NCBI GenBank assembly: GCA_900543055.1
Contig: UQQI01000001.1
Coordinates: 14,350-78,349, forward strand
DNA length: 64,000 bases
Reading direction: 5' to 3'
From: an uncultured Mollicutes bacterium
Lineage (GTDB): Bacteria > Bacillota_I > Bacilli_A > RF39 > UBA660
Shown here: positions 1 through 64,000 of the stretch, in pieces
Numbering within the stretch: the first letter of the stretch is position 1
How the letters are laid out: each line of letters starts with the position of its first letter
The notes under the pieces: model-generated
Database searches by the model: none
Told to the model about the DNA's origin: nothing
The model's input: only the letters and a program-made list of their open reading frames with translations
Made by a program: the position numbers and the translations under genes

Positions 1-1
1 C

Positions 2-205
2 CATTTAAATGATTCAATAAAACTTTGGTTAAATGATATGGCAGATTGGAAAGAATTCCCAGAACAATTCCCAGAAATTGCAAGAGAGGGAGTAGAAGAA
101 TCTTTAAAAAACAGACCAAAAGAAATTGGAAATACAGATGAGTCCCTTGCAGAATATAGAGATAAAATGCTAATTGAAATATTAAAATTACATAATAAAC
201 TATAG
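2..205 (+). CDS. Partial CDS: C-terminal fragment of an unknown protein, with the frame open to the window edge
   Basis: Frame is open from position 2 to TAG at 203-205. The sequence is protein-like (…MADWKEFPEQFPEIAREGVEESLKNRPKEIGNTDESLAEYRDKMLIEILKLHNKL). I recognise no motif. Confidence 0.3.
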   Translation, partial: HLNDSIKLWLNDMADWKEFPEQFPEIAREGVEESLKNRPKEIGNTDESLAEYRDKMLIEILKLHNKL

Positions 206-214
206 GGAGGTAAT

Positions 215-1228
215 ATGAAATATCCAAAATTCATAAAGGAAAACGATACAATAGGAATAATTGCGCCATCTGCAGGAGCATATGATATAAAAAAGAAAAA
301 TAAGTTTATAAATGCTAAAAAGAATATAGAAGAAAAAGGTTTTAAAGTAAGTTTGTCAAAATATTTATATACCTGTGAAAAAGGAAGAAGCACAAATAAA
401 TTTAATAGAGCAGAAGAAATAAATGAAGTAGCAGAAAATGAAAACATAGACTTAATTTTAGCAGCAACAGGAGGAGACTTTTGTTTAGAAATATTACCAT
501 ATGTAGATTTTGAAAAATTAAGCAAGTGTAATAAGTATGTAGCAGGCTTTTCTGATCCAACGTGTATTTTATTTCCATTAACTACAAAGTATGATGTCGC
601 AACTATATATGGGCAAAACTTTAGTCCTTTTGGAATGGAAAAACTTCATAAGGCGCAAGAAGACTTTATAAATATTATAACAGGTAAAAAACTTGAAGAA
701 GAAAACTATGATTTATATGAAGATGGATATCAAGAGACAACTACAGGATTAGAATTCTATAATTTAACTAAAAAGGTTGAATGGGAAACATTAAATAATA
801 AAGATGTTAATGTAGAAGGTAGAATAATAGGAGGATGTCTTGATATAATTTCTGAACTTTCTGGAACAAAATATGACGGGACAAAAAAATTTATAGAAAA
901 ATATAAAGATGATGGAATTATTTGGTACTTTGATAATTGTGAATTAAATCTAGACGCAACTATCAGAGTGCTTTGGAAACTAAATGAACTTGGATATTTT
1001 AAATATACAAAAGCTATTATATTTGGTAGATTTGGATGTGAAGAAAGTTATTATGGCTATAATAATAAGACTTGTTTAGAAGATAGCATCTTAAATGAAT
1101 TAGATATTCCAATAATATATAATGCTGATATTACACATAAGTCACCATGTCTAACTATTATTAATGGTAGTATCGCAACTGTTTCTGTAAAAAATAATCA
1201 AGGAAAAATAAAATTTAAATTAAAATAA
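215..1228 (+). CDS. LD-carboxypeptidase (peptidase S66, LdcA/MccF-like)
   Basis: RBS GGGAGG lies upstream of ATG 215. N-terminal GIIAPSAG and GFSDPT motifs, and the length (337 aa), are typical of the S66 family. Confidence 0.75.
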   Translation: MKYPKFIKENDTIGIIAPSAGAYDIKKKNKFINAKKNIEEKGFKVSLSKYLYTCEKGRSTNKFNRAEEINEVAENENIDLILAATGGDFCLEILPYVDFEKLSKCNKYVAGFSDPTCILFPLTTKYDVATIYGQNFSPFGMEKLHKAQEDFINIITGKKLEEENYDLYEDGYQETTTGLEFYNLTKKVEWETLNNKDVNVEGRIIGGCLDIISELSGTKYDGTKKFIEKYKDDGIIWYFDNCELNLDATIRVLWKLNELGYFKYTKAIIFGRFGCEESYYGYNNKTCLEDSILNELDIPIIYNADITHKSPCLTIINGSIATVSVKNNQGKIKFKLK

Positions 1229-1728
1229 AAATACTAGTAAGTGTAAAACTTATCTAGTATTTTTGAATTATTTTCTTCTTGTAAAAATATTTAAGTATTT
1301 TCTTTCTTTTGAATTGCACCTAAAGCCTCAAGCACAGTCATTAAAGATATGTATCCAGCAGATAATTTGTGAGATAAATCATTTATAAAATTGTACCTCT
1401 CTTGAGTTTTAGTAAATCCATTAATGTATTCAGATATTTTATTTAGATTGTTATTTGAAGATAAAATAGATGATACAACTTTATATAAGTCACTATCCGT
1501 GTCTTTTGCATTACCAAAGAATCTATAAAAATCAAGTGATTTTCCATCTCCTTATTATTCATCTTTTTCTTCTTTATTGTTTTCTTTTTTATTTATATCA
1601 AACATCTCCTAAAAATAAGTATATCTATAAAAAAAGGAATATTGCAATGATATTACAAATAAAAAAAATTACAAAAAAATACATAGCAAAAATTAATAAC
1701 ATGGTATACTTAATTATAGGAGGTACAT

Positions 1729-2559
1729 ATGTATAAAATATTAAGAAATGAGAAAATAAGTGAAAGTAGTTATTTATTAACTATAAAATGCCCTATAGTT
1801 ATAAAAAATGCCATGCCGGGACAATTTATTATAGTTATGTCTAAAGAGGATAGTGAAAGAATACCATTAACAATTTATGATTATAATTTAGAGAATGGTA
1901 CCTTAGATTTAATATATCAAGTTGTAGGAGCATCAACTAAAGAACTATCAGAAAATAAAGACGCAGTATTTGCAATTACAGGACCATTAGGTAAACCTAA
2001 TGAGATATGTAAAAACTATGAAGAATACAAAGGAAAAAGAATTGTATATGTAGCAGGAGGAGTAGGAATAGCACCAGTATATCCACAAGTAAAATATTTA
2101 AAAGAAAAAGGTTTCATTATTGATGTTATATATGGAGCAAGAAGCAAAGATTTATTACTTATAAAAGATAAAATAGAACATGTTGCAAGTAAAGTTTATT
2201 ATGTAACAGACGATGGAACATATGGGGAAAAGGGATTTGTTACAGATGTTTTAAAACAACATATTAATGAATATGATATCTGTGTTGCAATTGGACCGGT
2301 AATAATGATGAAAAATGTTGCAGAATTAACTAAAGAATATAATTTAAAAACAATAGTTAGTATGAATCCAATAATGGTAGATGGAACAGGTATGTGTGGA
2401 GCGTGCCGCTGTGAAGTAGAAGGAAAGCCAAAATTTGCTTGTATTGATGGACCAGAATTTGATGGACATAAGATAAACTTTGATATTGCATTAAAAAGAA
2501 TGAATATTTATAAAAAAGAAGAGGAAGAACTAATTGTTAAGGAGGAGCAATGTGATTAA
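1729..2559 (+). CDS. nfnA: PyrK/sulfide dehydrogenase-like FAD/NAD-binding subunit with a C-terminal 2Fe-2S cysteine cluster (NfnA-like)
   Basis: RBS GGAGG. Ferredoxin-NADP reductase fold motifs and a C-terminal CGACRC…C cluster. Overlaps the downstream GltD-like gene, as in nfnAB operons. Confidence 0.7.
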   Translation: MYKILRNEKISESSYLLTIKCPIVIKNAMPGQFIIVMSKEDSERIPLTIYDYNLENGTLDLIYQVVGASTKELSENKDAVFAITGPLGKPNEICKNYEEYKGKRIVYVAGGVGIAPVYPQVKYLKEKGFIIDVIYGARSKDLLLIKDKIEHVASKVYYVTDDGTYGEKGFVTDVLKQHINEYDICVAIGPVIMMKNVAELTKEYNLKTIVSMNPIMVDGTGMCGACRCEVEGKPKFACIDGPEFDGHKINFDIALKRMNIYKKEEEELIVKEEQCD

Positions 2560-3919
2560 TTTAGAAAAAGTGCCAATGAGAACACAAAGTCCCGAAATAA
2601 GAAATAAAAACTTTGAAGAGGTAGAACTTGGATATAACGACGAAGAAGCAGTAGAAGAGGCAAATAGATGTTTAAATTGCAAAATACCAAGATGTGTACA
2701 AGGCTGTCCAATAAATATTAAGATACCAGAGTTTATAAGTGCTATCAAAGAAAAAGACATAGGAAAAGCCTATAAAATCATAAGTGAATCTTCATCATTA
2801 TCAGCAATTTGTGGAAGAGTATGTCCTCAAGAAAAACAATGTGAAGGAAAATGTGTTAGAGGAATAAAAGGAGACGCTATAGCAATAGGAGCATTAGAAA
2901 GATATGTATCTGATAAGGCTTTGATAAATGATATGCAATGTGAATCTATAAAGGAAAAAAATAATAAAAAAGTTGCAATCATAGGAAGTGGACCGGCTGG
3001 TTTAGCATGTGCATCTGAATTAATAAGGAATGGCTTTAGTGTTGTTATATATGAATCACTTCACAAAGCTGGTGGAGTATTAACTTATGGTATTCCAGAA
3101 TTTAGATTACCTAAAGAAATAGTAAATAAACAAATTGATAACTTAAAAAAACAAGGTGTAAAAATAAAATTAAATATACCGGTTGGAAATGCAATTACTA
3201 TAAATGAATTGAAAGAAGAATATGATGCAATATTTATTGGAACTGGAGCAGGTATTCCTAAATTTATGGGAATAGAAGGAGAAGATGCAAATGAAGTGTT
3301 TTCTGCAAATGAGATATTAACTAGAATAAATCTTATGAAAAGTTATAAAGATAGTTCAAAAACTCCGATAAAAAAGTCAGGTATTGCCTATGTAATAGGT
3401 GGAGGCAATGTTGCAATGGATGCAGCAAGGTCATTAAAAAGACTTGGAATTGAGACACACTTAATGTATAGAAGAAGTGATGAAGAGTTACCTGCTAGAA
3501 AAACTGAAGTTAAACATGCTAAAGAAGAAGGAATTATTTTTGATATTTTAAAAAATCCGAAAAGAATTATTAAAGATGAAAATAATAGTGTTATAGGAAT
3601 TGAATATGTTGATATGGAACTGGGAGAGGCAGGAGAAGACGGAAGAAGAAAAGTAACAGAAATAGAAGGGTCAAATAAAACAATAAGATGTAACATGGTA
3701 ATTATGGCATTAGGTACATTACAAAATCATGAAGCATTGAAGAAATCTAATATAAAATTGAGTGATAAAGGATTAATTGTAGTTAATAATTTTGAAACAT
3801 CCGAAAGCGATATATATGCTGGAGGAGATGCTGTAACTGGAGCGGCAACAGTAATACTTGCTATGGAAGCAGGAAAAAAAGCAGCAGAACAAATAATGGA
3901 TAAGTGTAAAGAAATATAA
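2552..3919 (+). CDS. nfnB: Glutamate synthase small-subunit-like NADPH oxidoreductase (NfnB/GltD family)
   Basis: Two 4Fe-4S Cys motifs (CxxCxxxC…CP). Rossmann motif GSGPAGLACA and a second GGGNVAMD motif. RBS AAGGAGGAG precedes GTG 2552; the ORF track gives TTG 2534 as an alternative start. Confidence 0.75.
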   Translation: MINLEKVPMRTQSPEIRNKNFEEVELGYNDEEAVEEANRCLNCKIPRCVQGCPINIKIPEFISAIKEKDIGKAYKIISESSSLSAICGRVCPQEKQCEGKCVRGIKGDAIAIGALERYVSDKALINDMQCESIKEKNNKKVAIIGSGPAGLACASELIRNGFSVVIYESLHKAGGVLTYGIPEFRLPKEIVNKQIDNLKKQGVKIKLNIPVGNAITINELKEEYDAIFIGTGAGIPKFMGIEGEDANEVFSANEILTRINLMKSYKDSSKTPIKKSGIAYVIGGGNVAMDAARSLKRLGIETHLMYRRSDEELPARKTEVKHAKEEGIIFDILKNPKRIIKDENNSVIGIEYVDMELGEAGEDGRRKVTEIEGSNKTIRCNMVIMALGTLQNHEALKKSNIKLSDKGLIVVNNFETSESDIYAGGDAVTGAATVILAMEAGKKAAEQIMDKCKEI

Positions 3920-3935
3920 AATAAATAAAAAAACA

Positions 3936-3964
3936 TTTACAATAAAATTTTTAAATGCTATATT
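3936..3964 (+). promoter_or_regulatory. Sigma-A-type promoter, TTTACA-N17-TATATT, driving the WXG100-like operon
   Basis: -35 TTTACA at 3936-3941, 17-nt spacer, -10 TATATT at 3959-3964. Lies about 75 nt upstream of ATG 4041. Confidence 0.5.
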
Positions 3965-4040
3965 CAAATTGTAACAGGGTAAGGTTTTCTTGCGAGTGTT
4001 ATATATAATTTTAGTTTTATCGAAAGGTGGTGTTCATTTA

Positions 4041-4331
4041 ATGAACGGAGTAAGTCAAGATAGTGAAGCACTAAGACAAGATGCTAACTATATTAATGAA
4101 ATGGCAGAAACATTTAAAAGTCAATATGAACAATTATTTCAAGAAATGGAAGCAAATTTGAGTGCAGATGCAAATGAAAGTATTGCATGGTGGGGACCTC
4201 AAGCAGGGTTATTTTTAAATAACTTTAATAAGAAAAAAGAGGATTTTAATAATGCATATAAAAATGTAACAAGTATGGCAACAAATCTAGAAGAACAAGC
4301 ACAAGCTTGGGATACTTTTGAAAACGCTTAG
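4041..4331 (+). CDS. WXG100 (ESAT-6-like) family small helical protein, 96 aa
   Basis: RBS AAAGGTGG precedes ATG 4041 (the ORF track start at 3990 is less likely). About 100 aa, predicted helix-turn-helix with a central SIAWWGPQAG motif matching the WXG hairpin motif of T7SS substrates such as S. aureus EsxA (ANWEGQA). Confidence 0.6.
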   Translation: MNGVSQDSEALRQDANYINEMAETFKSQYEQLFQEMEANLSADANESIAWWGPQAGLFLNNFNKKKEDFNNAYKNVTSMATNLEEQAQAWDTFENA

Positions 4332-4348
4332 TATATAGGAGGAAAAAA

Positions 4349-4660
4349 ATGGCAACTAAATCAGGAATGAATTATGATAAGGTAGAAAAACTTATCGAAT
4401 ATTTAGATTCACAAAAGACATCTATTATCAATAATTTAACAGACTTAAGTAATGAAGCTCCATCTAAAATTGCAGCTCATTATTCTGGACAAGCAGCGGA
4501 AACATATAAGAATACATTAACTAATGTTATTACTAAAATAACTGAAACATTAGATACAATGATTGCTGAACTTAAAACAAATACACAACAAAAACAAGAC
4601 GATTATGCTGCACAAGATGCTAAGTTGCAAGACTCAGCAGATGTTGGTATTTCTGCTTAA
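4349..4660 (+). CDS. Second WXG100-like small helical protein (YxG variant), 103 aa
   Basis: RBS GGAGGA precedes ATG 4349, tightly coupled to the upstream gene. Central HYSGQAAE motif sits where a WXG motif would. All-helical, low-complexity composition typical of EsxB/Lap-like partners. Confidence 0.5.
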   Translation: MATKSGMNYDKVEKLIEYLDSQKTSIINNLTDLSNEAPSKIAAHYSGQAAETYKNTLTNVITKITETLDTMIAELKTNTQQKQDDYAAQDAKLQDSADVGISA

Positions 4661-4670
4661 TAGGAAATTA

Positions 4671-4736
4671 TAAGAAATTCATAGTAATTTCTTATTAGTG
4701 TGGGTTAATTATACTTAGCCCTTACTAATAAGAAAT
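4671..4736 (+). promoter_or_regulatory. Intergenic stem-loop with a duplicated left arm, giving alternative pairings, between the second WXG-like gene and the 276-aa gene
   Basis: Perfect 9-bp stem TAAGAAATT (4671-4679) / AATTTCTTA (4686-4694) with a 6-nt loop. A second copy of TAAGAAATT at 4728-4736 could compete for the same right arm. A longer alternative pairing is CTTATTAGTG (4691-4700) / TACTAATAAG. Confidence 0.4.
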
Positions 4737-4751
4737 TAAAGAGGTGATAAT

Positions 4752-5582
4752 ATGAATGTAGCAGAAGATCAAATGCTAGATATAGATGATGTTATTAATG
4801 AGACATGTCCACTAACAGAATATACTTTATACGCAACAGAAATTAGTAAATCAAACATAGGAACTATAAATTCATTAAAAGACATATTTAACGGAGAAGG
4901 AACTTTACCTAGTCAAACAACATCAATATTAGATGAGATAGATCCAACATTAAGTAAAACTAACTCTCAAAGATTCTATAGTGGTCAAACTGCACAAACT
5001 CAAATAACTAATGTTTCAGAAACTTCAGAACATTTACAAAATTTAAAATCATCCGTAGATAGTATTAATGTTGATGCAATATCAGCTACAATTGATTCAT
5101 ATAATGAGCATTTATCTAACTTAAAAAGAGATAGTAGAAAAAAATTGCTAGAAACTGCAGCAGACGCTTTTAATGAAAAAAAAGTTGAATGGGAAGGCTT
5201 TCCAAAAACAAAAACATATAAAACGGATGGGGATATATCCTATGTTGGACCAATATATGATGATGAGTTTAATAATTGTAATGAAACAGATACTGAAATT
5301 TATGAATATGATGTTGTTGAGAGTAGTTCTACTCCTGAAGACATTAAGGATAATAATGGTATGGTTATGTCAACAATTTATCATAATTCAATAACTTATA
5401 AAATTCACAAGTATAAACGAATCAAATACTGGAATTACTTTAAAATAATTAATTCACCAAAGGATCCAACTTTTGAACAAATTGAACAATTATTTAATAA
5501 AGTTGGTGAACCTTTACCATATGATCCTAGTAAAATTAATGGAGATGTAGGAAAAGCTAATGAATGGGGAATTAATTGGTAG
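4752..5582 (+). CDS. 276-aa hypothetical protein whose N-terminal helical region carries a WXG-like YSGQTAQ motif and an LXG-like L-x-D-x-F-x-G-x-G stretch; putative T7SS substrate or effector
   Basis: RBS AAGAGGTGA precedes ATG 4752. LKDIFNGEGT (residues about 42-51) resembles the LXG-domain motif of B. subtilis YeeF (LSDSEFSGKGA). RFYSGQTAQTQ repeats the YSGQ motif of the preceding gene. No signal peptide. Confidence 0.45.
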   Translation: MNVAEDQMLDIDDVINETCPLTEYTLYATEISKSNIGTINSLKDIFNGEGTLPSQTTSILDEIDPTLSKTNSQRFYSGQTAQTQITNVSETSEHLQNLKSSVDSINVDAISATIDSYNEHLSNLKRDSRKKLLETAADAFNEKKVEWEGFPKTKTYKTDGDISYVGPIYDDEFNNCNETDTEIYEYDVVESSSTPEDIKDNNGMVMSTIYHNSITYKIHKYKRIKYWNYFKIINSPKDPTFEQIEQLFNKVGEPLPYDPSKINGDVGKANEWGINW

Positions 5583-5597
5583 GACAGGAGAGAAAGT

Positions 5598-7355
5598 ATG
5601 AGTAATAGAACATATAATGAAGATGAATTAAATAGATTAGTAGAAAATTCATCAAAAATATCTCAAAATTTAGAAGCAATTTCAAACGACACAACATCAT
5701 ATTACGATAAAATCGACTCTAGAATTCTTAGAAAATTTAGTGATACCTTTTCTCAAATAAATAATTATAATGGGAAAATACAAGATGATATAGATAACAT
5801 AGATACATATGGAAATTGGTTAAGTCAAACATTAGACGATTATACAGGAACACGTAATAATGTAGAAGGCATGACTCCGGACTTAAGTGACATCAGTGCA
5901 GATGTTGGAGATACATCATTAGGAGAAGGAGATGCATCATTAAAAGACTTATCTTCAATTTCATCTATTATAGAATCTACAGTTGGTGGATTAGGCTCTG
6001 CAGATAAAGCAGAACAATTTCCTCTTGATCCAGAGGCTTGGAAAAATTTATCTGGATCAGAAAAAGAAGTAATTGTAAAAAAATTAAAAGAACTAGGATT
6101 TACAGATGAAGAAATAAATAATATTAAAGACGGAAAAGTTTCAGTTGATAAAGTTAAGTTAGAAGAACTAGCAAGTCAACTTGAAAAATTATATAAATTA
6201 GATCCAAGCATAAGACAAAAATTAAAAGATTTGTATGGATTTGATATTTTTAATGATGATGGAACAGTAAACAAAGAAAAATTAGCAATCGCTATGCTTA
6301 TGGATGCTAAAAATCCAAACGACCAATATGATTTAAAAAAACTACTAACAAAATTAAATGCTAGTACATCAACAGGTAATAGTAGTAATAAGAGTACAAC
6401 TGGTAATGTAACAAAGGTAGTTGCAAATGATATAGGTGGTTCTAGTCAAACAACTAGTACAATAGCAGGAGCAGCTGCAGGACTTGGAGCAACAGTTGCT
6501 GCAGTTGGAGGAACTACTTCGAAAGCTACAGGATTAGCAGCTAGTGCAGAAGAAGAGGCACTTGCAGGAGATAAATCATCAGACTCATCAAATGCTTCTA
6601 GTAAAAATTCAAGTCTTTTGGACGGATTAAAATCAGAAATGAATCATGTAATAAACAGTATAAAACCATCAGGAAACATTTCTACAAAACAAGGAAATGC
6701 CGCTATTATTGCAGGAGCAGGTCTTGGAACAGTATCACTAGCAGGTGGAGGAATAATGGCTGGTAAGAAAATTATGATGTTAGTATTCAAACCAGAACAT
6801 TTTACAAATTTATCTGAAGTCATAAAAGATACACTTTTAAATACTTTTAAAGCATTAAAATTTACGGAAGAAGAATTAGATTTATTTATGACATCAAATT
6901 TGAAGATAAAAGCATCACTAATTGATGATATAATTACAGCAATTAAGAAAGCTAGTGAATTAGATCCTGAATTAAATTCAAAAATAAAGCAAGTTTATAA
7001 TTTTAGTGTGTTTACAGAAAGTAATAAAATTAGTAAATATTTAATATTAATGATAATGTTAATTGATGGAAAGAAAATTGGTGACCAATATAATATCTAT
7101 GATATATTAAATCCAATATTAGCAGAAACTGATTATGTAAATTACACATATCAAGGTGTATCTTTACAAGATATTGTAGTAAAGGAAAAAGAAGAAAAGA
7201 AAGAATCAGATAAACAACAAAAAGAAGAAGCAAAACAACCAGAAATAAATGCTAATAAAGAAGAAATTTTAGATGAAAACGAAGATAGTAAAACATCAAC
7301 TACAAGTACATCTTCAGTAGAATCATGGCTAAAAGAAATGGGAATTGACTCATAA
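5598..7355 (+). CDS. 585-aa hypothetical protein: helical N-domain, two homologous ~100-aa repeat domains flanking a Gly/Ala/Ser/Thr-rich glycine-zipper region, and a Lys/Glu-rich tail
   Basis: RBS GGAGAGAAAG precedes ATG 5598. Internal repeats at residues about 150-255 and 400-510 share LDP…K.K..Y.F..F…L.I.ML.D.K…DQY. Glycine-zipper (GxxxG) runs IAGAAAGLGATVAAVGG and AAIIAGAGLGTVSLAGGGIMAG lie between them. The C-terminal tail is KEKEEKKESDKQQKEEAK. Confidence 0.6.
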   Translation: MSNRTYNEDELNRLVENSSKISQNLEAISNDTTSYYDKIDSRILRKFSDTFSQINNYNGKIQDDIDNIDTYGNWLSQTLDDYTGTRNNVEGMTPDLSDISADVGDTSLGEGDASLKDLSSISSIIESTVGGLGSADKAEQFPLDPEAWKNLSGSEKEVIVKKLKELGFTDEEINNIKDGKVSVDKVKLEELASQLEKLYKLDPSIRQKLKDLYGFDIFNDDGTVNKEKLAIAMLMDAKNPNDQYDLKKLLTKLNASTSTGNSSNKSTTGNVTKVVANDIGGSSQTTSTIAGAAAGLGATVAAVGGTTSKATGLAASAEEEALAGDKSSDSSNASSKNSSLLDGLKSEMNHVINSIKPSGNISTKQGNAAIIAGAGLGTVSLAGGGIMAGKKIMMLVFKPEHFTNLSEVIKDTLLNTFKALKFTEEELDLFMTSNLKIKASLIDDIITAIKKASELDPELNSKIKQVYNFSVFTESNKISKYLILMIMLIDGKKIGDQYNIYDILNPILAETDYVNYTYQGVSLQDIVVKEKEEKKESDKQQKEEAKQPEINANKEEILDENEDSKTSTTSTSSVESWLKEMGIDS

Positions 7356-7368
7356 ATCAAAATTAAAG

Positions 7369-7396
7369 GAAATACAAAAAAGTATTTCTTTTTTTC
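7369..7396 (+). terminator. Rho-independent terminator closing the four-gene operon
   Basis: Stem GAAATAC/GTATTTC with an AAAAAA loop, followed by a run of seven T. Confidence 0.55.
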
Positions 7397-7509
7397 ACAG
7401 AATTTGTGGAAAAAAGAAAATTACTGTAATCAACAATATATGTGAAAAAACATATTTGCGACAAATAAAAAAAAGTAATATAATATACAGGGAAAAAGGA
7501 GCGATATAT

Positions 7510-8640
7510 ATGATATATTTAGATTATGCATCCGCAACTCCTGTGGATAAAGAAGTATTAGATGTTTATAATGAAACTAGCAATAAATATTATGCTAATC
7601 CGAATTCAATACATCCTTTAGGAATAAAGTCAAAAGAAAAATTAGATACTACAACGAAAGAAATTGCACACTTGTTAAATGTCGAAAAAGAAGAAATAAT
7701 TTATACAAGTGGAGCAACTGAGTCAAATAATTTAGTAATAAAAGGAATTGCTAATAGATATAAAAACTATGGTAAACATTTACTATTAAGTTCATTAGAG
7801 CATCAATCATTAATAGCTCCTGCAACAAAGCTTCAAGAACAAGGTTTTGAAGTAGAATTAATACCTGTAGATTCAAAAGGTAGAGTTGATTTAGAAGAAT
7901 TAAAATATCTACTAAGAGATGATACAATTCTTGTAAGTGTTACATCAGTGGACTCTGAACTCGGAATTATTCAACCAATAAATGAGATTGGAGCACTATT
8001 AAAAGAATATAAGCACTGTATATTTCACACAGATGCTTCTCAAGCTATTGGTAAGATTGATTTAAATTTAGAAAATGTTGATTTAGTAACAATAGCACCA
8101 CATAAATTTTATGGACTTAACGGAACTGGATTATTGATAAAGAAAAAAGGTATTGAACTATCTCCAATAATAGATGGGGGAAGATCAACTACAGTATATA
8201 GAAGTGGAACACCTGTACTTCCTGAAATAACAGCACTTTGTAAAGCACTACAAATTGCATTGAATAATCAAAAGGAAAGAATAGAATATGTGGAAAGATT
8301 AAATAATGTAATAATAGAAAAATTAAAAAGTTATAAAAATATTCATATAAATTCAAATGAGTATTCAATAAAAAACATTATAAATATTAGTATAAGTGGA
8401 ATAAAATCAACAGAATTTGTGGATTACATGGGAAAAAATAACATATGTATTTCAGCAAAAACATCATGTTGTCCAGTAGAGACACCATCAAAATTAGTTT
8501 ACGCCTTAACAAAAAGTAAAGAATTATCAACAACGTCACTTAGAATAAGTCTTTCACATTTAACCACGAAAGAAGAAATAGATGAATTTATAAAAATATT
8601 TGATAAAGGATATAGGGAGTTTTTAAATGGAAAAATATAA
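7510..8640 (+). CDS. Cysteine desulfurase (class V aminotransferase, NifS/IscS-like)
   Basis: RBS AAAAAGGAG precedes ATG 7510 (MIYLDYASATP…). PLP-lysine motif TIAPHKFYGLNGTG. C-terminal SAKTSCC active-site-like cysteine. The ORF track start at 7345 is probably too far upstream. Confidence 0.7.
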   Translation: MIYLDYASATPVDKEVLDVYNETSNKYYANPNSIHPLGIKSKEKLDTTTKEIAHLLNVEKEEIIYTSGATESNNLVIKGIANRYKNYGKHLLLSSLEHQSLIAPATKLQEQGFEVELIPVDSKGRVDLEELKYLLRDDTILVSVTSVDSELGIIQPINEIGALLKEYKHCIFHTDASQAIGKIDLNLENVDLVTIAPHKFYGLNGTGLLIKKKGIELSPIIDGGRSTTVYRSGTPVLPEITALCKALQIALNNQKERIEYVERLNNVIIEKLKSYKNIHINSNEYSIKNIINISISGIKSTEFVDYMGKNNICISAKTSCCPVETPSKLVYALTKSKELSTTSLRISLSHLTTKEEIDEFIKIFDKGYREFLNGKI

Positions 8641-9457
8641 AGAAATTGAAAGAAGTATAATAAAAACATATAGAAAAGATATTTGGTCAAGGTTTATAAA
8701 GGCAGTAATTGATTATCAACTAATAAATGAAGGAGACAACATCATGGTATGTATTAGTGGAGGAAAGGACTCATTTTTACTTGCTAAATGTATACAAGAG
8801 TTACAACGCCATGGTAAATACAAGTTTAATGCTCACTACGTAGTAATGGACCCAGGATATAATGAATACAATCGTTCTTTTATTGAAGATAACGCAAAAA
8901 TATTAAATGTACCAGTAGAATTTTTTGAAAGTGACATTTTTGACGTTGTTGAAAAAATGGATTCAAAAAGTGCTTGCTACATGTGTGCTAGAATGAGAAG
9001 AGGATTCCTATACAAGAAAGCACAAGAATTAGGATGTAATAAAATAGCTCTCGGTCATCAATTTGATGATGTAATCGAAACAACACTTCTATCAATGTTT
9101 TATGCATCAGAAATAAAAACAATGCTTCCAAAACTTCATTCTGATAATTTTGAAGGAATTGAATTAATAAGACCACTATATTTAGTAAAAGAGCAATCTA
9201 TAATTACTTGGAAAAAACATAATGAATTAACATTTATAAATTGTGCATGTAGATTTACAGAAGGATGTTCATTAATAAATGATGGAACAAGTAAAAGAAA
9301 AGAAGTAAAAGAATTAATAAAAAGACTAAAAAGAACTTCTCCAAATATAGATGAACATATATTTAAAGCACTTGATAATATAAGTATGGATTGTATCTTA
9401 GGATGGAGAAATGGAAAAGACCATCATTCATTCTTAGAGAAATATGATAAAAAATAA
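8627..9457 (+). CDS. ttcA: PP-loop ATPase of the TtcA/TtuA tRNA thiolation family
   Basis: PP-loop CISGGKDS. CxxC (SACYMCARMRR) and a second Cys pair (NCACRF). Pairing with the adjacent cysteine desulfurase fits tRNA sulfur transfer. Confidence 0.65.
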   Translation: MEKYKEIERSIIKTYRKDIWSRFIKAVIDYQLINEGDNIMVCISGGKDSFLLAKCIQELQRHGKYKFNAHYVVMDPGYNEYNRSFIEDNAKILNVPVEFFESDIFDVVEKMDSKSACYMCARMRRGFLYKKAQELGCNKIALGHQFDDVIETTLLSMFYASEIKTMLPKLHSDNFEGIELIRPLYLVKEQSIITWKKHNELTFINCACRFTEGCSLINDGTSKRKEVKELIKRLKRTSPNIDEHIFKALDNISMDCILGWRNGKDHHSFLEKYDKK

Positions 9458-9458
9458 A

Positions 9459-9487
9459 AAAGGAGCCAAACTAAAGCTCCTTTATCT
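9459..9487 (+). terminator. Putative terminator after the ttcA-like gene
   Basis: Stem AAGGAGC/GCTCCTT with a 9-nt loop. The downstream U-tract is weak. Confidence 0.35.
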
Positions 9488-9630
9488 ATATACAGAGGAT
9501 CTTCACACTACATAGTGAACCTTCCTCAATAATAATATATGTAAAAACAAAAAAATAATACATGTTTTTGTAAAGTTGAATAAAAAATATAAAATATGAT
9601 AAACTATTGTTAATAGATAGGAGAATAAAT

Positions 9631-10729
9631 ATGGAACTAAAAGAACAAAGAAAATCACTTGAAATAAATTTAGAAACAATAACTAACTTATGGAGGTCAC
9701 TTTGACATCGATACAAAAATAAAGAAAATAGAAGAACTTCAAAAACAGACAGAAAACCTTAATTTTTGGAATGACCGCGAAAATGCTGAAAAAGTACTAA
9801 GAGAATTAAATGATTTAAAAGATACAGTCAATAAAGTATCATCTATAAAAGAAGATATAAATAGTAACTTAGAAGTAATAAATCTACTTGAATTAGAAGA
9901 AGATAATGACTTATATAATGAAGTTATATTAAATTCAGAAAAAATAAATAAAGAAACAGAAGAATTAAATAAATTATTACTTTTAAGTGGGCCATATGAT
10001 AAAAATGATTGTATTTTAGAAATACATCCTGGAGCTGGTGGTACAGAGTCATGCGATTGGGCTAATATGCTATATAGAATGTATACAAGATACTGTGAAA
10101 ATCATAATTACAAAATAACAATACTTGATTACCAAGCAGGTGATGAAGCGGGGATAAAAAGTGTATCTCTATTAATAAAAGGTATAAATGCTTATGGTTA
10201 TTTAAAAAATGAAAAAGGGGTTCACAGACTTGTAAGATTATCACCTTTTGACTCTAACAATAGAAGACATACATCATTTGCATCAGTAGAAGTTACACCA
10301 GATATTGATAAAGATGTTGATGTAGAAATAGATGATAAAGATTTAAAAATTGATGTATATCGTTCAACAGGAGCAGGAGGGCAAGGAGTAAATACAACAG
10401 ACTCAGCAGTAAGAATTACACATTTACCAACAAAGATTGTAGTTACATGTCAAAATGAACGAAGCCAAATTCAAAATAAAGAACAAGCAATGAGAGTGTT
10501 AAAAAATAAGTTATTGTTATTAAAAATGGAAGAGCAAGAACAAGAATTAAATAAAATTAAGGGAGAACAAATGAATATAAACTTTGGCTCTCAAATAAGA
10601 AGTTACGTAATGCATCCATATTCAATGGTAAAGGATCACAGAACAAATAAAGAAACAAGCAATGTTTCAAAAGTACTAGATGGAGATATAGACGAATTTA
10701 TAGAAGAAAATTTAAAAAAGGGGCTATAA
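9631..10729 (+). CDS. prfB: Peptide chain release factor 2, with a programmed +1 ribosomal frameshift at CTT TGA C (TGA at 9703-9705)
   Basis: ORF0 (ATG 9631, MELKEQRKSLEINLETITNLWRSL) ends at an in-frame TGA that is preceded by the internal SD-like GGAGG and the canonical CUU UGA C slippery site. The +1 frame continues (DIDTKIKKIEELQ…) into the RF2 C-terminal ORF with the GGQ motif (RSTGAGGQGVNTTDSAVRITHLPT). Confidence 0.9.
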
Positions 10730-10730
10730 T

Positions 10731-11612
10731 ATGAATATATTTTCTAAAAATAGAGATTTAAAATTTGTAAATTATATTAATAAAAAAACATATAAAAAAA
10801 GACTTCTTCAGTTTATTACAGGTTGTTTTATAATATCTGTTGCTTATAATATGTTTATTGCACCAAATGATTTAGTACCCGGAGGAGTAGGCGGAATAGC
10901 TATTATCATAAATAACCTATTTGGAATAAATAATGCTTTGTCAGTTTTAATATTAAATATAACATTATTAATAACTAGTTATTTCTTACTTGGAAAAGAA
11001 AAAACAAAAGCATCTATTTTAGGTTCGATACTATTTCCAATATTTATAAGTTTAACTGAATATATACATGTTTATTTTCAATTAGATACTTCAAAACTAT
11101 TATTAAATGCTATTTTTGGAGGAATGTTATATGGTTTTGGAGCAGGACTTGTATTTAAAGCAGGATTTACAACAGGTGGAACAGATATTGTTAATCAAAT
11201 AATTTCTAAATATTTTAAAACAAGTCTTGGAAAAAGTATGCTATTTAGTGATGGACTTATAGTATTATGTTCAGGTCTATTCTTTGGGATAAATAGTATG
11301 CTATATTCTATAATAATATTATACATAATAAGCTTAATGTCAGATAGAGTAGTACTTGGAACTTCTGATAATAAAATGTTTTATATAGTAACTAAGAAAG
11401 ATGAAGAAGTAAAAGAATTTATTTTAAAATATTTAAATCATGGAGTAACAATATTTAAAGGAAAAGGTGGCTATAGTAAAAATAATGAGAATGTTTTAAT
11501 GGCAGTTCTTCCTACAAAAGATTATTACAGATTAAAAGAAGGAATAAATGAAATTGATAAAGATGCCTTCTTTATAGTAACAGACTCTTATGAAGTATTT
11601 GGAGGAGAGTAG
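10731..11612 (+). CDS. YitT family membrane protein (DUF161 plus C-terminal DUF2179)
   Basis: Multi-TM N-terminal region with a GGxGG motif (VPGGVGGIAII) and a C-terminal DUF2179-like domain (KGKGGYSKNNENV…FFIVTDSYEVFGG). Confidence 0.65.
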   Translation: MNIFSKNRDLKFVNYINKKTYKKRLLQFITGCFIISVAYNMFIAPNDLVPGGVGGIAIIINNLFGINNALSVLILNITLLITSYFLLGKEKTKASILGSILFPIFISLTEYIHVYFQLDTSKLLLNAIFGGMLYGFGAGLVFKAGFTTGGTDIVNQIISKYFKTSLGKSMLFSDGLIVLCSGLFFGINSMLYSIIILYIISLMSDRVVLGTSDNKMFYIVTKKDEEVKEFILKYLNHGVTIFKGKGGYSKNNENVLMAVLPTKDYYRLKEGINEIDKDAFFIVTDSYEVFGGE

Positions 11613-11613
11613 T

Positions 11614-12471
11614 ATGGAAAATATTTTAGATGTGATAAGAAAAAAGAAACAATTATATAGAATAATTTTAATGGGAGCATCCCTTTTCTTGAGTGCAATT
11701 TTATATAATGTATTTTTATTACCATTAAGTTTAGTAACCGGAGGAACACAAGGTGTTGCAACAATTACACATTATCTATATGGTATAAATCCTGCCACAA
11801 TGCTTTTCTTATTATCACTTGCTTGTGCAATATTAAGTCTTATGTTCTTAGGAGTAAAAAGAACAGCAGGAACATTAGTAGCAAGTATAGTTTATCCACT
11901 TCTTGTACAGTTAACCTCCCCATTAAATGGATTAATAGATGCAGAAAACATAGACATGTTATTAATGGTTTTATTTGCTGGAGTAATAAGTGGAGTTGCG
12001 AATGGACTAATGTATAAAACAGGCTATAGTAATGGAGGTTTCCCAGTAATAAGTCAAATTCTTTTTGAAGAAAAACAAGTACCAATAAGTAAATCTTCCC
12101 TAGCAATAAATGTATCTATTGTTTTAGTTGGAGCTTACTTTTTTGGAATAACTAATGCCCTATACGCAATCATATTCTTATATATAAATGGTATTGTATT
12201 AGATAAAGTATTACTTGGAATATCTAACAATAAAGCTTTCTACATAATTACAAGTAAAGATGATGAAATAAAAGAATATATTATAGAAACGCTAAAACAC
12301 AATGTAACAACCTTTGAAGTAAAAGGTGGTTTCTTAGATAAGAATAGAAAAGTAATGTTAACTGTTATTCCTTCAAGAGAATATTACAGGGTTACAGAAG
12401 GTATAAAAGAAATAGATAAAGATGCTTTCTTTGTAGTAACAGATTCATATACTGTAGAGGGAGCTAAATAA
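11614..12471 (+). CDS. YitT family membrane protein, tandem paralog of the preceding gene
   Basis: RBS GGAGGAG precedes ATG 11614. Same architecture (VTGGTQGVATI … VKGGFLDKNRKV … FFVVTDSYTVEG). Confidence 0.65.
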   Translation: MENILDVIRKKKQLYRIILMGASLFLSAILYNVFLLPLSLVTGGTQGVATITHYLYGINPATMLFLLSLACAILSLMFLGVKRTAGTLVASIVYPLLVQLTSPLNGLIDAENIDMLLMVLFAGVISGVANGLMYKTGYSNGGFPVISQILFEEKQVPISKSSLAINVSIVLVGAYFFGITNALYAIIFLYINGIVLDKVLLGISNNKAFYIITSKDDEIKEYIIETLKHNVTTFEVKGGFLDKNRKVMLTVIPSREYYRVTEGIKEIDKDAFFVVTDSYTVEGAK

Positions 12472-12489
12472 CGTAAAACAGGATGTAAA

Positions 12490-12519
12490 GTAAGGTTAAA
12501 GAATAGCCTTACTTTTTTT
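12490..12519 (+). terminator. Rho-independent terminator after the YitT pair
   Basis: Stem GTAAGG/CCTTAC with an 11-nt loop, followed by TTTTTTT. Confidence 0.5.
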
Positions 12520-12532
12520 ATGTCAAAATATA

Positions 12533-12541
12533 TGTTATAAT
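12533..12541 (+). promoter_or_regulatory. Extended -10 promoter element (TGtTATAAT) upstream of ftsE
   Basis: TGTTATAAT at 12533-12541. The -35 element is weak (T-rich). Confidence 0.35.
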
Positions 12542-12569
12542 TAAATAACTAAGGTGGTGATAAAGGTAG

Positions 12570-13268
12570 ATGGATTTAATAAGAGTAAAAAATGTCGAAA
12601 AAAAATATAAAAATGGAGTAACAGCCATCTATGATTTAAACTTAGCGATAGAAAAAGGATCGTTTGTCTTTGTAATTGGAGGATCGGGTAGTGGAAAATC
12701 AACACTAATAAAAATGCTATATAGAGAAGAAAAACCGACAAAAGGACAAGTAATAGTAGGAGGCCTTGATGTTGCAAAACTTAGAAATTCTAAAGTATAT
12801 AAATTACGAAGAAAACTAGGTATTGTATTTCAAGATTATAGATTGTTACCAAAGTTAACAGTATATGAAAATGTTGCATTTGCTTTAGAGTGTATTGGTG
12901 AGAAAAAAGATATTATTAGAAAAAAAGTATTAAAAGCTTTGGAAGATGTAGGACTAAAGAATAAGGTTCACAACTATCCAGATCAATTATCAGGAGGAGA
13001 ACAGCAACGTGTTGCAATAGCACGTGCGATTGTAAATAACCCAAAGTTATTATTGTGTGATGAACCAACAGGAAACTTAGATCCAGAAAAAAGTATGGAA
13101 ATAATGAAAGTTCTAGATGATATTAATAAAAACAGAGGCACAACCATTATTATGGCAACTCATGATAAAGATATAGTTAATAAAATGAAAAAACAAGTGT
13201 TAACATTAAAAGATGGACACTTAGTAAACTATAAACAGAAAGGAACATATAATAATGAAAGCGCTTAG
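12570..13268 (+). CDS. ftsE: Cell division ATP-binding protein FtsE
   Basis: Walker A GGSGSGKST, signature LSGGEQQRVAIARA, Walker B LLLCDEPTGNLD. 232 aa, immediately upstream of ftsX. Confidence 0.85.
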   Translation: MDLIRVKNVEKKYKNGVTAIYDLNLAIEKGSFVFVIGGSGSGKSTLIKMLYREEKPTKGQVIVGGLDVAKLRNSKVYKLRRKLGIVFQDYRLLPKLTVYENVAFALECIGEKKDIIRKKVLKALEDVGLKNKVHNYPDQLSGGEQQRVAIARAIVNNPKLLLCDEPTGNLDPEKSMEIMKVLDDINKNRGTTIIMATHDKDIVNKMKKQVLTLKDGHLVNYKQKGTYNNESA

Positions 13269-14154
13269 AATGTTAACAAGAAGCATAAGAGATGCTTTTA
13301 AAAGTGTAGTAAGAAACTTTAGTTTGTCTCTAGCATCAATTTCCTGTATAACGATAACTCTAATAATAGTTGCTCTAGCAATAATAGCGTCATTTAATGT
13401 TGATAATTTTACTAAAGAAATAGAAAAAGATATGACTATAGTTGTATTTATGGATAATGAATCAACAGACGATGATATAAAAGACGCAGAAACAAGAATA
13501 AAGAAGTTATCAAACGTAGAAAAATATACATACCAATCTAAAGTAGATGTAAAAGAACAAATGCAAAGTGAGTCAGATGTATTCAAAGCAGTTCTTGATG
13601 AATGGGATGAAGATGAGTCTCCATTAAAAGACACATTACAAATAAAGGTAAAGGATGTCACAAAAATAAAAGATACTGCAAATAAAATAAAAAATATGGA
13701 CCATGTATCAGTGGTAAGATATGGTGAGGGTTATGTAGATAAAATGGTAACAGCATTCTCATCAATTGAAAAAGTAACTTATGGTATAGTTGTTGCCTTA
13801 ATAGTAGTAACAATATTCTTAATTATAAATACTATTAAATTAACAATATCAGCAAGACATAGAGAAATAGAAATAATGAGAGTTGTAGGAGCAAGTAACA
13901 TTTCAATAAAAATTCCATTTATTATTGAAGGAATGATATTAGGACTATTTGGTTCAATAGTACCAGTACTAGTGACAACTTATGGATATTTAGCTTTCTA
14001 TAAACATTTCGATGGATATCTATTCTCAGAATTAATAAAATTAATTACACCAGAACCATTTATATATCAAACATCATTAATAGTAATAGTAATCGGAGTA
14101 CTAGTTGGTATGGTAGGTAGTGCTAGTGCTGTTAGAAAGTACTTAAAAATCTGA
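13255..14154 (+). CDS. ftsX: Cell division permease-like protein FtsX
   Basis: One N-terminal TM helix, an extracellular domain, then three C-terminal TM helices. Overlaps ftsE. Typical ftsEX arrangement. Confidence 0.8.
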   Translation: MKALRMLTRSIRDAFKSVVRNFSLSLASISCITITLIIVALAIIASFNVDNFTKEIEKDMTIVVFMDNESTDDDIKDAETRIKKLSNVEKYTYQSKVDVKEQMQSESDVFKAVLDEWDEDESPLKDTLQIKVKDVTKIKDTANKIKNMDHVSVVRYGEGYVDKMVTAFSSIEKVTYGIVVALIVVTIFLIINTIKLTISARHREIEIMRVVGASNISIKIPFIIEGMILGLFGSIVPVLVTTYGYLAFYKHFDGYLFSELIKLITPEPFIYQTSLIVIVIGVLVGMVGSASAVRKYLKI

Positions 14155-15314
14155 TGACAAAAAGATTAAAAAACTTCTTTGTAATATTACTTCTTGTATC
14201 AATAAGTACACTACCGCTTAATGCAAAGGCAGTAACATTACAAGAATATGAAAATGAAGTTGCTAAATATCAAGCACAAATAAATGAAAAAAAAGCTCAA
14301 CTTGCTAAAAACAATGAAACAATAGCAAGTGTTCAAGCTAAAATAAAATATTATCAGTCACAAATTACAAAAAATGAAGAAGAACAACAAAAATTACAAG
14401 AAGAAATTGATAAATCAAATGAAGAAATTAAGAAAAAAACTGCTGAGTCAAAAAAACTAGTTGAATATTATCAAATTTCTAATGGAAGTAATACATACTT
14501 TGAATATATCTTTGGAGCAACTTCAATAACTGATATGATATATAGAATGTCTGTAGTAGAACAATTAACTGATTATAATGATAAAATTATGAAAGAATTA
14601 AACAAGTTAATTGAAAAAAATAAGAAAAATCAAGTTGATTTAAAAAATAAAAAAGAAGAATTAAAAAAATTAAAAGCAAATCAAGAAACTGAACAAAAAA
14701 AGATTGAACAAGATAGTAAGAATATTGAAGGAACAATTCCAAATATTGAAGGAGATTTAAAAACTGCACAAGCAAGAGTTACATATTATAAAAATAAAGG
14801 ATGTAAATCAAGTGACAGAATTGGTGTTGATTGTGATAGACCAAAACCAGTTACTCCATCAGGAGGAGGTTCATCAGGAGGAAACATAATATCAGCTAAT
14901 GGATTTACATTCCCAGTAAGTGGAGGACATATTTCACAAAGTTATGGAAATAGAGGTCATAAAGGTGTAGATATTGGAAAAGGCTGTGGAGCACCAATAA
15001 AAGCAGTAGCAGCAGGAAGAGTTTACTATGTAGGAAATACCTTGGATAATTATGGAGCAAAAATGGTAATAATAGTTCATAATGTAAATGGAAGGTTAGT
15101 ATTCTCACAATATGCACACTTAAGTGGATACGCAGTAAGTTCTGGACAAGATGTAAGTGTAGGTCAAACTATTGGATATATGGGTAATACAGGTTACTCA
15201 TTTGGATGTCACTTACACTTAGAAATGTCAGAAGATTATGGATGGAATTACAATTCATCATATTATACTTACATAAAACACATAATAAATCCATTCAAGT
15301 ATGTACCATATTAA
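14154..15314 (+). CDS. Secreted coiled-coil plus M23 peptidase (EnvC/PcsB-analogous FtsEX-associated murein hydrolase or activator)
   Basis: Signal peptide MTKRLKNFFVILLLVSISTLPLNAKA. About 180 aa of heptad coiled coil. C-terminal M23 motifs GHKGVDIG…AGRVYYVG…HLHLEM. Start overlaps the ftsX stop (TGATG). Confidence 0.75.
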   Translation: MTKRLKNFFVILLLVSISTLPLNAKAVTLQEYENEVAKYQAQINEKKAQLAKNNETIASVQAKIKYYQSQITKNEEEQQKLQEEIDKSNEEIKKKTAESKKLVEYYQISNGSNTYFEYIFGATSITDMIYRMSVVEQLTDYNDKIMKELNKLIEKNKKNQVDLKNKKEELKKLKANQETEQKKIEQDSKNIEGTIPNIEGDLKTAQARVTYYKNKGCKSSDRIGVDCDRPKPVTPSGGGSSGGNIISANGFTFPVSGGHISQSYGNRGHKGVDIGKGCGAPIKAVAAGRVYYVGNTLDNYGAKMVIIVHNVNGRLVFSQYAHLSGYAVSSGQDVSVGQTIGYMGNTGYSFGCHLHLEMSEDYGWNYNSSYYTYIKHIINPFKYVPY

Positions 15315-15323
15315 AAATAAATT

Positions 15324-15354
15324 GAATATTTAGGAAACTAAATATTCTTTTTTT
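15324..15354 (+). terminator. Rho-independent terminator after the ftsEX-M23 operon
   Basis: Perfect 10-bp stem GAATATTTAG/CTAAATATTC with a GAAA loop, followed by TTTTTTT. Confidence 0.65.
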
Positions 15355-15363
15355 CTATATAAA

Positions 15364-15392
15364 TTAAAAAATATAAAGAAATAAGGTATAAT
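15364..15392 (+). promoter_or_regulatory. Promoter TTAAAA-N17-TATAAT
   Basis: -35 at 15364-15369, -10 TATAAT at 15387-15392. Lies upstream of the 15410 gene. Confidence 0.4.
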
Positions 15393-15409
15393 ATAAATAG
15401 AGGTGCAGT

Positions 15410-15766
15410 ATGATTAAAATTCTAATAATTGTTTATATAACATCTTTTTATTTATCATTACCGGGTTTCTTTAGTAAAGCAGGATATAATTCTTTATCTG
15501 GTTTAATACCAATCTATAATTTATATATTTTATTCCAAATATTAGAAATAAAACCAATTACCTTAATAATTATAAGTTTAGGCTTAATATTTTCCTCAGA
15601 TAGAGCTTATTTTGGAACACTATTATTTATATTTATTCCTTTTATGTTAGCAGATGCTTATGATAAAGGTAAAGTCATAGGATTCCTTTGTTTCCTATTT
15701 CCATTTATATTTTACCCATTACTTGCTTATTTTATAGGAACTTATAGATATGACATGGAGGATTAG
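15410..15766 (+). CDS. Small hydrophobic membrane protein of unknown function (118 aa)
   Basis: RBS-like AGAGGTG. Three or four predicted TM helices. I recognise no motif. Confidence 0.4.
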   Translation: MIKILIIVYITSFYLSLPGFFSKAGYNSLSGLIPIYNLYILFQILEIKPITLIIISLGLIFSSDRAYFGTLLFIFIPFMLADAYDKGKVIGFLCFLFPFIFYPLLAYFIGTYRYDMED

Positions 15767-16660
15767 ATGAGATATTTTAAGAGAAATAAAATTTTTACTA
15801 TAATATTAATTGTAATATCGGTATTTATTTATACAAATTACACAAGAATAATAGAACCAAATCCAAAGATTAATAGAAAAAGCAGTTTATACGTAAATGA
15901 TATATACATGTCGGATGGTAGAATATATAATAATTATTTAAATAAAAGTGAGAAAACGGCCTATAATACATTATTAAAAATAACAAAACAAAGAAAAACA
16001 TCAGAAAAAATAATAAAACAAGAAGATGAGACATTAGATAAATTAATTAGTGATTATACTACAGCAAACCAAGCAATTTGGATAGAACATCCGGAATTAA
16101 TAAGTTATGCAACGTTTTCTTATCGATATAGAGATGATTCAAACTATATAGAATTATCTCCAATATATGCGATTAACAATCCGATAGAAGAAGAAATAAA
16201 CACTTTGTTAATAGAAAGAAAAATTGATAAAATAAAACAAGCAACAAAAAATATGTCTGATTTAGAAAAAATAAAGTACGTTTATGAGTGGATTGGAGAC
16301 AACGCCTATTATGATAAACTATTTACTGGAAGTTCTAAGAATCAATCTATATATAATGTTTTTATAAAAGGAAATGCAGTTTGCGCTGGTTTTGCCAAAA
16401 CAAGTCAAGTAATTTTTCAAAATATAGGTATTGAATCTATGATTATAACAGGATATTCGACAGGAAATCATATGTGGAACGTAATTAAATACAATGGAAA
16501 ATACTATTATTATGATTCAACCTATGCTGCGAGTATAAGAGATAAAACAAATAAAAATTATTATGATGGCTTAAAACAAGATAAAATGAATTACTATACT
16601 ATCGATTATGCAAATTGGTATCCAAAAATTGAAACTGAAAATGCATTATATAAAAAGTAG
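15767..16660 (+). CDS. Membrane-anchored transglutaminase-like cysteine protease domain protein
   Basis: N-terminal TM anchor. Transglutaminase core Cys-His-Asp arrangement (NAVCAGFAKT … GNHMWNV … YYYYDST). Confidence 0.55.
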   Translation: MRYFKRNKIFTIILIVISVFIYTNYTRIIEPNPKINRKSSLYVNDIYMSDGRIYNNYLNKSEKTAYNTLLKITKQRKTSEKIIKQEDETLDKLISDYTTANQAIWIEHPELISYATFSYRYRDDSNYIELSPIYAINNPIEEEINTLLIERKIDKIKQATKNMSDLEKIKYVYEWIGDNAYYDKLFTGSSKNQSIYNVFIKGNAVCAGFAKTSQVIFQNIGIESMIITGYSTGNHMWNVIKYNGKYYYYDSTYAASIRDKTNKNYYDGLKQDKMNYYTIDYANWYPKIETENALYKK

Positions 16661-16668
16661 GTGGTAAA

Positions 16669-17124
16669 ATGAATAATAAATTAGAAAGATTTATAGAAGC
16701 ACAAGAAAAATCTTATGAAGAAGCTTTAAAAGAAATTAAAAATGGCAGAAAAGAAACTCATTGGATGTGGTATATTTTCCCACAAATTACTGGTTTAGGT
16801 ATGACTTATATATCAAATTATTATTCAATAAAAAGTATTGAAGAAGCAGAAGAATATTTAAAAAACATACAACTAAGAACAAACTTAGAAGAAATAACAA
16901 AGGAACTTTTAAAATTAAAAACAAATGATTCAGAACAGTTATTAGGACCAATTGACTCATTAAAATTAAAATCTTCAATGACTCTATTCGACTATATTGA
17001 ACCAGATACAATATACAATTTAGTTTTACAAAAATACTATAGTGGAGAAAAAGACAATAAAACATTAGAAATACTAAGTAAAATGTCAAAAGAAAAAGTA
17101 AATATATTAAGGAGAAATCAATGA
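16669..17124 (+). CDS. DUF1810 family protein
   Basis: HWMWYIFPQ motif characteristic of DUF1810. 151 aa. Confidence 0.55.
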   Translation: MNNKLERFIEAQEKSYEEALKEIKNGRKETHWMWYIFPQITGLGMTYISNYYSIKSIEEAEEYLKNIQLRTNLEEITKELLKLKTNDSEQLLGPIDSLKLKSSMTLFDYIEPDTIYNLVLQKYYSGEKDNKTLEILSKMSKEKVNILRRNQ

Positions 17125-17760
17125 ACCTGCTAGAACTAATAAATAAAACAAAAAATATAATATCTGATGATTCTTATAAAAAATATGCTAAATACTATGA
17201 TTTAACTGAACCAACTGATAACGCATTTAATGATAAGATAGATATAATTTATGATTTAATTATAAATAAAAAATATGACGATATAGAAATTATCGCAAAA
17301 GAAAGTAACTGTACCTTAGAAGAATGTGTAATGAAAATTCGCTATTTAAAAAATAAAAGACTAATTGGTGACTATTATATCGATATAAACTAAAAGAAAA
17401 TAAGACAATGTTCAGAAAGTGATGAGAAACTTTTAGAAGAATATTCAAAATTTTTATATTATCAACATTTACAAATAGACGAAATAGCATTAAGATATCC
17501 AACAACAACATTTAATAACCTTGAACAGATAAAAGAAAAAATATATAATGACATAGCGTATCTTTATAACAAAGGTCTATTAAATGGAATAAAGTTAAAT
17601 AATGTTGATAAATCAATATCATATTATACTATTGATAAAAGAAAAAACAGTTTAGAATTAAAGACTATTAATTGTCCAAATTGTGGAGCAATTAATGAAC
17701 TTAATAAGTATAGTAAAGTAAAATGTGAGTATTGTGGAACAATAATTGAAGATAACAAAT
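17121..17760 (+). pseudogene. ORF interrupted by a single in-frame TAA (17391-17393). The 90-aa N-part and the 122-codon start-less C-part end in a CxxC…CxxC zinc ribbon
   Basis: The same reading frame continues protein-like after the TAA (KKIRQCSESDEKLLEEY…INCPNCGAINELNKYSKVKCEYCGTIIEDNK) with no ATG/GTG/TTG start before the next stop at 17758-17760. Confidence 0.45.
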
Positions 17761-17839
17761 AATTAATAAACAATAATTATATATATTTTTTATTTATTTT
17801 CTAATAATATGTAAAGAATAAATATGTAAGGAGGTAGTT

Positions 17840-19792
17840 ATGTTTAAATTAGTATCTAAGTATAAGCCAAGCGGAGATCAACCACAAGCAATAGATAAAT
17901 TAGTAAAAGGTATAGAAGAAGGTAAACATGAACAAGTGCTGCTTGGAGCAACAGGAACCGGAAAAACATTTACAATAGCAAATGTAATAGCAAGAACTAA
18001 TAGGCCTACCCTTGTTTTAGCACATAATAAAACTCTTGCAGGACAATTATATAGTGAATTAAAAGAATTGTTCCCTGAAAATAGAGTAGAGTATTTTGTT
18101 TCATATTATGACTACTATCAACCAGAAGCATATGTTCCATCAACTGATACATATATTGAAAAAGACTCATCAATAAATGACGAAATAGATGAATTGCGTC
18201 ATGCTGCAACATCAGCTCTTATTAGTAGAAGAGATGTAATTGTAGTATCATCTGTATCTTGTATATATGGTATTGGAGAAGTTGAAGAATATAAAAATAA
18301 AATGTTAACATTAACAGTTGGTGAAGATATCTCTCGTGAACAAGTATTAACTAAATTAGTAGATATGCTTTATGAAAGAAATGATTTTGATTTCAAACGT
18401 GGCACATTTAGAGTTAGAGGAGATACATTAGAAATAATTCCAGCCAATCAAAATACTCTTGGATTTAGAATTGAGTTTTTTGATGAAGAAATAGATAGAA
18501 TTTGTGAAATAGATACATTAACTGGAACAATTACAAAAAATATGAAAAACGTAAGTATTTTCCCAGCAAGTCATTTCGTTGTAAGTGATGAAAAACTACA
18601 AGCAGCAATTGTTAGAATAAAAAAAGAATTACAAGATCGATTAGAAGAATTAAAAAATAATAACAAATTATTAGCAGCAGAGAGATTAGAGCAAAGAACT
18701 AATTATGATTTAGAAATGTTAGAAGAAACAGGCTTTTGTTCTGGAATAGAAAATTATTCTGCACCAATGGCTGGACGAACTCCAGGAGAAACGCCAACTA
18801 CATTAATGGATTTCTTCCCAGATGACTATCTTTTAGTGGTTGATGAATCACATGTAACACTACCTCAAGTTAGAGGTATGTATAATGGAGATAGAGCAAG
18901 AAAAATGAATTTGGTTGACTATGGCTTTAGATTACCTAGTGCACTAGATAACAGACCTTTAAAATATGAAGAATTTGAAAAGAAAATAAATCAAGCTATA
19001 TATGTGTCTGCAACACCTGGTGATTTAGAATTAGAACATACCAATAATCAATATGTAGAACAAATAATAAGGCCAACAGGTTTATTAGACCCAACAATTG
19101 AAGTTAGAAAAACAGAAGGACAAATAGATGACTTAGTTGGAGAAATTAATGAAAGAATAAATAAAGATGAACGTATTCTTATAACAACATTAACCATAAG
19201 AATGGCTGAAGAGTTAACTAACTATTTAAAAGAACTTGATATTAAAGTTGCATATTTACATAGTGAAGTAAAAACGTTAGAAAGAATGCAAATAATTCAC
19301 GATGTAAGAGCAGGCAAATATAATGTATTAGTTGGAATAAATCTTTTAAGAGAAGGACTAGATATCCCAGAAGTATCTCTAATTGCAATACTAGATGCTG
19401 ATAAGGAAGGATTCTTAAGAAGTAATAGAAGTCTTATTCAAACAATAGGAAGATGTGCAAGAAATGCCAATGGTCATGTTATAATGTATGGTGATAAAAT
19501 AACTGATTCTATGCAACAAGCAATAGATGAAACAGCAAGAAGAAGAAAAATTCAAGAAGAATATAACAAGGAACACGGAATAATTCCACAGACAATAAAG
19601 AAAGAGATAAGAGAAGTAATCTCAAATACAGATACTAAAGAAAGTAAAGGTAAGAAAAAACTTACTAAGAAGGAAATTGCTAGAAATATCGAAAATGTAG
19701 AAGAAGAAATGCGTGAAGCAGCAAGAAATCTAGATTTTGAAAGGGCAATGGAACTTAGAGATATCTTATTTGAAATGAAATCAAATTTATGA
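17840..19792 (+). CDS. uvrB: Excinuclease ABC subunit B
   Basis: RBS AAGGAGG. Helicase motifs GATGTGKT and DESH. C-terminal UvrB/UvrC interaction domain. 650 aa. Confidence 0.95.
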
Positions 19793-20622
19793 AAAAGTTT
19801 AGAAAAATATATATAGAAATAACTAATGTATGTAATTTAAAGTGCTCATTTTGTAGTGAGGTAACAAAAAAAAGAAGATTTATGACAAAAGATGAATTTG
19901 AACTTATTCTTAAAAAAATAAATAAGTACACGGATTATATTTATTTGCATGTAAAAGGAGAACCACTACTTCATAAAGATATCATAGAGTTTATTAATAT
20001 GGCATCAAAATATAATATAAAAGTAAATCTAACAACTAATGGAACATTATTTCCAAATATTGCTGAGCAATTAGGTAAATTAAGTGCTCTACATAAAATA
20101 AATTTTTCTCTTCATTCAGAAAATAATTTAGAAAATTATCTAGAAAATATCTTTGAAAATATTAAGTATTTAAAAAAAGATACAATTGTAATTTATAGAT
20201 TATGGACTCTAAATAATAATAAATTATATAATAAGTCACAAAAAATAGTGGAAAAAATAAAAAAATATTATAATTTACCACAAGAAACTGTTGAAAAAAT
20301 AGAAAATGAAAGCAATATAAAGATAAATTCCACAATATATGTTGATAAAGATAATGAGTTTTCATGGCCTAAAGAATCAAATTATCAAAGTAATGGCTAT
20401 TGTTATGCATTAAAAACTCAAATAGCAATATTATGTGATGGAACAGTAGTACCATGTTGTCTAGACTCAAATGGCAAAGTTCCATTAGGAAATATCTACA
20501 CAGAAGATTTAGAAGAAATAATAAATAGTGAAAAATACCAAAAATTAAAAAAATCTTTTCAAGATAGAAAGCCATGTGAAGATTTATGTAAATCATGTAC
20601 ATTTAAAGAAAAGTTCAACTAA
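19789..20622 (+). CDS. Radical SAM protein with a C-terminal SPASM/twitch-like Cys cluster (277 aa), function unknown
   Basis: CNLKCSFC (CxxxCxxC) at residues 15-22. C-terminal [11 protein letters not shown]…C…CKSC. ATG overlaps the uvrB stop (ATGA), implying translational coupling. Confidence 0.7.
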
Positions 20623-20663
20623 AAACATACCAAAATTATTTTGATATGTTTTTATAAAAAAGC

Positions 20664-22082
20664 TTATTTAAAGAACACAGTATTATAATCAATAAATCTA
20701 TTCTTACTATACTCATAATCGATTTTTTTATCTTTTAAATTATAAGCTTCAAGTAGTTTATTTTTTAATAATTCTTCATTACCTTCGTTAAAATATTCAA
20801 GCGGAATAACAATACCATTTTCCTTATCAACAACATTCAATTCATGAATTGCTGGAATATCTGTAGTAATAATCTTAGTTTTAGAACATAATGCTTCAGT
20901 TAAAGAATAAGAAAGAGCTTCCGTTCTACTAAATTGAACTAAATAATCACTATCAGATATATAATCAATTACATTAGTAACACAATTTCTAAATATAAGA
21001 CCACCTTGGTTTGCTTCAACAATATCAGTAAATACACTCCATGTATATGGAATTTTTTCTTTATCTAAAATGCTTGCTGCTTTCTTGATTCTATCCATTC
21101 CTTTTTCTGGAGCATTTCTAATTGCAGAAATTAGTCTCATATGAGGTTTAATTTTTTTCTTATCATAAGTAAATGGATTGTATATATATTCAATATTATT
21201 TGTTGGAAAATAACCATAAGCAGTATCTCTAGCAATTTTAGAAACTGCAATATACCTATCATATATATCATCAACAAACCTAGCAGATGCCTCGTAGTCA
21301 GCCATATTGCCATGAATAAAAATACAAGACTCTTTTAAAGTATAAATATTAATAGGGTAAAAATAAGTTGAATATGTAGTTACCAAACTATCACAAATAT
21401 AGTCAATATCTTCATCTAGTTTTACACAACTAAAATATTCTTCAAATCTCTTCTTAGTAACTTCATTAATTTCTGTATATATAATTGTTATTGGATACTC
21501 AGAAAAAGCCTTTCCAATTTCGTTTAACCAAGTTACATAACCGTTAAACATTCCATTACAAAAAGCACCAACATAAACAATATTTTTATAGTAAACACTT
21601 TGTCTTCTATTTACCATATTTAAGATATTATAAAATTCCCCATCTTTATTATGAAAATATAAAACATTAGAAATATTAGTACGATTTACAAAAATATCAT
21701 TAAATCCAGTAAAATTATTTCTTATTAATTCAATTAATTTATTCTTATTAAAAACAAAATTCCATATATATGAATTTTTCTTTGGAACTTTACTATTTAA
21801 ATCATATTCATCAGTCCTAACTTTAAGTTCACGAACGTAATCATAATTAATTCTATAATTTATAAAACAAGAATCAAATTCATTAAATTTAATTTTATCT
21901 AAAATTCTACTGAAATAATCATCTGAAATATTATCTTCGCTATCAACAAAAGATATATAACTACCACGTGCATTAAAGATATCTTCCAATTTATTAAATC
22001 GTATTATTTCGACTTCATCACGGATATCTTTAATAAATAAATCTTCATTACCTAAAATAAAAGTTGTTAAAATCTTATTCAA
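20664..22082 (-). CDS. Glycosyltransferase (472 aa): GT-B/GT4-like C-terminal domain with an EX7E motif and an N-terminal GT-A-like fragment
   Basis: C-terminal FSRTEALSYSLTEAL (E-x7-E, as in GT4). N-terminal FVDSEDNISDDYF resembles the GT2 DxD region. Convergent with the radical SAM gene. Confidence 0.55.
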   Translation of the reverse strand: MNKILTTFILGNEDLFIKDIRDEVEIIRFNKLEDIFNARGSYISFVDSEDNISDDYFSRILDKIKFNEFDSCFINYRINYDYVRELKVRTDEYDLNSKVPKKNSYIWNFVFNKNKLIELIRNNFTGFNDIFVNRTNISNVLYFHNKDGEFYNILNMVNRRQSVYYKNIVYVGAFCNGMFNGYVTWLNEIGKAFSEYPITIIYTEINEVTKKRFEEYFSCVKLDEDIDYICDSLVTTYSTYFYPINIYTLKESCIFIHGNMADYEASARFVDDIYDRYIAVSKIARDTAYGYFPTNNIEYIYNPFTYDKKKIKPHMRLISAIRNAPEKGMDRIKKAASILDKEKIPYTWSVFTDIVEANQGGLIFRNCVTNVIDYISDSDYLVQFSRTEALSYSLTEALCSKTKIITTDIPAIHELNVVDKENGIVIPLEYFNEGNEELLKNKLLEAYNLKDKKIDYEYSKNRFIDYNTVFFK

Positions 22083-22157
22083 ATTACCACATCCTAATAA
22101 TAATATAGCATATTTTTATTTAAAAAGTTTATTTACATTAATAAAAATAAGATTTTG

Positions 22158-22166
22158 TGGTATAAT
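22158..22166 (+). promoter_or_regulatory. Extended -10 (TGgTATAAT) of the uvrA promoter
   Basis: TGGTATAAT lies 18 nt upstream of ATG 22184. No GAAC-N4-GTTC LexA box is visible. Confidence 0.4.
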
Positions 22167-22183
22167 ATGCGAGAGGTGTTTAT

Positions 22184-24997
22184 ATGGATAAAATTATAGT
22201 AAAAGGTGCCAGAGAAAATAATTTAAAAAATGTAAATATAGAACTTCCTAAAAATAAAATGATAGTTATGACAGGTTTATCAGGAAGTGGAAAAAGTTCA
22301 CTTGCTTTTGACACGATTTATGCAGAAGGTCAAAGAAGATATGTAGAAAGTCTATCTGCTTATGCAAGACAATTTTTAGGTGGTTCTGAAAAGCCAGATG
22401 TTGATTCGATTGAAGGATTATCTCCAGCTATTAGTATTGATCAAAAAACAACATCTAATAACCCACGTTCTACTGTAGGAACAGTAACAGAGATATATGA
22501 TTATCTAAGACTATTATTCGCAAGAGTTGGTACACCATATTGTCCAAATCATAATATTCCAATATCTTCACAAAGCGTAGAAGAAATGACAAATAAAATT
22601 ATGGAATATCCACTTGGAACAAAAATGGTTATATTATCTCCTGTAGTACATGGAGAAAAAGGTACTCATAAAGATTTGTTTGACAAATTAAGAAAAGAAG
22701 GTTATGTAAGAGTACGTGTAAATGGAGAAATATATGATTTAGGTGAAGAAATTACTCTTGAAAAAAATATTAAGGATAAAATTGATGTTGTAATTGATAG
22801 AATAGTATTAAAAGAAGAATCAAGGAGTCGTTTATTCGAAGCAATTGAACAAGCGACAAAATTATCAAGCGGAAAAGTAGTAATTCAAATATTAGGTGAA
22901 AATAAAAAGGAAATAGTTTTTTCCGAACAATTTGCATGTCCTCATTGTGAATTTAGTCTACCTGAGTTAGAACCAAGACTATTTAGTTTTAATGCTCCAT
23001 ATGGTGCTTGTCCAGATTGCAAAGGATTAGGAATAAAATTACAAATTGACCCAGACTTAGTAATACCTGATAAGAGTTTATCAATTAATGAAGGATGCAT
23101 CAAAACACTTAGTGATGATCAAGAAAATATGGACTACAAAAAACTAGAGTGTGTTTGTAAACACTATAAAATTGATATGGATAAACCATTCAATAAACTA
23201 ACTAAAAAACAAAAAGAAATGATTTTATATGGATCAGATGAAATAATACATTTTAACTATCAGACAAAAAGTGGAAATATTATGAATTCAAAAAACATCT
23301 ATGAAGGAATTATAAATAATCTTCAAAGAAGATATATGGAAACAAGTTCAACTTGGATTAGAGAATGGCTTGAAAATTACATGATTGAATATGAATGTGA
23401 TACATGTAAAGGTGCAAGATTAAATGATGATGTATTACAAGTAAAAGTTGGAAATAAAAATATTCATGAAGTAACTTGTATGAGTATAAAAGAGTTAATT
23501 ATATTCTTTAAGAATTTAAAATTATCAAAAGAAAAAACTGAGATAGCAAGATTGATATTAAAAGAAATAGAAGACAGATTAAATTTTTTACAAAATGTTG
23601 GCCTTGAATATTTAACTTTAAGTAGAAGTGCTGGAACATTATCAGGAGGAGAAGCACAAAGAATCAGATTAGCTACTCAAATAGGTTCACACTTAACAGG
23701 TGTATTATATGTATTAGATGAACCTAGTATTGGACTACATCAAAGAGACAATGAAAAACTGATAAATTCGATGCTTGAGATGAGAGATTTAGGAAATACA
23801 CTAATTGTTGTAGAACATGATGAAGATACAATGCGAGCATGCGATTATTTGGTCGATATTGGACCAGGAGCTGGAGATAAAGGTGGAACAGTAGTTGCCT
23901 GTGGAACACCAGAAGAAGTAATGAAAAACGAAAAAAGCATTACTGGACAATATTTAAGTGGTAAAAAAAGAATAGAAGTCCCAGAAAAGAGAAGAAAAGG
24001 AAATGGTAAATTTATAAAAATAAAAGGTGCCGAAGAACACAACTTAAAAAATATAGACGTAGATATTCCTTTAGGAACATTCACTTGTATTACGGGAGTA
24101 TCTGGAAGTGGAAAATCCTCTCTAATTAATGAAATACTTGTAAAAAAAGTTTCTCAAGAGTTATATCATAGTAAAGAAAAGCCAGGAAAACATAAGAAGA
24201 TATTAGGAATAGATAACTTGGACAAAATAGTTGCTATTTCTCAAAATCCAATAGGAAGAACACCTAGATCAAATCCAGCTACATATACTGGAGTATTTGA
24301 TGATATAAGAACATTATTCACAACAACAAAAGAAGCAAAAATGTATGGTTTTGAAAAAAATCGTTTTTCATTTAATGTAAAAGGTGGAAGATGTGAGGCT
24401 TGTCGTGGAGATGGTGTTAAAAAAATAGAAATGCACTTTTTACCAGATGTATATGTTCCTTGTGAAGTTTGTCATGGAACACGTTATAATCAAGAAACAT
24501 TAAACATAAAATATAAGGGAAAGAATATTGCAGAAGTACTTGATATGAGAGTTTCTGAAGCATTAAAATTTTTTGAAAATGTACCAAAAATAAGTCATAA
24601 ATTACAAGTTTTAGAAGACGTTGGACTAGGATATATAAAATTAGGTCAAAGTGCTCCAACATTATCAGGAGGAGAAGCAGAACGTGTAAAATTAGCAAAA
24701 GAACTTCAAAGAAAAGCAACAGGAAAAACATTGTTTGTTTTAGATGAACCAACAACAGGATTACACACTGATGATATCAAGCGTCTTCTTGCAATTCTAC
24801 AAAAAATAGTAGATAATAAAGATACTGTGGTAGTAATTGAACACAACCTAGACGTTATAAAAGTGTCTGATTATATCATAGATTTAGGTCCTGAAGGTGG
24901 AGATGAAGGTGGTAATATTGTTGCTACTGGAACACCAGAGGAAATTGCAAAAGAAAAAGGCTCATACACAGGACAATTTCTAAAGAAAATGCTATAG
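22184..24997 (+). CDS. uvrA: Excinuclease ABC subunit A
   Basis: Two ABC modules (GLSGSGKSSLAF and GVSGSGKSSLIN, with LSGGE signatures), zinc-finger Cys pairs. 937 aa. Confidence 0.95.
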   Translation: MDKIIVKGARENNLKNVNIELPKNKMIVMTGLSGSGKSSLAFDTIYAEGQRRYVESLSAYARQFLGGSEKPDVDSIEGLSPAISIDQKTTSNNPRSTVGTVTEIYDYLRLLFARVGTPYCPNHNIPISSQSVEEMTNKIMEYPLGTKMVILSPVVHGEKGTHKDLFDKLRKEGYVRVRVNGEIYDLGEEITLEKNIKDKIDVVIDRIVLKEESRSRLFEAIEQATKLSSGKVVIQILGENKKEIVFSEQFACPHCEFSLPELEPRLFSFNAPYGACPDCKGLGIKLQIDPDLVIPDKSLSINEGCIKTLSDDQENMDYKKLECVCKHYKIDMDKPFNKLTKKQKEMILYGSDEIIHFNYQTKSGNIMNSKNIYEGIINNLQRRYMETSSTWIREWLENYMIEYECDTCKGARLNDDVLQVKVGNKNIHEVTCMSIKELIIFFKNLKLSKEKTEIARLILKEIEDRLNFLQNVGLEYLTLSRSAGTLSGGEAQRIRLATQIGSHLTGVLYVLDEPSIGLHQRDNEKLINSMLEMRDLGNTLIVVEHDEDTMRACDYLVDIGPGAGDKGGTVVACGTPEEVMKNEKSITGQYLSGKKRIEVPEKRRKGNGKFIKIKGAEEHNLKNIDVDIPLGTFTCITGVSGSGKSSLINEILVKKVSQELYHSKEKPGKHKKILGIDNLDKIVAISQNPIGRTPRSNPATYTGVFDDIRTLFTTTKEAKMYGFEKNRFSFNVKGGRCEACRGDGVKKIEMHFLPDVYVPCEVCHGTRYNQETLNIKYKGKNIAEVLDMRVSEALKFFENVPKISHKLQVLEDVGLGYIKLGQSAPTLSGGEAERVKLAKELQRKATGKTLFVLDEPTTGLHTDDIKRLLAILQKIVDNKDTVVVIEHNLDVIKVSDYIIDLGPEGGDEGGNIVATGTPEEIAKEKGSYTGQFLKKML

Positions 24998-25007
24998 AGG
25001 TGAGAAT

Positions 25008-25433
25008 GTGCAAGTAGTTATAAATGAAAAAAATAAACTTAGACTAAATAAATTTTTAGATTGGTTATTGTATTTTATAGGATATACAATTGTATTTATT
25101 TTAGTTACAACATTATTTAAAAGTATCCATATCGATAAAAATCACTTTATACTCTGGTCGACGATAATTGTATTTATAGTTTATCTATTAAATAAAACAA
25201 TAAAACCAGTTTTAGTAACATTAACTATTCCAATAACAGGAATAACACTAGGATTATTTTATCCTTGTATAAATGTATTTTTACTAAAGTTAACGGATTG
25301 GATATTAGGACCACATTTTCAAATAACCAATTTATTTGTTGCAATTTTTGCAGCAGTATTATTGTCAATTACCAACTTTATCATGGAAGAAATAATCAAA
25401 ACTATAATTAACAAGGTGAAAACTCATGAATAA
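25008..25433 (+). CDS. DUF360/YvlD-like 4-TM membrane protein (phage-holin-4 superfamily)
   Basis: 141 aa, four TM helices, LT.P…TLGLF…IN..LL motif pattern. Confidence 0.4.
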   Translation: MQVVINEKNKLRLNKFLDWLLYFIGYTIVFILVTTLFKSIHIDKNHFILWSTIIVFIVYLLNKTIKPVLVTLTIPITGITLGLFYPCINVFLLKLTDWILGPHFQITNLFVAIFAAVLLSITNFIMEEIIKTIINKVKTHE

Positions 25434-26220
25434 AATATTTCTTGATTTAGGAATAGTTCAAATAAAATGGTATTCACTATTTATATTTATAGCCATGCTA
25501 GTAGCAAGTATATTAATTTATAGAGAAGCAAGAAGAAAAAAAATAGATGATGACACACTATTTAATATGATATTCTATGGAATAATAATTGGAATTTTAG
25601 GAGCAAGATTTTATTACGTCTTATTTAATCTAAATTATTATTTAAAGTATCCATTAGAGATTCTTATGATTTGGAATGGAGGACTTGCGATACATGGAGG
25701 TTTATTAGCAGGATTATTATTCATGGCATATTATTCTAAGAAACATAAAATTAATATTTTAGGAATTTTAGATATATTAGTAGTAGGAGTAATAATTGCT
25801 CAATCAATTGGTAGATGGGGAAACTTCTTTAACCAAGAAGCATATGGTGGAGTAATTTCTTTAAGTACATTGAAAAGTATGCATCTTCCACAATTTATAA
25901 TTGATGGTATGTATATTGATGGTGCCTATAGAACACCAACATTTCTCTATGAATCATTCAGTTCATTATTATGTTTTATAGTTTTAATATTACTAAGAAA
26001 AACAAAAAAAATACATACTGGACAACTTACAGGCATGTATTTATCGTGGTATGGTATTGAAAGATTTTTTATAGAAGGATTAAGAACTGACTCATTAATG
26101 CTTGGGAATATAAGAATAGCCCAATTAGTTTCATTATTATTTTTACTATCAGGAATAATTTTAATAATATATAGTTATAAGAAAAATAAAAAATACATTG
26201 ATGATAAAATTATGATATAA
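25426..26220 (+). CDS. lgt: Prolipoprotein diacylglyceryl transferase
   Basis: Lgt signature regions (GILGARFYYV…HGGLLAGLL…GRWGNFFNQEAYG). Confidence 0.85.
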   Translation: MNKIFLDLGIVQIKWYSLFIFIAMLVASILIYREARRKKIDDDTLFNMIFYGIIIGILGARFYYVLFNLNYYLKYPLEILMIWNGGLAIHGGLLAGLLFMAYYSKKHKINILGILDILVVGVIIAQSIGRWGNFFNQEAYGGVISLSTLKSMHLPQFIIDGMYIDGAYRTPTFLYESFSSLLCFIVLILLRKTKKIHTGQLTGMYLSWYGIERFFIEGLRTDSLMLGNIRIAQLVSLLFLLSGIILIIYSYKKNKKYIDDKIMI

Positions 26221-26234
26221 ACAAGGAGGAAAAA

Positions 26235-27188
26235 ATGTATAAAAAAGTAGTAGTATTAGGTGGAGGAACAGGAATTTCATATTTATTAAAAGGTTTAAAA
26301 GACTTCCCAGTAGATATAACAGCAGTAATAACTGTATCAGATAATGGAAGATCGACTGGAAAATTAAGAGAAGAGTTCCATACACCAGCAGTAGGAGATA
26401 TTAGAAAAGTTATTACAAATTTATCTCAGATAGATCAGCCAATTAAAGATATGATGTCATATAGATTTAAAACTTCAAGTGATTTAGATGGGCATGCAGT
26501 AGGAAACCTTATTTTAACTGCAATGTTAGATATAACTGGTTCACTAAAAGATTCAATTGCACAATTAAGTAAACTTCTTGATGTAAGACACAAAGTGTTA
26601 CCAATATCAGAAGATTGTGATTTAACATTAATGGGACTTGATAAAGAAGGAAACATAATTGAAGGAGAAGAACAAATAACTGCAGCACATCGTCAATTTG
26701 AAAAGATTTTTTATAAGAAGGAACCTAAAGTATTACAAGAAGTACTTAATGCTTTAAAAGAAGCAGATTTAATAATATTTAGTATGGGAAGTTTGTATAC
26801 AAGCGTTTTACCAAATATTATTTGCAAAGAAGTAGAAGATGTTTTGAATGAAACAAAGGCCCCAATAATGTATACATGTAATATTGTTACACAACCAGGA
26901 GAAACAGATAATTTTACAGTAGGAGATCATGTAAAACTTTTAAATAGATATTTAGATAAGAAAAAAGTAGATGTAGTAATTGCAAACAATGCAAAAATAG
27001 AAGAAGAAATAGCGAAAAGATATGAAAGCCAAGAACAAAAAGACCCAGTTTTAATAGATTATGAAGAATTAGAAAAAATTGGTGTAGAACTAATTGAAGA
27101 TAACTTATTAACAATAGATGACAACACCCTAAAACATGATAGTTTAAAACTTAGTTCTTTAATATTTTCATATCTAATGAGAAAGTAA
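26235..27188 (+). CDS. yvcK: YvcK/UPF0052 family protein (CofD-like gluconeogenesis factor)
   Basis: N-terminal VVVLGGGTG. Immediately upstream of whiA, as in the Firmicutes yvcJ-yvcK-whiA locus. Confidence 0.75.
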   Translation: MYKKVVVLGGGTGISYLLKGLKDFPVDITAVITVSDNGRSTGKLREEFHTPAVGDIRKVITNLSQIDQPIKDMMSYRFKTSSDLDGHAVGNLILTAMLDITGSLKDSIAQLSKLLDVRHKVLPISEDCDLTLMGLDKEGNIIEGEEQITAAHRQFEKIFYKKEPKVLQEVLNALKEADLIIFSMGSLYTSVLPNIICKEVEDVLNETKAPIMYTCNIVTQPGETDNFTVGDHVKLLNRYLDKKKVDVVIANNAKIEEEIAKRYESQEQKDPVLIDYEELEKIGVELIEDNLLTIDDNTLKHDSLKLSSLIFSYLMRK

Positions 27189-28129
27189 TGTCATTTACAG
27201 TAAAAATAAAAGAAGAAATATCTAATATAAAAAGTACAAAATCTGAAATAATAGCAGAATTATCTGGATATATAAGAAATAATGGAATATTTCAAGATAA
27301 CAAAGTAACATTAAATACAGAAAATAAATTTTTGGTTGATAGAATATCAAATTTTATACAAGTAATTACAGATATTAATCCTCAAGTAGAAATAATAGAA
27401 AACCTAAATTTTAGTAAAAAAGAATTATATCAAATAACAATAGAAAACAATTTAGATAAGATGCTAAAAGAATTAGGAATATATAACGAAAAAAATGAGT
27501 ATCTTCCAGTAGTCCCAACATATATAGTTGGTGCAAATGAAGAAATAAGAGCATATCTTAGAGGTGTTTTTTTCGCATCTGGTAGTATCAATGACCCAAA
27601 AACATCAAGATATCATTTAGAAATTCTTGTCACTGAACCAGAAGAAGCAGTATTTGTTCAAAAACTACTAAATATATTTGACTTAAATGCTAAAATATTA
27701 AATAGAGAAAAAGGCTATATGATATACATAAAAGAAGCCGAAAAAATAAGCGATTTTATAAAGATTCTTGGAGCAAACAATGCTGTAATGTATTATGAAA
27801 ACGTAAGAATTTATAGAGATCAAAAAAATAAAACAAATCGTTTAAACAATATGGAACAAGCAAATATTGACAGAGTATTTGAAACAGCAAACGAACAACT
27901 TAGACAAATAAAGATAATTGAAGACAACAATGGAATGGATTTACTAGATGATAGAACAAAACTTGCAGTAAGATATCGTAAAGAGTATCCTGAAACATCA
28001 TTAAAAGAACTAGCAGAAATAATTACATTAGAAACAGGAAAATCTTTATCTAAATCAGGAATAAACCATAGATTTAGAAAAGTTAGAGAACTTGCTGCTT
28101 CATTTGAAAAAATGAATAAAAAATATTAA
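27188..28129 (+). CDS. whiA: DNA-binding protein WhiA
   Basis: 313 aa. LAGLIDADG-like N-domains and a C-terminal HTH (KSLSKSGINHRFRKV). Conserved synteny with yvcK. Confidence 0.8.
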   Translation: MSFTVKIKEEISNIKSTKSEIIAELSGYIRNNGIFQDNKVTLNTENKFLVDRISNFIQVITDINPQVEIIENLNFSKKELYQITIENNLDKMLKELGIYNEKNEYLPVVPTYIVGANEEIRAYLRGVFFASGSINDPKTSRYHLEILVTEPEEAVFVQKLLNIFDLNAKILNREKGYMIYIKEAEKISDFIKILGANNAVMYYENVRIYRDQKNKTNRLNNMEQANIDRVFETANEQLRQIKIIEDNNGMDLLDDRTKLAVRYRKEYPETSLKELAEIITLETGKSLSKSGINHRFRKVRELAASFEKMNKKY

Positions 28130-28157
28130 ATCATTCTTTAAAGAGTGATTTTTTTTA
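28129..28157. terminator. Bidirectional rho-independent terminator between convergent whiA and the clpP-like gene
   Basis: 8-bp stem AATCATTC/GAGTGATT (one G-U pair) with a TTTAAA loop. T8 downstream on + and an A-run upstream. Confidence 0.5.
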
Positions 28158-28721
28158 TAAAACTTTGTCAATTAATCCATACTCACAAGCTTCACCTGCT
28201 GACATATAAAAATCTTTTTTTATATCATTTTCAATTTTTTTAATACTTTTTTTGGTATTTTTAGATAATATTTTATTTAACTTTTTTTGTAATTCAATTA
28301 TTCTATCAGTAGAATCTTTAATATTATTTGTACATCCTTCAAAACTACTTAGCACTTGATGTATCATAATATTTGTATTTGGAAGAGAATATCTTTTTCC
28401 AACAGTACCACTAGAAAGTAAAAATGCTCCCATGCTGGCTGCAGTACCAATACCTAATGTACAAATATCGCTACGTACTAAATTCATAGTATCATAAATT
28501 GCTAATCCACTAGACACACTACCACCAACAGAATTTATATATAAATAAATATCATCGTTTGATACAGAATCTAAATATAACAATTCCGCAATTACAATAT
28601 TACTAATATCATCATCAATTACACCACTTATAAATATTATTCTGTTATCTAATAACTTAGAATATAAGTCTAATCCAAGATTTTTTTTCTCATTGTCAAA
28701 TACAACCGGTATTAAATTCAT
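28155..28721 (-). CDS. clpP: ClpP-family serine protease subunit (188 aa from the MNLIPVV start)
   Basis: Strongly resembles the B. subtilis ClpP N-terminus (MNLIPTVIEQ…YSRLLKDRII). Ser (GTAASMGAFLL) and His (MIHQ) of the triad are present. The ORF-track start at 28823 adds 34 implausible residues. Confidence 0.65.
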   Translation of the reverse strand: MNLIPVVFDNEKKNLGLDLYSKLLDNRIIFISGVIDDDISNIVIAELLYLDSVSNDDIYLYINSVGGSVSSGLAIYDTMNLVRSDICTLGIGTAASMGAFLLSSGTVGKRYSLPNTNIMIHQVLSSFEGCTNNIKDSTDRIIELQKKLNKILSKNTKKSIKKIENDIKKDFYMSAGEACEYGLIDKVL

Positions 28722-28824
28722 TAAATCACCCATTATAAATATAGTGTCAAATAAAAAAAATATGCATATTATATTAGTATGAAGTATGTTATACTTTATA
28801 TGATAAGATGAAGGGGTGAACATT

Positions 28825-30480
28825 ATGATAGAAACAGTAAATGTTACTATTAATGATAAGAAATATAAGTATAGTAAAGATGTAACATTATTAGAAATAT
28901 ATAAGGAACATCAAACAGAATTTAAATATCCAATAATTCTTGCTAGAGTAAATAACAGATTAAATGAATTATCTTCAAAAATAAAAGAAGATTCAATAGT
29001 AGAATTTATTGATTTAACTTCACCAGAAGGAAATAGAGCACATGTAAACGGATTAGTGTTTATGCTTTTATATGCAGTAAAAAAACTATATGGAAAAACT
29101 GCTAATATAACTGTTCAACATTCACTAGATAAAGGTATTTATATTCAAACAAGCTTTAAACTAACAGAAGAAAAATTAGAAAAAATAAAAATATTGATGA
29201 AAGAAATAGTAAAAAAAGATTTACCGATTACAAAAGTAACAATTGATAGAATTGAAGCAATGAAGTATTTTATAGAAATCGGTAATCAAACTAAAGCAGA
29301 TACACTAAAATATAATACAGATAACTATATTACTTTATATAGATTAGGTAGTATATATGATTATTTCTATAATAAGATGCCACCATCAACTGGAAAATTA
29401 AAAGACTTTGATTTAACTTATATAAAAGATAATGGATTTACCTTGAGATTCCCAACTGTCTATATAAATGATAAAATAAAGAAATATGAACATCATCCAC
29501 ATATGTTTGAAGTTTTTGCAGAATACAAGGAGTGGGCAAAATTAATTGGAGTAAAGAATTCAGTAGATTTAAATAAAGTAGTATCAACAGGAAAAATAAG
29601 TGATTTAATAAAAATAGATGAAACACTACAAAGTAATAGGTTATTAAATGTAGCTAAGGCTATAAATACAAGAAAAAATAAAGTAAAAGTAGTATTAATG
29701 GCAGGTCCATCTTCATCAGGAAAAACAACAACATCAAGAAAACTATGCATGTATTTAAAAAGTTTTGGACTAGAGCCACAAACTATAGGTATGGATGATT
29801 ATTTTGTAGAAAAAGAAGAAACACCAAAAGACATAAATGGAAATTATGATTTTGAATGTTTAGAAGCAATAGATTTAAAATTATTTGATAAAGTTATTTC
29901 AGATTTACTAGAAGGAAAAAAAGTAAAACTTCCAACTTATAATTTTGGATTAGGAAAAAAAGAATATCATAATGAAATGCAATTAGGTGATAAAGATATT
30001 TTAATTATCGAAGGAATCCATGCATTAGATCCTAAAATTCTTTCTAACATAAGTAGAGAAAAGAAATTTAAAATATACATTTCACCATTAACAGAATTAA
30101 GTATAGATGACCATAATCGTATTCCTACAACAGATAATAGACTTTTAAGAAGAATAGTTCGTGATAATAGAACAAGAAATTATAGTGTTGAAAAAACAAT
30201 TAAACAATGGCCTAGTGTAAGACTTGGAGAAGAAAAATATATATTTCCATATCAAGATGAAAGCGATGCTACAATAAACTCAGCAGCAATTTATGAAATT
30301 GGAGTTTTAAAGACTTATGCTGAACCATTATTATATTCTGTTGAAAGTGACTCCCCATGCTATGAAGAAGCAAAAAGATTAATAAACTTCCTACGCTCTT
30401 TCTTACCTATACCATCAGAATCAATTCCACAAGATGCGGTAATTAGAGAGTTTATTGGAGGAAGCTATTTTCATGAATAG
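28825..30480 (+). CDS. TGS-domain plus uridine kinase-like P-loop NTPase fusion protein (ThrRS-N/uridine kinase family)
   Basis: RBS AAGGGG precedes ATG 28825. N-terminal TGS/ThrRS-like domain. C-terminal P-loop LMAGPSSSGKTTTSRKL with a PRK/uridine kinase-like fold. 552 aa. Confidence 0.6.
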   Translation: MIETVNVTINDKKYKYSKDVTLLEIYKEHQTEFKYPIILARVNNRLNELSSKIKEDSIVEFIDLTSPEGNRAHVNGLVFMLLYAVKKLYGKTANITVQHSLDKGIYIQTSFKLTEEKLEKIKILMKEIVKKDLPITKVTIDRIEAMKYFIEIGNQTKADTLKYNTDNYITLYRLGSIYDYFYNKMPPSTGKLKDFDLTYIKDNGFTLRFPTVYINDKIKKYEHHPHMFEVFAEYKEWAKLIGVKNSVDLNKVVSTGKISDLIKIDETLQSNRLLNVAKAINTRKNKVKVVLMAGPSSSGKTTTSRKLCMYLKSFGLEPQTIGMDDYFVEKEETPKDINGNYDFECLEAIDLKLFDKVISDLLEGKKVKLPTYNFGLGKKEYHNEMQLGDKDILIIEGIHALDPKILSNISREKKFKIYISPLTELSIDDHNRIPTTDNRLLRRIVRDNRTRNYSVEKTIKQWPSVRLGEEKYIFPYQDESDATINSAAIYEIGVLKTYAEPLLYSVESDSPCYEEAKRLINFLRSFLPIPSESIPQDAVIREFIGGSYFHE

Positions 30481-30568
30481 TCCACAACTATCTGTGTAAA
30501 AAACACTCAAAAATAAAACTATAAGCAATTATTGTGGAAAAGAACAGCAAAAATAGAAAAACATATAA

Positions 30569-30597
30569 AAAATATCCATAATATGTGGATATTTTTA
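30569..30597. terminator. Imperfect inverted repeat AAAAATATCCA-N7-TGGATATTTTT (bidirectional terminator and/or operator) upstream of gap
   Basis: 11-nt arms flanked by an A-run and a T-run. Lies between the uridine-kinase-like gene end and the gap promoter region (TTGACA at about 30599). Confidence 0.35.
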
Positions 30598-30683
30598 TTT
30601 GACATATTTACAACTAAAACTTCTTGAATATATTGAAACAAAAAAGAGAAAAATATATAATGAAATCATAGGAGGATTGAAAA

Positions 30684-31688
30684 ATGATAAAAGTAGCAAT
30701 CAATGGATTTGGAAGAATCGGAAGATTATGTTTCCGTTTAATGGAAGAAAATGAGGAGTTCGAAGTAGTTGCAATTAACGACTTAACAGACGCAGAGCAA
30801 TTAGCTTATTTATTAAAATATGATACTAATCATAGAAATTATAGAATTGATGAAATCACAAGTGATGGAGATTATATTGTAATTGGAGATAGAAGAGTAA
30901 AAGTATATTCTGAAAAAGACCCAGCAATGTTACCTTGGAAAGATTTAGATATTGATGTAGTATTTGAATGTACAGGTTTATTCACATCTGAAGAAAAAGC
31001 AATGGCTCACATAAATGCAGGAGCAAAACATGTAATTATATCTGCACCAGCAAAAGGAGATATAAAAACAATAGTTTATAATGTTAATCACGAAACTTTA
31101 ACTGGAGATGAAAAAATTATTTCTGCTGCATCATGTACTACAAACTGTTTAGCACCAGTAGTAGACGTACTTGATAAAGAATTTGGAATAAATAAGGGAT
31201 ATATGACGACAGTTCACGCATATACTAATGACCAAGTTACTTTGGATGTTGCTCATAAAAAAGGAATAAATGCTCGTCGTGGAAGAGCTTGTGCTGCAAA
31301 TATAGTACCAACATCAACAGGTGCTGCATCAGCAATAGGTAAAGTATGTCCTAACTTAGATGGCAAACTAGAAGGAACTGCAATGCGTGTTCCAGTACCA
31401 ACAGGCTCAGTTGTTGACTTAGTATTAGAATTAGGAAGAAATACAACTACAGAAGAAATAAATGAAGTATTAAAGAATGCACAAAATGAAACATTAAAAT
31501 ATACAGAAGATCCAATTGTCTCTAGTGATGTAATTGGAAGACGTTGCGGTTCATTAGTAGATGGACAATTAACAAGTATTGTAGAAGTAGATGGAAAACA
31601 ACTTGTTAAAGTAGTTTCTTGGTATGATAATGAAATGTCATATACTGCACAAATGGTAAGAACTGCAAAGTACTTAATGACAAAATAA
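30684..31688 (+). CDS. gap: Glyceraldehyde-3-phosphate dehydrogenase
   Basis: NGFGRIGR N-terminus, SCTTNC active-site cysteine motif. 334 aa. Confidence 0.95.
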   Translation: MIKVAINGFGRIGRLCFRLMEENEEFEVVAINDLTDAEQLAYLLKYDTNHRNYRIDEITSDGDYIVIGDRRVKVYSEKDPAMLPWKDLDIDVVFECTGLFTSEEKAMAHINAGAKHVIISAPAKGDIKTIVYNVNHETLTGDEKIISAASCTTNCLAPVVDVLDKEFGINKGYMTTVHAYTNDQVTLDVAHKKGINARRGRACAANIVPTSTGAASAIGKVCPNLDGKLEGTAMRVPVPTGSVVDLVLELGRNTTTEEINEVLKNAQNETLKYTEDPIVSSDVIGRRCGSLVDGQLTSIVEVDGKQLVKVVSWYDNEMSYTAQMVRTAKYLMTK

Positions 31689-31710
31689 GGGATAATATTC
31701 CCTTTTTTTT
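31687..31710 (+). terminator. Stem-loop with a U-tract between gap and pgk (partial terminator or processing site)
   Basis: AAGGGA-TAATAT-TCCCTT followed by T8. Confidence 0.5.
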
Positions 31711-31754
31711 GATTTAAATTAATGTTATACTGAAATAGATAGGAGAATTAGCCA

Positions 31755-32927
31755 ATGAAAACAATAAAAGATATAGATTTAAATGAAAAAAAAGTATTAA
31801 TAAGATGCGATTTTAATGTACCAATTAAAGATGGAAAAATAGTAGACGACACAAGAATAGAAGGTGCCCTACCTACAATAAAATATGCTATTGAACATAA
31901 TGCAAAAGTAATATTATTATCACATCTTGGAAGAGTTAAAGGACAAGAAGATTTAGAAAAAAATGACTTATCACCAGTTGCAGAATGTTTATCAAAAAAA
32001 TTAGAAAAAGATGTATTATTTAGTGAAAATACAAGAGGAGAAGAGTTAGAAGCAACAATAGATAGTATGTTACCAGGTGATGTGTTACTTATTCAAAATA
32101 CAAGATATGAAGATTTAAATGGGAAGAAAGAAAGTAAAAACGACCCTGAATTAGGAAGATATTGGGCCTCTTTAGGAGACGTGTTTGTAAATGATGCTTT
32201 TGGAACTGTCCATAGAGCTCATGCTTCTAATGTAGGAATTTCATCAAATATGGAATCATGTATTGGATTCTTAATAGAAAAGGAATTAAAAGCACTTAGT
32301 ATTTTAGAAGAGCCAACTCATCCTTTTGTTGTAATATTAGGTGGAGCCAAAGTATCAGATAAAATCGGTGTAATTGAAAATTTATTAACAAAAGCAGATA
32401 AAATATTAATAGGCGGAGGAATGGCATTTACATTCTTAAAAGCAAAAGGTTATGAAATTGGAAAATCATTGTTAGATGAAGAAAATATAGACTTTTGTAA
32501 AAAAATGTTAGAAAAATATTCTGAAAAAATAGAATTACCAGTAGACTTTGCTGTGACTAATGAATTTACAAATGAAGAAGACTATAGAGTAAAAATGGCT
32601 GATGAAATAACAAAAGATGAAATGGGCTTAGACATTGGTGAAAAAACAGTAGAAAAATATGAAAATATATTAAAAGATGCTTCAATTGTTATATGGAATG
32701 GACCTCTTGGAGTATATGAATTTGATAAATACAAAAAGAATACAGATGTATTATTAAAATACGTAGTTGAAAACAATATAAAAACAATTTTAGGTGGAGG
32801 AGACATTGTTGCAGCTGCAAGTAATGCAGGTTATAAAGATAAAGTATATCATGCATCTACTGGAGGAGGAGCAACACTTGAATATTTAGAGGGAAAAGAA
32901 TTACCAGGAATAGAAGCAATTAAGTAG
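31755..32927 (+). CDS. pgk: Phosphoglycerate kinase
   Basis: MKTIKDIDL…RCDFNVP N-terminus. 390 aa. Conserved PGK motifs. Confidence 0.95.
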   Translation: MKTIKDIDLNEKKVLIRCDFNVPIKDGKIVDDTRIEGALPTIKYAIEHNAKVILLSHLGRVKGQEDLEKNDLSPVAECLSKKLEKDVLFSENTRGEELEATIDSMLPGDVLLIQNTRYEDLNGKKESKNDPELGRYWASLGDVFVNDAFGTVHRAHASNVGISSNMESCIGFLIEKELKALSILEEPTHPFVVILGGAKVSDKIGVIENLLTKADKILIGGGMAFTFLKAKGYEIGKSLLDEENIDFCKKMLEKYSEKIELPVDFAVTNEFTNEEDYRVKMADEITKDEMGLDIGEKTVEKYENILKDASIVIWNGPLGVYEFDKYKKNTDVLLKYVVENNIKTILGGGDIVAAASNAGYKDKVYHASTGGGATLEYLEGKELPGIEAIK

Positions 32928-33434
32928 GTGAGAAGGTTGAATAGTGAGAGACTATTTTTAGTAGATCCATATGATGAAGATCATATGAAATTAGTAGAAG
33001 ATTTTGAAAAAGAAAACGAAATTCATACTATGACTGTAGAAAATGCAAAGAAAATACAACAAGTCCCAAGAGAAGAATATGAACAACATAAAAAACTTTC
33101 AAATGAAGTAAGAGAATCTTTATTTTTAGAATCTTCTTCTAAAATAAAAGATATATGCTACATTGAAGGAGAAAGAGATATAAAAACATGTAATATTTCT
33201 TTTCCTCCAATAAAAACAAAATTAAAAAACAGAAGATTAATTTCACTTGCTACAGATTATTCAATTCATACACTAGGAATGAAAGAAATATTCATAAAAA
33301 CAGCATCAAATGATAGAAATATGATAGAAAATCTAGAAGCAAAAGGCTTCGAAAGTCTAGGTGAAGAAAAAGGAAATGTTATATATTTAAAAGAAACAGA
33401 AGATACTTTAAACAATCAAAGGAAACTAGCATGA
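32928..33434 (+). CDS. Hypothetical cytosolic protein (about 165 aa), start uncertain (GTG 32928 or TTG 32937)
   Basis: Protein-like ORF inserted between pgk and tpiA. No motif recognised. Confidence 0.35.
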   Translation: MRRLNSERLFLVDPYDEDHMKLVEDFEKENEIHTMTVENAKKIQQVPREEYEQHKKLSNEVRESLFLESSSKIKDICYIEGERDIKTCNISFPPIKTKLKNRRLISLATDYSIHTLGMKEIFIKTASNDRNMIENLEAKGFESLGEEKGNVIYLKETEDTLNNQRKLA

Positions 33435-34429
33435 ATATATTAAAAGAAATAAAGAAAAATACACTAGTTTTATTGTTAATTACAATAATTGTATTATATG
33501 TAATATTAAAAGATGATTGGTTAAACATATCAAAAGCATTGACAACAATGGATGTAAAATATTTAATATTAGCTGTTATAGTATTTTTAATATCTGTTTC
33601 ATTAAAGGGAATAGCTAATTACTTAATTGTAAATGATAAGAAAAAAATCAGTGTAAAGGAAGCAATTAAACATAATTTCATAACACAATTTTTTAACGGA
33701 ATTACACCATTCTCAACAGGTGGACAACCTATGGAAATATATATGCTTACAGAACATGGTATTTCCTTACCAAAAGCCACAAACTATACAGTCCAAAGCT
33801 TTATCTTTTATCAAATTGCCTTAGTAATATGTGGAGCACTTGCTGTGACTTATAACTTTATATTTAAAATATTTCCTAAAGTAACATTCTTAAAGTACCT
33901 GGTATTATTGGGATTTGCTATAAACATATTTGTAGTAGTAATATTACTTTTAGTAGCAAATTCAAAAAAAACAACACAAAAGTTAAGTAATCTATGCAAA
34001 AAATCTTGCAAAAAATTAAAGATAAACGGAAAAGATGAAGAGATAGAAACTAAATTTGAAGATTTATATAACGGATTTAAAGAATTGTCAAAAAATAAAA
34101 AGTTATCCATAATTGGTATTTTCTTAAATATTTTAAGTTTGGGATTCTTATATTTAATACCTTTATTTGTTTTGTTTAGTATGGGTGACTTTACAAGTCT
34201 AAATATTGCAGACACAATAACTGCATCAGCCTATATCTATTTAATCGGAGCATTTGTTCCAATTCCAGGAGCAAGTGGTGGCATAGAATATGGATTTACT
34301 CAATTTTATGGTAATTTCATAAAAACAGGAACATTATCTGCAGTTTTATTGATTTGGCGCTTTATAACATATTATTTAGGTGTTATAATAGGTGCATTAA
34401 TTTTCAGTTTGGAAAAGAAGGTGAAATAA
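33431..34429 (+). CDS. Polytopic membrane protein, UPF0104/lysylphosphatidylglycerol-synthase-TM (flippase-like) family
   Basis: 332 aa, about 8 TM helices, basic-residue-rich loops. Translationally coupled (TAATG) to the downstream GT4 gene, a recurrent glycolipid-synthesis pairing. Confidence 0.45.
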   Translation: MNILKEIKKNTLVLLLITIIVLYVILKDDWLNISKALTTMDVKYLILAVIVFLISVSLKGIANYLIVNDKKKISVKEAIKHNFITQFFNGITPFSTGGQPMEIYMLTEHGISLPKATNYTVQSFIFYQIALVICGALAVTYNFIFKIFPKVTFLKYLVLLGFAINIFVVVILLLVANSKKTTQKLSNLCKKSCKKLKINGKDEEIETKFEDLYNGFKELSKNKKLSIIGIFLNILSLGFLYLIPLFVLFSMGDFTSLNIADTITASAYIYLIGAFVPIPGASGGIEYGFTQFYGNFIKTGTLSAVLLIWRFITYYLGVIIGALIFSLEKKVK

Positions 34430-35664
34430 TGCGTATTGGTATATTTTCAGAAACATATACTCCATATATTAGCGGTTTAGTTACAAGCGAAGTTATGCTA
34501 AAAAAAGCCTTAGAAAAACAAGGTCATGATGTATATGTAGTAACAGCTAACATTGAAAGTTTTAAATATGAATATGATGAAAAAGAAAAAATATTAAGAA
34601 TACCAGGACTACCAACTGGAATATATGATTCAAGACTAACTAGTATTTATCCAGTAAAAGCAGTTAAAAAAATTAGAAGTTGGAATTTAGATGTTATACA
34701 TTCACAAACAGAGTTTGCAATAGGAACATTCGCAAGATTAATTGCTAAACAATATAATATTCCATTAGTTCATACCTATCATACAATGTATGAAGATTAT
34801 ATTCATTACATAACAAAAGGTTATTTTCAAAAATCAAGTAAAAAATTATTAGAATACTTTACAAAGTTTTATTGTGATACAACTGCAACAGAATTAATCG
34901 TACCAACAACAAAAACTTATAAATTATTTACAGAAAAGTATAAATTTGAAAAAAATATTCACATAATTCCAACTGGAATTGAAGTAGAAAGATTCTTTAA
35001 GGAAAATATAAAAGAAGATGATGTAAGCGATTTAAGAAAACGCCTAAAATTAAATAAAAAAGACTTTATAATATTATTTGTAGGAAGATTGGCAGAAGAA
35101 AAAAACGTTGAATTTTTAATTTATGCACAACAGGAACTAGTAAAAAAATCTAAAAATATAAAATTAATAATTGTAGGTGACGGTCCAGATAAAGAAAAAT
35201 ATGAAAAATTAAGTAATAAACTTGGATTATCCGATAACATTATTTTTACAGGAAAGGCCGCTTGGGATGATATGCCATACTACTACCATATATCAAATGT
35301 ATTTGCTACAGCATCAAAAACAGAGACACAAGGTCTAACAATAATAGAAGCAATGGCGTCAAATGTTGTACCAGTTTGTATGAATGATGAAGCATTCCAA
35401 AGCATGGTAACAGAAGAATTAAATGGATTATTCTTTGAAACAAAGGAAGAATATGAAAAAAATATTATTAGATTATATGAAAATCCAAAGGAACTACAAA
35501 GATTTGATAAACAGGCAAGAATTCAGGCAGAACATTATAGCTCTAAAAATTATGCTGATAGAGTTATAGAAGTATATAATAGAGCAATCAAAGAAAAACA
35601 AGAAGAAAATAGATTTGGAGTTTTCTCAAAAATATATAAAAGTATTAAAAAGAGGTTTAAATGA
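34429..35664 (+). CDS. GT4 (GT-B) glycosyltransferase, diacylglycerol glycosyltransferase-like
   Basis: N-terminal MRIGIFSETYTPYISG, typical of MGS/GT4 lipid glycosyltransferases. E-x7-E region (TETQGLTIIEAMAS). 411 aa. Confidence 0.65.
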   Translation: MRIGIFSETYTPYISGLVTSEVMLKKALEKQGHDVYVVTANIESFKYEYDEKEKILRIPGLPTGIYDSRLTSIYPVKAVKKIRSWNLDVIHSQTEFAIGTFARLIAKQYNIPLVHTYHTMYEDYIHYITKGYFQKSSKKLLEYFTKFYCDTTATELIVPTTKTYKLFTEKYKFEKNIHIIPTGIEVERFFKENIKEDDVSDLRKRLKLNKKDFIILFVGRLAEEKNVEFLIYAQQELVKKSKNIKLIIVGDGPDKEKYEKLSNKLGLSDNIIFTGKAAWDDMPYYYHISNVFATASKTETQGLTIIEAMASNVVPVCMNDEAFQSMVTEELNGLFFETKEEYEKNIIRLYENPKELQRFDKQARIQAEHYSSKNYADRVIEVYNRAIKEKQEENRFGVFSKIYKSIKKRFK

Positions 35665-36365
35665 TAATAGCATTAAATAACAAGTCAAATTTAGAAAAAA
35701 ATAGATTTAGAGAATATCAAAAAGAACTTTCAACAATAAATACGTTTAACAAAATGATTGTGTGTCCCACTTTTTTGAATATAAGCAACTATAATTTAAA
35801 TAATTTTTCATTAGGGGCTCAAAATGTAAGTATTAATGATAATGGAGCATATACTGGTGAAATATCAGCAAGTCAATTAAAATCATTTGGTGTAGAATAT
35901 GCAATAGTAGGACACAGTGAAAGAAGACAATACCAAAAAGAGACAAATGACGAAATAAATAAAAAAGTAAACAACTTATTAGAAAATGATATTATTCCAA
36001 TATTATGTATTGGAGAAACTAGAGAAGAAAGAGAATCAGGAAAAGTTAAAGAGGTGTTAATCAAAGAATTACTAACAGCAGTTGAAAATGTCAATGATGA
36101 AGATAAAGAAAAAATAATTATTGCATATGAGCCAATTTGGGCAATTGGAACAGGGATAATTCCAACCAATAGTGAAATAGAGGAAGTTTTTCAATTAATT
36201 AAAAAAAATTTTCCCAAAAATAAGGTACTCTATGGAGGAAGTGCAAATGAAAAAAACATAGATATCTTAAATCAGTGCAAAATAATAGATGGTTATTTAT
36301 TAGGTGGAATAAGTCTAAAACCAGATAAATTAAAAATATTTCTTTCGAAACTAGAAAATAGGTAA
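35661..36365 (+). CDS. tpiA: Triosephosphate isomerase
   Basis: Catalytic N-x-K (LNNKSN), GHSERR, AYEPIWAIGTG. 234 aa. Confidence 0.85.
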   Translation: MIIALNNKSNLEKNRFREYQKELSTINTFNKMIVCPTFLNISNYNLNNFSLGAQNVSINDNGAYTGEISASQLKSFGVEYAIVGHSERRQYQKETNDEINKKVNNLLENDIIPILCIGETREERESGKVKEVLIKELLTAVENVNDEDKEKIIIAYEPIWAIGTGIIPTNSEIEEVFQLIKKNFPKNKVLYGGSANEKNIDILNQCKIIDGYLLGGISLKPDKLKIFLSKLENR

Positions 36366-36377
36366 GTTTTAAGAATC

Positions 36378-36400
36378 GACAAAACTTGTCTATTTTTTTT
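36378..36400 (+). terminator. Weak terminator after tpiA
   Basis: GACAA-AAC-TTGTC stem followed by TATTTTTTTT. Confidence 0.35.
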
Positions 36401-36466
36401 CTTTATCTTTTTAATTCGATAGTATATAATTAAGATACGTGGTAAAAAGAATAAAGAGGAGAAATT

Positions 36467-37243
36467 ATGAATAAAATAAAATTATTAATTATTGATGATA
36501 ATAAAAATTTAGTAGATATGATAAGAGAGTACTTTAAAGATAATAAGAAAATATCAGTTAATTACGTAGCTGAAGATGGAAAGTATGGAATAGATATTAT
36601 TGATAAACATTCGGATAATATAGATATAATCTTACTAGATTTAGTAATGCCAAGAGTAGATGGGGTTGAAGTTTTAGAATATCTTAAGAAAAATAATATA
36701 AATAAAAAAATTATTGTTCTTACATCTTATAATACACAAGAAATGATTAGAAAAGTATCTGAACTTGGTGCTTGTTACTACATATTGAAACCATTTGAAT
36801 TAAGTCATCTAAAAGCAAAAATAGAAAGTGTGTATGCTAGTCACAGTAATCCAAATGAAAGTGTTGACCTGTTTCAAAACAATTTACAAATCTCAATTTC
36901 AAAAACACTTCATGAACTTGGAGTTCCATCACATGTTAAAGGATATCAATATATTAGAGAAGGAATAACACTAGTATTTAAAAATCCAGAATATATAGGT
37001 GGAATAACAAAAGAATTATATCCAGCAATTGCAAAAACATTTGATTCAACTGCATCTCGTGTAGAAAGAGCAATTAGACATGCAATTGACATTAGTTGGA
37101 CAAGAGCAAATTGGGATTATATGGTAGAATTATTTGGATACACAATAGACATAGAAGGTGCAAAACCGACAAATTCAGAGTTTATAGTAACAATAGCAGA
37201 CAAACTAAGATTAGAATATAACACTCCAATAAGACAATCATAA
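36467..37243 (+). CDS. spo0A: Stage 0 sporulation protein A (response regulator with a Spo0A-C DNA-binding domain)
   Basis: Receiver domain (LIIDDN…LLDLVMP) plus the characteristic Spo0A C-terminal domain (ISKTLHELGVPSHVKGYQYIREGI…TASRVERAIRHAI). Confidence 0.85.
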   Translation: MNKIKLLIIDDNKNLVDMIREYFKDNKKISVNYVAEDGKYGIDIIDKHSDNIDIILLDLVMPRVDGVEVLEYLKKNNINKKIIVLTSYNTQEMIRKVSELGACYYILKPFELSHLKAKIESVYASHSNPNESVDLFQNNLQISISKTLHELGVPSHVKGYQYIREGITLVFKNPEYIGGITKELYPAIAKTFDSTASRVERAIRHAIDISWTRANWDYMVELFGYTIDIEGAKPTNSEFIVTIADKLRLEYNTPIRQS

Positions 37244-37246
37244 AGG

Positions 37247-37275
37247 CTAGAAATAGTCTTTTTTATTTGACAAAT
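37247..37275 (+). terminator. Terminator after spo0A
   Basis: AGGCTA-GAAA-TAGTCT stem (one G-U pair) followed by TTTTTTATTT. Confidence 0.4.
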
Positions 37276-37329
37276 ATATTATAAAAAATGTATACTTAAT
37301 TTATGAAATATGTGAGGTGAAGACAGTAA

Positions 37330-38607
37330 ATGGAACGAAAAATCGAGAAATTTTTAAAGAAATGGAAAGATGATTCTATGAAAAAACCATTAATTTTATT
37401 TGGTTCAAAACAAATAGGAAAGACATTTTCTGTACTTGACTTTGGAAAAAAAGAATATAAAAATATGATTTATTTTAATACTGATAATAATAAAGAAATT
37501 ATAAATCTATTTACAAAGGAAAAATCAACAGAAAAATTAATTTTAAATCTTTCATTAATATCTGGAGAGACAATTTTAAAAGAAGATACATTAGTAATTT
37601 TAGATAATCTTACAAATAATGAAATTGCAAAAGGATTAAAAATCTTTGGAAGTGAACATAGCAAATATAATATAATTGCTATTACTTCAAGAAAAGAAAA
37701 AATAAATGAATTTAAAGCCGAAGAGTTACAATTTAAAAGTATGAATGAAATGGACTTTGAAGAATTTTTATGGGCACATGATGAAAAAAATCTTGCTAAT
37801 CTAATTAAAGAATCATTCAACAAAAGAAAGACTTGCGCTTTTCATAAAGTTGCATTAGATTTATTTCAAGAATATTTAGTATCAGGGGGACTTCCAGAAG
37901 TGGTAAAAGCATCTATTGCAGGAGCAACTGAGTATGAGTTAGACGCGATAAAGCAAAAAATAATAGATGTGTATAAAAAAGAAGTTGCTCTAAATAATAT
38001 ATTAATCGATATTCCAAGAGGAATAGAAGTAATAGATTCGTTACCAGAACAATTGAAAAAAGAAAACAAAAAATTTCAATATGGTGTAATTGGATCAGGA
38101 AAAAGAGCAAAAGAATATGAAAGTTCAATTAATTATTTAGTAAATAACCAACTGGTATATAGAAGCTATAAGGCTAAAGATATAAAGGGAGTATTAAGCA
38201 GTTGCAAAGACTTAGATAGTTTTAAATTATATGTAATAGATGAAGGATTACTTTATACCATGCTTCACTTAAATTATAAACAGTTTGCATCAAATGAGAA
38301 TATAAAAGAAATATTATATGAAAATCATATCGCAAAAACATTATCAGATAATGGCTTTGGGCTATATTACTATCAATCAGAGGGAAAAGCAGAAGTAAAT
38401 TTTGTTGTTCAAAATAGAATGGGACAAATAATACCAATAGAATTAACAACAAAATCAAATTCAAAAGCAAAGTCATTATCAGTTTTTATGAAAAAATTTA
38501 CAGTTAAAGAAGGATATAGAATTACAGAAAATAATTTTCAAACAAAGAAAGATATTAGATATATACCAGTTTATGCAACATTTTGCATAGATAATTTTAC
38601 AGTTTAG
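37330..38607 (+). CDS. AAA+ ATPase with a DUF4143 domain
   Basis: Walker A GSKQIGKT. The approximately 425-aa architecture is typical of the AAA_14/DUF4143 family. Confidence 0.6.
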   Translation: MERKIEKFLKKWKDDSMKKPLILFGSKQIGKTFSVLDFGKKEYKNMIYFNTDNNKEIINLFTKEKSTEKLILNLSLISGETILKEDTLVILDNLTNNEIAKGLKIFGSEHSKYNIIAITSRKEKINEFKAEELQFKSMNEMDFEEFLWAHDEKNLANLIKESFNKRKTCAFHKVALDLFQEYLVSGGLPEVVKASIAGATEYELDAIKQKIIDVYKKEVALNNILIDIPRGIEVIDSLPEQLKKENKKFQYGVIGSGKRAKEYESSINYLVNNQLVYRSYKAKDIKGVLSSCKDLDSFKLYVIDEGLLYTMLHLNYKQFASNENIKEILYENHIAKTLSDNGFGLYYYQSEGKAEVNFVVQNRMGQIIPIELTTKSNSKAKSLSVFMKKFTVKEGYRITENNFQTKKDIRYIPVYATFCIDNFTV

Positions 38608-38667
38608 GCGTTAAAATATAACGTTTTTTCTTTTATCTTTTTTCTAAAGTAGTATAATATAGGCGAG

Positions 38668-39888
38668 GTGAGAATAGTGGCAGAAAGAATAATTTTTCAT
38701 ATAGATGTAAATAACGCATTTCTTTCTTGGACTGCTGTTCAATTACTTGAGGAAGGATATAATATTGATATAAGAACAATTCCTGCTATTATTGCGGGTG
38801 ATGAAAGTAAAAGACACGGAATAGTACTAGCAAAAAGTCCAATTGCAAAAAAATATGGAATTGTAACTGCAGAAACTATTTATCAAGCTAAAATGAAATG
38901 TCCGAATTTAAAAATATTTAGTCCAAATCATGAAATATACCAAAGAAAATCAAAACAACTAATGAACTATTTAAAAACATTTACTCCAATTATGGAACAG
39001 TTCTCGATTGATGAATGTTTTCTAGATATGACAGGAACAAAGTATTTATATACCAATCACCTAGAATTAGCATACAAAATAAAAGATGAAATAAAAGAAA
39101 AATTTGGGTTTACTGTAAATGTTGGAATTGGAAATAACAAGTTATGTGCAAAAATGGCAAGTGACTTTGAAAAACCAGATAAAGTACACACACTATTAAA
39201 AAGTGAAATAAAAGAAAAATTATGGCCGTTACCAGTAAATGATTTATTTATGTGTGGAAAGAAAACATCCATCGAACTAAATAAAATGAATATATACACG
39301 ATTAAAGATTTAGCAGAATACGATTTTCAAAAATTAGAAAAAAAGTTTAAAAGTCAAGCAAAATATTTAAAACAAGCTGCTTGGGGAATTGATGAGTCAA
39401 AAGTAGAAGAAAGAAAAGACAAACGTCAAAGTATAAGTACAACAAGAACACTTCCGCATGATGAAGAAAATAGAGAAAAATTAAAAGAAGTGCTTTTTGT
39501 GCAAACTGAAGATGTATGCAGACAATTAAGAGAACAAAATTTATACGCATCAACAATAGCAATTATATATAAGGATAAATATTTTAAATCAACAACTGTT
39601 CAAGAACAACTAGAAAATGCAACAGATAATACCAAAGAGATTTTAAAGAAAATTAATAGTTTATTTGAAAAAAGTTATAATAACATTCCAGTTAGATTAA
39701 TAGGAGTTAGACTTGCAAATTTAACAAAATTTAAAAATACACAAGTATCTATATTTGATACAGAAATTGACAATAACTCTAAAGAAGAAAGCATCCAAAA
39801 GACTGTAGATAAAATAAATAAAAAATTTGGTTCAAGTTTAATTATGCCGGCTTCTATAAAAAAATTACAAAAAAATGAAGAAATATAA
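38668..39888 (+). CDS. dinB: Y-family DNA polymerase IV
   Basis: IIFHIDVNNAFLS (catalytic D-x-N-x-F), palm/fingers motifs and a little-finger domain. Start is GTG 38668 or 38677. Confidence 0.8.
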   Translation: MRIVAERIIFHIDVNNAFLSWTAVQLLEEGYNIDIRTIPAIIAGDESKRHGIVLAKSPIAKKYGIVTAETIYQAKMKCPNLKIFSPNHEIYQRKSKQLMNYLKTFTPIMEQFSIDECFLDMTGTKYLYTNHLELAYKIKDEIKEKFGFTVNVGIGNNKLCAKMASDFEKPDKVHTLLKSEIKEKLWPLPVNDLFMCGKKTSIELNKMNIYTIKDLAEYDFQKLEKKFKSQAKYLKQAAWGIDESKVEERKDKRQSISTTRTLPHDEENREKLKEVLFVQTEDVCRQLREQNLYASTIAIIYKDKYFKSTTVQEQLENATDNTKEILKKINSLFEKSYNNIPVRLIGVRLANLTKFKNTQVSIFDTEIDNNSKEESIQKTVDKINKKFGSSLIMPASIKKLQKNEEI

Positions 39889-39949
39889 TACAAATGTCGA
39901 AAAAAAAACAAAGAATTCTTTGAAAAATAAGAAAAAGGTTAAAAAAGAC

Positions 39950-39978
39950 TTGCAAAAATAGCACTCATCCGTTATAAT
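39950..39978 (+). promoter_or_regulatory. S10 operon promoter TTGCAA-N17-TATAAT
   Basis: -35 at 39950-39955, -10 at 39973-39978. Confidence 0.55.
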
Positions 39979-40100
39979 TTAATACGTGTGACTGCTTAGA
40001 TGTGCGAGGTTGCTGATACACCAGGTTAAGTTGATAATTGGTTATTGGGTTATTCGTACGGAGCAAGTCTATACTAGATATAGGCGAGAGGAGGATTTTA
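39979..40100 (+). promoter_or_regulatory. Structured 5' leader of the S10 operon (probable L4-autoregulation-type leader)
   Basis: About 120-nt GC-enriched leader (…GTGTGACTGCTTAGATGTGCGAGGTTGCTGATACACCAGG…) between the promoter and rpsJ. In other bacteria L4 regulates the S10 operon through such a leader. Confidence 0.35.
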
Positions 40101-40412
40101 ATGTCAACAGAAAAAATTCGTATAAGAATTAAAGCATATGATCACAGAATTCTTGATAATGCTGCTAAGAAAATTGTTGAAACAGTAAGAAGATCTGGTG
40201 GGGAAATCTCTGGTCCAGTACCACTTCCAACTGAAGTTGAAAAATTCACAATTTTAAGAGCTGTACACATAAACAAAGATTCTCGTGAACAATTCGAGAT
40301 GCGTACACACAAAAGACTTATTGATATCAAAAATCCAAGCAAGGAAACTATTGATGCATTAGCTCATTTAGATTTACCAAGCGGTGTAGATATCGAAATC
40401 AAAACTAAATAA
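40101..40412 (+). CDS. rpsJ: 30S ribosomal protein S10
   Basis: RBS GAGGAGGA. Start [15 protein letters not shown]. Confidence 0.95.
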
Positions 40413-40425
40413 TGGAGGAAAAGTA

Positions 40426-41145
40426 ATGAAAGGAATCTTAGGTAAGAAAATCGGAATGACTCAAGTATTTACTAAAGAAGGTAAATTAATTCCGGTAACT
40501 GTTATTGAAGTTGAACCAAATGTTGTAACTCAAATTAAAACAGTTGAAAAAGATGGATATGATGCAATTCAACTTGGTGCTCAAACAATTAGAGAAAAAT
40601 TAAGCAACAAGCCAGAATTAGGTCATGTAAAGAAAGCTAACACAACACCTAAGCGCTTCTTAAGAGAAATTAGAGGAGTTAATGTTAATGATTACACATT
40701 AGGTCAAACTATTGGTGTAGACATTTTCGAAGCAGGGGAAATTGTTGATGTTACTGGAACAAGTAAAGGTAAAGGTTTCCAAGGTGTTATTAAACGCCAT
40801 AACCAATCAAGAGGTCCTATGGGACATGGTTCTCAATACCACAGAGGTGTTGGTTCTCTAGGTACAATGTTACCAATGCACGTACTTAAAGGAAAGAAAA
40901 TGCCTGGTCAAATGGGTAATGTTCAAAGAACAGTTCAAAATCTTGAAGTTGTATCAATTGATACAGAAAATAGCGTAATTTTAGTTAAGGGTAATGTTCC
41001 TGGTCCAAAAAAATCATTAGTAATGATTCGTACTGCAGTTAAAAAACCAACTGTAAAAAAAGAAGCTGCTAATTTAGTAAATTATGCTGAAAAAGCTGCT
41101 GAAGTTGCAGAAGAAACAACAACTGAAGAAACAACAGAAGAATAA
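40426..41145 (+). CDS. rplC: 50S ribosomal protein L3, with an acidic C-terminal extension
   Basis: [15 protein letters not shown]. About 30 extra C-terminal residues (…[15 protein letters not shown]). Confidence 0.9.
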
Positions 41146-41208
41146 AATCATCACAGTTATATAATAAGGAAAGAAAATTTTATAAAGTGATGAAAGGAGG
41201 AATCGTAG

Positions 41209-41835
41209 ATGAAAAAAGTAGAACTTTTAAATCTTAAAGGTGAAAAAGTAAAGGACATTAATTTAAATGAAGAAATATTTGGAATTACGCCAAACAAAAA
41301 CGTTTTAACAGATGCAATTATTTTATCAATGGCATCATTAAGACAAGGAACACATAAAACTAAAAATCGCTCAGAAGTTTCTGGTGGAGGAAGAAAGCCA
41401 TGGAGACAAAAAGGAACTGGACATGCACGTCAAGGTTCAATTAGAGCTGTACAATGGGTAGGTGGAGGAAATTACGGAACTCCAGTACCAAGAGATTATA
41501 GTAAAAAACAAAACCGTAAAGAAAGACAAATAGCTATTAAATCAGCTTTAGCTGAAAAAGTTGCAAATAACGAATTATTAGTTTTAGAAAATTTAAATAT
41601 TGCAACTCCAAAAACTAAAGATATGATTAATGTATTAGAAACATTAAAAATAGCTGATAAAAAAGTATTATTAGTTGTAAAAGAATTTGATGAAAATTTA
41701 ATTCTTGCATCAAGAAATTTAAAAAATTTAGTATTAATTTTAGCAGATGAAATTAATGTATTAGATATCGTAGGTACTGATGTGATGGTAGTTACAGAAG
41801 ATGCCTTAAAATTTATCGAGGAGGTGCTTAAATAA
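41209..41835 (+). CDS. rplD: 50S ribosomal protein L4
   Basis: Conserved L4 sequence. Confidence 0.9.
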
Positions 41836-42119
41836 TGAAAGATACTAAATATTTAGAAATAATTAAAGCACCAGTTGTTACTGAAAAATCAGAAGCAGCA
41901 AAAAGCGAAGGAAAATATACTTTTAAAGTTGATCCAAAAGCAAATAAGATTGAAATAAAAGAAGCAATTGAAAAAATCTTTAATGTTAAAGTTACTTCAA
42001 TTAGAACAATCAATGTAAAACCAAAGAAAAGAAGAGTTGGTCGTTATACTGGATTAACTAATCGTTCAAAAAAAGCAATTGTTACACTTGCAGAAGGACA
42101 AACAATTGATCTTGGTTAG
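41835..42119 (+). CDS. rplW: 50S ribosomal protein L23
   Basis: Conserved sequence and operon order. Confidence 0.9.
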
Positions 42120-42135
42120 AAGGAGGAAATAAATT

Positions 42136-42966
42136 ATGGCAATCAGAAATTATAAACCTACTACACCAGGACGTAGAAAGATGAGTGCATTAGTAAATGA
42201 AGTATTAACTACTAGCACTCCAGAAAAATCACTTTTAGTTACTATAAAGAAAAACAGTGGTCGTAATAATCAAGGTAAGATAACAGTTCGTCATCAAGGT
42301 GGCGGCGTTAAAAGAAAATATCGTATCATTGATTTTAAAAGAAATAAATTAAACGTACCTGGAACAGTAGCAAGTATTGAATATGATCCAAACAGAACTG
42401 CAAATATTGCATTAATCAATTATGCAGATGGAGAAAAAAGATACATCATTGCTCCTAAAGGATTAGAAGTTGGAGCAACAATTGAATCTGGAGAAAATGC
42501 AGATATTAAAGTTGGTAATGCATTACCAATTATGAGTATTCCAGTAGGTACAATGATTCATAATATTGAATTACGTCCTGGAAAAGGTGGAGAATTAGCA
42601 AGAAGTGCTGGTGCTTCAGCTCAAATCCTTGGTCGTGAAGGAAATTATGTTATGATTCGTTTATCAAGTGGAGAACAAAGAAAAGTGTTAGGAACTTGCT
42701 ATGCAACAGTTGGTGTAGTTGGAAATGAAGATGCATCACTTGTTAAAATAGGAAAAGCTGGTCGTAAACGTCATATGGGTATCAGACCAACAGTTCGTGG
42801 TTCAGTTATGAATCCAAATGACCATCCACATGGTGGTGGTGAAGGACGTGCTCCAATCGGACGTAAGGCACCAATGACACCTTGGGGTAAACCTGCACTT
42901 GGATTAAAGACACGTAAGAAAAAACAATCTGACAAGTTCATAGTACGTCGTCGCAATAGTAAATAG
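42136..42966 (+). CDS. rplB: 50S ribosomal protein L2
   Basis: [14 protein letters not shown]. Confidence 0.95.
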
Positions 42967-42983
42967 GAAAGGATGATTAAAAA

Positions 42984-43250
42984 ATGGCAAGAAGTTTAAA
43001 AAAAGGGCCTTACGTATTCGAAAGATTATTAAAAAAGGTTCAAGAATTAAATAAGTCTGGAAAAAAAGAAGTCATTAAAACATGGTCACGCCGTTCCACT
43101 ATTTTTCCTGATTTTATTGGACACACATTTGCAGTACATAATGGAAAAGAATTTATTCCAGTTTATGTAACTGAAGATATGGTTGGACATAAGTTAGGTG
43201 AATTTGCATTAACACGTAAATTTGGTGGACATGGTTCAGACAAAAAATAG
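42984..43250 (+). CDS. rpsS: 30S ribosomal protein S19
   Basis: [11 protein letters not shown]. Confidence 0.95.
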
Positions 43251-43275
43251 AAATAATGACTAGGAGGTTAGAAAT

Positions 43276-43611
43276 ATGGAAGCAAAAGCAATTGCTAAAG
43301 GTCTTCGAGTATCACCTATCAGAGCAAGATTAGTTGCTGATATGATTCGTGGTAAAAGTGTACAAGAAGCATTAAACATTTTAATTAATGTTAATAATAA
43401 ATCAGCAAGATTAACTAAAAAAGTTTTAGATTCTGCTATCGCAAACGCTGTTAATAATAATGGTGCAGATGCTGCTACACTTTATGTTAAAGAAGCAAGA
43501 GTAGATGCTGGTCCTGTTATGAAACGTCACTTTTTTGATTCACGTTCACACATAGGACATAGAAATCACAGAACTAGTCACATTAATATAGTAGTGGCTA
43601 CAAAAAACTAA
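43276..43611 (+). CDS. rplV: 50S ribosomal protein L22
   Basis: Conserved sequence and operon order. Confidence 0.9.
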   Translation: MEAKAIAKGLRVSPIRARLVADMIRGKSVQEALNILINVNNKSARLTKKVLDSAIANAVNNNGADAATLYVKEARVDAGPVMKRHFFDSRSHIGHRNHRTSHINIVVATKN

Positions 43612-43626
43612 TAAGGAGGTAACAAA

Positions 43627-44277
43627 ATGGGACAAAAGGTAAATCCTAATGGACTTAGACTTGGTATCAATAAAGACTGGGAAGCTAAATGGTATAGTAA
43701 TAATAAAGACTTCTCTAAGTATTTAGATAAGGATATTAAAATCCGTGAATATTTAGAAAAGAATTTAACTAATGCTGGAATTGCCAAAGTTGAAATTGAA
43801 AGAAATACTAAGAAAACAGAAGTTGTTATCCATACTTCAAAGCCAGGTGTTATGATTGGACACGGTGGAGAAGAAATTGAAAAATTAAAGAAACAACTTT
43901 CAAAGGTTGCAGGTGAGAATGTACAAATCTCAATCGCTGACATTAAAAAAGTAGATTTAAACGCTCAATTAGTTGCAGATAATATTGCAAACCAAATTAC
44001 TAATAGAGCATCATTCCGTATGGCTCAAAAAAGAGCAATTAGAAATGCTATGAAAGCTGGAGCCAAAGGAATAAAAACAAGTGTATCTGGACGTTTAGGT
44101 GGAGCAGATATGGCTCGTAGTGAAGGATATACAGAAGGAACTATTCCTCTACATACATTAAGAGCAGATGTTGATTACGCTACAAGTGAAGCTGATACAA
44201 CATTCGGAAAAATAGGTGTAAAGGTATGGATATATAAAGGAGAAATCCTAAATAAAAAGGCTAAGGGAGGTAATTAA
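43627..44277 (+). CDS. rpsC: 30S ribosomal protein S3
   Basis: [13 protein letters not shown]. Confidence 0.95.
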
Positions 44278-44278
44278 T

Positions 44279-44710
44279 ATGTTAATACCGTCAAGAACAA
44301 AATATCGTCGTGTTCATAGATTACCTTACGAAGGAAGATCACGTGGAAATAGAGAATTACATTTCGGTGAATATGGACTTCAAGCAAAAGAAGGTGCTTG
44401 GATTACAGCAAACCAAATAGAAGCTGCTCGTGTAGCTATGACTCGTTACATGAAACGTGGTGGAAAAGTTTGGATAAATATCTTCCCACATATGCCATTA
44501 ACTAAAAAGCCTATCGGTACAAGACAAGGTAAAGGTAAAGGTAATGTTGAAGGATGGGTTGCAGTAGTTAAGGAAGGAAAAATAATGTTCGAAATAGCAG
44601 GTGTTGATGAAGCAACTGCACGTGAGGCATTAAGACTTGCTTCTCATAAACTACCAGTAGCAACAAAATTTGTAAAAAAAGAAAATGGTGGTGAATCAAA
44701 TGAAGGTTAA
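44279..44710 (+). CDS. rplP: 50S ribosomal protein L16
   Basis: [14 protein letters not shown]. Confidence 0.95.
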
Positions 44711-44894
44711 AGAGATTAGAGAATTATCAACTGAAGAAATCAACAAAAAATTAGTTGAAGCAAAAGAAGAACTATTCAATTTACGTTTTCAACAAGCAAC
44801 AGGTAATTTAGAAAAACCTTCTAGAATTAGAGATTTAAGACACACCGTTGCAAGAATGAAAACCGTTCTAAAAGAACGTGAGATTAACGAATAG
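44700..44894 (+). CDS. rpmC: 50S ribosomal protein L29
   Basis: Start at [10 protein letters not shown]. Overlaps the end of rplP. Confidence 0.85.
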
Positions 44895-44905
44895 GAGGAT
44901 ATAAA

Positions 44906-45166
44906 GTGGAAAAGAAAGTAAGAAAAGAATTAGTTGGAAAAGTAGTAAGCGCAACTAATGATAAAACAATTAGTGTTTTAGTTGAAACTTATAAAAACCA
45001 TCCGTTATATCACAAAAGAGTTAAAAGCTCAAAGAAATATTGTGTACATGATGAAAAAAATATAGCAAAAGTTGGAGATACTGTTCGTATAGTAGAAACT
45101 AGACCATTATCAAAAACTAAACATTTCTATTTAAAAGAAATAGTAAAAGAAGCAGTTATTATTTAA
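44906..45166 (+). CDS. rpsQ: 30S ribosomal protein S17
   Basis: Conserved sequence and operon order. Confidence 0.9.
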
Positions 45167-45193
45167 CGCTTAGATGAGAAGGAGGAATAATCT

Positions 45194-45562
45194 ATGTTAC
45201 AACAAGAAAGCCGTATGAAGGTTGCTGACAACTCTGGTGCACGTGAATTATTAGTAATCCGTGTATTAGGTGGAAGTAAAGTAAAAACAGGTAACATTGG
45301 TGATGTAGTAGTTGGAACAGTTAAAAGCGCAATCCCTAACTCACCAATTCCAAAAGGAAAAGTTGTAAAAGCAGTTATCGTTCGTAGTCGTCAAGGCGTT
45401 CGTCGTGAAGATGGAAGTTACATTAAGTTCGATGACAATGCTTGTGTTATCATTCGTGATGACAAGAGTCCAGTAGGAACTCGTATCTTTGGACCAGTAG
45501 CAAGAGAACTTCGTGATAAAGATTACATGAAAATTGTTTCTTTAGCAAAAGAAGTACTATAA
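45194..45562 (+). CDS. rplN: 50S ribosomal protein L14
   Basis: [16 protein letters not shown]. Confidence 0.95.
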
Positions 45563-45575
45563 GAGGAGGATAAAT

Positions 45576-45887
45576 ATGAACTTTAAAGTAGGAGATGAAG
45601 TTGTAGTTATCACTGGTTCTGATAAAGGTAAAACAGGAAAAATCGTTAAAACATTAAGAAACGAAAATAAAGTTATCGTTGAAGGTGTACATATGGTTAA
45701 GAAACATCAAAAACCAACTGGTACTGAAACAGGTGGAATTATTGAAGTTGCTGCACCAATCAATGCATCAAATGTTATGATAGTTGATCCTAAAACTAAA
45801 AAAAGAACTAGAATTGGACATACAACTGATGAAAAAACAGGTAAAAAAATAAGAATAGCAAAAAAATCAAACGAAAAAATTGATTAA
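45576..45887 (+). CDS. rplX: 50S ribosomal protein L24
   Basis: Conserved sequence and operon order. Confidence 0.9.
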
Positions 45888-45904
45888 TTGGAAGGAGGGT
45901 AATT

Positions 45905-46444
45905 ATGAACCGCCTAAAAGAGAAATACTTAAATGAAGTAGTTCCAAGTTTAAAAGAAAAATATAATTATAAGTCAATAATGGAAGTTCCAAAATTAGAA
46001 AAAGTTGTTATTAATATGGGTGTTGGTGATGCAACTACAAATTCTAAATTATTAGAAGCAGCAGTTCATGATTTAACATTAATTTCTGGACAAAAACCAG
46101 TAGTAACAAAAGCAAAAAAATCAATCGCTGGATTTAAAGTAAGAGAAGGTCAAGCTATTGGTTGCAAAGTAACACTAAGAGGAGATAATATGTATAACTT
46201 TATTGATAAGTTAATCACTATCTCATTACCAGGTGTTAGAGATTTCCGTGGAGTTAGTCCAAAAGCTTTCGATGGTAGAGGAAACTATACAATGGGAATT
46301 AAAGAACAATTAATTTTTCAAGAAATTAATTACGATGATGTAGTAAAAGTACGTGGAATGGATATCGTTTTCGTAACTACAGCACGCACAAATGAAGAAT
46401 CATTCGACTTATTAAATGGACTTGGAATTCCTTTTAAAAAGTAA
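45905..46444 (+). CDS. rplE: 50S ribosomal protein L5
   Basis: Conserved sequence and operon order. Confidence 0.9.
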
Positions 46445-46460
46445 AAATGGGAGGAATATT

Positions 46461-46646
46461 ATGGCAAAGAAAAGTATGATAGTAAAGGCTAATAGACCAC
46501 AAAAATATAAAGTACGTGAATATACAAGATGTTCTCGTTGTGGTCGCCCACACGCAGTTATGAGTAAATTCGGAATCTGCCGTATTTGCTTCCGTGAATT
46601 AGCTTATAAAGGACAAATACCAGGAATTAAAAAATCAAGTTGGTAA
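46461..46646 (+). CDS. rpsZ: 30S ribosomal protein S14 type Z (zinc-binding, 61 aa)
   Basis: [12 protein letters not shown]… with CSRCGRP…CRIC. Confidence 0.9.
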
Positions 46647-46666
46647 TTGGAAAGGAGGAAATTATA

Positions 46667-47068
46667 ATGGCAGTAGTAACTGATACAATTGCAGATATGC
46701 TAACAAGAATTCGTAACGCTAACCAAATGCGTTATGAAGAAGTAAAAGTTCCAGCTTCTAATATTAAAAAAGAAATCGCAAAGATTTTAAAAGAAGAAGG
46801 ATTTATAAAAGATTATAAGATTGACAGTGATAATACTCAAGGTACTATTATCTTAACTCTTAAATATACTGATAAGAAAGAAAGAGTTATCACTGGTTTA
46901 AAGAGAATTTCCAAACCAGGACTTCGTGTATATGCAAAAAATGATGAAATTCCAAAAGTTTTAAATGGCTTAGGAATCGCAATCATTTCAACATCTAAAG
47001 GAATTATGACAGATAAAGAAGCTCGTAAACAAAATATAGGTGGAGAAGTTCTAGCTTATATTTGGTAA
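46667..47068 (+). CDS. rpsH: 30S ribosomal protein S8
   Basis: [18 protein letters not shown]. Confidence 0.9.
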
Positions 47069-47097
47069 TATAATAATAAATATAAGGAGGTGTCGTT

Positions 47098-47628
47098 ATG
47101 AGCCGTATTGGAAATCGTATTATTACAATTCCAGAAGGAGTTACTGTTGAAAATGTTGATAACGTTGTAACTGTTAAAGGACCAAAAGGAACATTAACAC
47201 AACAAATGTTAAAAGACATTACAATGAAGGTTGAAGGAAACCAATTAACTTTTGAACGTCTTAACGAAAGTGCTAAAGCAATGCATGGAACAATGAATGC
47301 CTTAGTAAAAAATATGATTGTTGGTGTAACTGAAGGTTATGCTAAAGGGTTAGAAATCGTTGGTGTTGGTTATCGTTTCAATGTACAAGGTAAAAAATTA
47401 GTAATCAACGCTGGATATTCACATCCAGTAGAAATGGAAGTACCTGAAGGACTTACAGTTGAATCAGTAAGTAACACAGAAATAACTGTAAAAGGTATTG
47501 ATAAGATGTTAGTTGGAGAATTTGCAGCTAATATTAGAAAAGTAAGACAACCTGAACCATATAAGGGAAAAGGTATCAGATATAAAGATGAACATATTCG
47601 TCGTAAAGAAGGAAAGAAAGCTGCTTAA
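47098..47628 (+). CDS. rplF: 50S ribosomal protein L6
   Basis: Conserved sequence and operon order. Confidence 0.9.
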   Translation: MSRIGNRIITIPEGVTVENVDNVVTVKGPKGTLTQQMLKDITMKVEGNQLTFERLNESAKAMHGTMNALVKNMIVGVTEGYAKGLEIVGVGYRFNVQGKKLVINAGYSHPVEMEVPEGLTVESVSNTEITVKGIDKMLVGEFAANIRKVRQPEPYKGKGIRYKDEHIRRKEGKKAA

Positions 47629-47652
47629 TAAGTAGGAAGGGAGAAAAGTTAT

Positions 47653-48015
47653 ATGATTAAAAAAGAATCTCGTAATAAAATGCGTGAATCTCGTCACGAA
47701 AGAGTTCGTAAGACATTAATGGGAACAAGCGCTATACCAAGATTATGTGTATTCCGTTCAAACACTGGAATTTACGCACAAATCATAGATGATGAAACTA
47801 GAACTACTCTTGTATCAGCTTCCTCATTAGATAAAGATTTAAAAATTGAAAATGGAAGTAATGTAGAAGCAGCTAAAGTTGTAGGTAAGGCAATCGCTGA
47901 AAAAGCTACAAAAGCTAAAATTACAAAAGTAGTATTTGATAGAGGTGGATACCTTTATCATGGACGTGTTAAAGCTTTAGCAGAAGCTGCACGTGAAAAC
48001 GGATTAGAATTCTAA
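47653..48015 (+). CDS. rplR: 50S ribosomal protein L18
   Basis: Conserved sequence and operon order. Confidence 0.9.
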
Positions 48016-48027
48016 TAGGAGGGTAAT

Positions 48028-48534
48028 ATGCAAAAAAGAAATGACTCTAAAGAAAAACAATTCGAAGAATTAGTAATTGATGTTAAAAGCGTTGTTAAAG
48101 TTAACAAAGGTGGACGTCAAAGAAGATATTCTGCAACAGTTGTTATTGGAGATCGTAAAGGTAAAGTTGGATTAGGTATTGGAAAAGCAAATGAAGTACC
48201 TGATGCAATAAAAAAAGCATTACAAGATGCAAACAAGAATATTATCACTATTCCTCTAATCGATGGAAGAACAGTTGCTCATGAAGCAATTGGTAGAGCT
48301 GGAGCTGCTAGAGTTATCATCAAACCTGCTGCTGCAGGTACTGGTGTTATCGCCGGTGGATCAGTTCGTGCAATCCTTGATTTAGCAGGAGTTCGTGATG
48401 TTGTTTCTAAATCACTAGGAGCAAGAACTAAATTAAATATGGCAAGAGCTGCAATGAATGCGTTAAAGTCAATGAAGACTGCAGAAGAAGTTGCTGCACT
48501 TCGCGGAAAAACAGTAGAGGAGATATTAGGATAA
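48028..48534 (+). CDS. rpsE: 30S ribosomal protein S5
   Basis: Conserved sequence. Directly abuts rplO with no rpmD in between. Confidence 0.9.
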
Positions 48535-48977
48535 TGAAGTTACATGAATTAGAAAAAAATATCGGTGCTACTCATGCAAAGAAACGTGTAGGACGTGGAT
48601 CAGGTAGTGGTCTTGGTAAAACAAGTGGTCGCGGACAAAAAGGACAAAAAGCACGTAGTGGTGGTAGTATCAACCCAGTATTTGAAGGTGGACAATTACC
48701 ATTATATAGAAGAATCCCTAAGAGAGGATTTAAGAACGCTAAGTTTAGAACTGTTTATGCAACAATTAACGTAGAAGACTTAAACGTTTTTGAAGATGGA
48801 ACAGTAGTTACACCAGCATTATTAAAAGATACTGGTTTATTAAAAAAACAATTAGATGGAGTTAAAGTACTAGGTAATGGAAAATTAGAAAAGAAAATTA
48901 CTATTCAAGCTTCTAAATTTTCAGCTAGTGCATTAGAAAAGATTAAAGAGGCAGGAAGTAAAGCTGAGGTGATCTAA
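48534..48977 (+). CDS. rplO: 50S ribosomal protein L15
   Basis: [15 protein letters not shown] motif. Confidence 0.9.
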
Positions 48978-48978
48978 T

Positions 48979-50250
48979 ATGTTTAAAATAATGAAGGAAT
49001 TATTTACTTCAGAAAACAAAGATCTACGACACAGAATTTACTTCACTTTGGTAGCATTAACAATATTTATATTAGGATGCTCAATTAGAGTTCCAGGAAC
49101 TGATGATTTAACTAGTAACTTAGGTTTTCTAGAATTGATGAATACAATCGGTGGTGGAGCATTAAAAAATTTCTCAATATTTGCATTAGGAGTTATGCCA
49201 TATATTACAGCGTCAATTATAATGCAACTATTACAAATGGATATTATTCCATACTTTACAGAACTTAGAAAACAAGGACATACAGGAAGACAAAAGATAA
49301 ACCAAATTACAAGATATTTAGGTATAGCTTTTGCTTTCATTGAAGGTTATGCCTTTTCCTTTGCTTTCATCGGTAAAGGTTCAAGTCCAATGCAATATAT
49401 GTATATTGCAACAGTGTTAACTGCTGGAACTTCCTTACTAATGTGGATGGGTGACCAAATAACACAAAAGGGTATAGGAAATGGTCTAAGTTTAATAATT
49501 ATGTCAGGTATCATAGCAACATTGCCTCAAATGTTTATAACAGCATTTACAAATCTTGTAACATTTACAGGAACTGCACAAGTTATAACATTAGGAATTG
49601 TTAAGTTTTCATTATTTGTACTTGTATATTTTGCAATAGTAATTGGAATGATATTTGTTCAAGAATCAGAAAGAAGAATCCCAATACAATATGCTAATAA
49701 GTCAACAAGCGCTTATGGAAATGCACAAAGTTTTATGCCAATAAAATTAAATTCAGCAGGAGTTATACCAGTAATTTTTGCATCAAGTTTATTATCTATT
49801 CCAAGCATTATTGCACAGGTAATAAAAAATGATAACTTTTCTGTTATTGTTCAAAAATACTTAACATATACTACTCCAGTTGGATTCATATTATATGTAA
49901 TATTTATCTTCTTCTTTGCTTACTTCTATACCTTTATTCAATTAAAGCCAGATGAATTTGCAAAGAACTTACAAGATAATGGAGGATATATTCCTGGGAT
50001 TAGACCTGGAGATGAAACTAAGAATTATTTAAGTAAGATCTTATCAAGATTAACAATACTTGGAGCAACATTCTTAACAGTAATTGCAGGACTACCAATT
50101 ATATTTTCAAAATTAACAAGTCTACCAACATCAGTAACTATTGGTGGAACAGGATTGTTAATTGTAGTTGGTGTCGCTCTTGAAACTTACAAACAGTTAG
50201 AGGGAAGTATACTAACTAGAAGCTATAAGAGAGGATATAGTAGAAGATAA
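48979..50250 (+). CDS. secY: Preprotein translocase subunit SecY
   Basis: 10-TM architecture, conserved position after rplO. Confidence 0.95.
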   Translation: MFKIMKELFTSENKDLRHRIYFTLVALTIFILGCSIRVPGTDDLTSNLGFLELMNTIGGGALKNFSIFALGVMPYITASIIMQLLQMDIIPYFTELRKQGHTGRQKINQITRYLGIAFAFIEGYAFSFAFIGKGSSPMQYMYIATVLTAGTSLLMWMGDQITQKGIGNGLSLIIMSGIIATLPQMFITAFTNLVTFTGTAQVITLGIVKFSLFVLVYFAIVIGMIFVQESERRIPIQYANKSTSAYGNAQSFMPIKLNSAGVIPVIFASSLLSIPSIIAQVIKNDNFSVIVQKYLTYTTPVGFILYVIFIFFFAYFYTFIQLKPDEFAKNLQDNGGYIPGIRPGDETKNYLSKILSRLTILGATFLTVIAGLPIIFSKLTSLPTSVTIGGTGLLIVVGVALETYKQLEGSILTRSYKRGYSRR

Positions 50251-50903
50251 TGAAAAATATTATGTTTATAGCACCACCTGCTGCAGGAAAAGGCACACAA
50301 GCTGAACTTGTTGTTGAAAAGTATGGTATTCCTCACATATCAACTGGAGATATTTTAAGAGAAATATCAAAAGAAGATAATGAAATTGGAGAATATGTTG
50401 CTGAAACATTAGCAAGTGGAAAGCTAGTAAAAGATGAAATTACATATCAATTAATCGAAGAAAGATTAAAAAAAAATGATTGTAAGAATGGTTTCATAAT
50501 TGATGGTTTTCCAAGAAATTTAGACCAAGCTTACGAATACGATAAAATCCTTGGAAGATTAGGATATGAAGTAGGTAATGTAATTTTAATAAAAGTAGAC
50601 AAAGAAACACTTGAAAAAAGAATTGTAGGACGAAGAATCTGTGAAGACTGCAAAACAATTTATAATATAAATTATGAAAGTAGTTCACCACAAGTAGATT
50701 CGGTATGTGATAATTGTGGCGGTAAACTTTATCAAAGATCAGATGATAATCTTGAAGCTTTCGATACTAGATATCAAATGTACATTGAAAAGACTGAACC
50801 AATTGTTGAACACTACAAAGAAAAAAAAGTTTTAATAGAAGTAGATGGTAATGATACCGTTGAAAATATATTTAAAAAAATTGATAAAATAATAAGAGAT
50901 TAA
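50250..50903 (+). CDS. adk: Adenylate kinase, zinc-binding lid type
   Basis: P-loop GPPAAGKGTQA-like (APPAAGKGTQAE). Lid CEDC…CDNC. Confidence 0.9.
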   Translation: MKNIMFIAPPAAGKGTQAELVVEKYGIPHISTGDILREISKEDNEIGEYVAETLASGKLVKDEITYQLIEERLKKNDCKNGFIIDGFPRNLDQAYEYDKILGRLGYEVGNVILIKVDKETLEKRIVGRRICEDCKTIYNINYESSSPQVDSVCDNCGGKLYQRSDDNLEAFDTRYQMYIEKTEPIVEHYKEKKVLIEVDGNDTVENIFKKIDKIIRD

Positions 50904-51024
50904 TGTATCAAAAATCAGTATCTGATATATAAGAAGGTATATTAAATACCTTCTTAAAAGGATACAAATTCCATCGCTCTATAAAAACTGCCGATGGATA
51001 AATAATTGACAGGAGAGTGAAAAG

Positions 51025-51240
51025 ATGGCTAAGGAAGATACAATTGAAATTGAAGGTAAAGTTCTTGAAATTATTCCAGGAGGAAAATTCAAAGTTCAAT
51101 TGGAAAATGGACACATTGTGGAAGCTCACGTTTCTGGTAAAATACGAATGAACTATATTCGCATCTTAGCAGGAGATACCGTAATGATAGAACTATCGCC
51201 TTATGATTTAACACGTGGGCGTATTACCTATCGTAAATAA
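51025..51240 (+). CDS. infA: Translation initiation factor IF-1
   Basis: [15 protein letters not shown]… S1-like. 71 aa. Confidence 0.95.
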
Positions 51241-51254
51241 TAGGAGGGAAAAAT

Positions 51255-51368
51255 ATGAAAGTTAAAGCATCAGTTAAACCAATATGCGAAAAATGCAAAG
51301 TTATTAAGCGTAAAGGAAAAATTAGAATTATTTGTGAAAACCCAAAACACAAACAAGTTCAAGGATAA
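51255..51368 (+). CDS. rpmJ: 50S ribosomal protein L36 (37 aa; below the ORF-track length cutoff)
   Basis: RBS GGAGGGAAAAAT precedes ATG 51255. [37 protein letters not shown] matches L36. Confidence 0.9.
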
Positions 51369-51387
51369 TTTATAGGAGGTGTATTAA

Positions 51388-51756
51388 ATGGCACGTATTA
51401 AAGGTGTAGACATTCCAAATGACAAGCATATCTGTATTTCATTAACTTACATTTATGGAATTGGAAGAAGTCTTGCAAAACAAATTTTAAAAGAAGTTGA
51501 AATTGATCCAACTACAAAAACAAAAGATTTATCACAAGATGATTTAATTAAAATTCGTGATGAAATCAACAAACATTTAACTGAAGGTGACTTACGTCGT
51601 GAAGTAAGTATGAATATTAAGACAAAAATGGAAATTAATTCATACGAAGGAAGTCGTCATAAAAAAGGATTACCTGTAAGAGGACAAAGAACTAATCGTA
51701 ATGCTCGTACTCGTAAGGGTAAAGGTAAAACTGTAGCAAACAAAAAGAAAGCTTAG
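51388..51756 (+). CDS. rpsM: 30S ribosomal protein S13
   Basis: [10 protein letters not shown]. Confidence 0.95.
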
Positions 51757-51797
51757 TTAATTAGTTAAAGGATAAATATTTAAAGGAGGTAAGACTT

Positions 51798-52181
51798 ATG
51801 GCTTATAAGACAAGAAAGAAAAAAGTTAAAAAGAATGTTCCTGAAGGTATTGCTCATATTCATTCAACATTTAATAATACAATCACTACAATTACAGATA
51901 AAGATGGAAATGTAATTAGTTGGGCATCATCTGGAGCAATCGGTTTCAAAGGAAGTAAGAAATCAACTCCATTCGCTGCAGGAATGGCTGCTGAAGCTGC
52001 TGGAAAAGCTGCATTCGATATGGGTATGCGTAAAGTTGAGGTTCGCGTTAAAGGTTTAGGTCCAGGTCGTGAAACTGCAATTCGTTCATTACAAACAGCT
52101 GGTCTAGAAGTAACATCAATCGTTGACGTTACACCAATTCCACATAATGGATGCCGTCCACCAAAACGTCCTCGTGGATAA
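51798..52181 (+). CDS. rpsK: 30S ribosomal protein S11
   Basis: Conserved sequence and operon order. Confidence 0.95.
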
Positions 52182-52226
52182 TAAATAGAATATAAGTTGT
52201 GAAAAAAGTAAAGGGAGGTTAGTTTC

Positions 52227-53177
52227 ATGTTACAATTTGAAAAACCAATTTATAAAATAACTGATTCTGTAGAAAGTAATTTTTATGGAAAATTTGAATT
52301 AGAACCATTAGAAAGAGGTTTTGGTACTACAATTGGTAATGCATTAAGAAGAGTTATGTTGTCATCTCTTCCAGGAAGTGCAATCAGTAGTATTAAAATT
52401 GATGGAGTTCTTCACGAATTCCAAACAATAGATGGGGTTTATGAAGATGTAACTACTATCATCTTAAATTTAAAAGGTATAGTATTTAAAAATCATTCAA
52501 ATGAGGCAAAAGTTGTACGTATTAATACTACAAAAGAAGGAGAAGTAACTGCTGCTGATATCGAGCATGATGCTGATATTGAAGTAATTAATAAAGATAA
52601 AGTAATTTGTACTTTATCAAAGGGTGCTTCTTTCAACATGGAAATGACTGTTACAAATGGTCGTGGATATGTTAGAAGCGAAGATAACAAGAAGATACAT
52701 GATATTAAACAAGTTGGAGAAATTGCTATCGACTCTATTTATTCTCCTATTGAAAGAGTTTCATATGAAGTTGGAAATGCTCGTGTAGGACAAGATGAAA
52801 GTTATGACAAATTAACTTTAGATGTATGGACAAATGGTTCAATTAAACCAGAAGAAGCAATTGCATTAGCATCAAGAATCTTAATTGAACATTTAGAAAT
52901 TTTAACTGACTTATCATCAATTGCTGATGTAAGTGGTATGATGATTGAAAAAACAGAAGATCCAAAAGTTAAAGCATTAGAAACATCTATTGAAGACTTA
53001 GATTTCTCTGTTAGAGCATATAACTGCTTAAAGAGAGCTGGAATTCATACATTACAAGATCTTGTAAATAAGAGTGAATCAGATATGATGAAGATTCGTA
53101 ATTTAGGTAAAAAATCTCTAAAAGAAGTATTAGACAAAATTAGAGATATGGGCTTAATCTTACGTGATGATGACTAA
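52227..53177 (+). CDS. rpoA: DNA-directed RNA polymerase subunit alpha
   Basis: Conserved N-terminal domain and C-terminal domain (alpha-CTD). 316 aa. Confidence 0.95.
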   Translation: MLQFEKPIYKITDSVESNFYGKFELEPLERGFGTTIGNALRRVMLSSLPGSAISSIKIDGVLHEFQTIDGVYEDVTTIILNLKGIVFKNHSNEAKVVRINTTKEGEVTAADIEHDADIEVINKDKVICTLSKGASFNMEMTVTNGRGYVRSEDNKKIHDIKQVGEIAIDSIYSPIERVSYEVGNARVGQDESYDKLTLDVWTNGSIKPEEAIALASRILIEHLEILTDLSSIADVSGMMIEKTEDPKVKALETSIEDLDFSVRAYNCLKRAGIHTLQDLVNKSESDMMKIRNLGKKSLKEVLDKIRDMGLILRDDD

Positions 53178-53194
53178 AATAAGGAGGAGTAACT

Positions 53195-53572
53195 ATGGCA
53201 TATAGAAAATTAGGTTCAGATAATAAACATAGAAGAAGTTTATTAGCTACATTAACAAAACAAGTAGTTTTAAATGAATCAATTACAACTACAGAAACTA
53301 GAGCTAAAGAAGTACGTAAGTTTGTTGATAAAATGATTACTTACGGAAAAAAAGGTGATTTAGTTTCTCGTCGTAAAGCATTAGCTTTTTTACACAATGA
53401 CAAGAAAGTTGTTGACAAAATATTTAATGACTTAGCAAAACGCTATGAAAATCGTAATGGTGGTTATACACAAATCTTAAAATTAAATGAAAGACGTGGA
53501 GATAACGCTTTAATGGTTATTTTAAGATTAGTTGATGAAACTAAACCTGAAGAAAAAAAGGAAGATAAGTAA
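53195..53572 (+). CDS. rplQ: 50S ribosomal protein L17
   Basis: Conserved sequence and operon order. Confidence 0.9.
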
Positions 53573-53581
53573 TTATCTTAT

Positions 53582-53611
53582 AGCAAGTATACTAAAATAC
53601 TTGCTTTTTTA
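53582..53611 (+). terminator. Rho-independent terminator ending the alpha operon
   Basis: 9-bp stem AGCAAGTAT/ATACTTGCT, 6-nt loop, followed by TTTTTT. Confidence 0.65.
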
Positions 53612-53723
53612 TGTAAAATCATTTTATTTGCAGTATAATATAAAGTATTCTTTTTTATACGTTAATATATGTATAGAAAAAATATACACAATTTGATATA
53701 ATAAAAAAGAAACAGGTGATTTT

Positions 53724-54479
53724 ATGAAAGCTTTAATTACAGGGGCATCTTCGGGAATAGGACTTGATATGGCAAGATATCTAGCAACTAAAAAATGTGA
53801 ATTAATTCTAGTTTCTAGAAATAAAGAAAAACTAGAAGAAATTCAAGAAACACTACCAACGAAGGTAACAATAATAGTAGCTGATTTATCACAAGAACAA
53901 AGGGTAAAAGAACTTTATGCCTTTGCAAAAAAAGAAAATATTGACATACTAATAAACAATGCTGGACTAGGAGACTTCGGTCCATTGACAGACACAGATT
54001 TAACCAAAGATTTAGAACTAATAAATACAAACATAAAAGCGGTTCATATATTAACAAAATACTTTGTTAAAGATATGGAAAAGAGAAACACAGATACATA
54101 TATACTAAACGTTGCATCTTCAGCGGCATTCCAACCAGGACCGTTAATGAGTACTTATTATGCCACTAAATCATACGTATATCAATTGACAGAAGCATTA
54201 TATTATGAGGAGAAAAAGAAAAAAACAAAGGTACATGTGTCAGTTTTGTGCCCTGGACCAGTAGCAACAAACTTTAATGACGTAGCAGGAGTAAAATTTT
54301 CTGTAAAACCATTAACAAGTGCTTATGTTGCAAGATATGCAATAGATGAAATGCTAAAAAATAAAATGCTAATAATACCAGGTTTTAAAATGAAATGTGC
54401 TAAATTTTTTAGTAGATTTGTATCAGATAAATTTTTATTAAGAATTATTTATCGAGTACAAAAAAGAAAGGCCAGCTAA
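53724..54479 (+). CDS. Short-chain dehydrogenase/reductase (SDR) family oxidoreductase
   Basis: TGASSGIG Rossmann motif, NNAG, and Y-x3-K (YYATKSYV) catalytic motif. Confidence 0.75.
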   Translation: MKALITGASSGIGLDMARYLATKKCELILVSRNKEKLEEIQETLPTKVTIIVADLSQEQRVKELYAFAKKENIDILINNAGLGDFGPLTDTDLTKDLELINTNIKAVHILTKYFVKDMEKRNTDTYILNVASSAAFQPGPLMSTYYATKSYVYQLTEALYYEEKKKKTKVHVSVLCPGPVATNFNDVAGVKFSVKPLTSAYVARYAIDEMLKNKMLIIPGFKMKCAKFFSRFVSDKFLLRIIYRVQKRKAS

Positions 54480-54520
54480 TAGTTGGCTTTTAAAAACACA
54501 ATACAGGGGGAAGTGAGATA

Positions 54521-55306
54521 ATGGAAGTAATACTTAATATTAATGATTTAAAATATAAAAACTTATTTGAAAATTTAAGTATTTATATTGAAAAAGACAA
54601 GATTACAACTATCTCAGGTGCAAATAATTGTGGGAAAACAACACTATTAAGAATTTTAACAAGACAAGTAAAAACAGAAAATAATATAGTCTTATATGGA
54701 AAGAATATAAATGAATATAAATTTGAAGATTATATTAGATATATAAGATGTGTGATACCAAAAGAAATAATTTTTATAGAAAATAATTTAGAAGAAGAAA
54801 TGTATTTTCAATCAGAACTTCCAGGTAAAGATAAAACAATATTTATAAACTATATAATAAAAGGTCTAAAAATAAGAAGAATGATTAACAAAGAAATAAA
54901 AACATTATCAACAAATGAAATAGTATTAGCCCAAATTGCTTTAGCCCTAGTTAATCATCCACAAATACTTTTATTAGACAATATAGATAATTATCTTGAA
55001 GTAAAAGAATTAGAAAATGTTTATAATTTTTTAAGAGACTTTAGAGAAAAGTTTGGTTTAACAGTAGTAATGACAACTTTAGATTTAAATCAAAGTTTAT
55101 ACTCTGATTACTTATATATAATTGGAGAAAAGAAAATATTACTATCCGGAGAACCAATCACCATATTACAAAGAGATAATATTATAAATAAGACAGGATT
55201 AAGCTTGCCATTTATGGTAGATTTATCAGTGAAACTTAGAGATTATGATCTAATCAGCAACATTAATTTAGATAAAAACAGGATGATAAATGAAATATGG
55301 AAGTAA
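54521..55306 (+). CDS. ECF-transporter-type ABC ATPase homolog with degenerate catalytic motifs (EcfA-like pseudo-ATPase)
   Basis: Walker A intact (GANNCGKTT). The Q-loop is absent. Signature LSGGQ is replaced by LSTNE. Walker B LLLDNID lacks the catalytic Glu. The H-loop His is absent. Confidence 0.55.
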   Translation: MEVILNINDLKYKNLFENLSIYIEKDKITTISGANNCGKTTLLRILTRQVKTENNIVLYGKNINEYKFEDYIRYIRCVIPKEIIFIENNLEEEMYFQSELPGKDKTIFINYIIKGLKIRRMINKEIKTLSTNEIVLAQIALALVNHPQILLLDNIDNYLEVKELENVYNFLRDFREKFGLTVVMTTLDLNQSLYSDYLYIIGEKKILLSGEPITILQRDNIINKTGLSLPFMVDLSVKLRDYDLISNINLDKNRMINEIWK

Positions 55307-56088
55307 AGTTTAAAGGATATAAATGTAAAGATAATAGTTTAGACTTCACTATAAAAGAAAAAGAAGTAAATGGAATATGTGGAAAAAACTATGAAAATTT
55401 AATTAATATCATTAAATTAAAAAATTCATATAAAGGAAAAATAATAATAAATGATATCGAATTAAATAAAGATAATATTAACACTTTTAAAAATAAAATT
55501 AATGTTGTAAAAGAAGAAATAGAAGACTCAATTTATATACAAACAGTATATGACTTATTAAAATATGAAATAGAACGAAGAAAATTATCTATAAAAAATC
55601 CAGAAAAGAAAATATATGATTCATTAAAAATAGTAAATTTAGACAAAGAGTTATTAGAAAGAAATATATACACACTATCATCATCTGAAAAGAAATTTAT
55701 CCAATTAGCAATCTCACTTTTATCTAATCCTGATATGATAATTTTAATAGAACCATTTAAATTTTTAGATATGAAAAATGAAAAAAGAATAATGATTTTA
55801 TTAAATAAAATTAGAGAACAGTATAAAAAAACAATTGTAATTGTTACTAATAATACAAATATTATTTTTAAATATACAACTCATACTATAATATTTAAAG
55901 TAGATAAAATATTAGTAGAAGGAGATACTAAAGATATATTTCAAAGGGTAGACTTTTTAAGTAGGAATAAAATAAACATTCCAGAAATTGTTGAATTCAC
56001 TTATTTAGCTAAAAAGAAAAAAAATGTAAGTATTGATTATCATAGTGATATAAGAGATATTATTAAAGATATATATAAACATGTATAG
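55297..56088 (+). CDS. Second EcfA-like ABC ATPase homolog with all nucleotide motifs degenerate
   Basis: Walker A reads GICGKNYE (no GKS/T). Signature reads LSSSEKK. Walker B reads ILIEPFKF. ABC-like length and position (upstream of truA), but predicted non-catalytic. Confidence 0.5.
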   Translation: MEVKFKGYKCKDNSLDFTIKEKEVNGICGKNYENLINIIKLKNSYKGKIIINDIELNKDNINTFKNKINVVKEEIEDSIYIQTVYDLLKYEIERRKLSIKNPEKKIYDSLKIVNLDKELLERNIYTLSSSEKKFIQLAISLLSNPDMIILIEPFKFLDMKNEKRIMILLNKIREQYKKTIVIVTNNTNIIFKYTTHTIIFKVDKILVEGDTKDIFQRVDFLSRNKINIPEIVEFTYLAKKKKNVSIDYHSDIRDIIKDIYKHV

Positions 56089-56098
56089 GAGGAGTAAT

Positions 56099-56830
56099 AT
56101 GCGTTTTCTAATTAAATTTTCATATGATGGTACAAATTATTGTGGCTATCAAAAACAGCCAGGATTAGTAACTATAGAAGGAAAAATGGAGGAAGCTTTA
56201 ACAAAAATAAATAATGGTAAAAAAACATCTATTACAGCGACTGGTAGAACGGATAAAAAGGTCCATGCATTAGCTCAATATGCACATGCTGATATAGATG
56301 TTAACATAACTGAAAATAAGCTAAAAAGAGCGCTAAACAGCAATATCCCAGATGATATACATGTAATAGAGACAAAAATAGTAGAAGATAATTTTCATGC
56401 TAGATATAACGTAAGAGAAAAAACATATAAATATATTATAAATTTAGGTGAATATAATCCAATAGAAAGAAATTATGTATTTCAATACAATTATAAATTA
56501 GATATAAAAGCAATAAGAGAAGGAATAAAATATTTTGAAGGTACGCATGACTTTAGAGCTTTTGTAACAGATAACAAAGAAAAAGAAAACTGTATTAGGA
56601 CAATTTCATTAACAAATATAGAAGAAAAAGATAACAAATTAGTAATAACATTCAAAGGAGACGGTTTTTTAAGGTATCAAGTAAGAAACATGGTAGGAAT
56701 ATTAATCAAAATAGGTGAAAATAAAATTAGTCCGTCTAAAGTAAAAGAAATATTAGAAAGTAAAGATAGAACAAAAGCCGGAAAGACTGCACCAGCAGAA
56801 GGCTTATACTTAGTAGATGTTAAATATTGA
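56099..56830 (+). CDS. truA: tRNA pseudouridine(38-40) synthase
   Basis: RBS AGGAGG precedes ATG 56099. MRFLIKFSYDGTNYCGYQKQP…RTDKKVHA catalytic Asp motif. Confidence 0.9.
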   Translation: MRFLIKFSYDGTNYCGYQKQPGLVTIEGKMEEALTKINNGKKTSITATGRTDKKVHALAQYAHADIDVNITENKLKRALNSNIPDDIHVIETKIVEDNFHARYNVREKTYKYIINLGEYNPIERNYVFQYNYKLDIKAIREGIKYFEGTHDFRAFVTDNKEKENCIRTISLTNIEEKDNKLVITFKGDGFLRYQVRNMVGILIKIGENKISPSKVKEILESKDRTKAGKTAPAEGLYLVDVKY

Positions 56831-56884
56831 CATTGAAAAAATAATATATTATTATAATAAATATTCTAAAAAAGGGGGATAAAA

Positions 56885-57217
56885 ATGATAGGGACTTATA
56901 TAGACTTAGGGTCAATGACAAGTTTAATGTCAGCAGGTTCAACTACTGTATCAACATCATCAACTACAGATCATAATATTACTCCTGATGAATTAACTAC
57001 AACATTGTCATTATCAACAACTACAGCCGCATCATCACCATCATCACCATATAACACAATAGTTATGGACACGACACAAAGATATGTAGAATCACTATCG
57101 GATGATGAATTAATGAGATTTAGTGAATTAGTAGATGCGAAGCTTAATGATAATTCTTTTGAAAATAACAAGTTAATAGCCAAGCAAGAAGACATACCTA
57201 AAGTAAAAACTAAATAA
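56885..57217 (+). CDS. Ser/Thr-rich small protein (110 aa) with a conserved acidic C-terminal helix (YVESLSDDELMRF…LNDN); paralog of the 58076 gene
   Basis: Strong RBS AAGGGGGAT. N-terminal DLGSMTSLMSAGSTTV, then a Ser/Thr tract, then an acidic helix. No TM helix or signal peptide. Confidence 0.5.
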   Translation: MIGTYIDLGSMTSLMSAGSTTVSTSSTTDHNITPDELTTTLSLSTTTAASSPSSPYNTIVMDTTQRYVESLSDDELMRFSELVDAKLNDNSFENNKLIAKQEDIPKVKTK

Positions 57218-57311
57218 GAAAATTTTGGGAAAAATACAAAATAATCAACAAGTGTTGATTTTTTTTTAATATTTTGTTATAATATAGCCACATTGAAAGA
57301 TGTAAGGGGTT

Positions 57312-58079
57312 ATGGTTATGGATAAGAAAGAAAAAAAGAGATTAAAAAGATACATGCAAATTCACGAAATATTGGGAGCTGGAACATTTAAAAAGTTTGT
57401 TTTATTTCTTGAAAGAGTAAAATTTAAATATGGTAAGAAATTTTTTCCTAACTTTCAAAAAAATTATGAAAAATATATAGATTTAAGAACAAAGAGAGCA
57501 CTGGAAAAAGCTAAAACTGCTGAAGAAAGAAAACATATAAAAGAGCAAGCACTATTTTCAAAATTAGATATGCGTAAAGAAATAAATCAAGAAAAAAATA
57601 GAAATTATCATTTAGATGAAAAAAGACCTAAAGAAACATTATCATATCTAGAATGGAATAAAGGTGTACATAAACGTAGCTTAATAAAGAATTTTGCAGT
57701 AATTGGAGCATTATCTGCAGCGACAGTTTTAGGCTATAACTTTATAGTGCCACTCATTGTATTTGAATCGATATGTGCTTTAATTAATTTTCAATGTGTT
57801 AATCTTCAAGATTATAATATTTGCAGATATAAAATTGCAGAAGAATCTCTTGTAAAGTACGCAGAACGTACAAAGAAGAAAAAAATAGAACAATATAGTG
57901 ATGCAGCAGAATTGATATATGATTCTATTACAAAAGCAGATGATAAAATTCCAACAATTGATGAAATTGTTGCTAATTCAAAAAATAAAGAACAACTATA
58001 TCAATTAAAAGCATACTTAGAAGAAAATGAAAAAAGACGTAAACTACAAAATAGTGAAAATAAGGGGGTAATAAAATGA
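57312..58079 (+). CDS. Hypothetical membrane-associated protein (255 aa): basic N-terminus, central hydrophobic helices, C-terminal coiled coil
   Basis: RBS AAGGGG. Hydrophobic segment NFAVIGALSAATVLGYNFIVPLIVFESICALINF. Lies between the two paralogous small genes. Confidence 0.45.
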   Translation: MVMDKKEKKRLKRYMQIHEILGAGTFKKFVLFLERVKFKYGKKFFPNFQKNYEKYIDLRTKRALEKAKTAEERKHIKEQALFSKLDMRKEINQEKNRNYHLDEKRPKETLSYLEWNKGVHKRSLIKNFAVIGALSAATVLGYNFIVPLIVFESICALINFQCVNLQDYNICRYKIAEESLVKYAERTKKKKIEQYSDAAELIYDSITKADDKIPTIDEIVANSKNKEQLYQLKAYLEENEKRRKLQNSENKGVIK

Positions 58080-58381
58080 GTTTAATATCAACATTAGGAA
58101 TAACTACATTAGGAGGAGCATCAGTAGGAACAACAGTATACACAATAGATGATAATGGAATAAATAAAGGTAAGAGAAATCAAGTACTAGCAACTACTTT
58201 AACATCAACTGCTTCAGTAATTGCAAGTGAAGCAGTAAGTCAACGTGGTATTAAAGAAATACACGAAAAATACTCACAGGCATATATTGATTCGTTAACT
58301 GATGAAGAATTAGAAGTAGCTTTACAACAAGTAAATTTACTTTTAAATGACATGGACGAAGAAACAACAAAAACTATATAA
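58076..58381 (+). CDS. Ser/Thr-rich small protein (101 aa), paralog of the 56885 gene (YIDSLTDEELEVALQQVNLLLNDMDEE)
   Basis: Identical RBS style (AAGGGGGTA). N-terminal TLGITTLGGASVGTTV aligns with DLGSMTSLMSAGSTTV of the 56885 gene. C-terminal motif Y-[VI]-[ED]-SL-[ST]-D-[DE]-EL…LNDN/LNDM is shared. Confidence 0.5.
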   Translation: MSLISTLGITTLGGASVGTTVYTIDDNGINKGKRNQVLATTLTSTASVIASEAVSQRGIKEIHEKYSQAYIDSLTDEELEVALQQVNLLLNDMDEETTKTI

Positions 58382-58499
58382 AATAAAGAAAAAGTATTGA
58401 TTTTTAATACTTTTTTTAGTATAATTACAATCGGTACATTCAAATCCCCACATAAATTAGACTGTGGGAAAGTCTAATTTAAGTAAAAGGAGAAAAATT
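58382..58499 (+). promoter_or_regulatory. Structured leader upstream of rplM (L13 leader-type autoregulatory RNA candidate)
   Basis: Inverted repeats CCCACATAAATTAGACTGTGGG and TTAGACT…AGTCTAA lie immediately upstream of the rplM RBS. Confidence 0.35.
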
Positions 58500-58931
58500 A
58501 TGACAAGTTATATGCAAAAAAAAGAAACTGTAGAACGTAAATGGTATGTAATTGATGCTGAAGGAAAGTCTTTAGGTAGAGTAGCTTCTTTAGCAGCAAC
58601 TTACTTACGTGGAAAAAACAAGCCAACTTATACACCACATATTGATTGTGGAGATTATATCGTTATTGTTAACGCACAAAAAGTTAACTTAACTGGTAAC
58701 AAATTAGAAAACAAAATGTATTATAATCACTCAATGTATACAGGTGGTTTAAGAGAAAGAACTGCTAAAACTATGAGAGAACAATACCCCGTTGAAATGA
58801 TGGAAAGAGCTGTAACAGGAATGTTACCTCATAACAGATTAGGTAGACAAATGGCAAAGAAGTTATTTGTTTATGCAGAAAGTGAACACAAGCACGAGGC
58901 TCAAAAGCCAGAAGTACTTGAAGTTAAATAG
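58500..58931 (+). CDS. rplM: 50S ribosomal protein L13
   Basis: RBS AAAGGAG precedes ATG 58500. [30 protein letters not shown]. Confidence 0.9.
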
Positions 58932-58943
58932 GAGGGTAAAGTA

Positions 58944-59369
58944 ATGGCAAAAGAAAAGAAGAATGTATATACTGGAACTGGACGTAGAAAGTCAAGTGTA
59001 GCAAGAGTTACATTAACTCCAGGAAAAGGAAAAATCACAGTTAATGGTAGAGATGTAAGAGAATACTTCCCTTCAGAAATCTGTGTAATGGATTTAAGTC
59101 AACCATTAGTATTAACTAATACAACTGAAATGTTTGACGTTGATGCTAAGGTTAATGGTGGAGGATTTCAAGGACAAACAGGAGCAATTCGTTTAGGAAT
59201 TACAAAAGCTTTATTAGATTATGATAAAACTACTCCAGCTGACTCAGAAAATAGTTTTAGAAAAACTCTTAAAGTAGCAGGAATGATAACAAGAGATTCA
59301 CGTAAGAAAGAACGTAAGAAACCAGGATTAAAGAAAGCACGTCGTGCTCCACAATTCTCAAAACGTTAA
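58944..59369 (+). CDS. rpsI: 30S ribosomal protein S9
   Basis: [12 protein letters not shown] … C-terminal RRAPQFSKR. Confidence 0.9.
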
Positions 59370-59379
59370 TATACAGTTC

Positions 59380-59406
59380 AAGAAGCTATATGCTTCTTTT
59401 TTGTTT
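59380..59406 (+). terminator. Rho-independent terminator after rpsI
   Basis: Stem AAGAAGC/GCTTCTT with a TATAT loop, followed by TTTTTTGTTT. Confidence 0.6.
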
Positions 59407-59631
59407 ATAATAAATTTTCTTTATGAATTTATGGAAACGTCATATAGCATATTCTCAAACAGATAAGTATTATGAAAAAATATAAATAAACAAAAAATTG
59501 ACTGAAAATAATAAAGAATTAATCAAAAAATACCTCCCAATTCTAATAGTGTATTCTTGTCATAATTAAAATGAGGTATTAAAGCTAACTAAATAGAGAG
59601 AAATCTCTATTTTTTTGCAAAAAAATATTTT

Positions 59632-60021
59632 ATGCATATAATATACCAGGAGGTTTATATGTTTAACGTAGATTATTTAAAACAATTATTAATTATTTCA
59701 ATAGCACTTAGTACAATAACCTGTGCATTTATTCAAAAAACAAAAATGTTATTTAAAAGTAGTAAATATATTGAATATTATTCATTCCTTGTTAATATGT
59801 TAGTAAGTGTAATTTTTTGTATTACATTTACTGATATAAAATTCCCTAATAGCTTATGGATAGGACTATTTTCTTTCCTAGGCGCCGATTCTCTATATAA
59901 ATCACTAGAAGGAAAAATATCTTCCCACAAAGATATAATAAATAAAAAAAAGATTACCATACCTGAAGAAAATATAATAAATAAGGAGGATGAAAATGGA
60001 AAAACCAATATTCCCAAGTAA
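59632..60021 (+). CDS. Small 3-TM membrane protein (129 aa), holin-like by size, topology and context
   Basis: RBS AGGAGG. Hydrophobic helices plus a charged C-terminal tail (KDIINKKKITIPEENIINKEDENGK). Overlaps the start of the downstream M23 peptidase gene. Confidence 0.4.
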   Translation: MHIIYQEVYMFNVDYLKQLLIISIALSTITCAFIQKTKMLFKSSKYIEYYSFLVNMLVSVIFCITFTDIKFPNSLWIGLFSFLGADSLYKSLEGKISSHKDIINKKKITIPEENIINKEDENGKTNIPK

Positions 60022-60691
60022 ATATATGAGAATAACTCAGGGATATAATATTGGAACTCATAAAGATTCATTCGCAATAGATAATGCTGACAAAGATAGT
60101 GGAATAAGTAATATATATGCCCCATTTACTGGTATAATAAAAAAGATATATCAAAATGATGCGAACGAAGTATGGTTAGAAAGTACTGATAAGGTAGAAT
60201 ATCCAGATGGAACAATTGACTATATGAATATTATGTTTGCTCATTGTAATGATATAAGTAATCTTTTTGTTGGAAAAATTATAAAACAAAATGAAGCATT
60301 TTATAAGGAAGGAACAAAAGGTAATGTAACAGGGAATCATTGTCATATAGAATGTGGAAAAGGAAGGTTTACTGGAACTGGATGGCATAAAAATAATGCA
60401 GGATATTGGAGTATCAATAATGGAAAAAGACCAGAAGAATGTTTATGGATAGATGATAGTATTAATATTTTAAATAGTAATAATTATAACTTCAAAAAAA
60501 TACCCACAAACTCTGTGGATAATAAAAGCAACAATGTGGATAAAAATAATGATAAAGCACCAGAAAAAAAAGAAATTTCCACAACTATTGTGGAAAAAGA
60601 AATTTTTAATTTCAAAGCACCTAAAACAGATTTATATGGAGTATACCTAAATAAAGATGAAATACTAATTATAAAATCTATCCAAGTATAA
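59996..60691 (+). CDS. M23 family (lysostaphin-like) metallopeptidase domain protein without a signal peptide (about 231 aa)
   Basis: RBS AAGGAGGA precedes ATG 59990/59996. Divergent first motif GTHKDSFAID, APFTGIIKKI, and HxH motif GNHCHIE. The C-terminal approximately 90 aa is Asn/Lys-rich with no recognisable cell-wall-binding domain. Confidence 0.5.
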   Translation: MEKPIFPSKYMRITQGYNIGTHKDSFAIDNADKDSGISNIYAPFTGIIKKIYQNDANEVWLESTDKVEYPDGTIDYMNIMFAHCNDISNLFVGKIIKQNEAFYKEGTKGNVTGNHCHIECGKGRFTGTGWHKNNAGYWSINNGKRPEECLWIDDSINILNSNNYNFKKIPTNSVDNKSNNVDKNNDKAPEKKEISTTIVEKEIFNFKAPKTDLYGVYLNKDEILIIKSIQV

Positions 60692-61430
60692 ATTCAAGTA
60701 ACATCATAAAACTAAATCCTATAATTGTCAATAAGGCCATTAGGTCTTTTTTTTCACTTCTTTGACATTCTGGAATAATTTCTAAAACAATAACATAAAG
60801 CATTACAGAAGAAGCAATTGCTAAAATAACAGGCAAAATACTTTTAATTTGTAATACTAGTAAATAACCAATAATAGCAGCAATAGGTTCAACAATACCA
60901 CTAAGTACTCCAAACAAAAATGATTTGTTCTTAGAAAGTCCGGCTTTATTAAGCGGAAAAGTAATCGCTGCTCCTTCTGGAAAATTCTGTAATGCAATAG
61001 CAATAGTCAAACTAATAGCAGCCATAATACTAGAACCACCAAATGCAACACCTACAACCATACCTTCAGGAATATTATGAAGTGTAATTGATGTAAATAA
61101 TAAAAAACACCTTTTCAAATTATATTCAGTTTCCATATGATCAAGTTTTTCAAGTAATTTATTTGAAATATATATAAATAATCCACCTATAATAAAACTT
61201 ATAATAACAATAAATACATTTTTAGTTGAATTAATTGCAGGTAATAATAAAGAGAAAAAAGCAGCTGAAATCATAATTCCAGAAGATATAGAATTTATTC
61301 CATCAAAAACACTTTGTTTAATATTTTTACAAAGAAGTACTAAGGAAGCTCCTGCACTAGTAAATATAAAACAAATAATACCAGCAATTAACACCTGAAT
61401 TATAGGATTTAAATAAAAAAAATAATTCAT
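60678..61430 (-). CDS. ZIP family metal cation transporter
   Basis: Eight TM helices. Metal-binding motif HNIPEGMVVGVAFGG. Start is Met 61445 or 61430. Confidence 0.65.
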   Translation of the reverse strand: MNYFFYLNPIIQVLIAGIICFIFTSAGASLVLLCKNIKQSVFDGINSISSGIMISAAFFSLLLPAINSTKNVFIVIISFIIGGLFIYISNKLLEKLDHMETEYNLKRCFLLFTSITLHNIPEGMVVGVAFGGSSIMAAISLTIAIALQNFPEGAAITFPLNKAGLSKNKSFLFGVLSGIVEPIAAIIGYLLVLQIKSILPVILAIASSVMLYVIVLEIIPECQRSEKKDLMALLTIIGFSFMMLLEFILG

Positions 61431-61489
61431 TAAACATATCACCACTATAAAATATGCCTAATAAATTATTATGTTAATTTTATAAAGAA

Positions 61490-62056
61490 TTAGTTATCAC
61501 TATAAATAAACTTTTTTATACCATCATAACTTAATTTTTCAATCAAATTACAAATATAATCTACACTCTCATCAAAATCATTTTTCACCCAATAATTAAT
61601 AATACCAAGAGCACCATTAAATATAAAAACAGAAGCGTATGAAATATCTTCATCATCTAATTTAGGAAATTTACTTTTCCATCTTACGTAGCAATTATTA
61701 TATGTAATTTCCAAAATCTCATTTAGAAATGAACCGGTATTATTATTTATACTAAATATAATTTTAGTAAGTTTTTTTTCTTTAACTAACGTTTCTAATA
61801 ATCCCTTAGTATAAGTAGAGACAGAACTTTTATCTGAATTAGTTTTTATAGATTCTCTTAAACACTCTACAAATTCATCTTGTATTTTATCGAATAAATC
61901 AAATACATCTAAATAATATCTATAAAAAGTTGCTCTATTTATATCAGAAATTCTACATATTTCACTAACTGTTATTTTATTTAATTCTTTTTCTTCTAAA
62001 AGATTTAAAAATGTCTCTTTAATAATCTTTTTAGTATATCTAATTCTTCTATCCAT
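61490..62056 (-). CDS. TetR/AcrR family transcriptional regulator
   Basis: N-terminal HTH (ITVSEICRISDINRATFYRYY). 188 aa. Confidence 0.7.
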   Translation of the reverse strand: MDRRIRYTKKIIKETFLNLLEEKELNKITVSEICRISDINRATFYRYYLDVFDLFDKIQDEFVECLRESIKTNSDKSSVSTYTKGLLETLVKEKKLTKIIFSINNNTGSFLNEILEITYNNCYVRWKSKFPKLDDEDISYASVFIFNGALGIINYWVKNDFDESVDYICNLIEKLSYDGIKKFIYSDN

Positions 62057-62228
62057 AAGTATCTCCTTAAATTACAATTTAATATAAAATAATTTATTAA
62101 ACATAACTATTTAGAAATGTTTAACTAATACCATTTTATAAAAAATTGTTGATTGAATATATATCAATATAAAATATATAATACATTTGTAAAATATTCA
62201 ACACATGTTTAATAAAAATGGAGGATTT

Positions 62229-63941
62229 ATGAATATATTTAAAAAGAAAAAAGAAGTTTACGAGAATGCCTGGGATAAATATTATGATAAAGATAAGAGA
62301 AATATATCTATACCTAACATCTCCATATATGATTATTTTGAAAGAACAACCATAAATCATGAGTATGACTCAGCAATAAACTATTTTGGAGAAAAAACAA
62401 GCTATATAGAATTAATAAGTAAAATCGATTTATGTGCAAAATCACTTGCAAGTATTGGAATAAGAGAAAATGATGTAGTAACAATATGTCTACCAAATGT
62501 TCCTGAAGCAATTATTTCGTTTTATGCTGTAAATAAAATAGGCGCAATTGCTAGTATGCTACATCCACTATCATCTGAAGAAGAAATAAAAGATTCCCTT
62601 ATTAAAACAAAATCAGTATGCTTATTTCTACATAATGCATCTTATGAAAAAGTAGAAAATATAATTGACTCAACGAAAGTATATAAAACAATATTAATAT
62701 CTCCTAGAGACTCAATGCCATCACTATTAGGCTTAGGTTATCTTCTTACAAAAGATTTAAAAGTAAAAATTCCTAAAAATACAGAAAAATTTATGTATTG
62801 GTATAATTTCTTAGAAAAAGGTAATTTATATAATAAAGATGTTTTTATAAGAAGAACAAAAGAAAATGATGCAGTTATACTTCATAGTGGAGGTACAACA
62901 GGTACGCCAAAAAATATAGTTTTAACGAACGGAAATATCAATGCTATCATGGAACAAGCTAAAATAATATTTAATGATATTGGACCAGGAGATAAATTTT
63001 TGTCTATCTTACCAATGTTCCATTGCTTTGGACTCGTTGTAAATATATGTTGTCCATTAATGTTTTCAGCAGAAGTAATTTTAATTCCACAGTTTGATGC
63101 AAAAAGATTTGATAAACTAATTAGAAAATATCAACCTAATATTTTATTAGGAGTTCCAACCTTATTTGAAGCACTAATAAAAAATCCATATATGCAGGGA
63201 TTAGATATGTCTAATATCAAATATGTAGTAAGTGGAGGTGATACTTTAAGCATAGAAAAAAATGAAAAAGTAAATAAATTCTTAAAAGAACATAATAGTA
63301 AAGCACATATTATACAAGGTTATGGTATGACAGAAACAACAGGTCCAGCAACTTTTGGTGCGAAAGGTTCCGATAAGCTTGGTTCAGTTGGAATACCTCT
63401 TCCTGGAAATAAAGTAAAAATAATTAATAGAGATACAATGGAAGAAGTAAATACAAAAGAAATTGGTGAAATATGTATATCAGGCCCAACTGTAATGTCA
63501 AGATATCTTAATAATAGAGAAGAAACAAATGCAATAATAAAAAAACATCCAGATAATATAGAGTGGGTTCATACAGGTGATTTAGGATATATAGATGAAG
63601 ATGGAGTATTATTTTTTCTTCAAAGACTAAAAAGAATGATTATTTCATCAGGATATAACGTTTATCCTTCACATATTGAAGAAATCCTACAGAAAAATGA
63701 ACTTATTGAAGAAGCCGGTGTTATAGGAATACCACACCCATATAAAATACAAGTACCAAAAGCATACATTGTATTAAAGAAAAATATAACTGATGAGGTA
63801 GAGGCAATTAATAAAATAAAAAAATATTGTGAAAAAAATTTATCAAAGTACATGATTCCTAAATATTTCGTAATAAGAAAAGAATTACCAAAAACTCTCG
63901 TTGGAAAAATTAATTATAAAGAGCTAGAGAAGGAACAATAA
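62229..63941 (+). CDS. AMP-dependent synthetase/ligase (acyl-CoA or aryl-CoA ligase family)
   Basis: RBS GGAGGA precedes ATG 62229. AMP-binding motif LHSGGTTGTPKNIVLTNGN, YGMTETTG, and GDLGYIDEDG. Divergent from the TetR gene. Confidence 0.75.
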   Translation: MNIFKKKKEVYENAWDKYYDKDKRNISIPNISIYDYFERTTINHEYDSAINYFGEKTSYIELISKIDLCAKSLASIGIRENDVVTICLPNVPEAIISFYAVNKIGAIASMLHPLSSEEEIKDSLIKTKSVCLFLHNASYEKVENIIDSTKVYKTILISPRDSMPSLLGLGYLLTKDLKVKIPKNTEKFMYWYNFLEKGNLYNKDVFIRRTKENDAVILHSGGTTGTPKNIVLTNGNINAIMEQAKIIFNDIGPGDKFLSILPMFHCFGLVVNICCPLMFSAEVILIPQFDAKRFDKLIRKYQPNILLGVPTLFEALIKNPYMQGLDMSNIKYVVSGGDTLSIEKNEKVNKFLKEHNSKAHIIQGYGMTETTGPATFGAKGSDKLGSVGIPLPGNKVKIINRDTMEEVNTKEIGEICISGPTVMSRYLNNREETNAIIKKHPDNIEWVHTGDLGYIDEDGVLFFLQRLKRMIISSGYNVYPSHIEEILQKNELIEEAGVIGIPHPYKIQVPKAYIVLKKNITDEVEAINKIKKYCEKNLSKYMIPKYFVIRKELPKTLVGKINYKELEKEQ

Positions 63942-64000
63942 ATATTGTTCTTTTATATTGTAAAAAAAATAAAAAAAAGATATAATAAAATATATAATTA

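What the first reader, a model, noticed from the sequence alone, without database searches (positions are those of the whole stretch)
56885..58381. Insertion between truA and rplM of two paralogous Ser/Thr-rich small proteins flanking a membrane protein
The 110-aa and 101-aa proteins share an N-terminal motif (LG-[SI]-[MT]-T-[SL]-…-GTTV), a Ser/Thr-rich middle and a C-terminal acidic helix with Y-[VI]-[ED]-SL-[ST]-D-[DE]-EL-…-LND[NM]. Both use the same unusually strong AAGGGGG RBS. They bracket a 255-aa protein with a basic N-terminus, hydrophobic core and coiled-coil tail. The SL[ST]D[DE]EL element resembles the LSxxEL core of double-glycine bacteriocin leaders, but sits at the C-terminus with no GG site. 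I know of no family with this layout. Candidates include a glycosylated (Ser/Thr-rich) secreted or regulatory peptide pair with a membrane partner.
Basis: seen in the sequence. Interest (0 to 1): 0.65.

Follow-up and report, generated by a model that had tools for sequence, protein, structure and literature searches.

The report
CrtO-like membrane protein with Thr-rich partners
Between truA and rplM sits a conserved gene module found only in uncultured gut Bacilli: a membrane protein distantly related to the staphyloxanthin acyltransferase CrtO, always encoded next to one or two small acidic Thr/Ser-rich proteins of a previously undescribed family; its function is untested.

Summary
S1 (56885-57217), M (57312/57318-58079) and S2 (58076-58381) are real genes under purifying selection. 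S1 and S2 are true paralogs: each scores 45-54 bits against a profile built from the other type, while shuffled copies reach at most 9.5 bits.

This is not a recent insertion. M occurs in at least 86 species of uncultured gut Bacilli and is absent from phage, plasmid and viral collections. An S gene lies next to M in essentially every complete locus. Downstream S genes start within 20 nt of the M stop or overlap it. Only 46 of 88 loci lie between truA and rplM, so M plus S is a self-contained two-gene module.

S has no detectable relatives. M has none by direct search, but 27 of 78 family members weakly and colinearly hit Pfam CrtO (PF18927). A profile-profile comparison scores 37 against 11.5 ± 1.7 for shuffled controls. 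It aligns N-x2-C-x3-Q-x-Y-N-x2-R after a short membrane hairpin.

Best reading: M is a divergent CrtO-superfamily enzyme, probably an acyltransferase acting at the membrane surface, with a dedicated protein partner or substrate. The bacteriocin-leader and secreted-peptide ideas are not supported. Function remains inferred.

The parts
56827..56855 (+). Promoter-like site upstream of S1 (TTGACA-17-TATTAT), overlapping the truA stop codon
   Evidence: Consensus scan, 11 of 12 matches. This is a pattern match only; the region as a whole has no excess of such sites.
56872..56878 (+). AAGGGGG ribosome-binding site of S1; its GGGGG run ends 6 nt before the ATG
   Evidence: Read from the sequence. It is one of only two AAGGGGG in the 64 kb window.
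56885..57217 (+). S1: 110-aa acidic (pI 4.4) Thr/Ser-rich small protein, upstream-type member of the S family. The conserved Y-V-E-S-L-S-D-D-E-L motif is encoded at 57083-57112.
   Evidence: dN/dS 0.18.
57243..57268 (+). Terminator-like hairpin (AUCAACA-AGUG-UGUUGAU) followed by a U run, after S1
   Evidence: Fold energy -5.5 to -8 kcal/mol, z = -1.6. Weak support; inferred.
57255..57283 (+). Promoter-like site for the M-S2 pair (TTGATT-17-TATAAT with an extended TG)
   Evidence: Consensus scan, 10 of 12 matches. Pattern match only.
57318..58079 (+). M: 253-aa basic (net charge about +20) membrane protein. An alternative ATG at 57312 would give 255 aa. In 255-aa numbering: NRNYH motif at residues 96-100 (57597-57611); short hydrophobic hairpin at about residues 124-165 (57681-57806); N-F-Q-C-V-N-L-Q-D-Y-N-I-C-R at residues 159-172 (57786-57827); helical C-terminal extension at residues 173-250.
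   Evidence: CrtO relationship. Charge and hydropathy.
58062..58068 (+). AAGGGGG ribosome-binding site of S2, lying inside the 3' end of M, where it encodes part of the ...NKGVIK tail
58076..58381 (+). S2: 101-aa acidic Thr/Ser-rich small protein, downstream-type member of the S family, with its start overlapping the M stop (ATGA). The conserved Y-I-D-S-L-T-D-E-E-L motif is encoded at 58283-58312. The C-terminal ~45 residues are predicted as a confident helical hairpin.
   Evidence: dN/dS 0.53.
58387..58417 (+). Terminator-like A/U-rich hairpin after S2, overlapping the promoter-like site of rplM (58397-58425)
   Evidence: Fold energy -10 kcal/mol, z = -4.2, no shuffle of 200 folds as well. 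Promoter-like site.

Best explanation
The three genes form a lineage-specific, vertically inherited membrane module of uncultured gut Bacilli. It comprises one M protein and one or two S proteins.

**M.** M is a divergent member of the CrtO superfamily (Pfam PF18927; founding member is the S. aureus glycosyl-4,4'-diaponeurosporenoate acyltransferase). It has a short hairpin of two hydrophobic helices. Invariant polar residues sit where both arms of the hairpin meet the cytoplasm: NRNYH and N-K-x-x-H before it, N-x2-C-x3-Q-x-Y-N-x2-R after it. Compared with CrtO it has lost the N-terminal membrane helix. It has gained a helical insertion of about 40 residues and a C-terminal helical extension of about 80 residues.

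**S.** S proteins are acidic. They have a Thr/Ser-rich N-terminal part that is probably disordered. They also have a conserved C-terminal helix-turn-helix (A-Y-V-E-S-L-S-D-E-E-L...) and a short basic tail.

**Proposed mechanism (inferred).** S docks through its acidic helical hairpin onto the strongly basic cytoplasmic helices of M. M acts as an acyltransferase at the membrane surface. S is either its accessory subunit or its hydroxyl-rich acceptor substrate.

**Shown:** the genes are real and under selection; S1 and S2 are homologous; M and S are strictly linked and closely spaced; the module is restricted to one lineage; M resembles CrtO in sequence.

**Inferred:** physical M-S binding, catalytic activity, and the nature of the substrate.
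For: **Linkage of M and S**
- In 88 loci, 106 ORFs match the S profile, and almost all lie next to M on the same strand. The arrangements are M-S in 54 loci, S-M in 11, S-M-S in 10 (plus one with a third copy) and S-S-M in 7. Most of the loci with no S are cut short or had a start-codon calling problem.
- All 67 downstream S genes but one start within 20 nt of the M stop, and 33 overlap or abut it. The exception is L031 (-40 nt), whose start call is uncertain.
- Apart from S, the neighbours vary. 46 of 88 loci are truA-module-rplM. Others include yqeY-M-S-yqfC-yqfD.
- One singleton M-S fusion protein exists, P0038.

**Distribution**
- At least 86 species, all uncultured gut 'Bacilli/Tenericutes/Erysipelotrichaceae'-labelled genomes.
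- 284 representatives among 1.84 billion proteins.
- None in phages, plasmids or IMG/VR.

**Relationship of M to CrtO**
- 27 of 78 M-family members hit PF18927 at E <= 1, best 2e-4. The next most frequent family is hit by 3 members.
- The hits are colinear. M residues about 75-172 match profile positions 34-122 of 123. In P0084, residues 3-42 match positions 12-48.
- hhalign of the M alignment against 42 non-redundant CrtO relatives gives probability 64%, P 6.5e-5, score 37.1. Sixty column-shuffled controls score 11.5 +/- 1.7 (maximum 16.1) and the reversed profile scores 11.7.
- The aligned conserved residues coincide in register: N, C, Q, Y, N and R.

**Structure and charge**
- The AlphaFold model of M has pLDDT 84 and is all-helical, with a hairpin at about residues 124-165.
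- In the M+S2 fusion model, S2 residues 55-97 form two helices at pLDDT 82-89, and residues 1-54 have pLDDT 21-36.
- M carries about +20 net charge (+18 in residues 1-122). S1 and S2 each carry about -7.4. The N-terminal part of S proteins is 32% Ser+Thr.

**CrtO function.** The acyltransferase role of CrtO is taken from PMC5587911.
Against: - The window's own M does not hit PF18927 even at E <= 10. All family hits fall below the gathering score of 27.3 bits.
- The confident profile-profile alignment covers only about 32 columns, at 64% probability.
- No glycosyltransferase, carotenoid or lipid gene accompanies the module. CrtO relatives, by contrast, often sit next to glycosyltransferases.
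- The catalytic residues and acyl donor of CrtO itself are unknown to me.
- M-S binding is inferred only. The fusion model returned no contact or PAE data, and its S part rested on 3 sequences.
- The single natural fusion is a singleton on a 2.4 kb contig and could be an assembly error.
Confidence: 0.5

Rival explanations
1. M is a non-enzymatic membrane scaffold. The hairpin protein with long cytoplasmic helices would organise or bend the membrane, or anchor a complex. S would be an intrinsically disordered acidic adaptor. The CrtO similarity would reflect only a shared hairpin fold.
For: M is all-helical, with a short 17+18-residue hairpin and coiled-coil-like tails. The weak, non-significant Foldseek neighbours are BAR-domain, ExbB/TolQ and ESCRT-III-like helical proteins. 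M and S have strongly complementary charges. No metabolic genes are linked to the module.
Against: The residues invariant across 78 divergent sequences are polar (N, H, C, Q, Y, N, R) and cluster where the hairpin meets the cytoplasm. They coincide in register with the conserved residues of an enzyme family. That pattern is more typical of a binding or active site than of a scaffold.
Confidence: 0.27
2. S1 and S2 are precursors of ribosomally made, modified or secreted peptides (bacteriocin-like, perhaps glycosylated). The SLSDEEL region would act as a C-terminal recognition 'follower' peptide. M would be the modifying, export or immunity protein.
For: The core is Ser/Thr-rich and evolves quickly, next to a conserved recognition-like helix. 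S and a membrane protein are strictly paired. Copy number varies between 1 and 3.
Against: There is no signal peptide, no GG cleavage site, almost no Cys, and no C39-peptidase ABC exporter, YcaO, LanM or glycosyltransferase nearby. The module is single-copy, vertically inherited in housekeeping neighbourhoods, and absent from mobile elements. The N-terminal part is not pure low complexity: it carries conserved motifs (the D-x-D loop and L-G-T-T-x-T-S-T-A-T-T) across the whole family. S1-type and S2-type form separate orthologous groups conserved across several genera.
Confidence: 0.07
3. M replaces the missing EcfT component of the ECF transporter whose diverged ATPase genes (ecfA1, ecfA2) lie just upstream. 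The S proteins would be accessory factors.
For: The canonical Firmicute order is ecfA1-ecfA2-ecfT-truA-rplM. Here, and in about 50 syntenic loci, no ecfT is present, and a ~250-aa membrane protein with long cytoplasmic helices follows truA. In L020 one M copy sits exactly in the ecfT slot.
Against: M has only one hydrophobic hairpin, where EcfT, as I recall it, is a protein with several membrane helices. No CbiQ/EcfT Pfam hit appears in any of 78 members. No EcfT chain is among the PDB Foldseek matches. About 30 of 88 loci carry the module far from the ecfA genes. An ecfT gene could simply lie elsewhere in the genome; this was not testable here.
Confidence: 0.04

Closest known systems
CrtO, glycosyl-4,4'-diaponeurosporenoate acyltransferase (Pfam PF18927)
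   Same: Both are small membrane proteins built around a short hairpin of two hydrophobic helices. Conserved polar motifs flank the hairpin on both sides. The motif after the hairpin matches in register: CrtO has N-l-P-C-I-I-v-Q-R-Y-N-R-p-R and M has N-F-Q-C-V-N-L-Q-D-Y-N-I-C-R. There is a conserved His just before the hairpin and an N-terminal E-x2-G...K...P-[DN] segment. Weak Pfam matches are colinear in 27 of 78 members. hhalign scores 37 against 11.5 +/- 1.7 for shuffled controls.
   Different: All scores fall below Pfam's gathering threshold, and the window protein does not hit at all. M lacks the N-terminal membrane helix seen in the aligned staphylococcal CrtO proteins. It has a helical insertion of about 40 residues carrying a family-specific NRNYH motif, and a helical C-terminal extension of about 80 residues. 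CrtO's E-T-x-R-A-E acidic motif is replaced by N-K. No carotenoid or glycosyltransferase genes are nearby. M has an obligate small-protein partner; I did not examine CrtO loci for such a partner, and none appeared in the six short plasmid stretches I fetched.
Double-glycine leader peptides of class II bacteriocins and lanthipeptides
   Same: Both contain a short acidic helix with an L-S-x-x-E-L-like core.
   Different: In S the motif is C-terminal rather than N-terminal, and no GG/GA cleavage site follows it. No C39-peptidase ABC exporter is nearby. The motif spans the turn of a helix-turn-helix in a protein conserved along its whole length.
Acyl carrier protein (D-S-L phosphopantetheine site at the start of helix II)
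   Same: S is a small acidic protein with a nearly invariant Ser in [DE]-S-[LM]-[ST]-D-E-E-L..A-L. This resembles the ACP sequence D-S-L-D-T-V-E-L..A-L, which I recalled from memory.
   Different: No PP-binding (PF00550) hit appears among the 25 most frequently matched families for 63 S proteins. AlphaFold places the Ser at the end of helix 1, not at the N-terminus of a helix. I treat the resemblance as coincidental.
EcfT (CbiQ family) of ECF transporters
   Same: Similar protein length, and a similar position in the rplQ-ecfA-ecfA-(ecfT)-truA-rplM gene cluster.
   Different: No sequence or fold similarity. M has one hydrophobic hairpin, where EcfT (as I recall it) has several membrane helices. 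The module also occurs away from the ecfA genes.

Membership tests
CrtO / PF18927 | Scores at or above the Pfam gathering threshold (27.3 bits) | tested here: not met
   The window's M gives no PF18927 hit at E <= 10. The individual scores shown are 11-19 bits, and the best family E-value is 2e-4.
CrtO / PF18927 | Statistically supported remote homology to the family profile | tested here: met
   27 of 78 members hit PF18927, against 3 for the next family. hhalign gives P 6.5e-5, probability 64% and score 37.1. Column-shuffled controls reach at most 16.1 and the reversed profile 11.7.
CrtO / PF18927 | Short hydrophobic hairpin followed by the conserved N-x-P-C-x3-Q-R-Y-N-R-x-[RK] motif | tested here: met
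   M has N159-F-Q-C162-V-N-L-Q166-D-Y168-N169-I-C-R172. N, C, Q, Y, N and R align in register, and these positions are invariant or nearly so in M.
CrtO / PF18927 | E-T-x-R-A-E-x-x-H motif before the hairpin | tested here: inconclusive
   M has Y-L-x-W-N-K-x-V-H with invariant N116 and H120. The His can be aligned by hand, but the low-confidence hhalign path shifts it by 3 residues and the acidic residues are absent.
CrtO / PF18927 | Genomic association with glycosyltransferase or C30-carotenoid genes | tested here: not met
   None of the recurrent neighbours within 3.5-4 kb of M in 88 loci matches the named window genes or resembles such a gene by inspection; most neighbour clusters were not annotated. 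The plasmid CrtO relatives do have such neighbours.
CrtO / PF18927 | O-acyltransferase activity | not testable with these tools
   Requires biochemistry. The CrtO role is taken from the literature (PMC5587911).
Double-glycine leader peptide (bacteriocin / lanthipeptide precursor) | N-terminal leader ending in a GG/GA/GS cleavage site | tested here: not met
   The motif lies at residues 67-76 of 110 (S1) and 70-79 of 101 (S2), with no GG after it.
Double-glycine leader peptide (bacteriocin / lanthipeptide precursor) | Linked C39-peptidase ABC exporter or modification enzyme | tested here: not met
   The neighbours are truA, rplM and two ECF-type ATPases that have no membrane or peptidase domain. 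Neighbours at other loci are variable.
Acyl carrier protein (PP-binding, PF00550) | Match to the PP-binding profile | tested here: not met
   PF00550 is not among the families listed for S2 or among the 25 families most often matched by 63 S proteins at E <= 1. The PDB profile search found no carrier protein.
EcfT (CbiQ, PF02361) | Sequence or fold similarity to EcfT | tested here: not met
   CbiQ is not among the recurrent Pfam hits. No EcfT chain is among the top 50 PDB Foldseek matches, all of which have E > 1.
Known anti-phage defence or phage protein families | Match to PADLOC or PHROGs profiles, or presence on mobile elements | tested here: not met
   No PADLOC hit, and only noise-level PHROG hits. 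Absent from the phage, plasmid and IMG/VR collections.

The most novel reading that the evidence does not exclude
M is a dedicated protein O-acyltransferase. Using the CrtO-type site where its hairpin meets the cytoplasm, it would esterify fatty acids onto Thr/Ser hydroxyls of the disordered N-terminal tails of its docked S partners. This would create a previously unknown class of cytoplasmic-face, O-lipidated bacterial membrane proteins. It would be a bacterial analogue of eukaryotic MBOAT-type Ser acylation or of corynebacterial O-mycoloylation, built on an unrelated small enzyme.
Probability: 0.12. Interest if true: 0.8.

Novelty: new variant of a known kind. Interest (0 to 1): 0.45.

Why it matters
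**For the CrtO family.** This would extend the poorly understood CrtO family of very small membrane acyltransferases to a new architecture with an obligate protein partner. The strict M-S pairing offers a handle on what such enzymes recognise.

**For gut microbiology.** The module is a conserved marker, encoded next to housekeeping genes, of a widespread lineage of uncultured gut Bacilli with small genomes. Their membrane biology is essentially unknown.

**For annotation.** The S proteins define a new small-protein family that standard annotation leaves unnamed.

**If the strong reading holds.** Protein O-acylation by M would be a new kind of bacterial protein lipidation.

**Otherwise.** It remains a solid but modest result: two uncharacterised families with a clear co-evolutionary link.

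Tried and rejected
**Direct family searches.** Pfam, NCBIfam, PADLOC and PHROGs searches of the three window proteins gave nothing significant.

**PDB searches.**
- Sequence-profile searches with the M and S alignments gave nothing.
- Foldseek of the M model against the PDB gave a best E of 1.5, with only generic long-helix proteins.

**Complex prediction.** A fallback fusion of the window's M and S2, with unpaired homologs, ran. It returns no contacts, so docking remains unverified.

**Single-sequence comparison.** That sequence was first validated as a PF18927 member at 84.6 bits. It was then supplemented by annotated plasmid homologs and by 80 metagenome loci.

**Consensus sequence.** The consensus of the M family did not hit CrtO in Pfam.

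**Ideas rejected.**
- ACP-like carrier role for S: no PP-binding signal.
- S as a membrane protein with two helices: only 3 of 101 have a 19-residue window with mean Kyte-Doolittle hydropathy >= 1.6.
- EcfT replacement, toxin-antitoxin or defence system, and phage origin: rejected on the evidence.

**Other negative results.**
- Exact look-up of the window's M protein found no contig.
- Rfam and tRNA scans of the window found nothing.
Full report
**1. The observation**

The region holds three same-strand ORFs exactly as described:
- S1, 56885-57217, 110 aa.
- M, 57312-58079, 255 aa.
- S2, 58076-58381, 101 aa, overlapping the M stop codon in an ATGA.

Pfam confirms the flanks. truA (PF01416) lies upstream, and rplM (PF00572) and rpsI (PF00380) lie downstream.

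The shared ribosome-binding site is real. AAGGGGG occurs only twice in the 64 kb window. Its GGGGG run ends 6 nt before the S1 start codon and 7 nt before the S2 start codon.

One correction concerns the M start. The GGGG of its ribosome-binding site lies 2 nt from the first ATG and 8 nt from the second (57318). The nearest homolog, P0001, begins MDKKEKK. M is therefore most likely 253 aa.

Promoter-like and terminator-like sites suggest two transcription units, S1 alone and M-S2 together. These are pattern matches only.

GC content across the module is 25-29%, which is ordinary for this 28% GC window.

**2. Are S1 and S2 really paralogs?**

- Pairwise BLASTP gives E 4e-5 over the C-terminal 64 residues.
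- I built profiles from small proteins at related loci, leaving out the window and its closest relative L008.
- S1 scores 54.2 bits against the downstream-type profile, and S2 scores 45.0 bits against the upstream-type profile. Both matches are nearly full length.
- The best of 200 composition-preserving shuffles of each protein scores 9.5 bits.

The similarity is therefore homology, not shared composition.

The family consensus reads:

M..l....tT.lgtt..t...D.d...lgTT.tstaTt.s ... aYvESLSDEELa.l..lLd.KE.el....Kvl.K

The Tyr and the first Ser of Y-x-E-S are nearly invariant.

**3. Are the genes real and under selection?**

dN/dS between the window and L008:

| Gene | dN/dS |
|---|---|
| S1 | 0.18 |
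| M | 0.28 |
| S2 | 0.53 |
| truA, rplM | about 0.05 |

**4. Distribution and linkage**

How common M is:
- 18 clusters in the 5.8-billion-protein index.
- 284 representatives at 50% identity among 1.84 billion proteins.
- Relatives in at least 86 of 185,579 species genomes. All are uncultured gut genomes labelled Bacilli, Tenericutes, Erysipelotrichaceae, 'Mycoplasma sp. CAG:877' or Candidatus Faecimonas/Onthousia. NCBI places the last two in Bacilli incertae sedis. A few carry evidently wrong bin labels.
- None in phage, plasmid or IMG/VR collections.
- No source gives any family member a name.

How fast S evolves:
- Direct searches found only close relatives, 3 clusters for S2 and 15 for S1.
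- BLAST splits the S proteins into many unlinked groups.
- A profile finds 106 S ORFs in the 88 loci, almost all next to M on the same strand.

Arrangements of the module:

| Arrangement | Loci |
|---|---|
| M-S | 54 |
| S-M | 11 |
| S-M-S | 10, plus one with a third copy |
| S-S-M | 7 |

Further points on linkage:
- Most of the loci with no S are cut short or had a start-codon calling problem. L053 may carry divergent S genes that the profile missed.
- All 67 downstream S genes but one begin within 20 nt of the M stop, and 33 overlap or abut it. The exception is L031 (-40 nt), whose start call is uncertain.
- Only 46 of 88 loci have the truA-module-rplM arrangement. About 30 lie elsewhere, for example yqeY-M-S-yqfC-yqfD, and have no other recurrent neighbour.
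- Within the window's clade, upstream-type and downstream-type S proteins form two distinct groups conserved across genera. In S-S-M loci the copies are recent tandem duplicates.
- One M-S fusion protein exists, P0038, but it is a singleton.

M plus S is a self-contained, vertically inherited two-gene module. It is not a recent insertion.

**5. What is M?**

The family alignment shows these invariant residues, in 255-aa numbering:
- N96-R-N-Y-H100.
- N116 and H120.
- C162, N164, Q166, Y168-N169 and R172.

AlphaFold gives a confident all-helical model (pLDDT 84) with these parts:
- Four N-terminal helices.
- A loop carrying NRNYH.
- A hairpin of two short hydrophobic helices at about residues 124-165.
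- A long helix continuing from the second arm of the hairpin.
- A C-terminal helical pair.

The protein carries about +20 net charge, of which +18 is in residues 1-122. Given that charge distribution, both ends are presumably cytoplasmic. The invariant polar residues would then sit where the hairpin meets the cytoplasm.

Foldseek against the PDB found nothing (best E 1.5).

The motif Q-x-Y-N-x-x-R reminded me of the staphyloxanthin acyltransferase CrtO, so I tested that lead in six steps:
- Scanning 78 family members one by one against Pfam, 27 hit PF18927 (CrtO) at E <= 1, with a best value of 2e-4. The next most frequent family was hit by 3 members.
- The matches are colinear. M residues about 75-172 align to profile positions 34-122 of 123. 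In P0084, residues 3-42 align to positions 12-48. Both halves of the CrtO domain are therefore matched, separated by an insertion.
- I validated a CrtO sequence recalled from memory as a PF18927 member at 84.6 bits. I then collected verifiable homologs. These were plasmid genes annotated as glycosyl-4,4'-diaponeurosporenoate acyltransferase and 80 metagenome loci.
- hhalign of the M alignment against 6 CrtO sequences gave P 5e-4.
- Against 42 non-redundant relatives it gave probability 64%, P 6.5e-5 and score 37.1.
- Sixty column-shuffled versions of the CrtO profile scored 11.5 +/- 1.7, with a maximum of 16.1. The reversed profile scored 11.7.

The confident core aligns the CrtO consensus Y-A...N-l-P-C-I-I-v-Q-R-Y-N-R-p-R-L with M's I-N-F-Q-C-V-N-L-Q-D-Y-N-I-C-R-Y. 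Six conserved polar positions match in register.

The relationship is remote:
- The window protein itself does not hit the Pfam model.
- All family hits fall below the gathering score.
- The E-T-x-R-A-E-x-x-H motif is only partly matched.

I conclude that M is a divergent member of the CrtO superfamily. It has a different architecture: no N-terminal membrane helix, an insertion of about 40 residues, and a C-terminal helical extension of about 80 residues.

CrtO esterifies the C-6'' hydroxyl of the glucose in glycosyl-diaponeurosporenoate with 12-methyltetradecanoic acid (PMC5587911). Several of its relatives lie beside glycosyltransferase genes. M has no such neighbours.

**6. What is S?**

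- No Pfam family recurs among 63 members. In particular there is no PP-binding hit, which rejects an ACP-like reading of the [DE]-S-[LM] motif.
- The PDB profile search found nothing.
- S proteins are acidic, with a median pI of 4.5. S1 and S2 each carry a net charge of about -7.4.
- The N-terminal part is 19% Thr and 13% Ser.
- Only 3 of 101 have a 19-residue window hydrophobic enough for a membrane helix.
- None has a signal peptide.

In an AlphaFold model of the window's M fused to S2, S2 residues 55-97 form two helices at pLDDT 82-89, with the turn at L-T of D-S-L-T-D. Residues 1-54 have pLDDT 21-36. The S part of that alignment had only 3 sequences. The predicted disorder is therefore provisional, and the tool reports no contacts.

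**7. Proposed mechanism**

Shown:
- A strict, co-inherited, closely spaced gene pair.
- An enzyme-like set of invariant polar residues where the M hairpin is predicted to meet the cytoplasm.
- Remote homology to an O-acyltransferase family.
- Charge complementarity between basic M and acidic S.

Inferred:
- S docks through its helical hairpin onto M's cytoplasmic helices.
- M catalyses acyl transfer.

Speculative, about 12%:
- The hydroxyl-rich tails of S are the acyl acceptors.

Rivals:
- A non-catalytic scaffold, about 27%.
- A modified or secreted peptide system, about 7%.
- An EcfT substitute, about 4%. This idea arose because ecfT is absent from the ecfA1-ecfA2-truA cluster in all syntenic loci. 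It is contradicted by the lack of any similarity and by loci far from the ecfA genes.

**8. Verdict**

The paralogs, the layout and the novelty of S are correct. The insertion, bacteriocin-leader and secretion ideas are not supported.
- The feature is a new variant of a known kind: a CrtO-superfamily protein with a new architecture and an obligate partner family that has not been described.
- It is confined to uncultured gut Bacilli, and its function is untested.

Noticed in passing
window 54521-56088: Two ABC ATPases best match ECF_ATPase_1 (85 bits, cut-off 315) and ECF_ATPase_2 (113 bits, cut-off 330). They appear to be very diverged ecfA1 and ecfA2. The second has a degenerate Walker A (GICGKN). 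No ecfT follows them in the window or in about 50 syntenic loci. An SDR gene (53724-54479) sits between rplQ and ecfA1.
   Followed up: partly
window 59632-60021 and 59990-60691: A 129-aa hydrophobic protein and an overlapping 233-aa protein have no Pfam or NCBIfam match. They are conserved downstream of rpsI in 29 and 26 of the related loci. This is another uncharacterised, lineage-conserved pair.
   Followed up: partly
L003 7236-12733 (also L005, L022): In one species group a cassette lies between the S gene and where rplM would be expected. It encodes a 127-129-aa helical protein, a DUF4176 protein and a 1605-aa protein. From memory this resembles a type VII secretion LXG-toxin locus.
   Followed up: no
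L079 3483-3653, L081 3663-3848, L083 3662-3832: Small ORFs with double-glycine-leader-like N-termini (MQKIDNQELTQIVGG...) lie about 1.3 kb upstream of the M gene in the yqeY-M-S-yqfC-yqfD type of locus. They are probably genuine bacteriocin precursors unrelated to S.
   Followed up: no
L020 4174-8260 (Candidatus Faecimonas intestinavium): Two copies of the module flank truA (S-S-M-truA-M-S). One M copy occupies the slot where ecfT normally lies.
   Followed up: partly
window 58382-58523: No Rfam family reaches its gathering score anywhere in the 64 kb window, including upstream of rplM where I would expect an L13 leader. No tRNA genes were found either. The ribosomal leaders of this lineage may be too diverged for current models.
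   Followed up: no
C-termini of M-family proteins (window 58050-58079; P0008, P0009, P0042, P0066): The recurrent K-G-G or G-G-K residues at the extreme C-terminus of M proteins coincide with the GGGGG/GGAGG ribosome-binding site of the overlapping downstream S gene. This apparent protein motif is probably imposed by the translation signal.
   Followed up: partly
L091, L092, L093 (plasmid loci of CrtO-family relatives): CrtO-family genes outside staphylococci are annotated 'hypothetical' or not annotated at all (Vescimonas, Picosynechococcus, Cytobacillus). They sit directly beside glycosyltransferase genes, which suggests a wider role of the family in glycolipid acylation.
   Followed up: no
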